NCBI GenBank assembly: GCA_018729555.1
Contig: JAHHQG010000026.1
Coordinates: 259,329 to 323,328 of the forward strand
DNA from: Clostridiales bacterium
GTDB lineage: Bacteria; Bacillota; Sulfobacillia; RBS10-35
Reading direction: 5' to 3'
Length of the DNA stretch: 64,000 bases
The notes under the pieces are model-generated. The model did not search any database. It saw nothing but the letters and a program-made list of their open reading frames with translations, and was not told the DNA's origin. This document shows, one piece after another, positions 1 through 64,000 of this stretch (within the stretch, counting starts at the first letter, position 1; each line of letters opens with the position of its first letter). Position numbers and translations under genes: made by a program.

Positions 1-761
1 CCTACTACTGGGAAAAGGAAGAGCTCCCCTCCACCGATAACGGCCTTCTCTACGCCCTCATGCGGGGAGGATACCGGCGGCGCCTCTGGCCTAACACGCC
101 GGCCCTCAACTTCGATGTGGATACCCCTGCCGATGCAGCCCTCATGGCCCTATTGGCGTCGTGGGGGCAGGAAGCCCTGGACCGGCCGCCCTTGGTGGAG
201 GTGCTGGAGTCCCTTCCGTGGGTTCCCCCTTTGAAGGAGCGCTGGCGGCAGGTGGGCCACCTCTTGTCGACGGGGGGAGAGCTGATCCTCTTGGGCCGGG
301 TCTCGCCGGTGGCGGTGCTGGAGGTGAATGCCCGCTGGCCGGCTCGATTGCGGGTCTTTTCCGAGGAGCGGGGGATGAAGGCCCTGGGGCGGGTAGAGCG
401 GGGGGAGGTGCGCTCCCTGATGGGCGACTACCTCCGAGCAGTGGGACCTCAAACGTTCTTTGCCCGCATGGCGGAAGTGGCCCAGGGAGCCATCCTGGAC
501 ACCCGGGTTCTCCAGGCCCATTTCCGCTGGTCCTTGACGGAAGAAGAGCGCTTTGCCTCCGACGTGGGAAGGCCGCCGGAGCACCTCCCCCTTCTCTGGC
601 GGGAATTCGTCCGGGCATCGCAAGAAGCCCCCATGACGGTCCTTTTGGGGGGCCATACGGCGGTGTACGGGGGTATTTGGTGGCTGGCGGAGGAGCTCTA
701 TCGCTTGACGGACCGCAAGATTGCCGTACAGAAACCAAAATTGGGCAGGAATTTGGAGTGA
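1..761 (+). CDS. hypothetical protein, 3' part (start lies upstream of the window)
   Basis: Frame 3 is open from nt 3 and continuous with the 60..761 ORF. Third codon positions are G/C-biased. A NFDVDTPADAALM segment loosely recalls the DxDTPEDL tail of nucleotidyltransferase-fold proteins, but no family can be assigned by eye. Confidence 0.5.
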   Translation, partial: YYWEKEELPSTDNGLLYALMRGGYRRRLWPNTPALNFDVDTPADAALMALLASWGQEALDRPPLVEVLESLPWVPPLKERWRQVGHLLSTGGELILLGRVSPVAVLEVNARWPARLRVFSEERGMKALGRVERGEVRSLMGDYLRAVGPQTFFARMAEVAQGAILDTRVLQAHFRWSLTEEERFASDVGRPPEHLPLLWREFVRASQEAPMTVLLGGHTAVYGGIWWLAEELYRLTDRKIAVQKPKLGRNLE

Positions 762-797
762 CATCGCGAAAAAGTAGGCCACATGGGGGCGCGGTGA

Positions 798-1379
798 TTG
801 GACCTGGAAGCTCTTCTTCGTCGCCTCGAAGGCGTGGTGGCGGCCAGGGTTCGCTACCGGAACGGAGAACCGGAAGCTATCCACCTTTTGGTGGAAGGGG
901 ATCCCCAGGAGAGCGTGCAGCAGGTCCAGGCCCTTTTGATGACCGCCCTGGGCAAGACCATGCCCCCTGGGACCATCACCACCTCTCCGGCGGGCGATCG
1001 CCGGTGGCAAAGGCAGCGCTGGCAGCTGGTCCAGGTGTACTGGCTGTGGGAAAAGGGCCAGCATGAGGTGGTGGTAGAGGTGCGGGACGGTGGGCAGATC
1101 TTCGAGGGCCGGGCGCCTGCCGCCGCCGCCGGGAAGGCTTGGTCGGTGGCAGAAGCTACGGTGCAGGCCGTGAAGCAGGTCCTCGGCAGGGAATATGCCC
1201 GCCTGCACCTGGCCCACCTGGAAGAGATCCAGGTGGCAGGTGTGCCGGCCATTTTGGTGGCGGTGAGGACCGGCCTCCGCCATCCCCAGGTGTTCCTGGG
1301 TATCGCGGAGGGGGACGCGGGGTCGGGAGAAGCGGTGGCGAGGGCCACCCTCGATGCCCTCAACCGCCTGGATGGTTGA
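798..1379 (+). CDS. hypothetical protein
   Basis: 193-aa ORF with a TTG start and coding-like third-position G/C bias, directly downstream of the previous ORF. No recognisable motif. Confidence 0.45.
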   Translation: MDLEALLRRLEGVVAARVRYRNGEPEAIHLLVEGDPQESVQQVQALLMTALGKTMPPGTITTSPAGDRRWQRQRWQLVQVYWLWEKGQHEVVVEVRDGGQIFEGRAPAAAAGKAWSVAEATVQAVKQVLGREYARLHLAHLEEIQVAGVPAILVAVRTGLRHPQVFLGIAEGDAGSGEAVARATLDALNRLDG

Positions 1380-1651
1380 AAAGCGAATAAAGTTTCGAGC
1401 CCGCTCCTGGACGCCAACGCTTGCATCCCCTATAGCGAGGGATGACGGGCGACGAGCGAAGGAGTGCATGGATAAAATGCTGCGCTTGTGGAAGGTTCTC
1501 ATCGCCTTGGCTCTGGCGGCGATGGCTCTGGGGGCGAATTTCCAGGCTGGCTAATTTGATTTCCCCCTACGGTATACAGCGCAGCGGGGGCGGGCTCGAA
1601 GATTTTGAACTATAGACTTTTTTGCGTATCAGGTTACGAAGGGAGCCGGCC

Positions 1652-3064
1652 GTGGAGAACCCGCGCATCCGCCCGCAGCACTACGCCATCCTCACCCTCT
1701 TGGGAGGGCTCTTTGGCCTGGTGGCCTTCCACCTCTGGGAGCCCTCCATCTTCCACGACCCGGCGCTTTACGGGTTTTTGTTCCTGGCGCTGCTGGCGGA
1801 AGCCCTCCCCGTGGACCTTCCTCAGACGCGGGCCACCGTGTCCGTGGGCTTCCCCATCATCTTTGCCACGGGCATTATCCTGGGCCCCTTCGCCGGTCTT
1901 GTGGTGGGGGCCTTTGGCACCCTCAACCTGCGCCAGCTCCTTTTCCGGGTGCCGTGGGTCTTCGTTTTCTTCAACCGTTTCCAGCTGGGGCTTGCCGCGG
2001 CGGCCAGCGCCTGGATCTACGATTCTTTGGCTGCCGATGGTGGGAGCATGCTATGGGTGGGCCTTTTCCTGGGCGGGGCAGCTTACTTCATCATCAACGC
2101 CGGTTCCGTAACCTGGGTTATGGCCCTGTATCACAGTGTAACGGCGGGGTATTTTTTTCGCCGTTTCGTTCTGGGCACGGTGCCGGCCTACATCGCCCTC
2201 ATCCCCATGGCCTGGGTCATGGCCTCCATCTACACCCAGGTGGGCTTCTGGGCCCTCCTGGTCTTCTTCCTCCCCCTCTTTGCCGCCCGGGAATCCTTCC
2301 GCCTCTACAGCGAGCTGCGCCGGGCCTCACGGGAGATGGTGGTCACCCTGGCCAGGACCCTGGAGGTCCGCGATCCCTATACGGCGGGCCACTCCGAGCG
2401 GGTGGCCCGTTTGGCGGTGGCCATGGGGCGAAAGCTGGGGCTTTCCCAAGAGGACCTGGATTACCTGCATCTGGCGGGGCTTCTCCACGACATCGGGAAA
2501 GTGGCCATCCCCGACGCCATCCTTTCGAAAGAAGGTCCCCTGACGGAAGAAGAGCGGGCCATCATGGAGCTCCATCCCGGTACAGGCTATGAGATCATCA
2601 AGGGGCTTCAGTTCTTGGGACCCAGCCGGGGCTGGGTCCTTCACCATCATGAGCGTTGGGACGGCGAAGGCTACCCCGGAGGGTTGGAAGGGGAGGTCAT
2701 CCCCATCGGCGGGAGGATCCTGGCGGTGGCCGACGCCGTGGATGCCATGCTCTCCGATCGCCCCTACCGAAAAGGGTTCGACCTTCCTCATGTGTGCCAG
2801 GAGCTGGTGAATGGGGCGGGAACCCAGTTCGACAGCCACATCGTCAGGGTCTTTTTGGATGTGGCGGTGGACAGCACCCTCGTGGAAGAGGTCCTGGGTC
2901 GCACCGACGTGCTCAGCCTGGACGATGCCTACCGCCTGCAAGCGGCGTTGGAGCACCGCCCAGGAGGGGTCTCCGAGGCGGCGGTAACCCGGGAGCCCTC
3001 CTCGGTGGAAGGGGAGCGGGGGTTGCCCGGTACGGGCACGGGCCAGCCCCATGAGATCCCCTGA
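1652..3064 (+). CDS. HD-GYP domain protein (putative cyclic-di-GMP phosphodiesterase) with N-terminal multi-span membrane domain
   Basis: Motifs HSERVARLA, LHDIGKVAIPD, HHERWDGEGYP and DRPYRKG are present. The N-terminal half is hydrophobic. GTG 1652 is preceded by GAAGGGAG; the ORF opens at TTG 1622, so the start is uncertain. Confidence 0.9.
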   Translation: MENPRIRPQHYAILTLLGGLFGLVAFHLWEPSIFHDPALYGFLFLALLAEALPVDLPQTRATVSVGFPIIFATGIILGPFAGLVVGAFGTLNLRQLLFRVPWVFVFFNRFQLGLAAAASAWIYDSLAADGGSMLWVGLFLGGAAYFIINAGSVTWVMALYHSVTAGYFFRRFVLGTVPAYIALIPMAWVMASIYTQVGFWALLVFFLPLFAARESFRLYSELRRASREMVVTLARTLEVRDPYTAGHSERVARLAVAMGRKLGLSQEDLDYLHLAGLLHDIGKVAIPDAILSKEGPLTEEERAIMELHPGTGYEIIKGLQFLGPSRGWVLHHHERWDGEGYPGGLEGEVIPIGGRILAVADAVDAMLSDRPYRKGFDLPHVCQELVNGAGTQFDSHIVRVFLDVAVDSTLVEEVLGRTDVLSLDDAYRLQAALEHRPGGVSEAAVTREPSSVEGERGLPGTGTGQPHEIP

Positions 3065-3579
3065 TGCTCTGGCTTATCCCCATCGTCCTCGGAATCCTGG
3101 TGGGCTTTTTGCGCGGCGGCAGCTGGAAGTCCCTTGCCCAGACCCCCATCCGGGGAGGCGTTCTCTTGGCGGTGGGAGTCGGGTTGCAGCTGGCCTTGCG
3201 CTGGCTTCCCGATGCCTACCAAGGGATGGTCCACAGCTTTTCGTATTTCTTTCTCTTGGCCTTCCTCCTCCTCAACTGGGAGCTCCCAGGGATGGCCTTT
3301 CTGGTGGCGGGGACCCTTTTAAACGGCCTCGTCATCATCGCCAACGGAGGAAAGATGCCCGTGGAAGGCACCTTTTTGAAGCATGGGCTTCGCCCTGACG
3401 GGATCCACCAGCTGGCCTCCCCCGATACCCTCTTCCCCTACCTCGGCGACTGGATCGCCGCACCTTATTTTGGCGGCCAGATCCAGATCCTCAGCCCTGG
3501 CGATCTGGCCTTGATGGTGGGGCTCTTCTGGCTGGTGCAGCAGCAGATGGTGGCGGGGGCCAGAGCTTCAAGGCGATGA
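3064..3579 (+). CDS. small polytopic membrane protein, DUF5317-like
   Basis: 171 aa, hydrophobic, with the NGLVIIANGGKMPV and SPGD motifs I associate with DUF5317. Its ATG overlaps the HD-GYP stop by 1 nt (TGATG). Confidence 0.7.
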   Translation: MLWLIPIVLGILVGFLRGGSWKSLAQTPIRGGVLLAVGVGLQLALRWLPDAYQGMVHSFSYFFLLAFLLLNWELPGMAFLVAGTLLNGLVIIANGGKMPVEGTFLKHGLRPDGIHQLASPDTLFPYLGDWIAAPYFGGQIQILSPGDLALMVGLFWLVQQQMVAGARASRR

Positions 3580-3733
3580 ACGAAAGGAGCTCGCTCCTCG
3601 GCTTCTCCCGTCTCTCGCCGTTGGCCGTCAACCCCGAGGTCTAACACGCTACGACAGCCACAGCCATCCGCCTTCATGTCCGGGCATGATCGCCGCAGCA
3701 CGGCCCTTCTGCGGCGTGGGCCCAGGAGCCGCC

Positions 3734-4828
3734 TCAGGCTTTGGGCGCGTGCTCCACGATCTCCCGGATGGGGAAGGCGAGGGAGATCCCTTCGTCCTCC
3801 AGGATCTCCAGCACCTTCAGGTTGATCTCCTCCACGATCTTCAGCCACTCGGCCCAGACGGTGGTCCGGGTGAAACAGCTCACGAGAATTGAAAGGGCAT
3901 CGGGGTTCAGCTGGTCGAAGTTGACGTAAAGGCTGTCCTGATGGATGCCGGGGTGGCCGGCCATGTACTGGCGCATCCGCTGGAGAAACCGCTCCACTTT
4001 TTCCGGAGGAGTATATAGAGAAAGGCCCACCCGGAACATGATCCGGCGCCGCCCCATGCGGCTCCAGTTCTTCAAGGGGCCGGACACCAGGGTGCTGTTG
4101 GGGATGATCACCAGACCCTGGTCAAAGGTGCGGATCTTGGTGCTGCGGATGGTGATCTCCTCCACGGTGCCGCTGATCGTTCCCGACTCGATCCAGTCGC
4201 CGATGTCAAAGGTCTTTTCCAGGAGGATGACCGCCCCCGCAAAGAGGTTCGAGAGGGTGTTCTGGGCTGCCAGGGCCACCGCCAAGCCCCCGAGACCCAG
4301 CCCCGCGATGAGGCTTTCGATCCGATACCCGAACTCCTGGAGGATCATGGTGGCGGCCACCGCCACCGTCACAAAGCGCACCAGGCCCGTCAAGACGGGG
4401 AGGAGAACCTTTTGGAATTCCAACCCATAGCGCTGGGTCAAAAGCTGGAGCCAGCGGGCGGTGTGGGAGGAAAAGCGCCAAAAGCCCCAGGCTGCCAGGA
4501 GGATGGTGGCGATGCGGATGGCCTTCGTGCCTTGGGGCGTGGACGCCCAGCTGGGATACCAGAAGCCCGCCGTGATCCCCAGGGCCAAAAGGATCCAGGC
4601 GGCTGCCAGGGGCGCGGCGAAGGCATGGAGGAGGGACACCAAAGTGCCGGCGTCCTGCCGGCTCCACCGCCGCTGCAACGGAGGCCAGACCCACCGGGAG
4701 GCCACGAAGAGGAGGGCGGCAAACACCGCCGCCACGATGCTGGTGGAAAGGAGCTTTAGCCAAAGGGACCCGTGAATCACCGGGTTGAGGATGGCTCTCG
4801 CTTCCTCTCTTCCGTTCGCTTCCCGCAT
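3734..4828 (-). CDS. mechanosensitive ion channel family protein (MscS-like)
   Basis: N-terminal TM helices followed by LSNLFAGAVILLEKTFDIGDWIE..GTVEEITIRSTKIRTFDQGLVIIPNS, typical of the MscS beta domain. Confidence 0.9.
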   Translation of the reverse strand: MREANGREEARAILNPVIHGSLWLKLLSTSIVAAVFAALLFVASRWVWPPLQRRWSRQDAGTLVSLLHAFAAPLAAAWILLALGITAGFWYPSWASTPQGTKAIRIATILLAAWGFWRFSSHTARWLQLLTQRYGLEFQKVLLPVLTGLVRFVTVAVAATMILQEFGYRIESLIAGLGLGGLAVALAAQNTLSNLFAGAVILLEKTFDIGDWIESGTISGTVEEITIRSTKIRTFDQGLVIIPNSTLVSGPLKNWSRMGRRRIMFRVGLSLYTPPEKVERFLQRMRQYMAGHPGIHQDSLYVNFDQLNPDALSILVSCFTRTTVWAEWLKIVEEINLKVLEILEDEGISLAFPIREIVEHAPKA

Positions 4829-4845
4829 TTTGCCACAATAGAGCC

Positions 4846-5319
4846 ATGGAGCGGGAGCCCTTCCGCGTCATCCTGGTGGAACCCGAAATCCCTCCCAATA
4901 CCGGCAACATCGCCCGCACCTGCGTCGTCACCGGCACCGTCCTGGGGTTGGTGCATCCTCTGGGATTCTCTTTGGAAGATCGCTACCTCAAGCGGGCCGG
5001 GCTGGATTACTGGCCCGAGCTCATGCTGGAGGAGTTCCAGTCCTTTGCCGAGGTGGAAGCCCGTTACCGGGGAAAGCGCTTCTGGCTCTTTTCGCCTAAA
5101 GGCGAGACCCGCTACACCGATGTGCGCTACCTTCCGGGGGATCTCCTGGTCTTTGGCAAGGAAACTACGGGTCTTCCCGACGAGCTCCTGGAACGGTACC
5201 GTCCCTTTGTCCTCCGCATCCCCATGCGGCCCCGGAGCCGCTCCCTCAACCTCTCCAACGCCGTGGCCCTGGTCCTTTACGAAGCCCTCCGGCAAAATGA
5301 CTTTATGGATCTCGTCTGA
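4846..5319 (+). CDS. trmL: tRNA (cytidine/uridine-2'-O)-methyltransferase TrmL (SpoU/TrmH family)
   Basis: 157 aa. Contains ILVEPEIPPNTGNIARTC, LVFGKETTGLP and SLNLSNAVALVLYEALRQ. Confidence 0.9.
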   Translation: MEREPFRVILVEPEIPPNTGNIARTCVVTGTVLGLVHPLGFSLEDRYLKRAGLDYWPELMLEEFQSFAEVEARYRGKRFWLFSPKGETRYTDVRYLPGDLLVFGKETTGLPDELLERYRPFVLRIPMRPRSRSLNLSNAVALVLYEALRQNDFMDLV

Positions 5320-5328
5320 AGGGAAGGC

Positions 5329-6033
5329 GTGCCGTTGGATGGGGAAGCAGCTCTCGCTCGTTTAAAGGCCTTTCGGGAGGAGCTGGCGGCCTGGGCCCGC
5401 GCCGTGGGGCGAGCCCCTGAGGAGATTCGCCTGCTCCTCGCCAGCAAAACTGTCCCTGCCGACGTCTTGCGGGCCGTGGCGGCCAGGGAGCCCCTTCTCC
5501 TCGGAGAAAACTTCGCGCAGGAGCTAAAAGTCAAGGCTCCCAAGCTGGCGGACCTCCCCGTGGAATGGCATTTCATCGGCCACCTCCAGAGCAACAAGGT
5601 GAAAGACGTCCTCCCCTTCGTCACCATGATCCATTCCCTGGACCGGCCGTCTCTGGCTCGGGAGCTCCACAAGCGCCTCACAAAGGAAGGGCGCAGGTTG
5701 CCCGTCCTGGTGGAGGTGAACACTTCGGAGGAACCGCAAAAGCACGGCCTTCCCCCCGACGAGGTGGATGCGTTCCTCACCTTCCTTCGAGATTATCCCA
5801 CCCTCTCCGTCCAGGGGTTCATGACCGTCGGTCCCCTCACCTCCGATGAAGACCGCATCCGGCGGTCTTTCGCCCGTCTGCGGGAGCTCCGGGACGCCAT
5901 GCAGGCCCGTTTCCCCCAACTCCCCCTGGTCCATCTCTCCATGGGCATGTCGGGGGACTGGAAGCTGGCGGTGGCGGAAGGGGCCACCATCCTCCGCATC
6001 GGCACCGCCATCTTCGGCCCCCGCCCCACCTGA
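5329..6033 (+). CDS. yggS: YggS/YlmE family pyridoxal-phosphate homeostasis protein
   Basis: Contains SKTVP, WHFIGHLQSNKVK, LSMGMSGD and IRIGTAIFG. GTG start after GAAGGGAAGG. Confidence 0.9.
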   Translation: MPLDGEAALARLKAFREELAAWARAVGRAPEEIRLLLASKTVPADVLRAVAAREPLLLGENFAQELKVKAPKLADLPVEWHFIGHLQSNKVKDVLPFVTMIHSLDRPSLARELHKRLTKEGRRLPVLVEVNTSEEPQKHGLPPDEVDAFLTFLRDYPTLSVQGFMTVGPLTSDEDRIRRSFARLRELRDAMQARFPQLPLVHLSMGMSGDWKLAVAEGATILRIGTAIFGPRPT

Positions 6034-6098
6034 TACCAGTTTTCTCCGGCCTGTCCCCCGTGATAAACTGTTAGGGTAGCTATTAGGGGGCGAGTCCC

Positions 6099-8831
6099 TT
6101 GTTTCAAGCCTTAAAGCAATGGCTCAACTACAACGAACGGGAACTCCGGCGCATCCGGCCCATCTTGGAGAAGGTGAACCGGTTGGAGCCGGAGGTGGAG
6201 AAGTGGACCGACAGCCAGCTGCAGGGCGCCACCGCCCAATTCAAAGAGCGGCTTTCCCGGGGTGAAAGCCTGGACGACCTTTTGCCGGAAGCCTTTGCCG
6301 TGGTGCGGGAGGCGTCCAAGCGGGTGCTGGGCATGCGCCATTTCGACGTCCAGATCCTGGGGGGCATCGTCCTCCACGAGGGAAAGATCGCCGAGATGGC
6401 CACAGGGGAAGGGAAGACCCTGGTGGCCACCCTTCCCGCCTACCTCAACGCCCTGACGGGAAAGGGCGTTCACGTGGTGACGGTCAACGACTACCTGGCC
6501 AAGCGGGATAGCGAATGGATGGGCCAGCTCTACAAGTTCCTGGGGCTCCGGGTGGGGCTCATCACCCACGCCACAGAACCGCAGGAGCGCAAGAAGGCCT
6601 ACGCCGCCGACATCACCTACGGGACCAACAACGAATTCGGCTTCGACTACCTGCGGGACAACATGGTCATGTACGCCGAGGATCGCGTCCAGCGGGGCCT
6701 CCATTACGCCATCGTGGACGAGGTGGACAGCATCCTCATCGACGAAGCCCGCACCCCCCTCATCATCTCGGGCATGCGGGATAAACCCACGGACCTTTAC
6801 TACAAATTCGCCCGCATCGTGGAAAAACTGCAGCGGGACGTGGACTACACCGTGGACGAGAAGCTCCGCACCGTGGCGCCGACGGAAGAAGGGGTCGCCA
6901 AGGTGGAAAAGGCCCTGGGCGTCGACAACCTCTACGCCACCGACCATATGGACTTGGCCCATTACCTGGAAAACGCCCTCAAGGCCAAGGAGCTGATGCA
7001 CCGCGACCGGGACTATGTGGTGAAGGACGGCCAGGTCATCATCGTGGACGAATTCACCGGCCGCCTCATGTTCGGCCGGCGGTACTCCGACGGCCTCCAC
7101 CAGGCCATCGAGGCCAAGGAGAATGTGAAGATCGCCCAGGAGAGCCGGACCCTGGCCACCATCACCTTCCAGAACTACTTCCGCATGTACGAGAAGCTGG
7201 CGGGTATGACGGGAACGGCGGCCACGGAAGCCGACGAGTTCGACAAGATCTACAACCTCAGCGTGGTGGTCATCCCCACCAACCGCCCCATGATCAGAAA
7301 GGACTTCCCCGACGTGGTCTACAAGACGGAAGCCGCCAAGTTTCGGGCCATCGTCCGGGAGATCAAAGAGCGCCATGCCAAAGGGCAGCCCATACTGGTG
7401 GGCACCGCCTCCATCGAGAAGTCGGAACGGCTGAGCGCCCTTTTGAAGCGGGAAGGCATTCCCCACAAGGTGCTGAACGCCAAGAACCACGAGCAGGAGG
7501 CGGAGATCATCGCCCAGGCAGGCCGCTTGGGCCAGGTGACCATCTCCACCAACATGGCGGGCCGCGGCACCGATATCCTCCTGGGGGGCAATCCCGAGTA
7601 CAAGGCCCGCCAGCAGCTGCAGAAGATGAAGATCCCCGAGGAGATCATCGCCGTGGCGGTGGAGCATGCCCCCACCGACGACCCCAGGGTCCTGGAGGCC
7701 CGGGCCCTCTACCGGCAGTTCCTGGCCGAAGCCAAGAAGGAAACCGACGCCGAGCACGAAAAGGTGGTGGCCCTGGGAGGCCTCCACGTCATCGGGAGCG
7801 AGCGCCACGAGGCCCGGCGCATCGACAACCAGCTGCGAGGCCGGGCGGGCCGCCAGGGGGATCCGGGATCCAGCCGCTTCTACATCTCCCTGGAAGATGA
7901 CCTCATGCGCCTCTTCGGGTCCGAAAGCCTCCAGGGCATCATGGACCGGCTCGGGGTGGACGAAGACGAGCCCATCGAGCATCCCCTGGTGACCCGGGCC
8001 ATCGAATCGGCCCAGCGGAAGGTGGAAGCCAGGAACTTCGACATCCGCAAGCACCTTCTGGAATACGACGACGTCATGAACCAGCAGCGGGAGGTCATCT
8101 ACGGCCAGCGGCGCCGCCTCCTGGAGGACCCCGACATGAGGGACATTATCTTGGGGATGGCGGAAGCCCTGGTGGAGCGATGGGTGGCGGAAAGCTGCCC
8201 GCCCCGCAGCCACCCCGACACGTGGGATCTGGAGGGCCTCCTTGAGACCGCAGCCCAGTTCTTCCTCCTCCCCGGCCGGCTGACGGTCGACGAGCTGCAG
8301 GACCTGGAGCCCGATGAGATCCAGGAACGGCTCCTGGCGGAAGCGGCCCGGCGCTGGGAGGAGCGGGCGAAAGAGATGGGGTCCGAGAACCTGCAGGAGC
8401 TGGCCCGCGTCATCGCCCTCCGGACCATCGACAGCAAGTGGATGGACCACCTGGAAGCCATGGAAGGGCTGCGGGAAGGCATCGGCTTGCGGGCCTACGG
8501 CCAGCGGGATCCCTTGGTGGAGTACAAGATGGAAGCCTTCGAGATGTTCGAAGAGCTCCGCCAGAACATCCAGGAGGATATCGTCAAGCTGGTCTTCCGG
8601 CTGCAGGTGGTTCAGCAGGTGGAACGCCGCAGCGTGGTCCGGGGGCTCCAGGCCCGCCACCCCAGCCTGGCGGCAGGAGCCGAAGGCCCGGGGCGGGCGC
8701 CGGTGGCCCTGGCGTCGCCGCCGGAAGCCGCACCGCCTAAGCTCCAGCCTGTCCGGGTCCAGAAGGTGGGGCGCAACGATCCCTGCCCCTGTGGAAGCGG
8801 AAAGAAATACAAGCACTGCCATGGAAGGTGA
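6099..8831 (+). CDS. secA: preprotein translocase ATPase SecA
   Basis: 910 aa. Contains [49 protein letters not shown] and the C-terminal zinc motif [17 protein letters not shown] start. Confidence 0.97.
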
Positions 8832-8840
8832 GACGGAAGG

Positions 8841-9951
8841 ATGCTGCAGGACACCTTTCGCGAGGATTGGAAAGAGCTGACGGCCCGCCTGGAATCCCTA
8901 AGGAGGTCTCTTTGACCCGGCGAGCCTGGAAGAGCAAATCCGGCGCTATGAGGAGGCCATGGCTCGGCCCGACTTCTGGGACGACGGCGACGAGGCCCAG
9001 AAGATCCTCCGCCACCTGAAGGTAGTCCGCAACCGGTATGAAACGCTTCAGTCCTTGGAGTCCCAGCGGGAGGAAATCGAAGCCCTCTTCGATCTCCTGG
9101 AGGAAGCCCCTGACGACGGAGAGCTCCAGGAGGAGCTGAAGGAAAGCCTCCCCGGGTTCCAAAAGCAGCTGGACGCCTTCGAAACGGAGCTCTTGCTCCA
9201 GGGCCCCTACGACGAACGGGATGCCCTCCTCTCCATCCACCCCGGGGCCGGCGGCACCGAAGCCCAGGACTGGGGAGCCATGCTCCTCCGCATGTACACC
9301 CGCTGGGCGGAGGAAAAAGGGTTCCAGGTGGAGGTCATCGACTACCAGGAGGGGGAAGAAGCCGGCATCAAGTCGGCCACCCTGGCCATCAAAGGGCCCT
9401 ATGCCTACGGCTACCTCAGGGGTGAACGGGGGGTCCACCGCCTGGTGCGCCATTCCCCCTTCGATGCCTCGGGCCGCCGCCACACTTCCTTCGCCGCCGT
9501 GGACGTCCTCCCGGTCCTCGATCCCGCCGACGAAGAGCTGAAGCCCGAGGATCTGGAGATCCAGTTCTTCCGGGCCAGCGGCCCCGGAGGTCAGCACGTC
9601 AACAAGACGGAGTCGGCGGTGCGGATCACCCATAAGCCCACGGGCATCACCGTGAGCTGCCAGTCGGAGCGCTCCCAGCATGCCAACCGGGAGCATGCCC
9701 TGACCCTTTTGCGGGCCAAGGTGGCCCAGCGGCGCATCGAAGAGCGGGAGAAGGAGCTGCAGGCGGAGCGGGGCCAGGTGGGGGAGATCGCCTGGGGCAA
9801 CCAGATCCGCTCCTACGTCTTCGAACCTTACACGCTGGTGAAGGACCACCGGACGGGGGTCAGCGTGGGGAATATCCGGGCCGTCATGGACGGCGACATC
9901 GACATCTTCATCATGGGCTTCCTGAGGCAAGGCCTTGTCGCCAAGAGCTGA
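8841..9951 (+). CDS. prfB: peptide chain release factor 2, requires programmed +1 frameshift at 8910-8916
   Basis: ATG 8841 opens a 24-codon frame ending at an in-frame TGA (8913-8915). Shifting +1 joins it to the 8959..9951 frame: DPASLEEQIRRYEEAMARPDFWDD, then the SPF motif (RHSPFD) and GGQ (SGPGGQHVNKTESAVRITH). Confidence 0.95.
8901..8916 (+). promoter_or_regulatory. RF2 autoregulatory +1 frameshift site
   Basis: AGGAGG (internal SD-like, 8901-8906), then TCT, then CTT TGA C. This is the canonical CUU UGA C slippery/stop context. Confidence 0.9.
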
Positions 9952-10672
9952 CCGCCTACACATCCTGGGCCTCCCGGTGGATCCCGTCCCCTTGGAGGAA
10001 GGGGCGGCCTTCCTCCTGGAAAAGCTCAATGCCGGGGAGGGGGGGTACGTGGTCACCCTCAACCCCGAGATGGCCATAGCGGCCCTGCGCCGTCCGGAGG
10101 TAGCCCAGACCATCGAGGAAAGCCTCCTCTCCGTCCCCGACGGGGTGGGGATCGTCTGGGCGGCAAAGCGCCTGGGCCTTCCCCCCCTTCCCCGGGTTCC
10201 CGGCATCGACCTGGGGGAAGCCCTCCTAAGCCGCCTTCCCCCGGAGATCCCCGTCTTTTTCCTGGGGGGAAAACCCGGGGTGGCCGAAAGGGCCGCCCAG
10301 GCCCTCAAGGGGCGGTTTCCTTCCCTCACCGTCGCCGGCACCTACCACGGTTACTTCCCCTGGGATGAGGTGCCGGAGCTTGCCGGGAGGATCGCCTCTT
10401 CCGGCGCCCGCCTCCTGATCCTCGGCATGGGGACGCCCCGGGAGCAGGCCTTCTACCAGGCGGCCAAAGAACACCTCTCCGGCCTTTTGGTCATGGGCTT
10501 GGGGGGTTCCCTGGACGTCTGGGCGGGGAAGGTGCCTCGGGCGCCCCGCCTTTTTCGGCACCTCGGGCTGGAGTGGCTCTACCGCCTTCTGCGCCAGCCT
10601 TCCCGCCTCCGCCGCCAGACGGCCCTCCTTCACTTCGCCTGGAGGGTTTTCCAGAGCTCTAGAGCCCGCTGA
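9935..10672 (+). CDS. WecB/TagA/CpsF family glycosyltransferase (ManNAc-transferase-like)
   Basis: Contains ILGLPVDPVPLEE, VVTLNPEMA, FFLGGKPGVAE, GMGTPREQ and GLEWLYRL. TTG start overlaps the prfB 3' end. Confidence 0.85.
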   Translation: MSPRADRLHILGLPVDPVPLEEGAAFLLEKLNAGEGGYVVTLNPEMAIAALRRPEVAQTIEESLLSVPDGVGIVWAAKRLGLPPLPRVPGIDLGEALLSRLPPEIPVFFLGGKPGVAERAAQALKGRFPSLTVAGTYHGYFPWDEVPELAGRIASSGARLLILGMGTPREQAFYQAAKEHLSGLLVMGLGGSLDVWAGKVPRAPRLFRHLGLEWLYRLLRQPSRLRRQTALLHFAWRVFQSSRAR

Positions 10673-11742
10673 GCGTTGCTTTTGGCCTTGGCCCTAAGGT
10701 CGGGGAGGTCGCGGCGAAGGGCCTCTTCCCGCCGGGAGATCTCCTCCTTGAGGGCCAGGTAATGCGCCCAAAGCTCCGGCATGGGCGGAAGTTCCTCGAG
10801 CTTTCCCAGGGTGGGAAGGCCCAGGTCCTCGGCCACCCCCTCCACCTTGGGGTCATAGACCACCGCCAAGGCTCCCCGGCCGACGGCGGCGCTCATGATG
10901 AGGGCGTGGAGGCGCATGGTGAGGATGAGGCCGGCCCGCTTCAGGAGGAGGAGGAAAGAAGGGGTGTCGGCGGCCTCCACCTGGAGGATCCTCCCCCGGG
11001 GCTTCACCTGACGGAGGAGATCTTCCGCCAGGGGCTGGTCCAGGCGGGGGTGGAAGGGCAAAAAGATGGGCTCGTAGGGTTCTTCCCGGGCGATGGTGGC
11101 GATGAGCTCCACCAGGGCTGGGGGAAGGCTCTTTCCCCGGGCCGGGGGCCGCAAGGCCAAGAGGGCATAGCTCTCCGGCTCCAGGCCAAAGGCCTTTAAA
11201 CGGCGCTCCTCTTCCTCCGGGGTGAGGGAGAGGGTGAGGCCCAGGGCGGCATCGGCGGTGACCAGGGCTGGCCGCCGGACCTTTAGCCCTTCCATGAAGT
11301 CCAGGGATTGGTGATCCCGAAGGGTGATGAGGTGGGGAAGCCGAAGGATGTGGCGGGTGATCCAGCGGCCCCATGCCGTCTCGATGGGCCCTAAACCGTT
11401 GGCGTAGAGCATGCTGGGGGTTCCAAGGAGCCTCGCGAGAAGGAGGACCCCGGCATAGTAATGGAGGGACCGCAGGCTGGTGACGTCCTGCAAGAGGGTT
11501 CCGCCCCCCAGGATGTAGAGGTCGGCCCAGCGGAGGGCCCGGATGACCTCCAGGGGGTGAAACCGGTCCACGGCGGGGACGCCGAAGCTCCTACGGGTGT
11601 GCTCCGGATTCCCCGAGAGGACCTTCAGCTCCGCCTCCGGGGCTTCCTCCCGGAGGTCCTTCAGGAGGGCGTAGAGAAGGGCTTCATCCCCCGCGTTGCC
11701 AAACCCGTAGTAGCCGTGGAGGAGGAGCCGGGGGGCCTTCAT
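10630..11742 (-). CDS. csaB: polysaccharide pyruvyl transferase CsaB
   Basis: Contains LHGYYGFGNAGDEALLYAL, ILGGGTLLQD and MRLHALI. The 3' end overlaps the convergent TagA-like gene by 43 nt. Confidence 0.85.
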   Translation of the reverse strand: MKAPRLLLHGYYGFGNAGDEALLYALLKDLREEAPEAELKVLSGNPEHTRRSFGVPAVDRFHPLEVIRALRWADLYILGGGTLLQDVTSLRSLHYYAGVLLLARLLGTPSMLYANGLGPIETAWGRWITRHILRLPHLITLRDHQSLDFMEGLKVRRPALVTADAALGLTLSLTPEEEERRLKAFGLEPESYALLALRPPARGKSLPPALVELIATIAREEPYEPIFLPFHPRLDQPLAEDLLRQVKPRGRILQVEAADTPSFLLLLKRAGLILTMRLHALIMSAAVGRGALAVVYDPKVEGVAEDLGLPTLGKLEELPPMPELWAHYLALKEEISRREEALRRDLPDLRAKAKSNAQRALELWKTLQAK

Positions 11743-12875
11743 GGAGATTCCCCTGGCGAAAGGGCCTTCAGGTAAAGCTCCCTAAGCTTCCGGCCCTGCT
11801 GCAAGGGATCGTGGCGGCGCTGGGCGTCCACCCGGGCCCATTGCCCCATGCGGAGGCGCTTTTCCCCATGGAGGGCGAGATCCACCAAGATCTCTCGAGC
11901 TTGGGCGGCGCTCCCCGCGGGGACCAGCCGGCCCGTTTCGCCGTCGGCGATGATCTCGCCGCTGCCACTTTCGGCCGCCACCACCACCGGCAGCCCGGCC
12001 ATCTGGGCTTCCACCACCGCCAGGCTGAAGGCCTCCCGCAGGGAGAGGAGGAGAAAGATGTCGGCGGCGGCGTAAAGGGCCAGGGGATCGGGGTGGAAGC
12101 CCAGGAAGAGGGAGGGGTCCAGGTCCAGGGAGGCGGCCCGCTTCTCCAAACGCCCCTTCAAGGGGCCGTCGCCGGCGATGAGGGGGCGAAGGCGGGGCCC
12201 TTTTTGCCGTTCCAGGAGATCCCGGGCTTCGGCCACCGCATCCAGCCAGGCTTCCCATCGCTTTTCAGCTACCAGCCGCCCCGTCCCCAGGACCACCACC
12301 TCCTCGGGGGCGATCCCCAGGGATGACCGCACCCCTTCGCGCCTTTCCCCCAGGGCCTGGAAGGGGCCGGGGTCCATGGGGGCGTAAAGGACGTGGATGC
12401 GGGCTTCAGGAATCCCTTCCTCCGCCAGCTCCTTGGCCACTTTTTGGGAGACGGCCACCACCTGATGGGGGAGGCGCCGCTCCAGGCTCCGGGCGATGGA
12501 GAGGGAGAAGCCCTTCACCTGGGCGCTGGTCCGGTCCTTGAGGCCGTGGCGGGTGTAGAAGACGGCGGGAACCCCCGCCAGGGACGCCGCCAGGCGACCT
12601 GAAAGGCTGCTGTGGGTATGGACCACGTGGGGCCGCCATGCCCGGAAAAGGCGCAGCAGATCCAGGAGGGCGGAGGGGTGGAAGGAGCGGGAAGGCATGG
12701 GCCGCACCCACACCTGGACATGGGGAAGGGCCGCTGCCAGGTGATCCGCCAGGGTTCCCGGCGGCACCACCACCGCCAGCTGGTCTTCGCCGAAGGCGGG
12801 GGACGAGAGGACTTCCTTGAGATAACGGGCTGTGCCGCCGATGCCCCGGTCGCTGGCCACATGGACGATCCTCAT
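11739..12875 (-). CDS. glycosyltransferase family 4 (GT-B fold)
   Basis: Starts MRIVHVASDRGIGG and contains the C-terminal EAFSLAVVEAQMAGLPVV motif. ATG 12875 forms an ATGA overlap with the upstream gene stop. The ORF opens earlier, at 12926. Confidence 0.85.
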   Translation of the reverse strand: MRIVHVASDRGIGGTARYLKEVLSSPAFGEDQLAVVVPPGTLADHLAAALPHVQVWVRPMPSRSFHPSALLDLLRLFRAWRPHVVHTHSSLSGRLAASLAGVPAVFYTRHGLKDRTSAQVKGFSLSIARSLERRLPHQVVAVSQKVAKELAEEGIPEARIHVLYAPMDPGPFQALGERREGVRSSLGIAPEEVVVLGTGRLVAEKRWEAWLDAVAEARDLLERQKGPRLRPLIAGDGPLKGRLEKRAASLDLDPSLFLGFHPDPLALYAAADIFLLLSLREAFSLAVVEAQMAGLPVVVAAESGSGEIIADGETGRLVPAGSAAQAREILVDLALHGEKRLRMGQWARVDAQRRHDPLQQGRKLRELYLKALSPGESP

Positions 12876-14182
12876 GCCGATCGGTCTCCCCTTTGGACGG
12901 CCCCCAGGCCCGCCCCCAGGAACCACCAGAGGGCCATGGCCGAGCGGGGGCTGAACCAGATGTTATCCACCATGCCCTCCAAGAGAAGGCCTCCTAAGGC
13001 TGCCAGGGCGGCCGCCGCCGTGAGGCGCTGGAGGGAAGGGCCCTCTTGCAGGCTACCCCGGAAGAGGAGGACGGCCACGGCGCCCACGAAGAGGAGGAAG
13101 AGGAGGAGGGCCGGCAGGCCTGCTTCCACCCAGAGTTCCAGGTAGATGTTGTGGGCATGGGCCGCCAGGGTGCCCGCCAGCATGTAAGCGGGGTAGACCA
13201 GGGCAAAGGCGGCGGGACCCAAACCGACCCCCGTCCAGAGGTGGGCCTTGGCCATCTGCCAAACCCCCTGCCAGATGGCAAACCGGTACTGGATGGAGGT
13301 GTCCCCGCCTCCCAGGAGGGAGTTCAGCCGCACCTGGATGGCGCTGGGCCCCATGGTCACCAGGCCCGCCAGGGCCACCGCCAGGCCTCCCCAGATGAAG
13401 GGGGCATACCGAGGTTTCCAGAGGCCCCCTAAAAGGGCCATGACCACCAGGGTGGCCAGCCACCCGCCCCGCGAGAAGGTCTCCACCTGGGCTGCCAGGA
13501 CGGTTCCCGTGAGGAGGAGGGCCAAAGCTTTCATCCCCCAGGTTTGTTCGCTCAAAAGGAGGAGGAATCCCGCCGCCAAGGGCGGCACCAGGTAGGCCGC
13601 CAGCATGTTGGGGTCGTCGAAGACGGAGAAAATGCGGGTCCTCAGGCCCGGGTTGGCGTTGATGTCGATCCAGCGGGAGGTGTCGATGCCCACCCAGGCC
13701 TGGAGGAGGCCGATGACGGCCACCAGGAAGGCGCCCCCCAGAAAAGCCCAGAGGCCCCCCCGGAGGTAGGAAGGGTAAAGGGCGAAGGTTTGGGCGACCC
13801 AAGCCAGGAGGAGGCCGTAGGTGGTCCAGAGGATGAAGCTCAAAAGGCTGGCTCGGGGCACCACGCTGGCGACGGTGGCCATGGCCATGAAGGCGAGAAA
13901 GCCGAGATAGAGACTGTAGGGAAGGGGGAAGGGACCCAAGCTTTCGCCCCGGGCCAGGCGGGAAAGGACGAAGATGAGGCTCCCCAGGGCGATGAGGACC
14001 GTCAGGGTGGGGGTGGAGAGAAAGGGAAAAGCCAGGGCCAGGTAGATGGGAAGCCGTTCCAGGGGCACCTTTTGCAGCACGACGCTTCCCGCCAGGATGG
14101 GCCGGAGGGAGGCCAGGCGGAGAACCCCGGCCCGGAGCACCCGGTAGGTGACGCTTTTGCGCCCGATCTGGGGAAGGGCCAA
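12872..14182 (-). CDS. O-antigen ligase/polymerase-like (Wzy_C family) polytopic membrane protein
   Basis: 436 aa and about 10 or more hydrophobic helices. Contains a loop with SRGGWLA and a later HAHNIYLELWVEAG, typical of O-antigen ligase-like proteins. Confidence 0.8.
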   Translation of the reverse strand: MALPQIGRKSVTYRVLRAGVLRLASLRPILAGSVVLQKVPLERLPIYLALAFPFLSTPTLTVLIALGSLIFVLSRLARGESLGPFPLPYSLYLGFLAFMAMATVASVVPRASLLSFILWTTYGLLLAWVAQTFALYPSYLRGGLWAFLGGAFLVAVIGLLQAWVGIDTSRWIDINANPGLRTRIFSVFDDPNMLAAYLVPPLAAGFLLLLSEQTWGMKALALLLTGTVLAAQVETFSRGGWLATLVVMALLGGLWKPRYAPFIWGGLAVALAGLVTMGPSAIQVRLNSLLGGGDTSIQYRFAIWQGVWQMAKAHLWTGVGLGPAAFALVYPAYMLAGTLAAHAHNIYLELWVEAGLPALLLFLLFVGAVAVLLFRGSLQEGPSLQRLTAAAALAALGGLLLEGMVDNIWFSPRSAMALWWFLGAGLGAVQRGDRSA

Positions 14183-14346
14183 AAGCCCCCGGTAGCCCCG
14201 GTAAAAGAGGCTTCCCCGGAGGGACCTCCCGGAAAAAGCGGCGGTGGCCAGGAGAAAGGCCCTTAGAGAGCTTCCGTCCCAGGCCCGCTCAAGGAGGACC
14301 AGGAAGGCATAGAGGCGCGAATGGGTCCAGGCGGCCTGCCAGATCT

Positions 14347-14838
14347 TCAGGAGGATCCCCCCGGTTCGATCTTCCAGACGATCCCCTCCACGCCCCAGAT
14401 GGCGTTTTGGATCTTGACGGGGGTGCCGATATGGATCTGGAGGGGTCCCACCATGACGGCCGTCGGCGTCACCTGGCCGGGCCCCTCGATGGTGAGGAGC
14501 ACCTCCCTATAGATGTCCGACGGCACTTCCGTCTTGGTGCCGTCGTCGTTCACCTTGAGGAGGACCGCCGGCCGGACCTCCACCGCCTTCAAGACCCCCA
14601 GACGCTGGTTGGTGCGGGTATCGTAGACCACATCCCCCACCTTGAAGGCGTCGGCGGTGGGCTGACGGACTTTCTCCACCAGCACCTGAAAGGTGATGGG
14701 CCGGAGGGTCTGTTCCACGGCAGGCTTTTGCACGAACCATCCGTAAGCGATCCTTCCCGCCAGCAGCAGGACCAGCAGGAGGACCGCCAGGTCGATGATG
14801 TTGATCCGTCCGAAAAGGCGGCCTTGGGCGTCGATCAA
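14347..14838 (-). CDS. DUF4330-like protein with N-terminal membrane anchor
   Basis: Starts MIDAQGRLFGRINIIDLAVLLLVLLL, the N-terminus characteristic of DUF4330 as I remember it. 163 aa. Confidence 0.65.
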   Translation of the reverse strand: MIDAQGRLFGRINIIDLAVLLLVLLLAGRIAYGWFVQKPAVEQTLRPITFQVLVEKVRQPTADAFKVGDVVYDTRTNQRLGVLKAVEVRPAVLLKVNDDGTKTEVPSDIYREVLLTIEGPGQVTPTAVMVGPLQIHIGTPVKIQNAIWGVEGIVWKIEPGGSS

Positions 14839-14850
14839 TGGGGTGCCTCC

Positions 14851-15924
14851 TTAACCGTTCTTTCCTGACCAGAGACGTTCGTAAAGGGCGAGAAGATCCG
14901 ACAGCATCTTCTGCCGAGAAAAATGTTCTTCCACAATCCTGCGGTTTTCCAGCCCCAAACGCCGGGCCCTTTCCCGATCCGAAAGGAGGGGCCGGAGCTC
15001 CTCGGCGAGGGCTTTTCCCGTCAGGGGGCGACCCGAGCCCCGCCCCGAAAAATTGGTTTCGCTCAAGGCCCTCCAGTTGTCGGGCGAGAGGATTCCCCCC
15101 AGGCCTCCCTGCCCCGCCACGATGACAGGACGCCCGCAGGCCATGGCTTCCAGGACGGCCCGACCGGCCCCCACCACGGCGAAAGCCTCCTGCAAAAGGG
15201 GCAGGGGATCGGCCACCGCTCCCGCCATGGCCACCACCCCTCGAGCTGCCGCCTCCACCACCCCCCGCTGGCGGCCGTCCCCCGCGATGGTGGCCCGGAG
15301 GTCCGGAAAATGGGGCCTGAGCTCCCGGACGGCTTCCACCAGGCTCAGAGCAGGCGCGATGGTTTCATCCAAACGGCTGACGTGGACGATGTGGAGGCCC
15401 TCGGGTTCCTCCTTTGGGGGCCGGAAATGCCCGGTGTCCACCCCGTTGGGGACGACGTGGATCCTTTCCGCCGGCGCCCCGAGATGGTCCACCAGGTGGC
15501 GGCGGACCTCGGGGCTGATGGCTACGACGGCATCCCCCCAGGTGTTGACGTAGCGCCAAAAGCCGGTGTGGCGGTAGAGGCCGTGGTAGGTGATGACCAG
15601 GGGGATCCCCGTCCCTTTGCGGGCCTGGGCGGCGACCCATGCGGGGAGGCGGGCATGGGCGTGGATGACATGAGGCTGCCATGTCCGGAGGGTACGGGCC
15701 ACCTGGAGGACCCCTCGGGCCATGAGGAGGGGGGACCGCCGGTGGAGGGGAGCTTCTTCATGGGGGATGCCGGCCTCCGCCAGGAAACGCACGAGGGACC
15801 CTCCCGCCGACATGACCTTCACTTCCTGGCCCGCCTCCTTGAGGCCCCGGGCTAGGGTGATGACGTGGGTCTCGGCCCCTCCCATCTCAAGGGCCATGGC
15901 CAGGAGCAAGATGCGGCGCGTCAA
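14851..15924 (-). CDS. glycosyltransferase family 4
   Basis: RRILLLAMALEMGGAETHV is a GT4 N-terminus. The probable TTG start at 15924 follows GGGGGA. The ORF opens at 16035 but would then overlap the ftsE upstream region. Confidence 0.85.
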   Translation of the reverse strand: MTRRILLLAMALEMGGAETHVITLARGLKEAGQEVKVMSAGGSLVRFLAEAGIPHEEAPLHRRSPLLMARGVLQVARTLRTWQPHVIHAHARLPAWVAAQARKGTGIPLVITYHGLYRHTGFWRYVNTWGDAVVAISPEVRRHLVDHLGAPAERIHVVPNGVDTGHFRPPKEEPEGLHIVHVSRLDETIAPALSLVEAVRELRPHFPDLRATIAGDGRQRGVVEAAARGVVAMAGAVADPLPLLQEAFAVVGAGRAVLEAMACGRPVIVAGQGGLGGILSPDNWRALSETNFSGRGSGRPLTGKALAEELRPLLSDRERARRLGLENRRIVEEHFSRQKMLSDLLALYERLWSGKNG

Positions 15925-16061
15925 GGGGCTATCCCCCGGCTGCAACGAACGCTTGGCGAAAAGTTGGCAATTTTCTTCGCTGCGAAAGGAGTTTCCCTTC
16001 TTTTGTCGAAGGAGCCCTGATGGAGCCTGTCCCACTCGGGACTGGAGGAAGGAAGAGGCCT

Positions 16062-16748
16062 TTGATCACCCTCATCGGCGTGTCCAAGGTCTACCGTCCC
16101 AGACGAGTCGCCCTGCTGGATGTCAACGTTCACATCGGCAAGGGCGAATTCGTCTTTCTGACCGGGGCGTCGGGGGCGGGCAAGAGCACCTTCTTGCGGC
16201 TTCTTTACCGGGAACAGACTCCCACCTCCGGTCAGGTCATCGTCCTGGGTCAGGATGTGGCCCGGATGCCTTTGCGCAAAGTGCCCTACCTCAGGCGCCA
16301 GATCGGCGTCGTGTTTCAAGATTATAAGCTTTTGCTCGATAAGACGGTATGGGACAACGTAGCCTTTCCCCTGGTGGTGACGGAGCACAGCCCGCGGGAG
16401 ATCGCCCGGCGGGTCCCCGCCGTCCTGGAGCAGGTGGGCCTTTTGGGGTACGAGAAAGCCCGCGCGGGGGAGCTTTCGGGCGGCGAGCAGCAGCGGGTGG
16501 CCCTGGCCCGGAGCATCGTCCTTCAGCCCGCCATCCTCCTGGCGGACGAGCCCACCGGAAACCTGGACGCCGGCACCGCCCGCGCCATCGTGGACCTCAT
16601 CCAGGACATCCACCGCCGGGGCACCACGGTGGTGGTGGCGACCCATTCCGACTGGATCGTCAACCGTTTGCGGCAGCGGGTGATCCACCTGCGGCAGGGA
16701 AGGGTCATCAGGGATGAGTATCCCGGGAGGTATGTCCATGAAGCTTAG
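16062..16748 (+). CDS. ftsE: cell division ATP-binding protein FtsE
   Basis: Starting at TTG 16062 gives (M)ITLIGVSKVY after GGAGGAAGGAAGAGG. Contains Walker A GASGAGKST, signature LSGGEQQRVALARS and Walker B LLADEPTGNLD. The ORF opens at 16020. Confidence 0.92.
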   Translation: MITLIGVSKVYRPRRVALLDVNVHIGKGEFVFLTGASGAGKSTFLRLLYREQTPTSGQVIVLGQDVARMPLRKVPYLRRQIGVVFQDYKLLLDKTVWDNVAFPLVVTEHSPREIARRVPAVLEQVGLLGYEKARAGELSGGEQQRVALARSIVLQPAILLADEPTGNLDAGTARAIVDLIQDIHRRGTTVVVATHSDWIVNRLRQRVIHLRQGRVIRDEYPGRYVHEA

Positions 16749-17628
16749 CACATGGGCTTACTACTTCCGCGAAGCTTGGCAGGGGATGCGATCGGGCGGT
16801 CTTTTGAGCCTGGCCTCGTCGCTGGCCATCGTGATATCCCTGGCCGCCCTGGCGGCCGTCATGATCCTGGCCTTTAACCTCCAGCACATGACGCGGGTGG
16901 TGGAAAACCAGCTGCAGCTGGTGGCCTACCTGGTGGACGATTTCGACCGGGTCTGGCAGGATGAGCTGATGCGCAAGGTCCGGGCCATCCCCCACGTGAA
17001 GAATGCCCGTTTCGTCACCCGCGAAGAAGGGCTGCAGCGGCTGCAGGAGCAGCTGGGGAGCGATTCCGTCCTCCTGGAGGCGGCGGCGGAAAGCGGCAAC
17101 CCCCTCCCCGATGCCGTGGAAGTGGAGGTGGACGATCCCCGCTACATGGGCCAGGTGGCGGCGGCCCTGGGGAGGATCCAGAGCGTGGAGGAAGTGGCCT
17201 ACCGCCGGGACATCGTCCAGCGCCTGACGGCCCTCACCGACGGCATCCGCACCGTGGGCCTGGCCCTGGTGGTCCTCCTGGCGGCCGCCAGCCTTCTCAC
17301 GGTGGCCAACACCGTCCGCCTCACCATCTACGCGCGGCGCCGGGAGATCGCCATCATGAAGCTGGTGGGGGCCACCAACGGGTTCATCCGCTGGCCCTTC
17401 CTCCTGGAAGGGATCCTCTTCGGCCTTTTGGGAGCCGGCATCGCCGTGGGAACCGCCTGGCTGGGGTACAGCTGGCTGGCGGCCAGGATCGCCGAGGGGC
17501 TTCCCTTCGTACCCCTTTTGCCTCCCGACCGGGTCCTCTTCCAGGTGGCCCAAGCCCTCTTTTTGGGAGGGGTCCTCCTGGGGGCGGGGGGAAGCTTGGT
17601 GTCCTTGAGGCGATTCCTGAGGGTCTAG
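16738..17628 (+). CDS. ftsX: cell division permease-like protein FtsX
   Basis: MKLSTWAYYFREAWQGMR is a typical FtsX start. It has an extracytoplasmic loop and then 3 C-terminal TM helices with EIAIMKLVGAT. ATG 16738 overlaps the ftsE stop. Confidence 0.9.
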   Translation: MKLSTWAYYFREAWQGMRSGGLLSLASSLAIVISLAALAAVMILAFNLQHMTRVVENQLQLVAYLVDDFDRVWQDELMRKVRAIPHVKNARFVTREEGLQRLQEQLGSDSVLLEAAAESGNPLPDAVEVEVDDPRYMGQVAAALGRIQSVEEVAYRRDIVQRLTALTDGIRTVGLALVVLLAAASLLTVANTVRLTIYARRREIAIMKLVGATNGFIRWPFLLEGILFGLLGAGIAVGTAWLGYSWLAARIAEGLPFVPLLPPDRVLFQVAQALFLGGVLLGAGGSLVSLRRFLRV

Positions 17629-17646
17629 GGAAGGAGGAGCCGACCG

Positions 17647-18843
17647 GTGGCGAAGCGACGGCAAAAGACGTGGACCATCCTCCTCATCCTGGGGCTGGTG
17701 TTCCTGGCCCTCCCAGGGGTTTCCCAGGCATGGGCCGCCCCTTCCCCGTCGGTGGAGCAGCTCCTGCAAGAGATCCGGGAGCTGGAGCAAAAGCTTCAGC
17801 AACAGGAGAAGAACAAGAAGACGAAACAGGCGGAGCTTAAGAAAACCCAGGCCCGCCTGGCGGAAGTGAGGGCCCAGCTGCAAAAGCTTCAGGCCCGCAT
17901 GGATCAGGTGCAAAAACGCTACGAAGAGCTGCAGCGGCAGCTGCAGGAGGAAGAAGCTAGGTTGGCGGCGCTGGAGGCCGACCTCAAGGCCAAGGAAGAA
18001 GCTGTGGCTCGCCACGATTACCTCTTGCAGCAGCGGCTGGTGGCCCTCTACAAGGGGGGACGCCTGGGGTACATGGAGGTCCTCCTTTCCGCCACCAGCT
18101 TCAGCGATTTCGTCAGCCGCCTGGAGCTTTTGCACCGGGTGGCCCAGCATGACCTGGAGCTCCTCCGTCAGGCGGAAGCGCTGCGGGCCCAGGTGGAGGC
18201 CGCCCGGGATGCTCAGCAAAAGCAGCGGGATAAGGTGGCGGCCTTGAAGGCCCAGGTGGCGGCCACCCGGTCAGAGCTGGGCCAGCAGATCGCTTCCAGC
18301 CAGCGGCAGGAAACCACCCTCAGCCAGGAAGCGGAGCAGCTGCGCAAAGAGCTGGACGAGCTGGAGCGGAGCAGCCAGGAGATCGCCAAGCTGCTCCAGG
18401 AAAAGCGCATCGCCTATAGCCGGGCCGGGGGCTTCAGCCTGATCTATCCCCTCAAGGGCGGCCCCTACCGGGTGACCAGCCCCTACGGGATGCGCTACCA
18501 CCCCATCCTGAAGGAGTACCGGCTCCACAGCGGGACTGACATCGGGGCACCCGCTGGCACCCCTGTTTTAGCGGCAGAGAGCGGCGTCGTGGTCTACGCG
18601 GGCTGGATGGGTGGCTACGGCAACATCGTGGTCATCAACCACGGGACGGTGAACGGCCAAGACATGGCCACGGCCTATGCCCATCTCAGCAAGATCTCCG
18701 TTACCCTGGGCCAGGAAGTGGCCGCCGGCCAGGTGATCGGAAACGTTGGGAGCACCGGCAACTCCACCGGCCCCCATCTCCATTTCGAAGTCCGGGTGAA
18801 CGGCAACACCGTGGATCCGGAGAAATGGATCAAGCTCCGCTGA
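17647..18843 (+). CDS. coiled-coil M23 family metallopeptidase (EnvC/PcsB-like FtsEX partner candidate)
   Basis: Signal/anchor helix, then about 250 aa of heptad-rich Q/E/L/K sequence, then the M23 core HSGTDIGAPAGTPV...GSTGNSTGPHLHFEV. Confidence 0.9.
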   Translation: MAKRRQKTWTILLILGLVFLALPGVSQAWAAPSPSVEQLLQEIRELEQKLQQQEKNKKTKQAELKKTQARLAEVRAQLQKLQARMDQVQKRYEELQRQLQEEEARLAALEADLKAKEEAVARHDYLLQQRLVALYKGGRLGYMEVLLSATSFSDFVSRLELLHRVAQHDLELLRQAEALRAQVEAARDAQQKQRDKVAALKAQVAATRSELGQQIASSQRQETTLSQEAEQLRKELDELERSSQEIAKLLQEKRIAYSRAGGFSLIYPLKGGPYRVTSPYGMRYHPILKEYRLHSGTDIGAPAGTPVLAAESGVVVYAGWMGGYGNIVVINHGTVNGQDMATAYAHLSKISVTLGQEVAAGQVIGNVGSTGNSTGPHLHFEVRVNGNTVDPEKWIKLR

Positions 18844-18873
18844 TGGTGGGGTTGCCAGCAGCTGAAAATATGA

Positions 18874-18902
18874 TTGATCTTCGTCTTTTTCTCGGGTAGA
18901 AC
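18874..18902 (+). promoter_or_regulatory. candidate sigma-A-type promoter
   Basis: TTGATC (18874-18879), a 17-nt spacer, then TAGAAC (18897-18902), within an AT-rich patch just after the M23 gene stop. Both hexamers are imperfect. Confidence 0.3.
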
Positions 18903-18923
18903 ATATCCATAAAACTCAGCCAG

Positions 18924-19183
18924 ACGCCGGCTGGGGAACCTTCCGGGCGCGCCTCGAAGCGAAAGTCAAGCTTCGAGGCGTGCGGATCGTGAAGGTAGGC
19001 TGCTTTGAGCCGACGTCTCAAGTTCGCCCTGGCAGCCGGCGTGTAGGCTGCTCTACCGCGAGTTCCGCGGGAAGTGACGCCTGTGGAGATGGGCTCTGCG
19101 GCGGAACGGGAAAACCCGGTCTACGAGCACCCCGCCGATGAAGCAGGAAGCAACCGGGACGGTATCCCGTTGGGATATTTGTC
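18924..19183 (+). promoter_or_regulatory. structured non-coding leader/RNA candidate (class unassigned)
   Basis: A long-range 10-bp helix ACGCCGGCTG (18924-18933) / CAGCCGGCGT (19033-19042) encloses about 100 nt. Inside it is a perfect 10-bp hairpin GCCTCGAAGC-N9-GCTTCGAGGC (18951-18979). Further hairpins lie at 19056-19070 and 19151-19172, the latter followed by ATATTTGTCT. No plausible ORF on either strand. Confidence 0.35.
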
Positions 19184-19244
19184 TATGAGTTGCGGAACGG
19201 TTTTCGAAGGAGCGTATACTGTTAAGTAAACGCACCGGAAAGGC

Positions 19245-20573
19245 GTGGCGCCTTTGAACCGACGGTCCTTCGTGGCCACCGTCCTCATCACGGCTCTGGT
19301 GGCCTCCCTCCTCACCTATGGTGGCATTCGGCTTTACGACCGCGCCCTCTACGCGTATTCCGTCAAGATCAGCGGCGTTCCCGCAGATGTGGCCAAAGCC
19401 CCCAACTTCCAGAAGTTCTTGGAAATCATCCAGCTCATTGAAGAAAAGTACTACCAGAATCCCAAAGCCCCTGGCGCCGAAGGCCGGGAGACGGCCCCTC
19501 CTGTGGAAACCCTCCTGGAAGGGGCGGCGGCGGGCGCCGTGGCGGCGTTGAAGGATCCCTATTCCGTCTACTTCGATCCCCGCGGCCTGCGGGAGTTCAA
19601 GATCCAGACCTCGGGACGCTATGGCGGCATCGGGGTCATGATGCAGGAAAAGGACGGCTATGCCATTGTGGTGAGGGTTTTTCCCGGGACACCGGCGGCC
19701 ACCACTCCCTATGAAGGAGCTCCGAAAGGCGCCGAACCGGGCCTTAAGCCCGGCGATCGGATCGTCAAGGTGGAAGGCCAGGACGTGACCAACCAGGACC
19801 TGGACCACCTGGCCGACATGATCCGCGGGCCTGAGGGCACCCAGGTGACCCTGGGCATCCTCCGGGAAGTGGACGGCAACTGGGAAGAGCTCACCTTTGT
19901 CCTCACCCGGGCCACCATCACCGTGCCCCTCATCGAGAGCCGGATGCTGGAGCCCTGGAAGATCGGGTACATCAGCTACGCCCAGTTCGACGAGGTGGCG
20001 GCGCCGGAATTCCGCAAGGCGGTGGAGGACCTGCGAAAGCAAGGGGCCCGGGCCCTCATCCTGGACCTGCGGGACAATCCCGGCGGCCTTTTGACGGTGG
20101 CCCAGGATGCCGCTGCCATCCTCCTCCCCAAAGGAGTTCTGACCTACGTGGTGAACCAGAAGGGCATCGTGGACATCTACCAGACCAACGGAGATCAAGG
20201 TTTAGGCATGCCCCTGGTGGTCCTGGTGAACCAGTACACCGCCAGCGCGTCGGAGATTTTGGCCGGGGCCGTCCAGGACTACGGGGTGGGGACGGTGGTG
20301 GGGGAGACCACCTTTGGTAAGGCGGTGGTCCAACAGACCTGGACCTTCCCCGACGAGACCGGCCTCAAGCTGACGGTGGGCCAGTGGCTGACCCCCAAAA
20401 AGCGGACCATCAACCAGGTAGGCATCGAGCCCGATGTGAAGGTGGCGATGCCGGAGGGGGCCGAAATGGGCGATCTCCGAAAGGATCCCCAGCTGCAGGA
20501 AGCGGTGAAGATCCTCGCCAAGGAGCTGGGGCAGCCCCAGCCGACCTTCCCGCGGGTGGGGGGGAAACCGTGA
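19245..20573 (+). CDS. S41 family C-terminal processing peptidase (CtpA/CtpB-like) with N-terminal anchor and PDZ domain
   Basis: Contains GIGVMM..., a PDZ region GDRIVKVEGQDV, LDLRDNPGGLL, and VLVNQYTASASEILAGAVQD (catalytic Ser context). GTG start. Confidence 0.9.
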   Translation: MAPLNRRSFVATVLITALVASLLTYGGIRLYDRALYAYSVKISGVPADVAKAPNFQKFLEIIQLIEEKYYQNPKAPGAEGRETAPPVETLLEGAAAGAVAALKDPYSVYFDPRGLREFKIQTSGRYGGIGVMMQEKDGYAIVVRVFPGTPAATTPYEGAPKGAEPGLKPGDRIVKVEGQDVTNQDLDHLADMIRGPEGTQVTLGILREVDGNWEELTFVLTRATITVPLIESRMLEPWKIGYISYAQFDEVAAPEFRKAVEDLRKQGARALILDLRDNPGGLLTVAQDAAAILLPKGVLTYVVNQKGIVDIYQTNGDQGLGMPLVVLVNQYTASASEILAGAVQDYGVGTVVGETTFGKAVVQQTWTFPDETGLKLTVGQWLTPKKRTINQVGIEPDVKVAMPEGAEMGDLRKDPQLQEAVKILAKELGQPQPTFPRVGGKP

Positions 20574-21400
20574 AGGACTGGCAGGGCCGCATCGATGGGC
20601 TCCTCTCACGGGCGGAGGGCCAATGGGGGATCGCCATCGAAGAGATCCTTCCGGAAGGGGTGCAGCGGGAGCCCTGGCGCTTCGAGCGCCGGGCCCACGA
20701 GCCCTTCACCGCCGCCAGCGTCATCAAGGTGCCCATCATGGTGGCGGCTTTTGAAGCGGCAGCCCGAGGCCGTCTGCGCCTTTCCCAGAAGATCCTCCTC
20801 CGGAAGGAAGACCAGGTCCTGGGGAGCGGCGTCCTCCACAGCCTGGAGACGGGGCGCCCCTACTCCCTCTACGACCTCATCACCCTCATGATCATCGTCA
20901 GCGACAACACCGCCACCAACCTGGTGATCCGGGAAGTGGGCACCTCTTTCATCCAGGAGGTCATGGCGGCTTACGGCATGACGGGCTCCCGGTTCCACAA
21001 CCCCCTCATGGTGATCCCCGCCGACAGCCCCGGGCCCAACCAGGTGACGGCCGCCGACATGGTGAAGCTCTACGGGGCCATCGCCCGAGGGAAAGCCGTC
21101 TCCTGGGATGCCAGCCGCCGCATGGTGGAGATCCTTTCCGCCCAGCAGTTCACCGACGGCATCGGAGGATGCCTTCCGCGCCACGAGGGACCGGTGGGAA
21201 GCCTCCCGACATGGCGCATCGCCACCAAGAGCGGTCAGATCACCGGCCACGTCCATGACACCGGGCTTCTCTTTCTCCCGGGGAGGACCCTGGCCCTGGC
21301 CTTCCTCTCCAGGGGCATCCACGATCCCCTCCGGGCCAAGCGCTTCATCGCCGACGCCGTCCGCGCCCTCTACGACGCCCACATGGCCCTCGCCGGATGA
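20570..21400 (+). CDS. class A beta-lactamase-related serine hydrolase
   Basis: Contains SxxK (AASVIK), SDN (VSDNTATN) and a KTG-like ATKSG. GTG 20570 forms a GTGA overlap with the S41 peptidase stop. The ORF opens upstream at 20384, inside that gene. Confidence 0.8.
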
Positions 21401-21434
21401 GCCCGGGCCTATAATAAAAGGCGAGGTGCCGTCC

Positions 21435-23414
21435 ATGCCTCCGTTTCGGATGAAAGCGCCCTTTGCGCCTGCTGGCCAGCAGCCCCAGGCGGTGGAAGAG
21501 GTGGTGGGCCACTTCCGCCGGGGGGCTCACCACGTGGTGCTGCTGGGGGTCACCGGTTCCGGCAAGACGGCCGTGATGTCATGGGTGATCGAAAAGCTGC
21601 AGCGCCCCACTTTGGTCATCGCCCCCAACAAGATCCTGGCGGCCCAGCTGACCAGCGAGTTTAAGGCCTTTTTCCCCGACAACGCCGTGGAATACTTTGT
21701 CTCCTACTACGATTACTACCAGCCCGAAGCCTACATCGCCCAGACGGACACCTACATCGAGAAGGATGCCTCCCGCAACGACGAGATCGACAAGCTTCGC
21801 CACAGCGCCACCATGGCCCTCTTTGAGCGCCGGGACGTCATCATCGTGGCCAGCGTCTCGTGCATCTACGGGTTGGGTTCCCCGGAAGATTACAGCTCCC
21901 TGGTCCTCTCCCTGCGCCTGGGGGCTGAAAAGAGCCGGCGGGAGATCATCCGCAAGCTGGTGGATCTCCAGTACCAGCGAAACGACCTGGAGCTGGACCG
22001 GGGCCGCTTCAGGGTGCGGGGGGATGTCATCGAGGTGTGGCCCATCGGCTCGGGGGAGCGGGCCCTCCGCATCGAGATGTTCGGCGACGAGATCGAGCGG
22101 CTGGTGGAATTCGACCCCTTCACGGGAAAGGATCTGGCGGAAAACCGCCACTATGCCATCTATCCCGCCAGCCATTACCTGACCTCTCCCGAAAAGATGG
22201 AGCGGGCCATCGCCTCCATCGAAGCGGAGCTGGAAGAACGGCTGGCGGAGCTCCGGCGGGAAGGAAAGCTTTTGGAAGCCCAGCGCCTGGAGCAAAGGAC
22301 CCGCTACGACCTGGAGATGCTGCGGGAAGTGGGCTATTGCAGCGGCATCGAAAACTACAGCCGTCACCTGACGGGTCGCGCTCCCGGCCAGCCCCCCTAC
22401 ACCCTTTTGGACTTTTTCCCCGACGATTTCCTGGTGATCATCGACGAAAGCCATCAAACCATCCCCCAGCTACGGGCCATGTACGAAGGGGACCGGTCCC
22501 GGAAAGAGGAGCTGGTCAAATACGGCTTTCGCCTCCCTTCCGCCCTGGACAACCGTCCCCTTAAATTCGAAGAATTCGAGCAAAAAGTGCGGGACGTGCT
22601 CTACGTCTCCGCCACACCCGGGCCCTATGAGCTTCGGAAAGCCGACGCCGTGGTGGAGCTCATCGTCCGGCCCACGGGCCTTCTGGACCCCGAGGTAGAA
22701 GTGCGGCCTACCCGGGGCCAGATGGACGATCTCATCCACGAGATCCGCCTGAGGGTGGCCAAGAACCAGCGGGTCCTGGTGACCACCCTCACCAAGAAGA
22801 TGGCGGAAGAGCTCACCGACTACCTGCGGGAACACGGCATCCGGGTGCGCTACATGCACTCCGATGTGGAAACCCTGGAGCGCATGGCCATCATCCGGGA
22901 CCTGCGCCTCGGCGTCTTCGACGTCCTGGTGGGCATCAACCTTTTGCGGGAAGGCCTGGACCTCCCCGAAGTCAGCCTGGTGGCCATCCTGGACGCCGAC
23001 AAGGAGGGTTACCTCCGCTCCGAGCGGAGCCTCATCCAGACCATCGGGCGAGCGGCCCGGAACGTGGAAGGGAAGGCCATCCTTTACGCCGACACCATCA
23101 CCCCCTCCATGGAAGCGGCCATCCGGGAGACGGAGCGGCGGCGGGCCATCCAAAAGGCCTTTAACGAAGCCCACGGCATCACCCCCCGGACGGTGGAAAA
23201 GGCGGTAAGGGACGTCATCGAGAACACCCGGGATCTCACCCGGGAGATGGCCATGGAGCTTCCGGTGGATCTCCAGAATCTGAAGCCCAAAGACATCCCC
23301 AAGTGGGTGAAGAAGCTGGAGAAAGAGATGAAAGAGGCAGCTCGCCATCTGGAATTCGAGCGGGCAGCCCTCCTGAGGGACATGATCCGGGAGCTGGAAG
23401 CCGCCCGCCGCTGA
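21435..23414 (+). CDS. uvrB: excinuclease ABC subunit B
   Basis: Contains [25 protein letters not shown], the helicase C motifs and the C-terminal UVR domain ([17 protein letters not shown]). ATG 21435 lies within the longer ORF that opens at 21108. Confidence 0.97.
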
Positions 23415-23463
23415 CGTGGTATGGTGATAGGGAAACGCCCCAAGAAGGAGGAGGACCCTTTCG

Positions 23464-24447
23464 TTGGCACGGGTATTTTCAGGAGTGCAACCCACCGGAG
23501 CTTTGCACATCGGCAACTACCTGGGGGCCTTGCGCCAGTTTGAAGCGGCGCCGGGTCACCTTTACTGCATCGTGGACTGGCACGCCATCACCGAACCCCA
23601 CGATCCCGCCCAGCTGCACCGGGGGACCCTCCACGTGGCCTCCGCCATGATCGCCCTGGGCCTTCACGAGGAATCCGTCCTCTTCGTCCAGTCCCACGTG
23701 CCGGCCCATGTGGAGCTCATGTGGTATATGACCTGCACGGGGACCATGGGGGAGCTCCAGCGGATGACCCAGTACAAGGCCAAGGCAAAGGGGCGCCGGA
23801 GCGTATCCGTGGGCCTCTTCGCCTACCCCCTCCTCATGGCGGCCGACATCCTCCTCTACCGCACGGAAAAGGTCCCCGTGGGGGAAGACCAGCGGCAGCA
23901 CGTGGAGCTCACCCGGGATCTGGCGGAGCGGTTCAACAGCCGCTTCGGGGAGACCTTCGTCCTCCCGGAGGCCGTGATGCCGCCGGCGGGGGCCCGGGTC
24001 CGCTCCCTCACCAAACCCCTCGAGAAGATGTCCAAGAGCGACCCCGATCCCGACTCGAAGATCCTCCTCCTGGATTCGCCTGACGAGATTCGGCGCAAGA
24101 TCAAGAAGGCCGTGACCGATACCGGCCGGGAGATCCGCTACGACCCTCAGGAAAAGCCCGGGATCAGCAACCTTCTGGAGATCCAGAGCGCTTTCACCGG
24201 GGAACCCATCTCCAAGCTGGAGGAGATGTACGCCGGCAAGACCTACCGGGAGCTCAAGGAACAGGTGGCGGAAGTGGTGGTGGAAGGCCTGCGGCCCCTT
24301 CGGGAGAAGATGGAGGCCATCGCCGCCCATCCCGGGGAGATCGAGGGGATCCTCAAGGAAGGGGCCGAGAAGGCGGCGGCGTTGGCGGAACCCATGCTGA
24401 AGGAAGTGCGCCAGAAGCTGGGCTTTCTGGAGCGATTGCCTTCATGA
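23464..24447 (+). CDS. trpS: tryptophan--tRNA ligase
   Basis: [18 protein letters not shown] (HIGH-type) and KMSKS are present. 327 aa. TTG start after GGAGGAGG. Confidence 0.95.
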
Positions 24448-27299
24448 AGGATGCCATCGTCATCCGGGGGGCCCGGCAGCACAACCTGAAGAATATCGAC
24501 GTCACCCTGCCGCGGAACGCCCTGGTGGTCTTTACGGGCGTCAGCGGGTCGGGGAAATCCAGCCTGGCCTTCGATACCCTCTACGCCGAAGGCCAGCGCC
24601 GCTACGTGGAATCCCTCTCGGCTTACGCCCGCCAGTTCCTCGGCCAGATGGAAAAACCCGATGTGGACGACATCCAGGGGCTTTCTCCCGCCATCTCGGT
24701 GGATCAGAAGACCACCAGCAAAAACCCCCGGTCCACCGTGGGGACGGTGACGGAGATCTACGATTACCTGAGGCTCCTCTTTGCCCGCATCGGCCACCCC
24801 TTTTGCCCCAACTGCGGCATCCCCATCGAATCGCAGACGGTGGACCAGATGGTGGATCGGATCCTTGAGTGGCCGTCCGGCACCCGCCTGCAGATCCTGG
24901 CCCCCATCGTGCGGAGGCGGAAGGGGGAGCATCTGCAGGTCTTCCAGGACCTGAAGCGGCAAGGGTTTCTCCGGGCCCGGGTGGACGGCACCGTCTACCT
25001 CCTGGATGAGGTGCCGCCCCTGGAGAAGAACAAGTACCACACCATCGAAGTGGTGGTGGACCGCCTCATCCTCAAAGGGGAGCGGGACAGCCGCCTGGCC
25101 GACTCCCTGGAGCTGGCCCTTTCCCAGGGCGAGGGCCTGGCCCTGGCCTGGGCCCAGCTCCCGTCGGGGGAAGAGGAGGAGATCCTCTTCAACGCCAAGC
25201 TGGCCTGCCCCCAGTGCGGCTTTTCCTTTCCCGAGATTTCCCCCCGTCTCTTTTCCTTCAACAACCCCTACGGCGCCTGTCCCGAATGCGCCGGCCTGGG
25301 CTACCGGATGGTGCCCGACCCGGAGAAGATCATCCCCAACCCCAGGCTTTCCGTGGCGGAGGGGGCCGTCAAACCATGGGCCCAGGCGGGGAGCCAATAC
25401 TACCCCCAGCTCCTCCAGCAGCTGGCCCTTCACCTGGGCTTTTCCATCCATGCGCCCCTCGAGGACCAGCCCGAATTCCTCAACATCATCCTCCACGGCT
25501 ACCGCGGCGGCCCCATCCCCTTCACCTACCGGAACCGCTTCGGCCGCAGCCGCTTCCGGGAAGTGACCTTCAAAGGGGTCCTCCACTACATCCAGGAGCG
25601 CTATGAGGAAGCCATGTCGGAGGGGGAGATCCAGGATGTGGCCGTCTACATGACGGAGATGGTCTGCCCCGCCTGCGGAGGAAAGCGCCTTAGGCCCGAG
25701 GCCCTTTCGGTGAAGGTGGAGGGCCTATCCATCGCCGATGTGGCGGCCATGACGGTGGGGAAAGCCTGCAGCTTCTTCGAAGGGCTCCCTTCCCGCCTGA
25801 CGGAAAGGGAGCTGGCCATCGCCCGCCTGGTGATCCGGGAGATCCAGAACCGCCTCCGCTTCCTCCTGGACGTGGGCTTGGACTATCTCACCCTGGACCG
25901 GGCGTCGGCCACCCTGTCGGGGGGCGAAGCCCAGAGGATCCGCCTGGCCACCCAGATCGGCTCAGGCCTGGTGGGAGTCCTTTATGTCCTGGACGAGCCC
26001 AGCATCGGCCTCCACCAGCGGGACAACCAGCGCCTCATCGACACCCTGAAGCGGCTGAGGGACCTGGGGAACACCCTGGTGGTGGTGGAGCACGACGAAG
26101 ATACCATCCGGGCCGCCGACTGGGTGGTGGATGTGGGCCCCGGTTCGGGGGAGCACGGCGGGCGGGTGGTGGCCGCCGGCCCTCCGGAAGCCATCGCCGC
26201 CCACCCCGAGTCCTTGACGGGAGCCTACCTCAGCGGCCGCCTCCGCATCCCCGTCCCGGCCCGGAGGCGAAAGCCCGACCCCAAGCGCCTCCTCACGGTG
26301 CGGGGCGCCCGCCACCATAACCTAAAAGGCATCGACGTCACCTTCCCCTTGGGCCTTTTCATCGCCGTGACGGGCGTCTCGGGGTCGGGGAAGAGCACCC
26401 TCATCCATGAGGTCCTCTACGAAGCCCTCATGGCCCACCTCTACGGGTCCCGGCAGTCCCCCGGCCGTTACGATGCCATCGAAGGGATCCACCACGTCCG
26501 CAAAGTGGTCATGGTGGACCAGTCCCCCATCGGGCGGACGCCCCGCTCCAACCCCGCCACCTACACGGGCGTCTTCGACCACATCCGGGAGCTTTTCGCC
26601 ATGACTCCCGAAGCCCGGGCGCGGGGCTACAAAAAGGGCCGCTTCAGCTTCAACGTCCCCGGGGGGCGGTGTGAAGCTTGCCGCGGGGAAGGCCTGGTCA
26701 AGATCGAGATGCACTTTCTCCCGCCGGTCTACGTGCCCTGCGAAGTCTGCGGGGGAAAGCGATACAACCGGGAAACCCTGGAGATCCGTTACAAAGGGAA
26801 GACCATCGCCGATGTCTTGGACATGACGGTGGAGGAAGCCCGGGCCTTCTTCGCGGCGGTACCGCCTTTGGAGCGAAAGCTGGGCTTCCTCGAGGATGTG
26901 GGCTTGGGCTACATCCGCTTAGGCCAGCCCGCCACCACCCTTTCCGGCGGCGAAGCCCAGCGGGTGAAGCTGGCGGCCGAGCTCTCCCGGCGGAGCGACG
27001 GCGGCACCCTCTACCTCCTGGACGAGCCCACCACCGGCCTCCACCCCCATGACATCCAGTACCTGGTGAAAGTCCTCCAGCGGTTTGTGGAGGCGGGGGA
27101 TACGGTGGTGGTCATCGAGCACAACTTGGATGTCATCAAGCAGGCCGATTGGATCATCGACCTGGGACCGGAAGGGGGCGATGGGGGCGGCCAGGTGGTG
27201 GTGGCGGGGACGCCCGAAGAAGTGGCGGCCTGCCCCCAGTCATACACGGGTCTTTACCTTCGGCCGGTCCTGGAAAAGGCCCTCTCCCCCCAGGCATGA
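24444..27299 (+). CDS. uvrA: excinuclease ABC subunit A
   Basis: 951 aa. Contains two ABC modules ([27 protein letters not shown]), zinc-finger CxxC pairs and LSGGEAQR twice. ATG forms an ATGA overlap with the trpS stop. Confidence 0.97.
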
Positions 27300-27341
27300 G
27301 CCGCCCTCCCGGGGGAACACTTCCTTCGGGAGGTGCGCGGC

Positions 27342-28856
27342 ATGGCCCGCCAACGAACCCCCTTCACCGGTCCGGGGGACGATCCCGTCTCGAGCCGATC
27401 CATCGAGGTCCACACCCGGTACATCTCCAGCGACTTGGAGAAGAACGTGGACTACCTGGAACAGCTCCTAGGCGTCGGGCGGTCCTTCGACATCATCAGC
27501 CAGCCCTATGAGTTCAAAGGGCAGCGCCTCCACGTGTTCGTCATCAACGGGTTCTTTCAGGAGCACACGGTCCTCCAGCTCCTGGCGGAGCTCTTCTCGG
27601 AAGAGGCCTTTCCCGACCGGCGGGAGGAGATTTTCCTCCCCCGCCTCTTGAGCCAGGGTCTGACCCTTCCCGGCGTCCAGGCGGTGGACACCCTGGATGA
27701 GCTGGCCACGGCCGTCCTGGCAGGCCCCATGGGGATCCTCATCGATGGGTGGGAGAAGGGGCTGGTGGTGGATACCCGCACCTACCCCGCCCGCATCCCC
27801 AACGTCCCCCAGACGGAAAAGGTCATCTTCGGGCCCCAGGACGGGTTTGTGGAGACCCTCCTCTACAACGTGGTCCTCATCCGGCGGCGGCTTCGGGATC
27901 CCCGGCTCCGCTGCGAAAAGATGACGGTGGGGCGCCATTCCCGGACCGATGTGGCCATCTGTTACCTGGAAGGGGTGGCCGACGAAGGGGTGCTTAAGAA
28001 GGTGCGGGAGCGCCTTTCCAGGACCGATATCCGCAACGTCACCATGGCGGAGCGGGCCGTGGCCAACATCCTCTCGGCCCACCCCTGGAACCCCCTCCCC
28101 ACCGTCCGCTTCACGGAACGGGCTGATCTGGCCGCCGCCCAGATCGTGGAGGGGCGGGTGGTGGTCATCGTGGATACGGCCCCCAACGCCATCATTGTGC
28201 CGGCTCCCTTTTTCACCCACGTCCCCCATCCCGAGGAATTCCACCTGCCGGCCCTGGCGGCCACCTACCTTCGGTGGCTGGCCATCCTGGCGGCGGTGGC
28301 GTCGGTCTACCTGCCGGCCCTCTACCTCCTCTCCATCCTGGAGCCAAGGCTCCTTCCGTGGCCCTGGCCCACCCGCCCTGGAGGGGAGTCCTTTCTCTCC
28401 GTCCCCGTCCAGCTGATCCTGGCGGCCATCAGCATCGAGCTCATCCGCCGGGCGGTCCTCAATACCCCCACCCCCATCGTGGCGGCCATGAGCATCGTCG
28501 GGGCGGTGGTGGTGGGGGATGCCGTCATGAAGGCCAAGGTTTTCCAGCCGGAAGTGATGGTCATCATGGGCCTTTCCGCCGTCTTCAACTTCGCCATCCC
28601 TTCGGTGGAGTTCACCTTCATCGCCCGCCTCATGGCCCTCTTCCTCCTGATCCTCACCTGGGCCGTCCACCTCTGGGGGATCCTCCTCGGCACCCTCGCC
28701 TTCCTCCTCACCATGCTCTTCACCCAAACCTTAGGGGTCTCGTACCTGTGGCCCCTCTGGCCCTTTGACGGGAAAGCCCTCAAGGCCATCTTCCTGGTGC
28801 CCCCCATCACCGCCGACATGACCTCCGAGGGCCGACCGTGGCGCCGCCGGACCTGA
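27342..28856 (+). CDS. GerA-family spore germination protein (A-subunit/SpoVAF-like)
   Basis: About 500 aa. The soluble N-terminal region has VFVINGF, ILIDGW, RTYP and VIRRRL-type motifs. The C-terminal region has 4 to 5 TM helices. ATG 27342 follows GGGAGGTG. Confidence 0.85.
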   Translation: MARQRTPFTGPGDDPVSSRSIEVHTRYISSDLEKNVDYLEQLLGVGRSFDIISQPYEFKGQRLHVFVINGFFQEHTVLQLLAELFSEEAFPDRREEIFLPRLLSQGLTLPGVQAVDTLDELATAVLAGPMGILIDGWEKGLVVDTRTYPARIPNVPQTEKVIFGPQDGFVETLLYNVVLIRRRLRDPRLRCEKMTVGRHSRTDVAICYLEGVADEGVLKKVRERLSRTDIRNVTMAERAVANILSAHPWNPLPTVRFTERADLAAAQIVEGRVVVIVDTAPNAIIVPAPFFTHVPHPEEFHLPALAATYLRWLAILAAVASVYLPALYLLSILEPRLLPWPWPTRPGGESFLSVPVQLILAAISIELIRRAVLNTPTPIVAAMSIVGAVVVGDAVMKAKVFQPEVMVIMGLSAVFNFAIPSVEFTFIARLMALFLLILTWAVHLWGILLGTLAFLLTMLFTQTLGVSYLWPLWPFDGKALKAIFLVPPITADMTSEGRPWRRRT

Positions 28857-28868
28857 TACCATCGAACT

Positions 28869-30758
28869 ATGAGCAAACTACCCGTTCCTCCCCAGATCGC
28901 CGAGACCCTCCCCCACCTCCCCGACCGGCCGGGGGTTTACCTCTACCGCAACCGGGAAGGGGAGGTCCTCTACGTGGGGAAAGCCAGCTCCCTCCGGGAC
29001 CGGGTCCGGTCCTATTGGACGGGAGCTTCGTCTCTGGAACCCAGGAAACGGCGGCTTTTGGAAGAGGCGGCTTCGGTGGAGACCATCGTGACGGAGGATG
29101 CCCTGGAAGCCCTCATCCTGGAGGCCACACTCATCAAACTCCACCGGCCCCGCTACAACGTTCGCCTCCGGGACGACAAGCAGTACCCCTGGCTCAGGAT
29201 CGACCTCCGGGAGGAGTGGCCCCGGTTGGAGCTGGTGCGCCGCCGCCGGGAGGACGGGGCCCGCTACTTCGGCCCCTACGCCGATGCCGGCGCCCTCAAG
29301 GCGGTTCTCCCCACCATCCGGAGGGCCTTCCCCTACCGGAGCTGCAGCGATCGCCGCCTGCGGCAGGGGCCGCCCCCTTGCCTCTACTACCACATCGGGC
29401 GGTGCAGCGCCCCCTGCGCCGGGTACATCACCCGCGAGGACTACCACCGGATGGTCAAAGGGCTGGTGCAGTTCCTCTCTGGCCAAGATGACGCCCTCCT
29501 CAAGGACCTCAAGCGGGAGATGGAAGCCAAGGCGGCGGAGCTGAAGTTTGAAGAAGCGGCCCGCCTCAGAGATCGCATCCGCAACTTGGAGCGGATCCGG
29601 GCGGAGCAGCGGGCCGTTCTGCGGAGCACCGCCCACCGGGATGCGGTGGCGGTGGCGGTGGAAGACGATCTGGCGGCCGCCTGCGTCTTCTTCGTCCGGC
29701 AGGGGGAGGTGGAGGGGCAGGAGACCTTCATCCTCTCCGTCGGGGCCGAAAGCGAGGAGAAGTCCATCCTCCGCGCCTTCCTCCAGCAGTACTACGGTGA
29801 AGGATCGCCGGTCCCGAAGGAGATCCTCCTCCCCGTGGACCTGGAGGACCGGGCGGATCTGGAAGCCTTTTTGAGCCGGTTGCGGGGATCGAAGGTGCAC
29901 CTTCGCCACCCCCGGCGGGGGGAAGCCCGCCGCCTGGTGGAGCTGGTCCTGGAAAACGCGAGGGTGCGCCTGGCCCAGGAGAAATGGCGCCGGGACCGCT
30001 CCCGGGAAAAGGCGGAGGAGGCGGTGGCTCAGCTGAAGGAGGTGTTGAACCTTCCCGCCCCTCCCCGGCGGATCGAGGGCTTCGACATCTCCCACACCCG
30101 GGGTGGCCAGGCGGTGGGGGCCATGACCGTCTGGCAAGATGGGGCCTTGGCCCCTTCCCAGTACCGGAAGTTTCGCATCCAGGGGCCCATCACCCCGGGC
30201 GATGATCCCGCCGCCATGAAGGAAGTCCTCCACCGGCGGCTGCGCCGGACCCTGGACGCTCAGGCGGGCCTTCTTCCGCCGGGGGAAGCCGAAGGCTGGT
30301 CCCGCCTTCCCGACCTCATCCTCCTGGATGGGGGAGAAGGCCAGCTGTCGGCGGGGCTGGAGGTCCTCCGGGCCTTGAACCTCGCCATCCCCATCGTGGC
30401 CCTTTCGGAAGAGCGGGAGGCGCTCCATCTGCCCGGACGGGAACCCCTCCTCCTCCCGCGGGAAGCCCCCGGCCTCCACCTCCTCCAGCATCTGCGGGAC
30501 GAAGCCCACCGCTTCGGCCTGGGTTATCACCAGAAGCTCCGCTCCCGAAGGGCCTTCCACTCCCTCCTGGATGAGATCCCCGGCATCGGCCCCAAGCGCA
30601 AGCGCGCCCTCATCCAGCACTTCGGGTCCGTGCGGGCCCTGGTGGAGGCGGGGCCCGAAGCCATCGAGGCCCTCCCGGGCTTTCCCCGCTCCCTGGCGGA
30701 GCGGGTCTACCGCTACCTGGCGGAAGAAGTCCGTGAGGAAATCTCACAGGATTCCTGA
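28869..30758 (+). CDS. uvrC: excinuclease ABC subunit C
   Basis: Contains the GIY-YIG N-terminus (GVYLYRNREGEVLYVGKA), a UVR domain (LKFEEAARLRDRI), an endonuclease V-like domain and a C-terminal (HhH)2. Confidence 0.95.
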   Translation: MSKLPVPPQIAETLPHLPDRPGVYLYRNREGEVLYVGKASSLRDRVRSYWTGASSLEPRKRRLLEEAASVETIVTEDALEALILEATLIKLHRPRYNVRLRDDKQYPWLRIDLREEWPRLELVRRRREDGARYFGPYADAGALKAVLPTIRRAFPYRSCSDRRLRQGPPPCLYYHIGRCSAPCAGYITREDYHRMVKGLVQFLSGQDDALLKDLKREMEAKAAELKFEEAARLRDRIRNLERIRAEQRAVLRSTAHRDAVAVAVEDDLAAACVFFVRQGEVEGQETFILSVGAESEEKSILRAFLQQYYGEGSPVPKEILLPVDLEDRADLEAFLSRLRGSKVHLRHPRRGEARRLVELVLENARVRLAQEKWRRDRSREKAEEAVAQLKEVLNLPAPPRRIEGFDISHTRGGQAVGAMTVWQDGALAPSQYRKFRIQGPITPGDDPAAMKEVLHRRLRRTLDAQAGLLPPGEAEGWSRLPDLILLDGGEGQLSAGLEVLRALNLAIPIVALSEEREALHLPGREPLLLPREAPGLHLLQHLRDEAHRFGLGYHQKLRSRRAFHSLLDEIPGIGPKRKRALIQHFGSVRALVEAGPEAIEALPGFPRSLAERVYRYLAEEVREEISQDS

Positions 30759-30777
30759 AAGATTTTGATGTCCTATA

Positions 30778-30805
30778 TTGACATCTTTAACCCCCGGGTT
30801 AAACT
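30778..30805 (+). promoter_or_regulatory. candidate sigma-A promoter with embedded palindromic operator
   Basis: TTGACA (30778-30783), a 16-nt spacer, then TAAACT (30800-30805). The spacer and -10 contain a perfect inverted repeat TTTAACCC-CC-GGGTTAAA (30786-30803). It lies 16 nt upstream of the DUF2089 gene. Confidence 0.45.
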
Positions 30806-30820
30806 GGTGCCGAGGGGAAG

Positions 30821-31228
30821 GTGGAGACCATGTCCTACAGGCCCTTGGGCCGCTGCCCCGTGTGCCAGCACGCCATGGAAGTGCGGGAGCTCCACTGCCC
30901 CCATTGCGGCACCACCATCCGGGGGCGCTTTTTGCTGGGGCGCTTTGCCCACCTGACGCCGGAGCAGTGGGACTTCCTGGAGGTCTTCGTCCGCAACCGG
31001 GGGAACATCCGGGAGATGGAGAAGGACCTGGGCCTATCTTATCCCGCCGTCCGCTCCCGCCTGGATCAGCTTCTCCTGGCTCTGGGCTATCCTCCCGACC
31101 CGAAGGATCGGAGCGAGGGGCCGGAGGCTCAGGATCGGCTGGCCATCCTGGAAAAGGTGGAAAAGGGTGAGCTGACGCCGGCGGAAGCGGCTCGCCTCTT
31201 GAGGGGGGAGCGGTCCCATGATGGATGA
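30821..31228 (+). CDS. DUF2089-like zinc-ribbon/HTH protein
   Basis: CPVCQHAMEVRELHCPHCGTTIRG (zinc ribbon), then LTPEQWDFLEVFVRNRGNIREMEKDLGLSYPAVRSRLDQL (HTH-like). Confidence 0.8.
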   Translation: METMSYRPLGRCPVCQHAMEVRELHCPHCGTTIRGRFLLGRFAHLTPEQWDFLEVFVRNRGNIREMEKDLGLSYPAVRSRLDQLLLALGYPPDPKDRSEGPEAQDRLAILEKVEKGELTPAEAARLLRGERSHDG

Positions 31229-32036
31229 GAAGCGAAAGATCCTGGAACTGCTGGAAAAGGGGCTCATCACCACCGATGAAGCCCTGGAGCTCCTGGCGGC
31301 CCTGGAAGGGGCCCACGAAACCTTCGGGAAGGGCGAACCGGGAGGGGTGGAACCCCAGATTCCGGTGGAGGAGGAAGGGGACGGATCCCTCTTTCGCCTC
31401 GATGTCAACGTGACGGCCAGCGACCTCACCTTTGCCCTGGGGGATGGGGAAAAGGTCCAGGTGGCTATAGACGGAAAGGGCGCCGAGCGCTTCGAGGTGG
31501 ACGAAGGGCCCGGGTACCTTCGCCTTTACGAACGGAGGGAAACGGCGTGGCCTTGGCTATTCTCGCCGTCCTTTTCGGGCTCTCCCCGGGTGGCCATCAC
31601 CCTTCCCCGGGGGCTCCGCTTCCGGGGCCAGGTCCGGACCGTCTCGGGGGATATCCAGGGAGAGCTGCCCCTTGGAAAGGATCTCCTCCTCCGGACGGTC
31701 TCGGGCGATGTGGACCTCACCGGGTCTCTGGCGGCGCTGGAGGTGCATTCCGTGAGCGGCGACCTCCGCTGGCGGGTGAAGCGCCTCTTTTCCGGGGATA
31801 TGAGCCTCGCCTTCCACACCGTCAGCGGCGATGTGCGCCTCTTCCTCCCGCCGGGCGCCTACGGCATCCGGGGGCAGGGGAGCGCCGTCTCCGGCGGTGT
31901 GGAGCTGGAGCTCCCCGGGGTGGAGACGGCGAAGCACGGGGTCACCTACCGGTTGAAGAGGTCGGGAGAGCCCCTTGTGGACCTGAAGTTCCGGACGGTC
32001 TCCGGCGATGTGGCCATCCGGGAGGGGGTGGTGTAG
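31218..32036 (+). CDS. SHOCT-like N-terminal domain plus DUF4097 beta-repeat protein
   Basis: N-terminus KILELLEKGLITTDEALELLAALEG. The motif (T/S)VSGD(I/V) recurs at least 6 times (VSGDIQG, VSGDVDL, VSGDLRW, VSGDVRL, VSGGVEL, VSGDVAI). Confidence 0.8.
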   Translation: MMDEKRKILELLEKGLITTDEALELLAALEGAHETFGKGEPGGVEPQIPVEEEGDGSLFRLDVNVTASDLTFALGDGEKVQVAIDGKGAERFEVDEGPGYLRLYERRETAWPWLFSPSFSGSPRVAITLPRGLRFRGQVRTVSGDIQGELPLGKDLLLRTVSGDVDLTGSLAALEVHSVSGDLRWRVKRLFSGDMSLAFHTVSGDVRLFLPPGAYGIRGQGSAVSGGVELELPGVETAKHGVTYRLKRSGEPLVDLKFRTVSGDVAIREGVV

Positions 32037-32405
32037 GTGAAGGCGGGCGAAGAGCGGATGAGGATCCTCAAGATGCTGGAAGAGAAGAAGATCACGGCGG
32101 AGGAAGCGGCGGAACTCCTGGCATCCCTGGAAGCCGGCCAAGAGGGAGAGGGAGCGGCTCCTAAGGCCAAACCCCGCTGGCTGCGCATCCGGGTGCGGAG
32201 CCAGGACGGGGATCGGGTGGAGCTCAACCTCCCCCTCAGCATGGTGAGGGCGGCCAAGCATTTCGTCTCGGAATTGAAGGTCCAGGGGATGACCATCCCC
32301 GTGGAAGAGCTGGAGGCCCTTATCGATCAAGCCCTGGAGACGGAGACCCGGATCATAGAGGTCGACTCCGCCGACGGCGACCACGTGGAAGTTTACGTGG
32401 ATTAG
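32037..32405 (+). CDS. SHOCT-like domain protein
   Basis: Contains RILKMLEEKKITAEEAAELLASLE, then RWLRIRVRSQDGDRVELNLPLSMV. It starts immediately after the previous stop. Confidence 0.7.
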   Translation: MKAGEERMRILKMLEEKKITAEEAAELLASLEAGQEGEGAAPKAKPRWLRIRVRSQDGDRVELNLPLSMVRAAKHFVSELKVQGMTIPVEELEALIDQALETETRIIEVDSADGDHVEVYVD

Positions 32406-32602
32406 GGTTCCTCCCGGCGGGTGTCGTCCCCCTCGGGATCCTCGGGGCGGAACCGGTCGGGGAGGCTGGTCCTCTTCTGGTGCTGGGTGGTGGCCCACCA
32501 CCAGATGATACCTCCCATGGCCGCCAAGGCTGCCACCCACCACCAGAAGAGGGCGTGGGCGCTGGTGATCCCCTGGGCCAAGAACGACGTCAAGGCCATC
32601 AC
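32402..32602 (-). CDS. possible small Trp-rich membrane protein
   Basis: 66-aa ORF with one or two hydrophobic helices (ALFWWWVAALAAMGGIIWWWATT) and a charged tail. GAGG lies immediately upstream of GTG/ATG. Weak evidence. Confidence 0.3.
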   Translation of the reverse strand: MMALTSFLAQGITSAHALFWWWVAALAAMGGIIWWWATTQHQKRTSLPDRFRPEDPEGDDTRREEP

Positions 32603-32658
32603 CTCAAAAGGAGTTTCCCTTGACGCCGGGAACCTTATGCGAAGGAGCGAAGGACATC

Positions 32659-32994
32659 ATGCTTTTGCGCTGGCTTTTGACCACCGTGGCCATCCTCATC
32701 GTGGGCTATGCCTTTCCCGGCCTCCTTCGGGTGGAAAACCTCTGGACGGCCGTCATCGGGGCTCTCTTTCTGGGCCTCGCCAATGCCCTCATCCGGCCCA
32801 TCCTCCTGATCCTCACCCTGCCCATCAATATCCTCACCCTGGGGCTCTTCACCCTCATCATCAACGGGTTGGTCCTCTGGGCGGTGGTGGCCATCACCCC
32901 GGGGATGGCCGTCTCGGGGTTCTGGGGCGCCGTCCTGGCGGCCCTCGTCATCAGCCTCATCGGGGGCTTTCTCAACTGGATGGTGGCATCCTGA
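32659..32994 (+). CDS. phage holin family 4 / DUF360 (YvlD-like) membrane protein
   Basis: MLLRWLLTTVAILIVGYAFPG...ALIRPILLILTLPINILTLGLFTLIINGLVLW is typical of this family. The ORF opens at TTG 32620; ATG 32659 is preferred. Confidence 0.75.
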   Translation: MLLRWLLTTVAILIVGYAFPGLLRVENLWTAVIGALFLGLANALIRPILLILTLPINILTLGLFTLIINGLVLWAVVAITPGMAVSGFWGAVLAALVISLIGGFLNWMVAS

Positions 32995-33715
32995 GAAGCT
33001 CTTTGTCGATGGCCTGAAGGGCCTCCACCGCATCTTGGTGGAGGGCCCGGAAGGCCTGGGTGTCCAGGGGAGTGGGCTCCCGGTTGATGATGATGAGCTT
33101 TCCCGCCTGAGCCGCCAGGCGGGGAAGGGATGCCGCAGGATAGACTTCCAGCGAGGATCCCACCACCAGCATGAGATCCGCCTGCAGGGTGAGGGTCAGG
33201 GCTTCGTCCCAGACATCCCGGGGAAGCTCTTCGCCGAAGAGGACTACGTTGGGGCGGAGCCGTCCGCCGCAGGCGGGGCAGGGGCCCTTTTCGAGGGCCT
33301 CCGGCGGGTAGCGGCGGCCGCAGCGGTGGCAGCGCACGCTCCCCAGGTCGCCGTGAAGGGGGAGGACCCGCCGGGATCCTGCCCGCTGGTGAAGCCCGTC
33401 GACGTTCTGGGTGATGACCCCCTGCAAAAGGCCTTCCCCTTCCCACCGGGCGAGGATCCGGTGAACCGGATTGGGCTCTACCTTTTTCAGGTTCTCCAGG
33501 CGCCAGAGGTAGAAGGCCCGCATCTCTTCGTAGCGCTCTTCCAAGGCATGCTCTAAGGTTTCCCGGCTCGCCAGGGCCTCGGGGAACTGGCGCCAGAGGC
33601 CCCGGGAGGAGCGAAAGTCGGGAAGCCCCGAAGCGGTGCTGGCCCCGGCGCCGGTGAAGGCCACGGCCCGCCGCGCGTTCCGGAGGGCCTGGGCCACCTC
33701 GCGGTAGACCGTCAT
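32972..33715 (-). CDS. cobB: NAD-dependent protein deacylase (Sir2/CobB family)
   Basis: Contains FTGAGASTASGLPDFRS, QNVDGLH and the zinc ribbon CHRCGRRY...CPACGG. Confidence 0.9.
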   Translation of the reverse strand: MTVYREVAQALRNARRAVAFTGAGASTASGLPDFRSSRGLWRQFPEALASRETLEHALEERYEEMRAFYLWRLENLKKVEPNPVHRILARWEGEGLLQGVITQNVDGLHQRAGSRRVLPLHGDLGSVRCHRCGRRYPPEALEKGPCPACGGRLRPNVVLFGEELPRDVWDEALTLTLQADLMLVVGSSLEVYPAASLPRLAAQAGKLIIINREPTPLDTQAFRALHQDAVEALQAIDKELLRMPPSS

Positions 33716-34461
33716 GGCGTTCCCTCCCTCTCCCGAAGTCTTAAGTGGATGCCTCCCGGGGCGGGAAGAAAGGTCCCCGCCCGGTATCCTTGGCGGTGAA
33801 GGTCTTCTAGAAGGGCCAGAGGCTCCTCCTCGGACGAGAGGAGGAGAAGGCCGCTGTCGTCCAAAAGGACGGCCCGGGCTCCTTCGATCTCCAGAGGCCC
33901 TCCCAAAAGTTCCATCCAGGCCCGCCAGTGGTGGGGGAGGCTGGCGGTTTCCCCATCCCAGGCGGGAACGGGAAGGCGATTTCCCTGGTAGGCCAGGAGG
34001 ACCAGGCGCCTACGGGCCCATCCCGGCGGCGGAAGGTCCGGCCGCCAGGCCCATACCAAGCGGTGGATCCAGGGAATCATCCGCTGGGTTTCGGACTCCT
34101 CCAAAGGGCGACCTTCCAAAGGAAGAGGGCCCGCCGAAGAAGGGGCGCCTACCAGGCGGCAAAAGCCCCAAAGGGCCGCCAACCCATCGGCCAGGGGGAT
34201 GGGGGCCCGGCGGCGGCGAGCTTCCCGGCGGGCGCCCAGAAGGGCGATCTCCGCCGGCCCCCGGGGATCCCCTAGAGCCCCTCGGCGAGCTTCCCGGCGG
34301 AGGGCCGCCAAGAGGTGCACCCGGGGACCCCAACCGGCTCCGTAGACGGCCGGAGGGTAGGCTCCCGGGGGAAGGCTATCCCACCAGCCGGGGGAAAAGG
34401 GGATGGGGTAGGGGATGGCGATCTCCCAGGTCCAGCGCCCCATACCCCCATCATGGCACAA
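33712..34461 (-). CDS. hypothetical protein (Trp/Pro/Arg-rich), translationally coupled to the Sir2 gene
   Basis: 249-aa ORF whose stop overlaps the Sir2 ATG (ATGA). The C-terminal part has a protein-like hydrophobic pattern (VLLAYQGNRLPVPAWDG, AVLLDDSGLLLLSSEEEPLALLEDL). No recognisable family. An alternative ATG at 34443 is possible. Confidence 0.5.
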   Translation of the reverse strand: MCHDGGMGRWTWEIAIPYPIPFSPGWWDSLPPGAYPPAVYGAGWGPRVHLLAALRREARRGALGDPRGPAEIALLGARREARRRRAPIPLADGLAALWGFCRLVGAPSSAGPLPLEGRPLEESETQRMIPWIHRLVWAWRPDLPPPGWARRRLVLLAYQGNRLPVPAWDGETASLPHHWRAWMELLGGPLEIEGARAVLLDDSGLLLLSSEEEPLALLEDLHRQGYRAGTFLPAPGGIHLRLREREGTP

Positions 34462-34490
34462 TAGACGGGAAGGGGAAGAAGGGGAAACCC

Positions 34491-35378
34491 ATGGACGACA
34501 AACGACCCCTGGTCCTCATCACGGGGCTTTCGGGCGCCGGCAAGACCACCGCCATCCGGGCCTTTGAAGACCTGGAGTATTTCTGCGTGGACAACCTCCC
34601 GCCCCGGCTTCTCCCCGGGCTGGTGGAGCTCATTGAAGAAGCCCACCTCCCCGTGGCGGGGGTGGCCGCCGTCATCGACGCCCGGGGAAGGGCCCTCTTC
34701 GATGAGGTTCTCCCGGCCCTCTCCCGGCTGGAGGCCCGCCACCAGCCCTACGAGATCCTCTTCCTCGAAGCCGCCGATCAGGTGCTGGTGCAGCGGTTCC
34801 AGGAAGCCCGCCGGCCCCATCCCCTCTTTCCCGGTCGGCGCCTCTTGGAAGCCATCCAGGAAGAGCGGCGGCGTCTGGAACCCTTGAAAGGCCGGGCTCG
34901 CCTCATCCTGGACACCTCCGAGATGAAACCTCGGGGCCTGATGCAGGAGATCCACCGCCTCTACGGGGGCCAAGAGGGCGAAAAGCTGCGCCTCATCCTC
35001 ATATCTTTCGGCTTCAAACGGGGCATTCCCCCTGATGCCGACATGGTCTTGGACGCCCGCTTTTTGCCCAACCCCTACTACGTCGAAGAGCTGCGGGATC
35101 TTCCCGGCACCGACGGCCGGGTGGAAGAGTACGTCTGGAGCTGGCCGGAGACGCGTAAGTTCTTCGGGAAGGTCAAGGACCTGGTGCAGTTCCTTCTGCC
35201 CCTCATGAGAAGCGAAGGAAGGTCCCAGCTGGTGGTGGCCGTAGGGTGCACGGGCGGATTTCACCGCTCGGTGGTCCTGGTGGAGCGGCTGGCCCGGGAG
35301 CTCAGGGGACCGGGGGTTGAGGTGCGGGTGGCCCACCGAGATTGTGGAGACCGGGCACCCGATGGAGGTCAGCCGTGA
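34491..35378 (+). CDS. rapZ: RNase adapter / nucleotide-binding protein RapZ (YvcJ)
   Basis: Starts MDDKRPLVLITGLSGAGKTTAIRAFEDLEYFCVDNLPP and contains the C-terminal CTGGFHRSV. ATG 34491 lies within a much longer spurious ORF that opens at 33714. Confidence 0.93.
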   Translation: MDDKRPLVLITGLSGAGKTTAIRAFEDLEYFCVDNLPPRLLPGLVELIEEAHLPVAGVAAVIDARGRALFDEVLPALSRLEARHQPYEILFLEAADQVLVQRFQEARRPHPLFPGRRLLEAIQEERRRLEPLKGRARLILDTSEMKPRGLMQEIHRLYGGQEGEKLRLILISFGFKRGIPPDADMVLDARFLPNPYYVEELRDLPGTDGRVEEYVWSWPETRKFFGKVKDLVQFLLPLMRSEGRSQLVVAVGCTGGFHRSVVLVERLARELRGPGVEVRVAHRDCGDRAPDGGQP

Positions 35379-36697
35379 AGGATTGGTTCCTCTGGCTCTA
35401 TCCCGGGCTGAAGGTCAAGCGCTATGCCTTTTTGATGGTCCTGGGACTTTTCGCCCTGGCCCTTAGCTTTTACCTGGCGGCAGGCCCCTACTGGATCCAT
35501 CTCTCCGCCCTCTGGGCGAAGGGCCATCTCCGCTGGCCCCTTGCCCTGGCCCTGGCCCTTCTGGGGGCCCTCTTGACCCTTTACGGCGGGCGCCAGCTGG
35601 TCCGCTCCATCCTCCGGGGGATCCTTCCTGGTATGGAAAACCACCTGGGGGAACGGGTCTGGGCGCGGAGGTACCTCAGCCGCGGTCCTCGGGCTGTGGC
35701 CTTAGGCGGCGGCACAGGGTTGTCCACCCTCCTCCGGGGCCTGAAGCATTACACCCACAACCTCACGGCCATCGTCAGCGTCACCGACGACGGCGGAAGT
35801 TCGGGGCGCCTCCGGCAGGAGATGGGCATCCAGCCGCCGGGAGATGTGCGCAACGTCCTGGTGGCCCTGGCGGCCTCCGACTCGGAGGTGATGGGAAAGG
35901 TCCTGCAGCACCGGTTTCAGAAGGGAGAGCTGGCGGGCCACAGCCTGGGGAACCTCTTCCTGGGGGCCCTGGTGGAGATCACGGGGAGCCTGGAGGAAGC
36001 CATCCGCGTCTCCTCCCAGATCCTGGCGGTGGACGGCACGGTCCTTCCTTCCAGCCGGGTCGATGTGGTCCTGGTGGCGGAATTCCCCGACGGCCAGGAG
36101 GTCAGGGGGGAAGTGGCCATCGTAAAGGCGGTGAGGGAAAAGGGACCCTTCCGCCGCCTTTTCCTGGACCCGCCCCAGGCTCGCCCGCCCGAGGCGGCTC
36201 TCCAGGCCCTCGAGGAAGCCGATGTCATCATCCTGGGGCCCGGTTCCCTCTTCACCAGCGTGGTGCCCCACCTCCTCCTCCCGGAGGTCCGGGAGGCCAT
36301 CCGCCGCTCCAAGGCCCTCAAGGTCTACGTCCTCAACATCATGACCCAGCCGGGGGAAACCGACGGCATGACGGCGAAAGACCACGTGGTGGCCTTGGAA
36401 CGCTACCTCGGGGAAGGCGTCTTGGATGTGATCCTGGGAGCCTCAGGCCCCTTCGATCCGTCGCTCTTGAAGGTCTATGAGGCCGACGGCTCCCGGCCGG
36501 TGGTATGGGATCTTCCCGAGCGCTGGGGAAAGGCCCGCTGCCTCCAAGCCCCCCTGGTGGAAAACCGCCAGTGGATCCGCCACCATCCTGAAAAGCTGGC
36601 TCGAAAGATCATGGAAGTGCTTCTGGAGGAAGGCCTCCGCGAAAAGGGCCGCTGGGTGGAGCGCCTCATCCTCTCCGAGAGGCTGAGCCGGCGATGA
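35375..36697 (+). CDS. yvcK: YvcK/GlmR (CofD-like, UDP-sugar-binding gluconeogenesis factor) with N-terminal TM extension
   Basis: Contains ALGGGTGLSTLLRGLK, VTDDGGSSGRLR, HSLGNLF and GPGSLFTS. GTG 35375 forms a GTGA overlap with the rapZ stop. About 100 N-terminal residues form two hydrophobic helices. Confidence 0.9.
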   Translation: MKDWFLWLYPGLKVKRYAFLMVLGLFALALSFYLAAGPYWIHLSALWAKGHLRWPLALALALLGALLTLYGGRQLVRSILRGILPGMENHLGERVWARRYLSRGPRAVALGGGTGLSTLLRGLKHYTHNLTAIVSVTDDGGSSGRLRQEMGIQPPGDVRNVLVALAASDSEVMGKVLQHRFQKGELAGHSLGNLFLGALVEITGSLEEAIRVSSQILAVDGTVLPSSRVDVVLVAEFPDGQEVRGEVAIVKAVREKGPFRRLFLDPPQARPPEAALQALEEADVIILGPGSLFTSVVPHLLLPEVREAIRRSKALKVYVLNIMTQPGETDGMTAKDHVVALERYLGEGVLDVILGASGPFDPSLLKVYEADGSRPVVWDLPERWGKARCLQAPLVENRQWIRHHPEKLARKIMEVLLEEGLREKGRWVERLILSERLSRR

Positions 36698-37614
36698 GCT
36701 TTACCGACCAGGTGAAGGAAGAGATGGTCCGCTGGGCACCTCGGGGGCGCCAGGCGGCCGCCGCCTTTTTGCGGGGCTGGCTTAGAGCCCGGGGGACGGC
36801 GGTACGGCGGGGCGGAGAGGTGAGGGCCGTCCTCCCTTTGAAGGACTGGGTGGCCCTTCGCCTGGCCCGCCAGCTCCTCAAGGAGCTGAGCTGGCCCTAT
36901 ACCCTCTTTCGCCGCCGGGACCGCCGCAGCCCCTTCGTCCTCATGGCCTGGGGCCCCGAGTGGGAGGCCTGGTGGCAGGAATGGTGGCGGGCCTTGGAAG
37001 AAGGCCGCCCCTGGACGGACCTTCCGGCTCCCGCCGATCGCCGGCAGTTTGTGCGGGGCCTTTTCTTCGGAGCGGGAAGCCTCTCGGGTTTGGGGCGGGA
37101 GCCCCACTGGGAGCTTCACCTGGAGCGGGAGGATGTGGCCCGGGAAGCCGTGGCCGTCTTGAGGGAACTGGGGTTTTTGCCGGGATTTCATAGGAGACGG
37201 GGCGCCTTCGTGGTATATCTGAAAGGGACAGGGCCCATCGGGGACATGCTCCGCCTCCTGGAGACCCCCCTGGCCCTTTTGGCCTTTGAAGAGGAGCGGG
37301 CTCAGCGGGAGCTGCGGAGCCGGGTGAACCGGTTGGTGAACGCCGATACCGCCAACATGGGGCGGGCCCTGGAGGCAGGGCTCAAGGACAGGGAGGCCAT
37401 CCGGCGCCTGTTGGCCCAGGGCGGCTGGACGATGATCCCGGAAGCGTGGCGGCCCCTGGCGCGCCTTCGGCTCCTTCGGCCGGAAGCCACCCTGGAAGAG
37501 CTGGGGCGCCAGCTGGACCCTCCCCTGAGCCGGTCGGCGGTGAAGCGGCGGCTCTATGCCTTGCGGCAGCGGGCGGAGGAGCTGGAGGCAGGAGGAAGAG
37601 GAGGGGTGCCATGA
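36694..37614 (+). CDS. whiA: DNA-binding protein WhiA
   Basis: MSFTDQVKEEM start, LAGLIDADG-derived middle region and a C-terminal HTH (LEELGRQLDPPLSRSAVKRRL). ATGA overlap with yvcK. Confidence 0.92.
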   Translation: MSFTDQVKEEMVRWAPRGRQAAAAFLRGWLRARGTAVRRGGEVRAVLPLKDWVALRLARQLLKELSWPYTLFRRRDRRSPFVLMAWGPEWEAWWQEWWRALEEGRPWTDLPAPADRRQFVRGLFFGAGSLSGLGREPHWELHLEREDVAREAVAVLRELGFLPGFHRRRGAFVVYLKGTGPIGDMLRLLETPLALLAFEEERAQRELRSRVNRLVNADTANMGRALEAGLKDREAIRRLLAQGGWTMIPEAWRPLARLRLLRPEATLEELGRQLDPPLSRSAVKRRLYALRQRAEELEAGGRGGVP

Positions 37615-38618
37615 AGCCCCTGGAAGGAAAGGGTTTGCCCTACGGGAAAGGGGATCCCCGGGCGGTGCTGAGGCGCATCGAAGGCCCCATGCAGGCGGTG
37701 GAAGCCATGCTGAAAGACATCCTCAGCACCGACGATCCCTTCCTGAAACCGGTCCTGGATCATCTGGCGCGAGGGGGTGGCAAGCGGCTGCGGCCGGCCC
37801 TTTTCCTCCTTTCGGTGGAAGCCTGCCAGGGCGATCCCTATGAGTTCGTCTCGGTGGCGGCGGCCCTGGAGTGCGTCCACATGGCCTCCTTGGTCCACGA
37901 CGACGTCATCGACGAGGCCGACCGAAGGAGGGGCCTCCCCACCGTTCACCGCCTATGGGGGACCAAGGCCGGAGTTCTGGCGGGGGATTACCTTTTCGCC
38001 CGGGCCTTTTCCATCCTCGCCCGGGAAGGGGGACCCCGGGTCGTGGAGCGCATGGCCCAGGTCATCAGCGATCTCGCCTCGGGGGAGCTGCAGCAGCAGA
38101 ATTCCCTCTATCGCCTGGATCAGTCGGAAGAGGAATACTTCCAAAGGATCCATCAAAAGACGGCCTCCTTCCTGGGGGAGTGCTGCCGCATCGCCGGGAT
38201 CGTCACGGGCCAGGGGGAAGAAACCCAGGATGCCCTCTACCGCTTTGGCCAGCGGGTGGGCATGGGCTTCCAGGTCATCGACGACATCCTGGACCTCGTC
38301 GGCGACAGCCAGACCCTGGGAAAGCCTGCCGCATCCGATCTGGCGGCGGGCATTCTGACCCTTCCCGTCATTTACGGGCTACAAGACGCGGAGCTGGGGC
38401 CGCGTCTCCGGGAATACCTCCAGGATCCCCCCTGGGGAAGGGCTCGGGTGGAAGAAGCTCGCCATCTCCTTCTGGCGTCCGACGCGATAGGATATACGTA
38501 TAGAAGGGCCCGTGAGTTCACCGAGGAGGGACGGGAAGCTCTGGCTTCCCTCCCGCCCGGCGAGGCCCGGGATACCCTGGAGGATCTGGCCCGCATCCTG
38601 CTCCTCCGTTCCCTTTAA
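37611..38618 (+). CDS. trans-polyprenyl diphosphate synthase (heptaprenyl/octaprenyl type)
   Basis: First DDxxD in LVHDDVIDEADRRRG and second in FQVIDDILD. ATGA overlap with the whiA stop. The ORF opens upstream at 37446. Confidence 0.9.
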   Translation: MKPLEGKGLPYGKGDPRAVLRRIEGPMQAVEAMLKDILSTDDPFLKPVLDHLARGGGKRLRPALFLLSVEACQGDPYEFVSVAAALECVHMASLVHDDVIDEADRRRGLPTVHRLWGTKAGVLAGDYLFARAFSILAREGGPRVVERMAQVISDLASGELQQQNSLYRLDQSEEEYFQRIHQKTASFLGECCRIAGIVTGQGEETQDALYRFGQRVGMGFQVIDDILDLVGDSQTLGKPAASDLAAGILTLPVIYGLQDAELGPRLREYLQDPPWGRARVEEARHLLLASDAIGYTYRRAREFTEEGREALASLPPGEARDTLEDLARILLLRSL

Positions 38619-38637
38619 ACCTGGAGAGGAGGGCTCC

Positions 38638-39315
38638 ATGCCCATGAGCCTTTCCGTGGACGGCATGCGGCGGCGCCAGCGGGTTCCGGAGGCCACCATC
38701 AAACGGTTGCCGGTGTACCTTCGCCTCCTGGAACGGCTCCAGGACGAAGAAGTCACCATCGTTTCGTCGGCGGAGCTGGCCCGCCTGAGCGGGATCACGT
38801 CGGAGCAGATCCGCAAGGATCTGGCCTACTTTGGCGCCTTCGGCACCCGGGGCGTGGGCTATGGGGTTTCGTCCCTGGCCCGCCGCCTCCGCTCCATCCT
38901 GGGTCTGGACCGGCCCATAGGGGCGGTGCTGGTGGGGGCGGGCCACCTGGGGACGGCCCTGGCACGGTACAACCGCACCCGCCGTCACTCCGTCCAGGTG
39001 GTGGCCATCTTCGATAAAGACCCCCAGAAGGTGGGGCAGCCTATCGAGGATCTGGTGGTCCAGCCCTTGGAGGAGCTGGAGGAGACCATCGCGCGGACGG
39101 GGGCGTGCCTGGCCATTTTGGCGGTGCCGGGATCGGCGGCGCAGGAGATGGCCCAGCGCCTGGTGCGGGCGGGCATCGAGGGGATCTTGAACTTTTCTCC
39201 CGTGCAGCTGAAAGTCCCGACGGGGGTGCAGGTGCACCAGATCGATCTCAGTTTGGAACTGGAGAGCCTGGCTTACTATGCGGGACAAGGGCGGCATCAT
39301 GCCGAGGAAGGATGA
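38638..39315 (+). CDS. rex: redox-sensing transcriptional repressor Rex
   Basis: Contains ATIKRLPVYLRLLERL, SSAELARLSGITSEQIRKDL and the Rossmann motif LVGAGHLGTALA. ATG follows GGAGAGGAGGG. Confidence 0.92.
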   Translation: MPMSLSVDGMRRRQRVPEATIKRLPVYLRLLERLQDEEVTIVSSAELARLSGITSEQIRKDLAYFGAFGTRGVGYGVSSLARRLRSILGLDRPIGAVLVGAGHLGTALARYNRTRRHSVQVVAIFDKDPQKVGQPIEDLVVQPLEELEETIARTGACLAILAVPGSAAQEMAQRLVRAGIEGILNFSPVQLKVPTGVQVHQIDLSLELESLAYYAGQGRHHAEEG

Positions 39316-39324
39316 GGGCTGAGG

Positions 39325-40164
39325 GTGTGGACCTCCCTTTGGGATCGCCTTCGGGAGCTGGACCTAGGGCAGGTCCTCCTGGCTCTCCTGGACATCGGCA
39401 TCATCGCCTATCTCATCTACCGTGTCCTCATCCTGGTCCGCGGCACCCGGGCCACCCAGCTCATGCGGGGTCTGGCCCTCATCGTCCTCGCCTACTGGAT
39501 CAGCGGCTATATCGGGCTGAAAGCCACCCATTGGCTCTTTGACAAAGTCTGGGTGGCTCTTTTTGTGGCCATCCCCATCGTGTTTCAGCCGGAGCTGCGC
39601 CGGGCTCTCGAGCAGGTGGGCCGCGGCTCTTTTTTTAGGCCGGTCCACACGCTGCCGGCGGAGGAAGAGCACCGCACCCTGGAGGAGCTGGTGAAGGCCA
39701 CCATGGCCCTGGCCCGCAACAAGACGGGGGCCCTCATCGTCATCGAGCGGACCACGGGCCTGGAGGATGTCATCGAGACGGGCATCCGCATCGAGGGCCT
39801 GGTGACGGCGGAGTTCCTGGTGAACCTCTTCGTCCCCAACACGCCCCTCCACGACGGTGCCGTGATCATCCGAGGGTCCCGGGTCATGGCGGCGGGATGC
39901 TTTCTTCCCCTGGCGGAGCTCCATGCGGTGCCCCCCGAACTGGGAAGCCGGCATCGGGCCGCCCTGGGCATCACGGAGCATACTGACGCCATCGCCATCG
40001 TGGTGTCGGAAGAGACGGGCCATGTGGCCCTGGCCCACGAAGGAAAGCTGATCCGCGGTCTGGACGAGGAGGATCTGCGGGATCTTCTGGAAAAACTGAT
40101 GCCCCGGAAGGAGACCCCCTTCATCCTGCCCTTCAACTGGCATAACCGAGGAGAAGGCAAATGA
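39325..40164 (+). CDS. cdaA: diadenylate cyclase CdaA
   Basis: 3 N-terminal TM helices, then a DAC domain with GALIVIER, DGAVIIRG and GSRHRAALGITEHTDAIAIVVSEETG. Confidence 0.93.
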   Translation: MWTSLWDRLRELDLGQVLLALLDIGIIAYLIYRVLILVRGTRATQLMRGLALIVLAYWISGYIGLKATHWLFDKVWVALFVAIPIVFQPELRRALEQVGRGSFFRPVHTLPAEEEHRTLEELVKATMALARNKTGALIVIERTTGLEDVIETGIRIEGLVTAEFLVNLFVPNTPLHDGAVIIRGSRVMAAGCFLPLAELHAVPPELGSRHRAALGITEHTDAIAIVVSEETGHVALAHEGKLIRGLDEEDLRDLLEKLMPRKETPFILPFNWHNRGEGK

Positions 40165-41114
40165 TGCGGCGCCTCTGGCAGTGGTTCCGCCAGGATCTGG
40201 CCATCAAAGTGTCGTCCATCCTCCTGGCGGTCCTCCTCTGGATCAACGTGGGGGGTCTCCCGTCGGCATCCCCCTCCAGCCTGGCCCCGGTCCAGGGCAC
40301 CATCGCCCAGGTGCCGGTCCAGTGGCGGAACCTTCCCCCCGATCTCCTGGTCCAGGCGGTGGAACCCAGCGCCGTGTCCATCACCTACCGGGCTGCTCCA
40401 TCGGTGGCCGATACTTTGAGCCCTAGCGATTTTGCCGCCTTGGTGGACCTTTCCCATGCCTCTGCGGGCCGCCTGGCCTTCAACGTGACGGTGTCGGTGC
40501 CGCCCCAGGTGCAGCTGGTGGGGGTTAACCCCTCCCGGGTCATCTTCACCCTGGAATCCCTGGAGAAGCGGTCCTTCCCCATCCAGGTGGTCCTGGACGG
40601 AACCCCCCAGGAGGGATACCGGCCCGGGGAGCCTTCCTTGGCGCAAGCCGCCGCCGAGGTGGAGGGCCTGGCCAGGGATGTGGCGCGGGTCCAGGGGGTG
40701 CAGGCGGTGGTCTCCTTGCAGGGGAGGGCGGGCGACCTTCGGGTGAACGTGCCCCTGCAGGCGGTGGATAAGGACGGCCGGCCGGTGCCGGGGGTGACGG
40801 TGCGGCCGGGGAGCGTCCAGGTGTCGGTGTCCCTGGAGCTCTGGCAGAGCAAAGAAGTGCCGGTGATCCCCGTCTTCGCCGGCCTTCCCGCTGAGGGGTA
40901 CGTGGTCCTGGAGGCGAAGGTGGAGCCGGCGACGGTGGAGGTGAAGGGGCCGGCGGCCCGCCTCGACGCCCTCACCCAGATCTACACCCGGCCGGTGTCG
41001 GTGGAGGGGGCCGATGCCGACGTGACGGCCCAGGTGGCGGTGGATATCCCCCAAGGGCTGGAAGGGAATCCCCAAGAAGTGACGGTTTACATCGCAATCG
41101 GGAAGGGGCCTTGA
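40161..41114 (+). CDS. cdaR: CdaA regulatory protein CdaR (YbbR-like repeats)
   Basis: N-terminal anchor (LAIKVSSILLAVLLW) followed by repeated YbbR-type beta modules. ATGA overlap with cdaA. Confidence 0.85.
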   Translation: MMRRLWQWFRQDLAIKVSSILLAVLLWINVGGLPSASPSSLAPVQGTIAQVPVQWRNLPPDLLVQAVEPSAVSITYRAAPSVADTLSPSDFAALVDLSHASAGRLAFNVTVSVPPQVQLVGVNPSRVIFTLESLEKRSFPIQVVLDGTPQEGYRPGEPSLAQAAAEVEGLARDVARVQGVQAVVSLQGRAGDLRVNVPLQAVDKDGRPVPGVTVRPGSVQVSVSLELWQSKEVPVIPVFAGLPAEGYVVLEAKVEPATVEVKGPAARLDALTQIYTRPVSVEGADADVTAQVAVDIPQGLEGNPQEVTVYIAIGKGP

Positions 41115-41119
41115 GAAGG

Positions 41120-42424
41120 ATGCCGAAGCTTTTTGGAACCGATGGCGTGCGGGGAAAACCGGGGAAGGATCTGACGGCGGAGTTGGCGTTGCGTTTAGGA
41201 GCTGCCTGCGGCTCCCTCGTGGGGGAAGGGACCGTCCTCCTCGCCCGGGATACCCGGGAAAGCGGTCCCTTTCTGGCGGCAGCCCTGGCGGCGGGGTTTA
41301 TGGCCCAGGGCGTCGACGTCTTGGATGCGGGGGTGGCGCCGACCCCGGCGGTGTCGTACCTGGTGGGCCGCCTGGGCCTCCGGGCGGGCGGGGTGGTGTC
41401 GGCCTCCCACAACCCGGCGGAGGACAACGGCATCAAGTTTCTTGATGAGAAGGGCGACAAGTTTTCCGAAGCCATGGAGGATGAGGTGGAGGCAAGGCTT
41501 TCCGCGGACCATCCCCTTCCCTTGCGGTTCGGCCGGCTGACCTTCCGGGAAGACGTCTTGGAGATTTACATTCAGCACCTGGTAGCCTCCCTTCCCGGAA
41601 AGTTTCCCCGGTGGAAGGTCGTCCTCGATTGCGCCCATGGCGCCACCTACCGGACGGCCCCCGAAGCCTTCACCCGGTCCGGCCTGGAGGTGGTGGTCAC
41701 GGGGGCTGAGCCCAACGGACGGAACATCAACGATGGGGTGGGTTCCCAGCACCCGGAGGCCCTGCGGGAAGCGGTGCTGCGCCACGGGGCTGTGGCGGGC
41801 TTCGCCTTTGACGGCGACGGCGACCGCTGCCTGGCGGTGACGGAAGAAGGGGTGATCCTGGGCGGCGATGAGATGCTGGCCATTTTTGCCCGGGATCTAC
41901 CCCCAGGTCAGACGGTGGTGGGTACCGTCATGACCAACGGGGGCCTGGAAGCCTACCTCAAGGACCGGGGCCTCCGGCTCCTTCGCACCCCCGTGGGGGA
42001 CCGCCATGTGGCGGCCGCCATGGAAGCCCACGGGGCTCCCTTTGGAGGGGAATCCTCGGGCCACGTCATCATAAGGGCCTTTGCCCGCACCGGCGACGGG
42101 ACCCTGACGGCCCTGCAGCTTTTGCAGAAGATGAAGGAGCACGGCCGGCCTCTGGGGGAGCTCATCCGCGATTTCCGCCCCTGGCCGTCGGTGCAAAAGG
42201 CCATCCCCCTCCCTGCCGGGTTCTTCTACCGCAAGGAAGATGTCCAGGATCTCCTGGAGGCGGCGGAAAAGGCCCTTTCCGGCTCCGGCCGCATCCTGGT
42301 GCGCCCCTCGGGGACGGAGCCCGTCCTTCGGGTCTTGGTGGAGGGCCGCGATGGGGACAGGGTGCAGGCGACGGCCGCCTGGCTGGTGGACGCGCTGGCG
42401 GAAAGGATGGGGAGCGGGAAGTAG
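41120..42424 (+). CDS. glmM: phosphoglucosamine mutase
   Basis: MPKLFGTDGVRG start, the active-site motif SASHNPAEDNGIKF, and GFAFDGDGDR. The ORF opens at TTG 41111, overlapping the cdaR stop. Confidence 0.95.
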   Translation: MPKLFGTDGVRGKPGKDLTAELALRLGAACGSLVGEGTVLLARDTRESGPFLAAALAAGFMAQGVDVLDAGVAPTPAVSYLVGRLGLRAGGVVSASHNPAEDNGIKFLDEKGDKFSEAMEDEVEARLSADHPLPLRFGRLTFREDVLEIYIQHLVASLPGKFPRWKVVLDCAHGATYRTAPEAFTRSGLEVVVTGAEPNGRNINDGVGSQHPEALREAVLRHGAVAGFAFDGDGDRCLAVTEEGVILGGDEMLAIFARDLPPGQTVVGTVMTNGGLEAYLKDRGLRLLRTPVGDRHVAAAMEAHGAPFGGESSGHVIIRAFARTGDGTLTALQLLQKMKEHGRPLGELIRDFRPWPSVQKAIPLPAGFFYRKEDVQDLLEAAEKALSGSGRILVRPSGTEPVLRVLVEGRDGDRVQATAAWLVDALAERMGSGK

Positions 42425-42473
42425 AGGGAAGGCGGGGGAAAGGCGAAGGGAAGGCGAAGAAGGCAAAAAAGAT

Positions 42474-42496
42474 GGGATCGGCCTCTGGCCGATCCC
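42474..42496. terminator. bidirectional rho-independent terminator candidate
   Basis: GGGATCGGCC-TCT-GGCCGATCCC is a perfect 10-bp stem, preceded by AAAAAA and followed by TTCCGTTT. It sits between convergent glmM and the ABC permease. Confidence 0.6.
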
Positions 42497-42571
42497 TTCC
42501 GTTTCCGTGGACTTCCCGTTCCTTGGACTCCCTTTGGACCTTCGTCTCGCCCTATCCCGGGAACTTTCCCA

Positions 42572-43243
42572 TCAGGCCCTTCCCACCGCCAGGCGCCGCT
42601 CGTAACTCCTCGCCAAAAGCTGCATGGAGAAGTTGGTGACGAAAAAGACGCCGGCGATGAAAATGAAGGTCTGCATAGGGTTCAGGTACTTGGCGAAGAG
42701 GATGACGCCGCTCCCCGTGATCTCCTGGATGCCCAGGGCCCAGGCGTACGAGGTGTCCTTCATGACGGTGATGAACTGGCTGACGAAGGGCGGAATCATG
42801 TTGCGAAGAGCCTGGGGGAGGACGATGTGGCGCAAAACCTGAAGGGGCGTGAGGCCCTGGGAGAGGCCTGCCTCCCACTGGCCCTTATCCACCGACAGAA
42901 GGCCCCCTCGCACCACCTCCGCCAGCACCGCGCTGGTGTAGAGGCTCATCCCGGCGATGGCCGCCCAGATGGGCGGCAGGCCGGAGACAAACCGCATAAA
43001 GAGCATCAAGAGGAGCATGGGGAGGTTGCGAAGGGCCTCGATCCAATAGAAGGTCAGCTGGCTGACGCGCCGGGCCAGGCGGCTTTCGGGATAGATCTCC
43101 TTGCTGTAGCGCAGGGCCCCCAGGACCACCCCCGCGGCAAAGGAAAGGGCGATGGTGGTGAGGGCGATCTGGAGGGTGACGGTGAAGCCCCAGAAGAGAA
43201 AGCGCAGGGAGCTAGGCTGAAAGAGCACCAGAAACCCTTGCAA
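42572..43243 (-). CDS. amino acid ABC transporter permease
   Basis: 223 aa, His/Glu/Gln/Arg-type permease pattern (EAGLSQGLTPLQVLRHIVLPQALRNMIPP). Confidence 0.9.
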   Translation of the reverse strand: MQGFLVLFQPSSLRFLFWGFTVTLQIALTTIALSFAAGVVLGALRYSKEIYPESRLARRVSQLTFYWIEALRNLPMLLLMLFMRFVSGLPPIWAAIAGMSLYTSAVLAEVVRGGLLSVDKGQWEAGLSQGLTPLQVLRHIVLPQALRNMIPPFVSQFITVMKDTSYAWALGIQEITGSGVILFAKYLNPMQTFIFIAGVFFVTNFSMQLLARSYERRLAVGRA

Positions 43244-43931
43244 CCCGTTCCACCTCCTCTTCCTGCCGTCCGTAGGCTTTAGCCAGATGCCGTTCCAGGC
43301 GCCGGGCCAGGGTGGCCAGGGGAAGGGTGATGGAGAGGTAGAGGAGGGCCACCACAGGGTAAGCCACCTGGTAGGCCAACGTGGCGCTGGCCCAGCTGTC
43401 GGCCCGGTACATCAGGTCGTAGCCGGGGATGAGGGCCAGGATCTGGGAGTTCTTGACCAGGTTGATGAGCTGGTTGGTGAGGGGCGGCAGGGCCACCCGG
43501 AAGGCCTGAGGCAGGATCACGTGCCGCATGGCCTGGGCGTAGGTGAAGCCCTGGGAGTAGGCGGCTTCGTACTGGCCCCGGGGGATGGACTGGATGCTGG
43601 CCCGGATCACCTCGGCGATGAAGGCGGCCGTGTAAATGCCCAGGGCCAGGACTCCTACCGCCAGCACCGGGAGATCGATGCCCACATAGGGAAGGCCGTA
43701 GTAGAAGAAGAAGGTCTGGACCAAAAGGGGCGTATTCTGGATGACTTCCACGTAGGCCCGGTTGAACCAGCGCAGGGGCCGCCAGGGGGCGAGGCTCAGA
43801 GAACCGATGACAATCCCCAGGGCGAGGGCCAGGAGAAGGGCCAGACCCGAGGCCTCCAGGGTCCGGCCCAACCCCCAGGCGAAGACCTTCCAGTCCCTGA
43901 GGAGCAGCTCCCAGCGCCAGGGAGCGAACAC
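43212..43931 (-). CDS. amino acid ABC transporter permease
   Basis: 239 aa. Contains EAAYSQGFTYAQAMRHVILPQAFRVALPPLTNQ. Confidence 0.9.
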   Translation of the reverse strand: MFAPWRWELLLRDWKVFAWGLGRTLEASGLALLLALALGIVIGSLSLAPWRPLRWFNRAYVEVIQNTPLLVQTFFFYYGLPYVGIDLPVLAVGVLALGIYTAAFIAEVIRASIQSIPRGQYEAAYSQGFTYAQAMRHVILPQAFRVALPPLTNQLINLVKNSQILALIPGYDLMYRADSWASATLAYQVAYPVVALLYLSITLPLATLARRLERHLAKAYGRQEEEVERVARVSGALSA

Positions 43932-44740
43932 TACTTATCGATGCCTCCCGAGAGCCCATGCTTCTGGATGAGCTGGTCCATCTCCCCCGACTGGATCAGC
44001 TCTTCCACCACCTGGGCCACCACCTGCCGCAGGTCGTCGTTCCCCTTCTTGGTGGCGATGGCGTAGGGCTCCGAGCTGTATTTCTCGGGGAGAAGGACGG
44101 TGTTGGGGTCCTGCACTTGATAGGACTTCAGGATAGAGCCGTCGGTGGCGAAGGCGTCCACCCGCCCCGCCCGCAGGGCCGCCAGGATCTCGGGGTACGT
44201 TTCAAATTCCGCCGTCTGGATGGTGATGCCCAGATCCTTGGCCTTTTGCATCAGGCGTTCGCCCGTGTCCGCCCCCTTGGCCACACCGATGGTCTTGCCG
44301 TTCATGTCCGCCAGGCTCAGGATGCCCGAATCCTTCATCACCAACAGCTGGATGCCGTCTTCATAGTAGACGGGGCTGAAGTCCACTTCCTTCTTCCGTT
44401 CTTCTGTCACCGTAAAGGTGGCCGCCACCAGATCGATCTCCCCGTTGTTGAGAAGACCGGTGCGGGTCTTGGCCGTGACGGGGACAAATTCCACTGCGTT
44501 CTCATCGCCGAGGATCTTCTTGGCGATGGCTTTGACGATGTCGATCTCCAGGCCTTCGAACTGGCCCGTGTCGGGGTTCTTGTACCCGAAGCCGATGACG
44601 TCGGCCTTGACGCCGGCGATCAGCTTGCCCCGCTTCTTGATGGTATCCAGGGCCGAACCCTGGCTGCCGCAGCCCGCCAGGGCCACCAGGGAAAGGCCCA
44701 GGAACCCGATCAAAAGCACCCGCCAGAAGGAGCGCTTCAT
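43931..44740 (-). CDS. amino acid ABC transporter substrate-binding lipoprotein (family 3)
   Basis: Lipobox LVALAGCGS, then GFEIDI-type motifs ([13 protein letters not shown]) and [15 protein letters not shown]. Confidence 0.9.
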
Positions 44741-45465
44741 GCCACATCGCCTCCGTGCCAGAGAATTTTGCTGAGGAAGTCCCTCGCCCGCTGGGTCTTG
44801 GGCTGAAGGAAAAACTCTTCCGGAGGTCCTTCCTCCACGATCTGCCCTTCGTCCATGAAGATGACCCGATCGGCGACCTGGCGGGCGAAGCCCATCTCGT
44901 GGGTCACGATGACGCTGGTGATGTTCCCGTCCCGGGTGACATCCCGCATCACGTCCAGGACTTCGCTGATCATCTCCGGGTCCAGGGCCGAGGTGGGTTC
45001 ATCAAAGAGCATGATCTTGGGGTTCATGGCGAGGGCGCGGGCGATGGCCACCCGCTGTTGCTGGCCCCCCGAGAGCTGGGGCGGATAGGCGTCGGCTTTC
45101 TCCTTGAGGCCCACCCGTTCCAAGAGGGCCAGGGCCGTCTCCCGCGCCTGCTCCAAGGGCACCTTTTTCACCAGCCGGGGCGCCAAGATGATGTTTTCCA
45201 GAACGGTACGGTGGGGATAGAGGTTAAAGCTCTGGAACACCATGCCGATTTCGCTCCGCACCTTGGAAAGATTCACTTTGCGGTCGGTGAGGAGCTTTCC
45301 GTCCACCCAGATCTCGCCCGACTGGATGGGTTCGAGGGCGTTGATGCACCGGATGAGGGTGGATTTCCCTGAGCCCGAAGGGCCGGCGATGACCACCCGC
45401 TCGCCCCGCTCAATCGTCAGGTTAATGTCCTTCAGGACGTGGAGGTTTCCAAAGTATTTATTCAC
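44737..45465 (-). CDS. amino acid ABC transporter ATP-binding protein (GlnQ-like); true start probably upstream at ATT 45483
   Basis: Contains [30 protein letters not shown] and [12 protein letters not shown]. The GTG start in the ORF track removes the conserved first beta-strand; see the finding on the start codon. Confidence 0.92.
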
Positions 45466-45579
45466 GTCTTTAAACTGGATAATTCACACATCACCTCCTG
45501 TTCGGGCCCGGGAATCGCCCTGGGGGGTTGAAGGGCGGGCCGACGTGGGACTGCAGCCCTATTCGTGTGCTTATTCGCC

Positions 45580-46872
45580 CTAGGAGGGATTTTTCCTCCC
45601 GGCGGAAGGTCGAAGGATCTCTGCCGCTTTTTGCCGGGCCTCCTGCACCCTTTGCGGGGAAAGGGATTGCCCGCCATAGCGTTCATCCCAATAGGCCTCC
45701 AGGAGGAACCGGCGGTCCCCTTCCCGGTCCTTCTCCGGCGCCAGGAAAAGGAGGGTCTCCCGGGCGGGGTGACCCAGGGTGAAGCCCCTTCGGGCCGCCT
45801 GGTTTTCCAGGTGCCAAAGGAGGAGGCGCAACGGCGAGGAAGGGGGCGGCGCTGGACGCCGGGCCCGGGCGGGCCGTTCCTTGCGGCGGATCTCCCGGTA
45901 TTCCGCCACCGCGGGGGGCGGCGGCTGGAACCACCGCCAGGCCCGATAGAGGAGGTAGGCGGCCGCCAGCACCCCCAGGATGACCAGGACCGTCTGGACC
46001 CACGGGGCATCCGTCGGGGACGAAAGGTCGGGGAGCTGATCCTCACCAAAGAGCTCCTGATCTTCCTTGGATGGGGCGGGAGGGTTTTTGGTGCGGGAAA
46101 CCCACGGGGATAGGTACCGGATGATGGCCGTCGCGGCCATGACGAAGGGCCAGAGGACGTATTGCAAAAGGATCATCAGGCGGGGGGCGAGGGTCTCGTT
46201 CCAAAAGGCGGCCAGGGCGTCCCCCAGGCTGGGGAAGAGGAGCAGGAGGAGGAGGGCCAAGGCCGTCAGCCCTCCGGCGCCCCCCGCGAGCCACACAAGA
46301 AGGCCTGGAAAGGGAGACGCCGCAAAGCTGCCCGCCTCTTCTTCCGCTTCCCAGAGGCGCTGAGAGAGGAGGATCCCCAGAGCGGCCGCCACAAAGAGGC
46401 CGGCCCAGATCCAGCCGGGGCCTTTGGCGGAAAGGGGGGTCAGGCGGAGGAAGGTGAGAAAGCTGATGTAGAGCCAGAATCCCAGCCCCAGGAGGATATC
46501 CTTCTGGGCCCGGCCGAAGGTGGGGAGGTGGCTTCCCCCCAGAAGGGCCGCCACTACCGGCGGACCCCAGACGAAGAGGAGGCCTTGCCAGCTGGCATGG
46601 GGCAGGTAGGGATGGCTGACGGCGCTGAAAAGGCCGGCGATGGAAGCGGCCACGAGGAAGGTCACCAGGGTTCCCAGGCGGGGTTCCAGCCGCTGCCGGA
46701 AGGAAAGGGTGGCAAGGCCCAAGAGAAAGCTCAGCATCACGGCGGGGAAGGAAAAGAGCCCCGCGGGAAGGGACCCTCCCAGGGAGGCCGCCGCCATGTG
46801 GACGGCAGGGGCCAAAAAGGTCCAGTAGAGGACGAGGCGAAACACCGTCAGGACTTTCTCACCGCTGGACAC
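45580..46872 (-). CDS. polytopic membrane protein with DUF4129-like C-terminal domain
   Basis: About 8 hydrophobic helices, then a cytoplasmic tail (LENQAARRGFTLGHPARETLLFL...EAYWDERYGG) that resembles DUF4129. It is the last gene of the MoxR/DUF58 operon, the usual position for this family. Confidence 0.65.
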   Translation of the reverse strand: MSSGEKVLTVFRLVLYWTFLAPAVHMAAASLGGSLPAGLFSFPAVMLSFLLGLATLSFRQRLEPRLGTLVTFLVAASIAGLFSAVSHPYLPHASWQGLLFVWGPPVVAALLGGSHLPTFGRAQKDILLGLGFWLYISFLTFLRLTPLSAKGPGWIWAGLFVAAALGILLSQRLWEAEEEAGSFAASPFPGLLVWLAGGAGGLTALALLLLLLFPSLGDALAAFWNETLAPRLMILLQYVLWPFVMAATAIIRYLSPWVSRTKNPPAPSKEDQELFGEDQLPDLSSPTDAPWVQTVLVILGVLAAAYLLYRAWRWFQPPPPAVAEYREIRRKERPARARRPAPPPSSPLRLLLWHLENQAARRGFTLGHPARETLLFLAPEKDREGDRRFLLEAYWDERYGGQSLSPQRVQEARQKAAEILRPSAGRKNPS

Positions 46873-48016
46873 GGGGCGCCGCCTCCTGCCATTCCTCGAT
46901 GAGATGGGCCGGTACGTGGAGGTGCCGGATCCCCTTCACCTGCGGGGATTCTCCGCCCACGGTGATGAGGAGGACCCACCGGTCCCGGGCCGCCCGGTGG
47001 ACCTCCGCCAGGAGGGCGGGGTAGAGGACGGGGGTGACGACGATCCAACGGCTTTCGGGCCCCAGCTTTCGGCCTTCCTGCCGCATGAGGGCGGGGAGAG
47101 AGGTGAGGCTGTACCCGCTGATGAGGGCCAGGGACTCGTAAAGGCGCTGCCAGTGTCTGCTGCCCCTTCCCGGCCCCACCCGGATGTGGCGGGGCCCCTG
47201 GTAGACGGAGCCGTTGCTCACCAGGCCCACCGCTTCGCCCTCCAGGAGAAACCGCCGCACCAGGCCGGCTGCCACCGCGATGGCCGGCTCCAGGCGATCG
47301 GGGTCGGTCTCATACCACTGGTCGGGGCGGGTGCGGGCCTCCAAGAAAAGCACGGTGGAAGGCTGGATGGCGCTGGTGATCTTTCGCACCTGGAGCTCCC
47401 CCGTCCGGGCGGTGGCGGGCCAGTGGATGAAGCGCATGGGATCCCCCGGCTCATAGGGGCGGATGCCCACCACCCGCAACGGGTCGGGGAAGAGCCACCG
47501 CTGCTTCTCCCGGATCCCCGCCGGATCGGCGGCCGCCGCCATCTCCGCCGGGAGATCCAAGGCCCGGGGGTAGACGATGAGGCTGGCCACCGCCTCTTCC
47601 TTTTTCGAGGCGGTCTCCGCCAGGAAGGGGTGGCTCAGGGAGAGCTCCACTTCCCGCAGGACCATCCTCCCGCGGCGGAGGGGGATGGCCCGGTAGCAGC
47701 GCTCCAGGGTTTCGTAGGAACCCAACGGCCACGTGTGGCGGAGCTCCTGCCAGCCCTGGAGGTGATGGCGGGCCAGGCGGGCTCCCGCCACATGGAGGTC
47801 TTTGGGGATGACGTCCTTTGAAAAGAGCCAGGGCACCGGCAGCCACTTGCGGTTGCGGGCCCGGTAGCAGAGCTCCACTTCTTCCCCCGGGAAGGCATGG
47901 GTTTTGGCGAAGGAAGCCTCCAGCGATACGCCCTTCAAGGCCTGGCGCCGCCAGTACCAGGAGAAGGGGATGAGGACCAGGAGGACGGCCGCAAAGAGGA
48001 TCCAGGGCAGGGCCAT
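46859..48016 (-). CDS. DUF58 domain protein (vWA-like, MoxR-associated)
   Basis: N-terminal TM helix. Contains GIRPYEPGDPMRFIHWPATARTGELQVRK. Confidence 0.88.
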   Translation of the reverse strand: MALPWILFAAVLLVLIPFSWYWRRQALKGVSLEASFAKTHAFPGEEVELCYRARNRKWLPVPWLFSKDVIPKDLHVAGARLARHHLQGWQELRHTWPLGSYETLERCYRAIPLRRGRMVLREVELSLSHPFLAETASKKEEAVASLIVYPRALDLPAEMAAAADPAGIREKQRWLFPDPLRVVGIRPYEPGDPMRFIHWPATARTGELQVRKITSAIQPSTVLFLEARTRPDQWYETDPDRLEPAIAVAAGLVRRFLLEGEAVGLVSNGSVYQGPRHIRVGPGRGSRHWQRLYESLALISGYSLTSLPALMRQEGRKLGPESRWIVVTPVLYPALLAEVHRAARDRWVLLITVGGESPQVKGIRHLHVPAHLIEEWQEAAPRVQR

Positions 48017-48029
48017 GGGCCTTTCCCTC

Positions 48030-49001
48030 CTAGTGGGCTTCCGTGGGGGCCGGCACCTTGTCCAAAAGCTCCCGGACGATTTCCGCCCCCGTCTTTCCCT
48101 CCAGCTCCGCCTCCGGGGAGAGGATCAGGCGGTGGGCCAGGACGGGAACCGCCAGGTCGGCCACATCCTCGGGGACGACGTAGGGCCGGCCCCGGAGGGC
48201 CGCCAGGGCCTGGGTCGCCCGCAAAAGGGCGATGGCCGCCCGGGGGCTGGCCCCCAAGCGGATCTCCCGGTGGGTGCGGGAGGCTCGCACCAGGTCCACC
48301 ACATACCCCTGGACGTCGGGGTGGACGGCCACCTCCCGCGTGGCTTGGGCCAGCCGGGGAAGCTCCTCCGCCGCCACCACGGGCTTGAGAGCGGGCAGGA
48401 CATCCTCTGCCCCTTCCCGCCGGGCCACCCGCGCCAGCATCTCCCGCTCCGCCTCGGCCGAGGGATAGCCCGGGGAGAGGCGAAGGAGAAAGCGGTCCAG
48501 CTGGGCTTCGGGGAGGGGGAAGGTGCCCTCCTGCTCCACGGGGTTTTGGGTGGCCAGGACGAAGAAGGGGGAGGGGAGGGGCCGGGTGACGCCGTCGGAC
48601 GTCACCTGCCGCTCCTGCATCGCCTCCAGGAGGGCTGCCTGGGTGCGGGGGGTGGCCCGGTTGATCTCATCCGCCAGGATGACGTGGGCGAAGATGGGCC
48701 CGGGGCGGAACTGAAAGCGGCCTTCCCCCGGGTGGAAGACGTTCACCCCCACCACGTCGGATGGGAGAAGGTCAGGGGTAAACTGGATGCGGCGGAAGAC
48801 GGCCCCCTCCATGCTCTGGGCCACCGTCTGGGCCAAGCGGGTTTTCCCCACTCCCGGCACATCTTCGAGGAGGATGTGGCCTTCCGCCAAAAGGCCCACG
48901 GCCATCAGGAGGGCCGTCTCTTCCTGCCCCACCAGGGTCTTGGCCACGTGGTTCACGAGCGCCTCGCCAAACGACTGGATGTCTTGGATGCGGTCGGACA
49001 A
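48030..49001 (-). CDS. MoxR family AAA+ ATPase
   Basis: Contains GHILLEDVPGVGKTRLAQ, ILADEINRATPRTQAALLEAMQE, ATQNP and SPRAAIALLRA. TTG start. Confidence 0.93.
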   Translation of the reverse strand: MSDRIQDIQSFGEALVNHVAKTLVGQEETALLMAVGLLAEGHILLEDVPGVGKTRLAQTVAQSMEGAVFRRIQFTPDLLPSDVVGVNVFHPGEGRFQFRPGPIFAHVILADEINRATPRTQAALLEAMQERQVTSDGVTRPLPSPFFVLATQNPVEQEGTFPLPEAQLDRFLLRLSPGYPSAEAEREMLARVARREGAEDVLPALKPVVAAEELPRLAQATREVAVHPDVQGYVVDLVRASRTHREIRLGASPRAAIALLRATQALAALRGRPYVVPEDVADLAVPVLAHRLILSPEAELEGKTGAEIVRELLDKVPAPTEAH

Positions 49002-49075
49002 AGGGAAAAGCCCCCGTTTCCTTGGTTAAATCTCCATCCCTCCTATTTTAGCCAAGAGAAACGGGAACGGCAGGC

Positions 49076-49483
49076 CTAGTCCTCCCCTTCCCCCTCGGCC
49101 TCCCCGAAGGGGCCGGCCTCAAGGATAGCCTCCCATTCTTCCGGGAGCTGGGCCCGAAGCTTCTCCCACTGGCCTTCGCTCACCGCCCCCCGCAGCACAT
49201 CCATGACGGCGCGGATGTGGTAGGCTGCCCGGGGCGGATCGGCCACTTCCCGCTCCGCCACCCGGTTCACCAGCTCTTCCGGGGAGAAGCGCTGGGGTCC
49301 CCGGCCTTCCAGGAGGTAGCGCCCGATCTCCCGCGGAAGCTGGGCCGCCAGGTTCTCCGCCATGTCGGGGGTGAGGCGGTCTGCTAAGGTGGTGAGGGTG
49401 GCGCGGATGGCCGCCACCGCTTCGCCGGTGGAGCCGAGACGAGCCTTATGCTGCACTTCGCCGACAAATTGATCGTAGTTCAT
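49076..49483 (-). CDS. DUF2267 domain protein
   Basis: Contains MNYDQFVGEVQHKARLGSTGEAVAAIRATLTTLADRL and a second repeat with AAYHIRAVMDVLRGAVSEGQWEKLRAQLP. ATG 49483 lies within the longer ORF that opens at 49621. Confidence 0.8.
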   Translation of the reverse strand: MNYDQFVGEVQHKARLGSTGEAVAAIRATLTTLADRLTPDMAENLAAQLPREIGRYLLEGRGPQRFSPEELVNRVAEREVADPPRAAYHIRAVMDVLRGAVSEGQWEKLRAQLPEEWEAILEAGPFGEAEGEGED

Positions 49484-49514
49484 GGCCGCAGTATGCTCCC
49501 GCCAGGACCTTTTC

Positions 49515-49901
49515 ATGCAGCAAGGAGGCGATGGCTTGGAACCTTTGGCTCGGCAATGGCTGCAAGACCAGCTGGACCGGAGGCAGGGCCAGACCTGGTA
49601 CGTGCATCTAGAGACCACCATGGGGGCTTACACCAAGGGAAGCTACGGCCTTTTCGCCCGCAACGCCCGCTGGACCCTGAATCGAGGTCATGTGGCGGGC
49701 GGGGAGGGTGGAAAGCCCTTCCGGGTGGCCCTCTCCGGCCCCGAAGGCTGGATCTGGGTGGAGGGTTTGACCCACGGTCAGGTGGATGAGGAGGGTCGCC
49801 TCCTTCTCATGGGCCAGGACGACAAGGGCCGCCTGACGGTGGCCCTGGAACTCTCGCCCGTCCCGTTCCCTGTCGTGAAGGAGGAGGATTTCCATGAGTA
49901 G
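49515..49901 (+). CDS. yojF: YojF-like protein (DUF1806)
   Basis: WYVHLETTMGAYT...PFRVALSGPEGWIWVEGLTH..DEEGRLLLMG matches my memory of Bacillus YojF. It lies directly upstream of, and overlaps, a BshB2-like gene, as in Bacillus. The start (49482 or 49515) is uncertain. Confidence 0.65.
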   Translation: MQQGGDGLEPLARQWLQDQLDRRQGQTWYVHLETTMGAYTKGSYGLFARNARWTLNRGHVAGGEGGKPFRVALSGPEGWIWVEGLTHGQVDEEGRLLLMGQDDKGRLTVALELSPVPFPVVKEEDFHE

Positions 49902-50619
49902 CCCCCGCATCAGCCGCTTGAAGCTCCCCCGTCCTGGCCGTCTCCTGGCGGCCTATCCCCATCCCGACGACGAATCCTTCGCCTGCGCCGGCCTTGTGAG
50001 ACGCCATACGGAAGCCGGTTATCCTGCCACCCTCCTCATGGGTACCCGGGGCGAGCTGGGCCGCAACATGGGGTTTCCTCCCATAGCCAATCGGGAGACT
50101 CTCCCGGCCATCCGGGAAAAGGAGCTGGCGGAAGCTGCCCGCATGGCGGGGTACCAGGAGGTCCTTTTCCTCGGCGGTCACGACCGGCTCCTGGAGTTTT
50201 TGCCCCGTCGTCCTCTGGTGACCCGGATCCTGCAGATCCTCCGGGCCAAAAAGCCCTCCCTCATCCTCACCTTCCACCCCCGCTTCGGGAACCATCCCGA
50301 CCACAACGCCATGGGCTCCCTGGTGACGGAGGCGGTCCTTCTCTGGGAGAAGGAGGGAGGCGACCCCATCCTCCTCTACAACGCCGGCCCCCGCCGGCCC
50401 AAGGATGTGGACCTTCCCCGCTTGACGGTGAACGTGGAAGCTTACCGGGACGTGAAGAAAAAGGCGCTCCAGGCCCATCTCACCCAGACGTCGTCCTGGA
50501 TGAAGGACCTGGAGGCCGATCCCCGGGAGAGGGTCCGCTGGGAGAGGCGCCTCCGCTACGAGCGCTTCTGGGTAGCCCGGGGACCCCGAGGCTGGATGAC
50601 CTCCAACCCGCCCATGTAA
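49894..50619 (+). CDS. bshB2: PIG-L family deacetylase (bacillithiol biosynthesis BshB2-like)
   Basis: LAAYPHPDDESFACAG and HPDHNAM motifs. ATG follows GAAGGAGGAGG. It is the yojF neighbour. Confidence 0.8.
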   Translation: MSSPRISRLKLPRPGRLLAAYPHPDDESFACAGLVRRHTEAGYPATLLMGTRGELGRNMGFPPIANRETLPAIREKELAEAARMAGYQEVLFLGGHDRLLEFLPRRPLVTRILQILRAKKPSLILTFHPRFGNHPDHNAMGSLVTEAVLLWEKEGGDPILLYNAGPRRPKDVDLPRLTVNVEAYRDVKKKALQAHLTQTSSWMKDLEADPRERVRWERRLRYERFWVARGPRGWMTSNPPM

Positions 50620-51851
50620 GGCCTTAAAGCGGGGGGGATGTAGATGCTCCCGTCCTCCCGCTGGTGGTTTTCCAAAAGAGCGATGAGGAGCCGGGGGGAG
50701 GCCGCCAGGGTGTTGTTGAGGGTGTAGGCGTACCGGGGCTTTCCCCCCTCCAGATAGCGGATGCCGCTCCTTCGGGCTTGGAAATCGTAGAAGCTGGAGC
50801 AGGAATGGGTCTCGCCGTAGGATCCCCGGCTGGGCATCCACGTTTCGATGTCGTGCTTTTCCACCTGCCCCTGGCCCATATCCCCCGTGCAGACGTGGAC
50901 CACCCGGTAGGGGAGCTCCAGCTTTTGCAAGAGATCTTCGGCGTTTTGCAAGAGCTCCATGTGGAGCTGGTGGGAAAGCTCCGGGTCCGCCGGCGCGATG
51001 ATGACCTGCTCCACCTTCATGAACTGATGCACCCGGTAGAGACCCCGGACATCTTTCCCGGCGCTCCCCACTTCCCGGCGGAAGCACGGGGAGATCCCCG
51101 CCAGGCGAAGGGGGAGCTCCTCTTTGGGGATGATCTCCTGCTGGCGGGAAGCCACCAGGGAGACTTCCGATGTGCCGATGAGGAAAAGATCATCCCGCTG
51201 GAGGTGGTAGACTTCCTCCCGGCCTAAGGGGAAGTACCCCGTGCCCACCATGGCCTCCTCCCTTACCATGACGGGCACCGACATGGGGGTGTAGCCCCGC
51301 TCCCGGAGGAGATCCAGGGCCATCTGCATGAGGGCCATCTCCAAAAAGACGGCCATGTTCTTCAGGATGTAGCTCCGGCTCCCGGCGAATTTCACCGCCC
51401 GCTCGATTTCCACGGCGTCATGGAGCTCCAGGAGCTCCATATGGTCCCGCGGGGGGAAGGCAAAGGACGGGATCTCGCCCACCCGCCGGATCTCCACGTT
51501 GTCGTCGGCGCTTTCCCCCACAGGGGTGCCGGGGGCCGGGGGATTGGGCAGCCGGAGGAGGAGATCGCGCCAGGCCTCTTCCACGTCCCGCAGGCGGGGC
51601 TCCTTTTCCTCCAGCTCCTTCTTGATGGCGGCCGCCCGCTGGAGGGCTTGCGGCCGCTGGGAAGGGTCCAGGCGGGGGATGGCCTGGGAAAGGTCGTTTC
51701 GCTCCTGGCGGAGCTTTTCCACCTCCTGTATGAGCTTGCGCCGCTCTTCATCTAAGCCGAGGAAGGCATCCACATCCACCGGGATGCCCTTCACCCGGGC
51801 GGCTTCTTTGATGATCTCCGGATGGTTTCTCACCAGCTCCAGGTCCAGCAA
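50556..51851 (-). CDS. serS: serine--tRNA ligase
   Basis: MLDLELVRNHPE start, a coiled-coil arm and class II motifs (FRRE, GTGYFPL, TLNNTLAASPRLLIALLENHQ). TTG start after GGGGAGGG. The 3' end overlaps the convergent bshB2-like gene by 64 nt. Confidence 0.96.
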   Translation of the reverse strand: MLDLELVRNHPEIIKEAARVKGIPVDVDAFLGLDEERRKLIQEVEKLRQERNDLSQAIPRLDPSQRPQALQRAAAIKKELEEKEPRLRDVEEAWRDLLLRLPNPPAPGTPVGESADDNVEIRRVGEIPSFAFPPRDHMELLELHDAVEIERAVKFAGSRSYILKNMAVFLEMALMQMALDLLRERGYTPMSVPVMVREEAMVGTGYFPLGREEVYHLQRDDLFLIGTSEVSLVASRQQEIIPKEELPLRLAGISPCFRREVGSAGKDVRGLYRVHQFMKVEQVIIAPADPELSHQLHMELLQNAEDLLQKLELPYRVVHVCTGDMGQGQVEKHDIETWMPSRGSYGETHSCSSFYDFQARRSGIRYLEGGKPRYAYTLNNTLAASPRLLIALLENHQREDGSIYIPPALRPYMGGLEVIQPRGPRATQKRS

Positions 51852-52003
51852 TGACGGTCCCTCCCCGATGTTTTCCTGCCGTTCCTGCTTTTTTGCATTC
51901 TATCCTTTCGTCGCAGATCAGGCAGGTTCTGTGTTACCCTGAACATACCAAGGGTCCTTCGTGTAACCCAATCCAGCTGACATGTCGAGGGGGGCGTTGA
52001 AGG

Positions 52004-52255
52004 ATGGCAGGCAGGACGGAATTTGTGGCCGGTCTTTTTGTGGGGGCTGCTCTGGGAGCCGTGCTGGGCCTTCTTTTGGCTCCCGAACCGGGCAGCGAAG
52101 TCCGCCGCCGCCTGGCGGAACGGGGCCGGCAGGTCGGGGAAAAGGCGCTGGAGTCGGTGAAAGAGAAGGCCGCCTCCCTGCGGGAAACGGCGGAGGATTG
52201 GGCGGAAGCTGCCCGCGGGCGCTGGCACGAAGTGACGGACGAAGGCCAAGGTTAA
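52004..52255 (+). CDS. YtxH domain protein
   Basis: GLFVGAALGAVLGLLLAPEPGSEVRRRLAE is the YtxH signature. 83 aa. Confidence 0.8.
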   Translation: MAGRTEFVAGLFVGAALGAVLGLLLAPEPGSEVRRRLAERGRQVGEKALESVKEKAASLRETAEDWAEAARGRWHEVTDEGQG

Positions 52256-52258
52256 ACC

Positions 52259-52681
52259 ATGGAGGAACGCTGGCTCCTCTACCTTCTGGCCGTAGCGGTG
52301 ATCCTCCAGGTGCTGATGCTCCTCGTCCTGGGGATCATGGCTTACCGGGTGGTGCGGCTGCTGGGCGTTCTCCAGGAGCAGCTGAAGATGACCCTCAGGA
52401 AGGTGGAGGAGGAAGTAGCCGCCGCCGGAGAGGAAGTCCGCCGCCTGGCTCGCGGTGGCCAGCGTTTCTTTGCCACCGGCACCCAGATGGTGGACCGGGT
52501 GGCTTTGGCCTTCTCCCTCGGCCGCCTGATCCGGGGACGCGGTCCCGGCCGCCTCTGGCAGGTGGCAGGCCTCGTGGCGGGGGCCCTCCCGGGCATCCTG
52601 AGGGCGGCCCGTCCCTGGGCCGGATGGCTGGAGCGCCGGCGGAGGCGCGGGGAAGGGAAGGAGAAGGGGTCTTCCGTTTAG
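52259..52681 (+). CDS. membrane-anchored coiled-coil protein, DUF948-like
   Basis: N-terminal TM helix followed by a helical E/R/L-rich region. It starts 3 nt after the YtxH stop, a common YtxH/DUF948 pairing. Confidence 0.55.
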   Translation: MEERWLLYLLAVAVILQVLMLLVLGIMAYRVVRLLGVLQEQLKMTLRKVEEEVAAAGEEVRRLARGGQRFFATGTQMVDRVALAFSLGRLIRGRGPGRLWQVAGLVAGALPGILRAARPWAGWLERRRRRGEGKEKGSSV

Positions 52682-52703
52682 GGCATGGGCGTCGGCAAAA
52701 AGA

Positions 52704-52724
52704 GCGGCAGGTGAAACCTGCCGC
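52704..52724. terminator. bidirectional rho-independent terminator candidate
   Basis: GCGGCAGG-TGAAA-CCTGCCGC, flanked by CAAAAAGA upstream and TCCTTCCTTTCT downstream, between convergent genes. Confidence 0.6.
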
Positions 52725-52766
52725 TCCTTCCTTTCTGCGCCCCTTCCCCGTCTCTACTGCTCTCGG

Positions 52767-54221
52767 TTAACCCACAGACCCTTCCATCTCCAGTTCGATG
52801 AGCCGGTTCAGCTCGATGGCGTACTCCATGGGGAGCTCCTTTCGGAAGGGTTCCACGAATCCCTGGACGATCATCTTGGCGGCCTCCGTCATGCTGATGC
52901 CCCGGCTCATGAGGTAGAACAGCTGCTCTTCGCTGATCTTGGAGACGGAGGCCTCGTGCTCCATCTGCATGTCGTGCTCCTGGATCTCCATGTAGGGGAT
53001 GGTGTCGGATGCCGACTCGGGATCCAGGATGAGGGCATCGCACTCCACCCGGGACTTGCAACCCACAGAGCCCTTGGGCACCTTCACCAGGCCCCTATAG
53101 GTGGTCCGCCCGCCCTTCAGGCTGATGGACTTGGAGATGATCATGGAGCTGGTGTAGGGGGCGCTGTGGATCATCTTGGCCCCCGCATCCTGGTGCTGAC
53201 CCTTCCCGGCGAGGGCGATGGAGATGACCTCGCCCCGGGCCCGGGGGCCCAGGAGGAAGACGCTGGGGTACTTCATGGTGACTTTGGACCCCAGGTTCCC
53301 GTCCACCCACTCCATGGTGGCGTCCTCATAGGCGAAAGCCCGCTTGGTCACCAGATTGTAGACGTTGTGGGACCAGTTCTGGATGGTGGTGTATCGGCAC
53401 CGGGCCCCCTTCTTGACGATGATCTCCACCACCGCCGCGTGGAGGGAAGCGCTGGAATAGGTGGGGGCGGTGCAGCCTTCCACGTAATGGACGAAGGAAC
53501 CCTCCTCGCAGATGATGAGGGTCCGCTCGAACTGGCCCATGTTTTCCGTGTTGATGCGGAAGTAGGCCTGCAGAGGGATGTCCACCCGCACCCCCTTGGG
53601 GACGTAGACGAAGGACCCCCCGGACCATACGGCGCTGTTGAGGGCGGCGAACTTGTTGTCGTTGGGGGGCACCACCGTACCGAAGTACTGGCGGACCAGA
53701 TCGGGGTACTCCTTCACCGCCGTATCCATATCGGTGAAGATGACCCCTTTCTTTTTGAGGTCCTCCCGCACGCTGTTGTAGACCACTTCCGACTCGTACT
53801 GGGCCGAGACCCCCGCCAGATACTTGCGCTCGGCCTCGGGGATGCCCAGCCGGTCGAAAGTCCGTTTGATGCTCTCGGGAACTTCATCCCAGCTGCGGCC
53901 CTTCTTCTCCGTCGCCCGCACGTAGTAGCGCATGTCGTTGAAGTTCAGCTCATCCAGGTTGGCCCCCCAGCGGGGAAGGGGCTTTCTCTGGAAGATTTCG
54001 AAGGCCCGCAGCCGGAACTCCCGCATCCAATCGGGTTCTCCTTTCATGCGGGAGATGTTCTCCACGATCTCCCGGGTGAGGCCCCGATCGCTCTTAAAGG
54101 CGTAGTAGTCTTCCTCGTCGCGGAACCCGTACTTGTATTCCAGGTCGATGCCCAGTTCCTTGGCCACGCCCACACCCCTTTTCAATCCAAAGTGATCCAC
54201 TCGGAATTCTGCCCTCAGCAT
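52767..54221 (-). CDS. sufB: Fe-S cluster assembly protein SufB
   Basis: Contains [21 protein letters not shown], the long beta-helix region and the C-terminus [25 protein letters not shown] 54221 lies within an 860-aa ORF whose upstream 376 codons look non-coding. Confidence 0.93.
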
Positions 54222-54275
54222 ACACCAAAACGAAAGCCATCGCATCCCTTTCCGGCGCCATGGTATCATCAGGCC

Positions 54276-54590
54276 ATGGACGGGAGCTTCTTTCGCCGGC
54301 GGGCTTTCCTGGCGGTGGTGGAGGTGCGCCTTCCGCGCTGGCGCTTTTGGATCCCCATACCTTTGAGCCTCTTGGAGGATATGGTGCTCCTGGCGGCTCT
54401 GGGAAGCTCCCTCATCGGCCGGTTTCTCGACCGCCATCCCTTTCCCGTCACCGTGAAAGCCAAAGGGGGCTTCGCCCTTTACCGCGCCGGCATGGCCTTT
54501 TTGCGGGAAATCCGGCGGGCGGGACCCCAGGTCTGGTTCCTCATCCATGCAGCAGAGGATCAGTTTCACCTTGCCGTCCGCACCTTCTGA
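54276..54590 (+). CDS. hypothetical small protein
   Basis: 104 codons starting at ATG 54276, with strong G/C third-position bias, in the gap between divergent sufB and acpS. It overlaps the annotated acpS start by 44 nt. Confidence 0.4.
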
Positions 54591-54969
54591 CGCCTTTTTC
54601 CGCATCGGCATCGATGTGGTGGCGGTGGAGCGCATGGACCGCCTGGTGACGCGCCACCCGCGGGCGGTGGTGCGCCTCTTTACCGAAAGGGAGCGGGCCC
54701 TCTTTCGGGGGCCCTTTCGCTTGCAGCGGATGGCGGGCATCTTTGCCGCCAAGGAGGCGGTGTGGAAGTGCCTGGGGCGCGGCTTTCGCGGCATGACCTT
54801 CCACGACGTGGAGATCCTCCGGGACGGCGAGGGAAAGCCCCTCCCCGTCCTCTCCGGGGGAGCCGCGGAAAGGGCCAGGGAGCTGGGGATCCAGGGGCTG
54901 GAGGTCAGCATCACCCATGAAGCGTCCCTGGCCATGGCCCAGGCCATCGCGTGGGGAGGGTTGTCTTGA
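54547..54969 (+). CDS. acpS: holo-[acyl-carrier-protein] synthase
   Basis: Contains [38 protein letters not shown] and ISITHE. The start is ATG 54547 or TTG 54571. Confidence 0.88.
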
Positions 54970-56105
54970 GGGATCGGGGCTGGATCGAGATCGACCATCG
55001 GGCTCTTCGCCACAACGTGAAGCTCATCCGCCGCACCATCGGGGCCAGCCGGCTCCTGGCGGTGGTGAAAGCCGACGGCTACGGCCACGGGGCAGGGGAG
55101 GTGGCCCGTACCCTTCTTGCCGCCGGAGCCTACGGTCTGGCGGTGGCCTCGGTGGAAGAAGCCCTGGCCCTGCGGGAAGCGGGGATCGAGGGCTTTCTCT
55201 TGGTGATGGGCTACACTCCGCGGGAGGCGGTGGCGGACGTCATGGCCCGGGGCATTTCCGTCGCCCTTCTGGATGGGGACCACGGCCGGGAGCTGGAGGA
55301 GGCGGCCCGGGTCCAGGTGGAAGAGGGGTCGCCCCCCCTTGCCGTCCACCTGAAGGTGGATACGGGCATGAGCCGGCTGGGGGTCCTCCCCGAAGGAACC
55401 GCCGGGGAGGCGGTGGCCCTGCTGGCCTCATCCCCTTACCTCAAGTGGGAAGGGACCTTCACCCACCTGGCCCGGGCCGACGAGGCCGATCCGGGACCGA
55501 CGAACCATCAGCTCCATCGCTTCCAGGCCTTTCTCCAGAGCCTTCGCCAAAGGGGCCTCCATCCCGGCCTCATCCATGCCGCCAACACCGGGGCCGCCCT
55601 TCGGTTTCAGAAAGCCCGTTTCGATGCGGTGCGGGTGGGCATCGGCCTTTACGGGTATATGCCCTCGCCGGATCTCTTCCACCCTGGCCTAAAGCCGGTG
55701 ATGGCGGTGAAGAGCCGCCTCGTCCAGGTGAAAAAGCTCCCTCCCGGAACGCCCGTGAGCTACGGAGGCACCTACGTCACCCAGGGCGAGGAATGGGTGG
55801 GGGTGGTCCCCCTGGGCTATGCGGAAGGGATCCCCCGCCTCCTCAGCAACCGAGGTGCGTTTCTCTGGAGGGGTCAGCGGGTTCCCATCCGGGGGCGGGT
55901 GTGCATGAACCTCACGGTGGTGGGGCTTCCCCAGGAAGGACGGCGGGGCGATGAAGTGGTGCTCCTTGGAAAGCAGGGCGAAGACGTCCTTCATGCCTGG
56001 GAGTGGGCCTCCTGGGCGGAGACCATTCCCTACGAGATTCTGACGGGGTTTGGCGGGCGCCTTCCCCGCTATCATGTAGGAAAGGAAGAGGAGGGTGGGT
56101 CTTGA
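54966..56105 (+). CDS. alr: alanine racemase
   Basis: Contains [35 protein letters not shown] and YGG. TTG 54966 follows GGGGAGGG and forms a TTGA overlap with the acpS stop. The ORF opens at GTG 54951. Confidence 0.93.
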
Positions 56106-56827
56106 GGCCCCTCATCGGGATGACCCTTGGAACGGCGGAAGACGAGAAGAAGGGGCGGCTGGACCGGCAGTATCACGATTACGCCGAGGCGGTGGCGGAG
56201 GCAGGGGGCGCTCCCTTCTGGATTCCTCCCCTTGCCGACAAGGAAGCCCTGGAGAGAATCCTTGACGTTCTAGACGGCCTTCTTTTGACCGGCGGCGGCG
56301 ACCTGGAAGCTTGGCGCTTCGGGGAGGAGCCCCATCCCTCCCTTTCGGGGGTTCAGCCCTGGCGGGATGAAGCGGAACTCTACCTCTACCGGCGGGCTCG
56401 GGAAAAAGGCCTCCCCATCCTGGGGATCTGCCGCGGGTGCCAGGTCATCAACGTGGCCGAGGGAGGAAGCCTCATCCAGGACATCCCCTCCCTGGTGCCG
56501 GGGAGCCTCTCCCACCAGCAGACCCTTCCCGCCGACGAAGCTTCCCACTCGGTCCAGGTGGAGGGGGAGAGCCTCCTCCATCGCATCCTTGGCGTGGATG
56601 CCCTTGGGGTGAATTCCTTCCATCATCAGGCGGTGGGCCGGGTGGGGGAGGGCCTCCGGGCGACGGCCAAAAGCCCGGAGGACGGGGTGGTGGAGGCTGT
56701 CGAAGGCCGATCGGGTTCCTTTCTCTTGGGAGTCCAGTGGCATCCCGAGCGGATGGTGAAAAAAGCCCCTCTCATGAAGAGGATTTTCGCCGCCTTTGTG
56801 GAAGAAGCAGCGAAGCGACGGGGCTAG
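56102..56827 (+). CDS. class I glutamine amidotransferase-like hydrolase (peptidase C26 / gamma-glutamyl-GABA hydrolase family)
   Basis: (M)RPLIGMT start. Contains GLLLTGGGD, GICRGCQVINVAEGGSL, SFHHQAV and GVQWHPE. TTG 56102 overlaps the alr stop. Confidence 0.85.
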   Translation: MRPLIGMTLGTAEDEKKGRLDRQYHDYAEAVAEAGGAPFWIPPLADKEALERILDVLDGLLLTGGGDLEAWRFGEEPHPSLSGVQPWRDEAELYLYRRAREKGLPILGICRGCQVINVAEGGSLIQDIPSLVPGSLSHQQTLPADEASHSVQVEGESLLHRILGVDALGVNSFHHQAVGRVGEGLRATAKSPEDGVVEAVEGRSGSFLLGVQWHPERMVKKAPLMKRIFAAFVEEAAKRRG

Positions 56828-56877
56828 GAGAGGACGGCAAGGTGGCGGACATCCGCTGGAGGGCTCAGCCCTTTCTC

Positions 56878-57279
56878 ATGAATCCCTTGCGGAGCGCCGG
56901 AGTGGTGCTCCTTCTCGTTTTCAGCTGGTGGTTCGGCTACTATCTCATGGGCCAGGTGGGCCTTTTGGTGGCGGTGGTGGCCACCGTGAGCCCCCTGGCC
57001 CCTTACCTCTTCCCCAGCACCTATCACCTATCCCCCGAAGGGGTGGAAGTCCGGACCCTCTTTTCCTCCGGTGTTCGCCCCTGGGACCGGTTTGTGGGCT
57101 ACACCGTCTACCCCGATGGGGTTCTCCTGGCCTATCCCCGCCATAACCTTCGCCAGCGCATCCTGAAAGGGGTCTTCCTCTTTTTCGGCGAGGAAGATCC
57201 CCGCCCCATCCTGGCCTACATCGAAGAGCGCCTCTCGGGGAAGGGCTTTTTTGCCCCCGGGGCGCCCCGCCCTTCCTGA
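56878..57279 (+). CDS. hypothetical membrane protein (two N-terminal helices plus small soluble domain)
   Basis: MNPLRSAGVVLLLVFSWWFGYYLMGQVGLLVAVVATV, then about 90 soluble residues. GTG 56842 is an alternative start. Confidence 0.5.
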   Translation: MNPLRSAGVVLLLVFSWWFGYYLMGQVGLLVAVVATVSPLAPYLFPSTYHLSPEGVEVRTLFSSGVRPWDRFVGYTVYPDGVLLAYPRHNLRQRILKGVFLFFGEEDPRPILAYIEERLSGKGFFAPGAPRPS

Positions 57280-57406
57280 AGAACTAGCCTTTTTTCCCAA
57301 GAAGGATATTTCCAACGCAGGGCGAATATCGCAGTGCCAAGAGGACGTTTCTCCCAGGGTTGGTTCTATGGGGGGATCGTTCTCAAAAACAGGAAGGAGG
57401 TGACTT

Positions 57407-58228
57407 ATGAGCGTGTTCTTTTTGGCGGCCGACACGGCTCCCCTCTTCGGGATCTTTGCGCCGGGCCGGGGCGGGGCGTTTTTCGCGGTCCTCATCTTCG
57501 TCCTTTTCGTCTGGACCATGATCAACCGGGCCCGGGGCGGGACCCTGACGCGGGAGATCCACAAGCTGGCGGGGCTCGATGCCATCGAGGAGGCGGTAGG
57601 GCGGGCCACCGAGATGGGCCGGCCGGTCCACTACACCATGGGGCTTCCGGCCATCACCAGCCCCCAGACCATCGCGTCCTTCCCGGTGCTGGGCTATGTG
57701 GCCAAGATGTGCGCCCAGTACGACACCCGGCTCATCAACACGGTGAACGACGTGGTGGTGTACGCCGTGAACGAGGAGATCATCCGGCAGGCGTACCTGG
57801 AGGCGGGGCGGCCCGACGCCTTCAACCCCGATGACGTCCGCTTCATCACCGACTGGCAGTTCGCCTACGCCGCAGGGGTGCTGGAGATCTTGGCCTCGGA
57901 GAAGCCGGCGGCCCAGATCCTCTTCGGCGGCCCCTTCTTCGCCGAGTCCCTCCTCTTCATCGAGGCGGGAGCCCTGGCGGGGGCCATCCAGGTGGGGGGT
58001 ACGGCCTCCATGTCCCAGCTGCCTTTCTTTGTGGCGGGCTGCGACTACGCCCTCATCGGTGAGGAGATCTACGCCGCCAGCGCTTACATCTCCAAGGAGC
58101 CCGTCCTGGTGGGGACGGTGGTGGGGGAGGACTACTACAAGTTCCTCCTGGTGGCCACCATCATTGCCGGCACCCTGATCTACTCCATCGCCGGCCAGTC
58201 CCTCCTGGAGACCTGGCTCAAGATGTAA
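57407..58228 (+). CDS. uncharacterised bitopic membrane protein A (N- and C-terminal helices flanking about 200-aa domain)
   Basis: 273 aa. ATG follows AGGAAGGAGGTG. Hydrophobic helices at GGAFFAVLIFVLFVWTMI and FLLVATIIAGTLIYSIAG. No motif I can assign. Confidence 0.8.
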   Translation: MSVFFLAADTAPLFGIFAPGRGGAFFAVLIFVLFVWTMINRARGGTLTREIHKLAGLDAIEEAVGRATEMGRPVHYTMGLPAITSPQTIASFPVLGYVAKMCAQYDTRLINTVNDVVVYAVNEEIIRQAYLEAGRPDAFNPDDVRFITDWQFAYAAGVLEILASEKPAAQILFGGPFFAESLLFIEAGALAGAIQVGGTASMSQLPFFVAGCDYALIGEEIYAASAYISKEPVLVGTVVGEDYYKFLLVATIIAGTLIYSIAGQSLLETWLKM

Positions 58229-58255
58229 GGGCGGCGACGGGAAGGGAGGGAAAGG

Positions 58256-58879
58256 ATGCGCAAGGAAGTACCTTTGGCGCTGGTGACCCTGACGGGCCTC
58301 TTCGTCATCGTGGCCTACTACTTCAACTACTTCTACGAGCTCAAGTGGCTCGACATCGGCAACAAGTGGTACCAGGTGTTCGCGGCCATGTTCGTGTTCC
58401 TGGGTTTCATCAACCTGACCCAGATCCACGCCCGGAACATCGCCCGGCGCCGGGCCAAGTGGGTGTATAGCCTCATCCTCCTCATCGCCATGTACGGTTA
58501 CGCCCTCTTGACCCTCTGGCAGACGGTGGACGGTCCCCAGGCCGACTGGATCTACCAGAACATCATGGTGCCCACCGACGCGACCATCTTCGCGCTCCTG
58601 GCTTTCTTCATCACATCGGCGGCGTACCGGGCCTTCCGGGTCCGCACCCGCGAAGCCACCGTCCTCATGATCAGCGCCATCATCCTGATGCTGGGGACGG
58701 CCCCCATCGGCGATGTCATCATCCCCGGGTGGAAGACCTTCTCCCAGTGGATCCTGGATGTGCCCAGCGCGGCTGCTCAGCGGGGCATCCTCCTGGGGGC
58801 GTACCTCGGCGCCTTCGCCACCGCCTTGCGGATCCTCCTGGGGCTGGAACGGGCCCATCTTGGAGGGATCGAGAAATGA
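58256..58879 (+). CDS. uncharacterised polytopic membrane protein B
   Basis: 207 aa and about 5 to 6 hydrophobic helices. ATG follows GGGAGGGAAAGG. Confidence 0.8.
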   Translation: MRKEVPLALVTLTGLFVIVAYYFNYFYELKWLDIGNKWYQVFAAMFVFLGFINLTQIHARNIARRRAKWVYSLILLIAMYGYALLTLWQTVDGPQADWIYQNIMVPTDATIFALLAFFITSAAYRAFRVRTREATVLMISAIILMLGTAPIGDVIIPGWKTFSQWILDVPSAAAQRGILLGAYLGAFATALRILLGLERAHLGGIEK

Positions 58880-58907
58880 CGGCTAGGCGGAGAGGGGGTG
58901 CCGCAGC

Positions 58908-59732
58908 ATGAAGTGGGCCCTGGATATCGATCGCCGCTGGATCTGGCTCATCATCTTCATCATCGTGGGTTTCGTCATCATCCGCCCCTTGGGCCTGCCC
59001 ATCCCCATCGGTCCCGACGCCCAGAACTTCTACGACACCATCGACGCGTTGCCCGAGGGGTCCAACGTCCTCCTGGGAGCTGCCTACGAGGTGGGGACCG
59101 TGGGGGAGATCCAGCCCATGGTGAGGGCCTTTGCCTACCACGCGTTTAAAAAGAACCTGAAGATCTTCATCTTCGACGCGGCCTGGACCAACGGGCCCAA
59201 GCTGGCCGCCAGGGCGGTGGAAGAGGCGGCCAAGGCCCTCGGCAAGGAGTACGGGGTGGACTGGATCAACCTGGGGTATAAGCCCGGCGGATCCACTACC
59301 TACCAGCTCATGACCAGCAACCTTCTGGAGGCTGTCAAAGGCGTCGACCAGAACGGCCAGGCCCTCAGCCAGTTCCCCATCATGCAGGGCATCACCAAGG
59401 TGGATAGGAATACCTTTGCCGCCATCGTGGCCACCGACGTGGGGTCCCCCGGAGCCACCGATTATTACGCCTTCATCGGGGAGCCCACCGGGGTGCCTGT
59501 CTTGGGCATGGTCATCACCATGGAGGTGCCCGGCTTTAAGCCCTACGTGGCGGCGGGGCAAATCAAGGCCATGCTCCCCGGGTCCCGCGGGGCGGCCGAG
59601 TACGAGCTCCTGGTGGGGGAGCCCGGGCAGGCCATCAGCCAGCAGGACGGCCAGTCCCTGGCGGCCATCTACGTGACCCTGCTCATCATCCTGGCCAACG
59701 TGGCCTGGCTGACCACCCGGAACAAGCAGTGA
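58908..59732 (+). CDS. uncharacterised bitopic membrane protein C (same layout as A)
   Basis: 274 aa. N-terminal helix WIWLIIFIIVGFVII, C-terminal helix LAAIYVTLLIILANVAWL, and a central alpha/beta-looking domain. Confidence 0.8.
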   Translation: MKWALDIDRRWIWLIIFIIVGFVIIRPLGLPIPIGPDAQNFYDTIDALPEGSNVLLGAAYEVGTVGEIQPMVRAFAYHAFKKNLKIFIFDAAWTNGPKLAARAVEEAAKALGKEYGVDWINLGYKPGGSTTYQLMTSNLLEAVKGVDQNGQALSQFPIMQGITKVDRNTFAAIVATDVGSPGATDYYAFIGEPTGVPVLGMVITMEVPGFKPYVAAGQIKAMLPGSRGAAEYELLVGEPGQAISQQDGQSLAAIYVTLLIILANVAWLTTRNKQ

Positions 59733-59744
59733 GGAGGTGTTGAG

Positions 59745-60398
59745 ATGAGCGCAGAGCAGTGGGGCTTGATCGCCGGGGCTATCGCCACCATCGCTGTATG
59801 GACTTACCTGGTGGATAACCAGAACCCCATCTGGGAGTTCATCCAGCACCTCTACATCGGCCTGGCCTACGGGTGGACCTTCGGTCTGGTGTGGCACACC
59901 TACATCAAGCAGGTCTTCATCGGCGACGACTTCAGCCTGAGGGCGGGCCAGTGGTGGATGATCATCCCCGTCATCCTGGGGCTCCTCATCTACACCCGCT
60001 ACATCCCATCCATCTCGTGGATCGCCCGTTACCCCCTCTCCATCGCCCTGGGCTGGGGCGCCGGCTACGTCCTCACCTTCAGCGCCCCCGTCTTCATCGG
60101 CCAGGTGACTGACTCCTTCTATCAGCTGTGGGGGCTGGGCTCCACCAGCGAGACCCTCAACAACTGGCTCCTTCTCCTGGTGCTCCTGGGCACCCTCACC
60201 TACTTCTTCTTCACGGTCCGGCGGGATGCCAACGCCGTGATGAAGGGCGGGGTGTGGGTGGGCCGGTGGGCCATCATGGTCACCCTGGGGGCCATGTTCG
60301 GCAATACCGTCCTCTACCGCTACAACCTTTTCTACGCCCGCATGAAGTACATCCTGGTGGATGTGGTCCAGGGCCTCTTTGGAGGGGGCGCCGGCTGA
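59745..60398 (+). CDS. uncharacterised polytopic membrane protein D
   Basis: 217 aa and about 6 hydrophobic helices. ATG follows GAGGAGGTG. Confidence 0.8.
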   Translation: MSAEQWGLIAGAIATIAVWTYLVDNQNPIWEFIQHLYIGLAYGWTFGLVWHTYIKQVFIGDDFSLRAGQWWMIIPVILGLLIYTRYIPSISWIARYPLSIALGWGAGYVLTFSAPVFIGQVTDSFYQLWGLGSTSETLNNWLLLLVLLGTLTYFFFTVRRDANAVMKGGVWVGRWAIMVTLGAMFGNTVLYRYNLFYARMKYILVDVVQGLFGGGAG

Positions 60399-60428
60399 CC
60401 ATCGTCTGGGCTGGCGGCTATAGGGAAA

Positions 60429-60455
60429 GGGGGCCTGCCCGGGGGGCGGGCCCCC
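60429..60455 (+). terminator. GC-rich hairpin (possible attenuator/terminator) followed by AT-rich island
   Basis: GGGGGCCTGCCC-GGG-GGGCGGGCCCCC folds into a stem of about 12 bp. Only TT follows it, so it is not a classical terminator. 60461-60510 is strikingly AT-rich for this window. Confidence 0.35.
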
Positions 60456-60534
60456 TTGCCTATACCACCTATTATGTGCATATATGTATAGTTTAAGAAA
60501 GATTAAAGGCTCGCCAGGGAAGGAGTGTAGGCCC

Positions 60535-62439
60535 ATGGACGATTCCCGACGCCCCAAGACCATCCTGGCCACCGACGTGGGTAGCACCACCACCAAGGCC
60601 ATCCTCATCGAAGAAGTGGACGGCCAGTACCGGATGGTGGCCCGGGGGGAGATGCAGACCACCGTGGAAGCCCCCTGGGAAAACGTCATGATCGGTGTGC
60701 GCAAGGCCATCCGCCGCATCGAGGAGATGACGGGCCGCCGCTTCCTGACGGAGGACGGCCGCCTCCTCCGGCCCCGCCAGGGGGAGGACGGGGTGGATCT
60801 CTACGTCTCCACCTCCAGCGCCGGGGGCGGCCTGCAGATGATGGTGGCGGGCCTGGTGAGCACCATCAGCGCCTCCAGCGCCCACCGGGCAGCCCTGGGC
60901 GCCGGCGCCGTGGTGCTGGACGTCATCGCCGTCGATGACGGCCGCTCCACGTCGGAGCAGATTGCCCGCATCACCCAGCTGCGCCCCGATATCATCCTTC
61001 TCTCGGGAGGGGTGGACGGGGGCTCCGTCCAGTACCTGGCGGCCCTGGCGGAGACGGTGCTCCAGGCCAACCCCAGGCCTCGCTTTGGGTCCACCTATCG
61101 CCTGCCGGTGGTGTACGCCGGCAACGTGGATGCCCAGGACCTGGTGGTGTCCATCCTGGAACCTCACCTGGACGTCCACCTGGTGCCCAACCTCAGGCCC
61201 CGCCATGATCTGGAGAACCTGGGGCCGGCCCGGGAGAAGATCCACGACCTCTTCATGAACCACGTCATGGCCCAGGCTCCCGGCTACGGCGAGCTCATGG
61301 AGTGGGTCGATGCCACCATCATGCCCACTCCGGGCGCCGTGGGGAACATCATCCAGGTGGTGGCGAGGGAAGAGAAGGTCAACATCGTCGGCGTGGACAT
61401 CGGCGGCGCCACCACCGACGTCTTCTCCGATTTTGGAGGCACCTTCACCCGGACCGTCAGCGCCAATCTGGGTATGAGCTACAGCATCACCAATGTCTAT
61501 GAAGAAGCCGGTTTTGAGAATGTCCGCCGCTGGGTTCCCTTCCCCATCGATGAAGCCCAGTTCGCCGACTGGATCAGCAACAAGATGGTCCGGCCGACGG
61601 CCATCCCCCAGACGGTGGAGCACCTCATCCTGGAGCAGGCCTTGGCCCGCGAGGCGTTGCGCCTCTCCTTCGAGCACCACAAGCGCCTGGCCAAGAAGGT
61701 GGAAGTGGAGGAAAAGGGCCTGGGCCGGAGCTCCCTCGGCGAGGTGAAGAAGGCCGAAGGCGTCGACATCATCAAGATGAACCAGTTGGATATGCTCCTG
61801 GGGTCCGGCGGGGTCCTTTCCCACGCTCCCCGCCGACAGCAAGCCGCCCTCATGCTCCTGGACGCCTTCCAGCCTGAAGGCATCACCCAGCTGGCGGTGG
61901 ACAGCGTCTTCATGACGCCCCACCTGGGGGTCCTGGCGTCGGTCCACCCCGACATCGCCCATGAGGTGTTCCGGAGGGACTGCCTGGTGCCCCTGGGGAC
62001 GGCCATCTCCGTGGCCGGAAAAGGGAAGGAAGGCAAACCCGTCTGCCAGGTGAAAGTGAACCTTCCCCAGGGCACCGAGACTTTCTGGCTTCATTACGGG
62101 GAGCTGAAGCGCCTTCCCCTGGGGATGGGGGAAGAGGCGGAGGTGGAGCTCATCCCCGAGCGCGGGATGGACGTGGGGGCAGGCCCCGGAAAGCCCCGTC
62201 AGGCCCGGGTGAAGGGCGGCGTGGTGGGCCTCATCTTCGACGGCCGCGGGCGGCCCATCGAGCTTCCGGCCCAGGACGGCAAGCGCCGGGCGAAGCTCCT
62301 TGAGTGGCTGCGAGCTCTGGACGTCTACCCGGAGGAAGCCCTCATGGAGCTGCAGCCGGAAGGGACGGCTTTGGCGGAACCCGAGGAAGGGAGGAAGAGC
62401 CTTGTCTTCCGTCTATTTGGACGCCGAGCATCCAGTTGA
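60535..62439 (+). CDS. GlmL/MutL ('glutamate mutase L') / EutA-like ASKHA-fold ATPase
   Basis: 634 aa. Contains ILATDVGSTTTKAILIE (phosphate-1), ILLSGGVDGGSVQ and VGVDIGGATTDVFS (phosphate-2/adenosine). ATG 60535 follows GGAAGGAG. The ORF opens at 60484, inside the AT-rich island. Confidence 0.85.
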   Translation: MDDSRRPKTILATDVGSTTTKAILIEEVDGQYRMVARGEMQTTVEAPWENVMIGVRKAIRRIEEMTGRRFLTEDGRLLRPRQGEDGVDLYVSTSSAGGGLQMMVAGLVSTISASSAHRAALGAGAVVLDVIAVDDGRSTSEQIARITQLRPDIILLSGGVDGGSVQYLAALAETVLQANPRPRFGSTYRLPVVYAGNVDAQDLVVSILEPHLDVHLVPNLRPRHDLENLGPAREKIHDLFMNHVMAQAPGYGELMEWVDATIMPTPGAVGNIIQVVAREEKVNIVGVDIGGATTDVFSDFGGTFTRTVSANLGMSYSITNVYEEAGFENVRRWVPFPIDEAQFADWISNKMVRPTAIPQTVEHLILEQALAREALRLSFEHHKRLAKKVEVEEKGLGRSSLGEVKKAEGVDIIKMNQLDMLLGSGGVLSHAPRRQQAALMLLDAFQPEGITQLAVDSVFMTPHLGVLASVHPDIAHEVFRRDCLVPLGTAISVAGKGKEGKPVCQVKVNLPQGTETFWLHYGELKRLPLGMGEEAEVELIPERGMDVGAGPGKPRQARVKGGVVGLIFDGRGRPIELPAQDGKRRAKLLEWLRALDVYPEEALMELQPEGTALAEPEEGRKSLVFRLFGRRASS

Positions 62440-63751
62440 GATCTGGTCCTTTGTCCGCCGGCTCCCCCTTCCCGGAGAGATCCTGGTGGCTCCGGGGGAT
62501 GAGGTGGAGCCCGAGCAGACGGTGGCCCGCATTTCCCTTCGGCCGGGCATCCCCTGGGTGATCCCCCTCGCCCGCCTCATCGGGGTCAGGGACGACCAGC
62601 TCTCCCAGTGCTGCCTGGTGAAGGTGGGCGATCGGGTGAAGACGAAGCAGGTCATCGCCCGCGGCCTCTCCTCGGGCCTCTACGGGCAAAAGGAATACGA
62701 ATCCCCCATCGACGGCGTGGTGGAGGATATCTCCGACCGGTCGGGGAGGATCGTCATCCGGGAGGAGTTCGGCCGGGAGGAGCCGCCGGTAAAGGTGGAT
62801 GTGGCCTTCGAGCTGGGGGTCCGGCCCCGGGACCTCCCCCAGCATATGCTCTTCAAGGTGGGCCAGGAGGTGAAAAAGGGATCCATCCTGGCCAAGAAAG
62901 GGGAGCAGCAGGCGTTTTTCACCCGCTCCGTGGTGGCTCCGGTCTCTGGGGTGGTGGCGGAGATCAACACCCAGACGGGCCATGTGACCATCGCCCGCCC
63001 CTTCAAGGAAGTGGTGGTGAAGGCCTACGTGCGGGGTCGGGTGAAAGACGTCCAGGAACAGCGGGCGGTGGTGGTGGAGACGGCGGCGGTGCGCCTGACG
63101 GGCATCTTCGGACTGGGCGGGGAGCGCCACGGCCGCCTCAAGGTGCTGGTGTCGTCACCTTACGAGGATCTCACCCCCGACCTCATCGACGAGAGCTGCC
63201 GGGGTCAGATCATCGTGGGAGGGCGCTTGGCCACCGACGAAGCCCTGATGAAAGCCCTGGAGGTGGGGGTGGCGGGGGTCATCACGGGGACGGCCCACTA
63301 CCTTACGTTGGTGAAAGCCCTGGGGGTGAAGCTGGGGGTGGGTATCACCGGATCGGAAGACGTGGACATGACCGTCATCCTCATGGAGGGCTTCGGCTCC
63401 CTCCCCATGCGGGAGTCGGCCTTCCGCACCCTGCGCTCCCTGGACGGGCGGGAGGCCTCCATCAACGGGGCCACCCAGATCCGTGCAGGCGCCATCCGGC
63501 CCGAGATCGTGGTTCCCATGCCTTGGGAGCTGGCCCAGGCGGACAAGCGCCGCTTCGTGGACGAAGACCTTACCATCGGCCAGAAGGTCCGGATCATCAC
63601 CGAACCCTATTTCGGCTTGGTGGGGGTGGTGGCGGCCCTTCCCCGGGAGGACGCCATCATCGAGACGGAAGCCAAAGCGGCGGTGGCCCAGGTGGATGTG
63701 GGGGGCCGCCTCCTGACGGTGCCCCGCAAGAATCTGGAGCCTTTCCACTGA
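62402..63751 (+). CDS. uncharacterised protein F: repeated barrel-sandwich (lipoyl/hybrid-like) motifs, central alpha/beta region, KOW-like C-terminus
   Basis: Three G(D/Q)xVxxxQ motifs (APGDEVEPEQTVARI, KVGDRVKTKQVIARG, KVGQEVKKGSILAKKG). Two SP(I/V)xGVV motifs (SPIDGVVEDI, APVSGVVAEI). C-terminal GQKVRIITEPYFGLVGVV resembles a KOW motif. TTG 62402 follows GGGAGGAAGAG. The start is uncertain. Confidence 0.75.
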   Translation: MSSVYLDAEHPVEIWSFVRRLPLPGEILVAPGDEVEPEQTVARISLRPGIPWVIPLARLIGVRDDQLSQCCLVKVGDRVKTKQVIARGLSSGLYGQKEYESPIDGVVEDISDRSGRIVIREEFGREEPPVKVDVAFELGVRPRDLPQHMLFKVGQEVKKGSILAKKGEQQAFFTRSVVAPVSGVVAEINTQTGHVTIARPFKEVVVKAYVRGRVKDVQEQRAVVVETAAVRLTGIFGLGGERHGRLKVLVSSPYEDLTPDLIDESCRGQIIVGGRLATDEALMKALEVGVAGVITGTAHYLTLVKALGVKLGVGITGSEDVDMTVILMEGFGSLPMRESAFRTLRSLDGREASINGATQIRAGAIRPEIVVPMPWELAQADKRRFVDEDLTIGQKVRIITEPYFGLVGVVAALPREDAIIETEAKAAVAQVDVGGRLLTVPRKNLEPFH

Positions 63752-63772
63752 CGGTGGAAGGAGGTCTTGACG

Positions 63773-64000
63773 ATGCCGGGCATCGGACCTTCTTCGTGGC
63801 AGCCGTCCCTGCCCCCCCAAGATGACGACGAGCTGACGCCGGAGCGGCGGGACGAGCTCATCAACTGGCTGCTGGAGAAGATCGACCGCTGGAAGCTGTA
63901 TACCCCCGCCATCCTCCTGGTGGAGGGCATGCGGCCCCTCCACTATATCGGAGCCCAGATGGCCTTTTTCGGGGCTCCTTATCTCAGCATCCTGGGGGCG
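63773..64000 (+). CDS. uncharacterised membrane protein G (5' part; runs off the window)
   Basis: ATG 63773 follows GGAAGGAGG. The frame is open to nt 64000: MPGIGPSSWQPSLPPQDDDELTPERRDELINWLLEKIDRWKLYTPAILLVEGMRPLHYIGAQMAFFGAPYLSILG. It is absent from the ORF track because no stop lies inside the window. Confidence 0.6.
   Translation, partial: MPGIGPSSWQPSLPPQDDDELTPERRDELINWLLEKIDRWKLYTPAILLVEGMRPLHYIGAQMAFFGAPYLSILGA

Follow-up and report, generated by a model that had tools for sequence, protein, structure and literature searches.

What does an ATPase of the glutamate mutase L type do when its gene stands among genes for membrane proteins and no B12 enzyme is encoded near it? A gene cluster at the 3' end of a 64,000-nucleotide stretch of DNA from a Clostridiales bacterium, referred to here as the window, raises this question. 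Known membrane motors are P-loop, ABC, AAA+ or rotary ATPases, and to our knowledge they do not use actin-fold proteins of the hydantoinase/GlmL branch. If the parts of the cluster work together, they would represent a new way to energise a membrane process and, if this holds true, the first ASKHA ATPase to act as the motor in a complex for membrane transport or assembly. The cluster had been called uncharacterised on inspection of its letters alone (the sequence-only reading), and in agreement with this we found no literature on it; it is real, strongly conserved and apparently undescribed.

Layout of the locus

Seven open reading frames, A to G, are present on the + strand where they had been placed before, as are all features described below, and a purine-rich Shine-Dalgarno sequence lies 5-12 nt 5' of each of them, such as GGAAGGAGGTGA (A), GTGAGGAGGTG (D) and GGTGGAAGGAGGT (G). 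The gaps that had been described between all of the frames do not hold for E and F: F starts with a TTG at 62402, inside E, which ends at 62439, in agreement with the NCBI protein P0121, and the two genes overlap by 38 nt. An eighth member of the cluster, here named pre, lies co-directionally 5' of A (56842-57279; 145 aa; phmmer match to its counterpart in the related locus L001 at E 4e-45), its GTG start at 56842 having been picked by alignment with L001. The last frame, G, is named H in the following (63773-64000, cut by the window end; phmmer match to the L001 protein at E 2.5e-25). The eight proteins gave no match to the PADLOC models of anti-phage defence.

The proposal of one seven-gene operon gives way to two modules, pre-H-E-F and A-B-C-D, which are found together or apart. 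Directly 3' of D, strand-folding computation located a GC-rich 14-bp hairpin (60427-60457), on the 3' side of which lies the sole AT-rich stretch of the region, and a hairpin stands at the equivalent place after D in L001 and L005. It has no T-run on its 3' side and was not called by a consensus scan for terminators, which detected no intrinsic terminators beyond chance between the cluster genes. The hairpin may act as an inter-module attenuator or stabiliser that is followed by an internal promoter.

The ATPase E, its partner F and the small proteins

By its motifs, E (60535-62439, 634 aa) is a member of the ASKHA superfamily, a long-form GlmL/MutL-type ATPase. DVGSTTTK, GGVDGG and DIGGATTDV, already noticed by eye, are present, with core residues invariant in 32 bacterial and archaeal homologues, and the ASKHA motifs follow the conserved order of phosphate-1 (DxGxT; nt 60574-60597), phosphate-2 (DxGGxT; nt 61396-61422) and adenosine (GxGG). 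Residues D14-K21, D288-D295 and G423-G426 vary little or not at all in the alignment of the 32 homologues, the mean column identity of which is 59%, and bacterial and archaeal E proteins share more than 50% identity. Judged by the invariant phosphate-1, phosphate-2 and adenosine residues of these 32 members, the ATPase is catalytically intact. The Pfam MutL model (PF13941), which belongs to the actin-ATPase clan, covers E at model positions 1-450 of 450 (403 bits, E 1.6e-120), and no sequence relative was found in the PDB. The only secondary Pfam matches are Hydantoinase_A and Hydant_A_N; the former reaches 20.3 bits on the window E (cut-off 22.9; profile positions 69-103 of 291) and 27.7 bits (positions 65-111) on E2 of L001, the second copy carried by Bacillota clusters.

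The sequence-only reading had grouped E with GlmL/MutL and with EutA/DdrA. The full-length MutL match upholds the first half of this grouping, but not the second, since for E and E2 Pfam lists neither EutA (PF06277) nor DdrA (PF08841) at E<=1. With GlmL/MutL and Or-4 (PF13941 / TIGR01319) E shares the 450-residue ASKHA core and the phosphate and adenosine motifs, but it scores less than half of the NCBIfam equivalog cut-offs (220.7 vs 475 for GlmL, NF040745; 212.9 vs 600 for Or-4, NF040744) and misses the TIGR01319 subfamily cut-off as well (164.1 vs 204.05 bits). It is also longer: about 150 conserved aa are added at the C-terminus (nt 61984-62436), among them an invariant GGxVGxIxDxRGRP.

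No B12 enzyme had been seen near E before, and none appears in the roughly 5 kb upstream that were read in the window by by-eye ORF calls. The Pfam tables of the loci 77% and 67% identical to it contain none within 10 kb on each side, those of L001-L004 list no mutase, lyase or B12-binding gene, and there is none in a near-syntenic relative or among the recurrent neighbours of about 80 related loci, where in fact nothing besides the cluster families recurs. In the loci examined E never adjoins glmS/glmE or oraS/oraE and is instead paired with F, usually with H and pre too. E could still be a true reactivase or chaperone of the GlmL, EutA or DdrA kind with its target enzyme encoded elsewhere, as its PF13941 membership and the NCBI name 'glutamate mutase L' would have it (P0001, from a MAG named Clostridiales bacterium and 100% identical to E, is so annotated); but the low equivalog scores, an extension missing in the canonical proteins of about 460 aa, the lack of mutase, lyase or B12-binding genes at the 80 or so loci, and a constant partner that is no B12 enzyme make this highly improbable. 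The cluster has nothing to do with B12 enzymes.

The partner F (62402-63751, 449 aa) consists of tandem BSH beta domains, a central alpha/beta domain and a KOW domain (nt 63569-63748). The lipoyl-like hybrid motif suspected earlier proves to be a barrel-sandwich hybrid matched by Pfam RnfC_N (nt 62840-62980; 40.8 bits, cut-off 25.6), and the suspected KOW-like tail, a weak Pfam KOW match, is confirmed in the AF2 model (pLDDT 86, pTM 0.64), where Foldseek aligns it with the KOW of Spt5 (TMt about 0.75, rmsd 1.5 A). Foldseek matches of this model are at the domain level only (T. maritima NusG 2xhc at E 1e-6, RNAP Si3 and Spt5 KOW): no full-length PDB neighbour was returned, NqrA and RnfC are absent from the top 50, and the full-length RnfC/NqrA profile gives F 33.3 against a cut-off of 245.95. 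The alpha/beta domain carries the invariant motifs GIFGxGxE, GITGxED, TEGFG and NGxTQIRAGxxRPE, and at E<=1e-10 the family comprises 1248 clusters of 50% identity. Several findings couple F to E: the two adjoin in 58 of the 81 loci of our synteny survey, their genes overlap not just in the window but also in L001 (by 29 nt), they are fused in frame in two independent cases (P0466 and P0475), and they are duplicated in parallel, E/E2 alongside F/F2.

E ends in a basic and aromatic tail (62392-62436; RKSLVFRLFGRRASS), a putative amphipathic membrane-targeting sequence with the family consensus (K/R)GG-L-F-x-R-L-F-K-R, which was found in 107 of 119 close homologues. Among the surveyed loci it occurs in 24/26 E1-type proteins vs 10/54 E2-type or non-Bacillota E proteins, and some H proteins end in a similar tail. 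The tail of E. coli MinD reads KGFLKRLFGG, and the E1 motif GGLFxRLFKR has the same hydrophobic spacing (i, i+1, i+4, i+5) as this membrane-targeting helix. MinD is a P-loop ATPase, unlike E, and FtsA belongs to another ASKHA branch and polymerises; neither has any sequence relationship to E beyond the tail. From its composition and its resemblance to that of MinD, we infer that the tail of E binds the membrane, which further backs the membrane association proposed before.

The two small proteins, pre and H, belong to no Pfam family. By hydropathy on the L001 orthologue, pre has two N-terminal TM helices, followed by a soluble domain that looks PH-like by eye; its family adjoins the cluster in 31 related loci, and in many loci it is the opening gene of the ATPase-side module. 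H belongs to a family of about 110-140 aa with an ELTPERRDE helix and a conserved core, PAIxxLExxKPLxxIGxQ (24 members aligned). It had been taken for a membrane protein but is not clearly one, as the core is only moderately hydrophobic and no segment exceeds the hydropathy threshold for a TM helix.

The membrane proteins and the arrangement of the modules

Clear TM segments are found in A, B, C, D and pre, and the bitopic or polytopic character that had been assigned to A to D is borne out in each case. A (57407-58228) runs from an outside N-terminus through a TM helix and a cytoplasmic domain to a C-terminal TM helix, a topology fixed by its non-Bacillota homologues, because these bear a signal peptide, and their N-terminal extension is of the Fn3 type. 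The cytoplasmic domain is a six-stranded Rossmann-like alpha/beta domain, and A matches DUF6754 (PF20539) with 298 bits against a gathering score of 27 (E 5e-89). Its AF2 model (pLDDT 86.6, pTM 0.82) has no specific PDB neighbour, the best Foldseek match being at E 3.6e-3 with TM <=0.34, and its homologues fill at least 7903 90%-clusters. C (58908-59732) has its N-terminus inside, a TM helix at each end of an extracytoplasmic domain of about 220 aa, and a basic C-terminal tail inside; the alignment of 26 orthologues displays IDRR ahead of TM1 and, following TM2, a tail rich in R/K, with no Pfam match in these members and no PDB sequence relative. The polytopic B (58256-58879; about six TM by hydropathy) and D (59745-60398) are recognised by the motifs SAAYRAFRxRTxEAT and LGxERxYLGG (24 orthologues) and YFFFT and FGAAFGxTVMxR (23 orthologues), respectively, and no consistent Pfam family emerged among the aligned members of either. 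No relationship is detectable between A and C, or between B and D. Profile searches placed B, C, D, H and pre in no known transporter or pathway, as the eye had failed to do. The BSH of RnfC_N / NQRA_N is matched by a single beta domain of F, and B and D, both small, polytopic and about 200 aa in length, come close to RnfA/E and NqrD/E in size. In RnfC and NqrA, however, the BSH is followed by a Rossmann-like nucleotide or flavin domain and SLBB, and in RnfC also by Fe-S, whereas F matches them in the BSH only and lacks Complex1_51K, SLBB and Fe-S domains; B contains no cysteine and is not homologous to D.

The neighbourhood, for which conservation across phyla had been put forward as a check, does recur in many bacterial phyla and in archaea; the families were found in Bacillota, Armatimonadota, Elusimicrobiota, Planctomycetota, Latescibacterota, Fidelibacterota, Fibrobacterota and archaea among the 81 loci. 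A-B-C-D stand in the same cluster in 26 of them, in several gene orders and in lineages that include Thermoproteota and Bathyarchaeia, and the two modules adjoin in at least eight phylum-level lineages, two of them archaeal. A-D precede E-F in Bacillota, follow F elsewhere, and are divergent in L012 and L030; in L070 and L063 they come directly after F although E is remote. Moreover, in L084 and L085 A-B-C-D form an operon by themselves, E, F and H all being missing from the 10 kb around it, and many loci of Bacillota and Armatimonadota contain E-F or just F but lack a nearby A-D. Hence pre-H-E-F and A-B-C-D are two separable modules. The Bacillota version of the cluster carries a second E/F pair downstream, and the window shows half of it; since the closest Bacillota relatives duplicate E/F, another pair is probably located 3' of nt 64000.

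A possible membrane engine and its alternatives

We favour, at a probability of roughly 0.4, the reading that a membrane-tethered E-F ATPase acts on a complex of A to D. The module of pre, H, E and F would be an ATP-hydrolysing engine, in which E and F form an obligate complex that the tail of E and/or H and pre keep on the cytoplasmic side of the membrane. A, B, C and D would form an integral-membrane complex, in which the Rossmann-like domain of A faces the cytoplasm and the alpha/beta domain of C, about 220 aa long, lies outside, in diderm phyla together with an Fn3 domain of A. Domain closure driven by nucleotide in E might be passed via F, docked on the A-D complex, so as to drive the transport or assembly of a solute or an envelope component across or in the membrane. 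In Bacillota the engine would be doubled, as E1F1 and E2F2, with the tail ascribed to E1 only. Against the membrane-engine reading stand the separability of the modules (stand-alone A-D as well as E-F without A-D), the closest characterised relatives of E, which are soluble enzymes or accessory proteins rather than membrane motors, and the models of A and F, which gave no functional neighbour and so point to no substrate.

In another reading, which we consider rather unlikely, E and F make up a soluble enzyme of the hydantoinase/oxoprolinase/carboxylase type that uses ATP to activate a small molecule; A-D would then be no more than the importer or exporter of its substrate or product, a link that is metabolic and not mechanical. 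The alpha subunits of hydantoinase, 5-oxoprolinase and acetone/acetophenone carboxylase are the sole other families with detectable similarity to E, and hydantoinase-type ASKHA enzymes are non-polymerising, hydrolyse ATP and have an obligate partner subunit, as E appears to. The conservation of E is enzyme-like, F has invariant polar residues (E241, T316, E319, E329, N355, T358, Q359, R361, R366 and E368), and separable modules are often seen for pairs of an enzyme and a transporter. However, the similarity is confined to about 40 residues around phosphate-2, and the cluster has no HyuB-type partner or other catalytic family; F, unrelated to such a partner in architecture, is made of protein-interaction modules (BSH, KOW) and yielded no enzyme fold, neither B nor D has a match among transporter families, and a soluble enzyme would need neither the membrane-type tail of E1 nor pre and H in its module.

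A likeness of E to PilM or FtsA had also been proposed, and a scaffold or filament of the PilM, FtsA or MreB kind, organising an envelope-assembly, division or shape machine, would suit the actin fold, an amphipathic tail as in FtsA and MinD, bitopic and polytopic partners as in PilM-PilN-PilO and MreB-MreC-MreD, and the location of the cluster among housekeeping genes. The analogy, which our results do not support, goes no further than an actin fold plus membrane partners: no component is homologous, none of the remaining genes of a type IV pilus or an elongasome accompanies the cluster, and Pfam gives nothing for FtsA or PilM on E and 14.9 bits for MreB-like_C, under its cut-off of 27.8. E falls in the hydantoinase/GlmL branch, which a review of the actin superfamily puts among the non-polymerising enzymes (PMC5597319), and a patchy spread across domains with a duplication in one phylum is unlike a core part of the divisome or elongasome, so a scaffold is improbable. 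Equally improbable is the idea that A-D and E-F are functionally unrelated and the machine is an artefact of synteny, through chance or shared regulation. The stand-alone A-D operons, the many E-F loci without A-D within 10 kb, and the hairpin and AT-rich spacer that part D from E in the window as in its nearest relatives would fit it, but adjacency in so many lineages with varied orders would hardly arise unless linkage were selected for.

Returning to the membrane engine, we put forward as a tentative possibility that it represents an ancient new class, in which a tethered, non-polymerising ASKHA protein E and its partner F power a four-subunit, DUF6754-containing membrane complex in more than 10 bacterial phyla, Bathyarchaeia and Thermoproteota. 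If true, the annotation of thousands of proteins in Bacillota, candidate phyla and archaea as 'glutamate mutase L' or 'methylaspartate mutase' would be corrected, these having no relation to B12 chemistry, and DUF6754 (at least 7,900 clusters), together with several families without a Pfam model, would gain a first functional context. The system is, as far as we know, absent from the usual model organisms. Among the records that carry it are some named for cultured taxa (Symbiobacterium thermophilum, Capsulimonas, Schlesneria and Fimbriimonadaceae), and it may therefore be experimentally tractable.

Gene content and distribution of the cluster

The seven co-directional ORFs of the cluster (A to G, 57407-64000) were all recovered on the + strand where the sequence-only reading had placed them, and a strong purine-rich Shine-Dalgarno sequence precedes every one of them, as it had proposed. 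Its claim that gaps separate all the ORFs stands for the 136-nt spacer between D and E (60399-60534) and fails for E and F, which share 38 nt: E runs to 62439, whereas F opens with a TTG codon at 62402, consistent with its NCBI counterpart P0121 of 449 aa. Both E and F of the window are 100% identical to NCBI proteins (E to P0001, F to P0121). A further gene of the system, here called pre, lies upstream of A (56842-57279, + strand) and encodes two transmembrane (TM) helices and a soluble domain that is PH-like by eye. At the other end, G is cut by the window end to 76 N-terminal residues and belongs to a small family, H, whose conserved core is just moderately hydrophobic, and the membrane nature once attributed to G is not demonstrable. 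Within the window each cluster gene was found once only, and Rfam gave no match for a regulatory RNA.

The content past nt 64000 was inferred from related loci in other genomes, namely L001 (77% identity) and L002-L004 (67%). L001 is the closest relative retrieved, its E being 77% identical, and it shares the upstream genes of the window (sufB, acpS, nnr, alr and GATase); its order is pre, A, B, C, D, E, F, two H paralogues, a second pair consisting of E2 (a MutL protein of 604 aa) and F2 (390 aa), then uracil-DNA glycosylase, tsaE and tsaB. L002-L004, at 67% identity, carry pre-E-F-H-E2-F2 without A-D nearby. By analogy, the remainder of H would be followed past nt 64000 by E2 (about 600-630 aa) and F2 (about 375-390 aa), with tsaE/tsaB at a greater distance, as is the case in L001 and L002. 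E is clearly paralogous to E2 and F to F2, as are the H copies to one another, and F differs from F2 by an extra inserted second barrel-sandwich hybrid (BSH) domain of ~70 aa. The absence of a B12 enzyme noticed in the window extends to the flanks of L001-L004, in which no B12-dependent mutase, lyase or B12-binding domain was found.

A scan with the F alignment over one genome per GTDB species returned at least 599 pattern matches, at least 573 of them encoding an F relative; 80 of the listed matches were fetched, yielding 79 distinct loci whose six-frame ORFs were searched with the window proteins. In the taxon summary of architecture, which covers 81 loci, E adjoins F in 58, and A-B-C-D occur within the same cluster in 26, invariably in this order. 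These 26 loci belong to Bacillota, Armatimonadota, Elusimicrobiota, Planctomycetota, Latescibacterota, Fidelibacterota, Fibrobacterota, Thermoproteota and Bathyarchaeia, and the neighbourhood is conserved across bacterial phyla and into Thermoproteota and Bathyarchaeia. The usual order outside Bacillota is pre-H-E-F-A-B-C-D with one E/F pair; in Bacillota, A-D stand ahead of E, and 25 of 30 loci carry the E/F pair twice. Among the loci examined, the sole E/F duplication outside Bacillota was seen in a Bathyarchaeia locus (L062), where two E-F pairs and two A-B-C(-D) sets lie side by side in opposite orientations. Clustering of 850 unassigned neighbouring ORFs revealed no further family common to several phyla, only lineage-specific housekeeping genes. 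At 11 Bacillota loci (L002:17069-18100 and 10 others, mostly Fermentithermobacillaceae) a protein of 325-343 aa is encoded 3' of F2; it has a CC..C..C motif and matches DUF483 weakly (17.5 bits), and its gene may be an accessory of the system particular to this lineage.

The ATPase E and its partner F

E matches the Pfam model PF13941 ('MutL') over its entire length (E 1.6e-120), which bears out the GlmL type proposed from its motifs; its bit scores, however, lie below the cut-offs of the GlmL equivalog (220.7 vs 475), Or-4 (212.9 vs 600) and TIGR01319 (164.1 vs 204). E is a distinct long-form subfamily within the GlmL family. Its C-terminal extension of ~150 residues, with invariant Gly, Asp and Arg (GGxVGxIxDxRGRP), has no Pfam match. 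Mean column identity reaches 59% (n=32 sequences), identity between bacterial and archaeal members exceeds 50%, and the nucleotide-binding motifs are all invariant among the 32 sequences, leaving the catalytic motifs intact; the conservation of the family is unusually high. Sequence and profile searches detected no relative of E among PDB sequences.

In the window E carries a C-terminal basic/aromatic peptide, RKSLVFRLFGRRASS, and its orthologues likewise, with the family consensus (K/R)GG-L-F-x-R-L-F-K-R. This tail is present in 107 of 119 close E homologues and in 24 of the 26 E1-type proteins (first copy of the pair) in the loci, and in just 10 of 54 E2-type or non-Bacillota E proteins. Some H proteins end in similar tails (WWPFGR, GLFGLFKR). 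The membrane-targeting helix of MinD has the sequence KGFLKRLFGG, and the hydrophobic spacing of the E tail matches this helix, a comparison that serves as a lead only; the tail may be a membrane-binding element.

As to F, both the hybrid motifs and the KOW-like tail that had been seen in it were borne out: one of its beta domains matches the RnfC_N BSH domain of Pfam (40.8 bits vs a cut-off of 25.6), and its C-terminus gives a KOW match that is sub-threshold in Pfam and is found by Foldseek as Spt5 KOW domains (rmsd 1.5 A). The AlphaFold2 model (pLDDT 86, pTM 0.64), built from an alignment of 56 sequences with 55-70% identity, consists of beta domains (residues 13-248), a small alpha/beta domain in which the majority of the invariant polar residues lie (250-380) and the KOW domain (390-449). 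Matches to the PDB by Foldseek are at the domain level only, with a whole-chain TM of ~0.1; they include T. maritima NusG, domain II inserted in it being part of the match, and the sandwich-barrel-hybrid repeats of RNA polymerase Si3. PA-domain matches of the central domain (TMq 0.17) were discarded as too weak. A profile of the F alignment matched only the KOW domain among all PDB sequences. F as an NqrA/RnfC homologue, with B and D being NqrD/E-like, was considered and rejected: the BSH domain alone matches, Foldseek retrieves neither NqrA nor RnfC, and B has no cysteines. The F family comprises 1,248 clusters at 50% identity (E<=1e-10).

Two independent in-frame E-F fusions were found in the representative library, P0466 (995 aa) and P0475 (976 aa), each joining a complete MutL domain through a short linker to the F sequence; the sequence backgrounds of the two differ greatly. 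They are Rosetta-stone evidence for an E-F complex, and together with the conserved E/F gene overlap and the parallel duplication of the two genes they argue for an obligate one.

The membrane-side proteins and two separable modules

None of A, B, C, D, F and G had been matched by eye to a characterised family, and for B, C, D and G this holds, with no Pfam or NCBIfam family; A belongs to DUF6754 (E 5e-89) and F contains the RnfC_N domain. For B, C and D the lack of a consistent Pfam family extends to 23-26 diverse members each. In the AlphaFold2 model of A (pLDDT 86.6, pTM 0.82) a TM helix precedes a parallel alpha/beta domain of six strands, a generic Rossmann-like sandwich, and a long helix forms the C-terminus; Foldseek found no informative PDB neighbour for this model; profile searches with the A, C and E alignments against all PDB sequences gave no match. 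In diderm phyla the N-terminus of A is extended by a signal peptide and an Fn3-type region, which places its conserved domain (residues 45-230) in the cytoplasm, and the basic residues ahead of TM1 and past TM2 of C place the ~220-aa C domain outside the cell. The A family numbers at least 7,903 clusters at 90% identity. A/C and B/D as duplicated pairs were rejected on hhalign probabilities below 1%, and none of 8 cluster proteins matched the defence systems of PADLOC.

In one 6.6-Mb genome and in one complete WOR-3 genome A-B-C-D form an operon by themselves, E, F and H all being absent within 10 kb, and at L070 A-D lie directly 3' of F with no E within 10 kb upstream. The system thus consists of two modules, often in one cluster and yet separable. 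In the WOR-3 genome (CP070705.1, L085:13282-21185) A-B-C-D are followed by a PatA_N (PATAN) domain protein and four small uncharacterised proteins, and further on by ExbB-ExbD-ExbD-TonB and a TonB-dependent receptor. F without E or A-D in reach was seen in Fimbriimonadales and other Armatimonadota (L046, L053, L065, L067, L071, L077, L083), adjoining by eye an OmpR-type response regulator and a PhoR-like histidine kinase, both of which recur with F in 9-10 loci.

No intergenic intrinsic terminator above chance expectation was detected in the cluster. Directly 3' of D, at the start of the D-E spacer, lies a strong 14-bp GC-rich hairpin (60427-60457, + strand), followed by the region's sole AT-rich stretch (60460-60509); a strong GC-rich hairpin occupies the same position in the two closest relatives (L001:9904-10000, L005:5617-5822). 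The hairpin might serve as an attenuator or stabiliser between the modules and the AT-rich stretch as an internal promoter for E, an arrangement that would fit a separate tuning of each module.

Interpretation, and other features of the window

The public names of the cluster proteins are 'hypothetical protein', 'DUF6754 domain-containing', 'fibronectin type III domain-containing' and 'glutamate mutase L', the last of which is misleading. No description of this system was found in the full-text literature on DUF6754, TIGR01319, PF13941 or GlmL-like proteins. E alone has characterised relatives, and it neither reaches the score thresholds of their families nor shares the genomic context that defines them. 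The assembly as a whole matches no described system, and the coupling of the modules is inferred from synteny. The system is widespread, cross-domain and highly constrained; records that carry it bear the names Symbiobacterium thermophilum, Capsulimonas, Schlesneria and Fimbriimonadaceae, taxa with cultured relatives.

In the best-supported reading, to which we assign a probability of about 0.42, E-F would be an ATP-hydrolysing unit at the inner face of the membrane, held there by the E1 tail, H and pre, and would act on an A-D complex that spans the membrane with domains on both sides. What the data show is the composition and conservation of the cluster, the coupling of E with F, the intact motifs, the topologies and the presence of the tail; docking of E-F on A-D, binding of the tail to the membrane and energy coupling would be postulates of this reading. 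It is possible, if somewhat doubtful, that E-F is instead an enzyme and A-D its cognate transporter; in favour of this, the only other profile similarities of E are to Hydantoinase_A and Hydant_A_N, and against it, B and D match no transporter family among 23-24 members each. The PilM/FtsA-like scaffold suggested by the sequence-only reading, which would make use of an actin-like ATPase beside membrane proteins, is unlikely; an actin-superfamily review puts glutamate mutase with the enzyme-type, non-polymerising members (PMC5597319). We hold it equally improbable that the modules are unrelated neighbours, a reading that the stand-alone A-D operons would suit and the clusters shared across phyla would not. 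That E is a B12 reactivase acting on a remote target would agree with its PF13941 match, and is very improbable given its scores and context.

Elsewhere in the window, long antisense ORFs run across genes A-E on the - strand (58719-60719, 666 aa; 57383-58858, 491 aa); neither had homologues in the searches run, and both are artefacts of the kind usual at 64% G+C that should be left unannotated. Positions 1-57000 hold, by eye, housekeeping genes, including secA, prfB, uvrA, uvrC, trpS, glmM, serS, sufB, acpS, alr and a class-I glutamine amidotransferase. Among these, prfB (release factor 2, 8842-9951) shows the classic programmed +1 frameshift known for this gene, with a short frame-0 ORF from the ATG at 8842 to an in-frame TGA and the site AGGAGG TCT CTT TGA C at 8901-8916.
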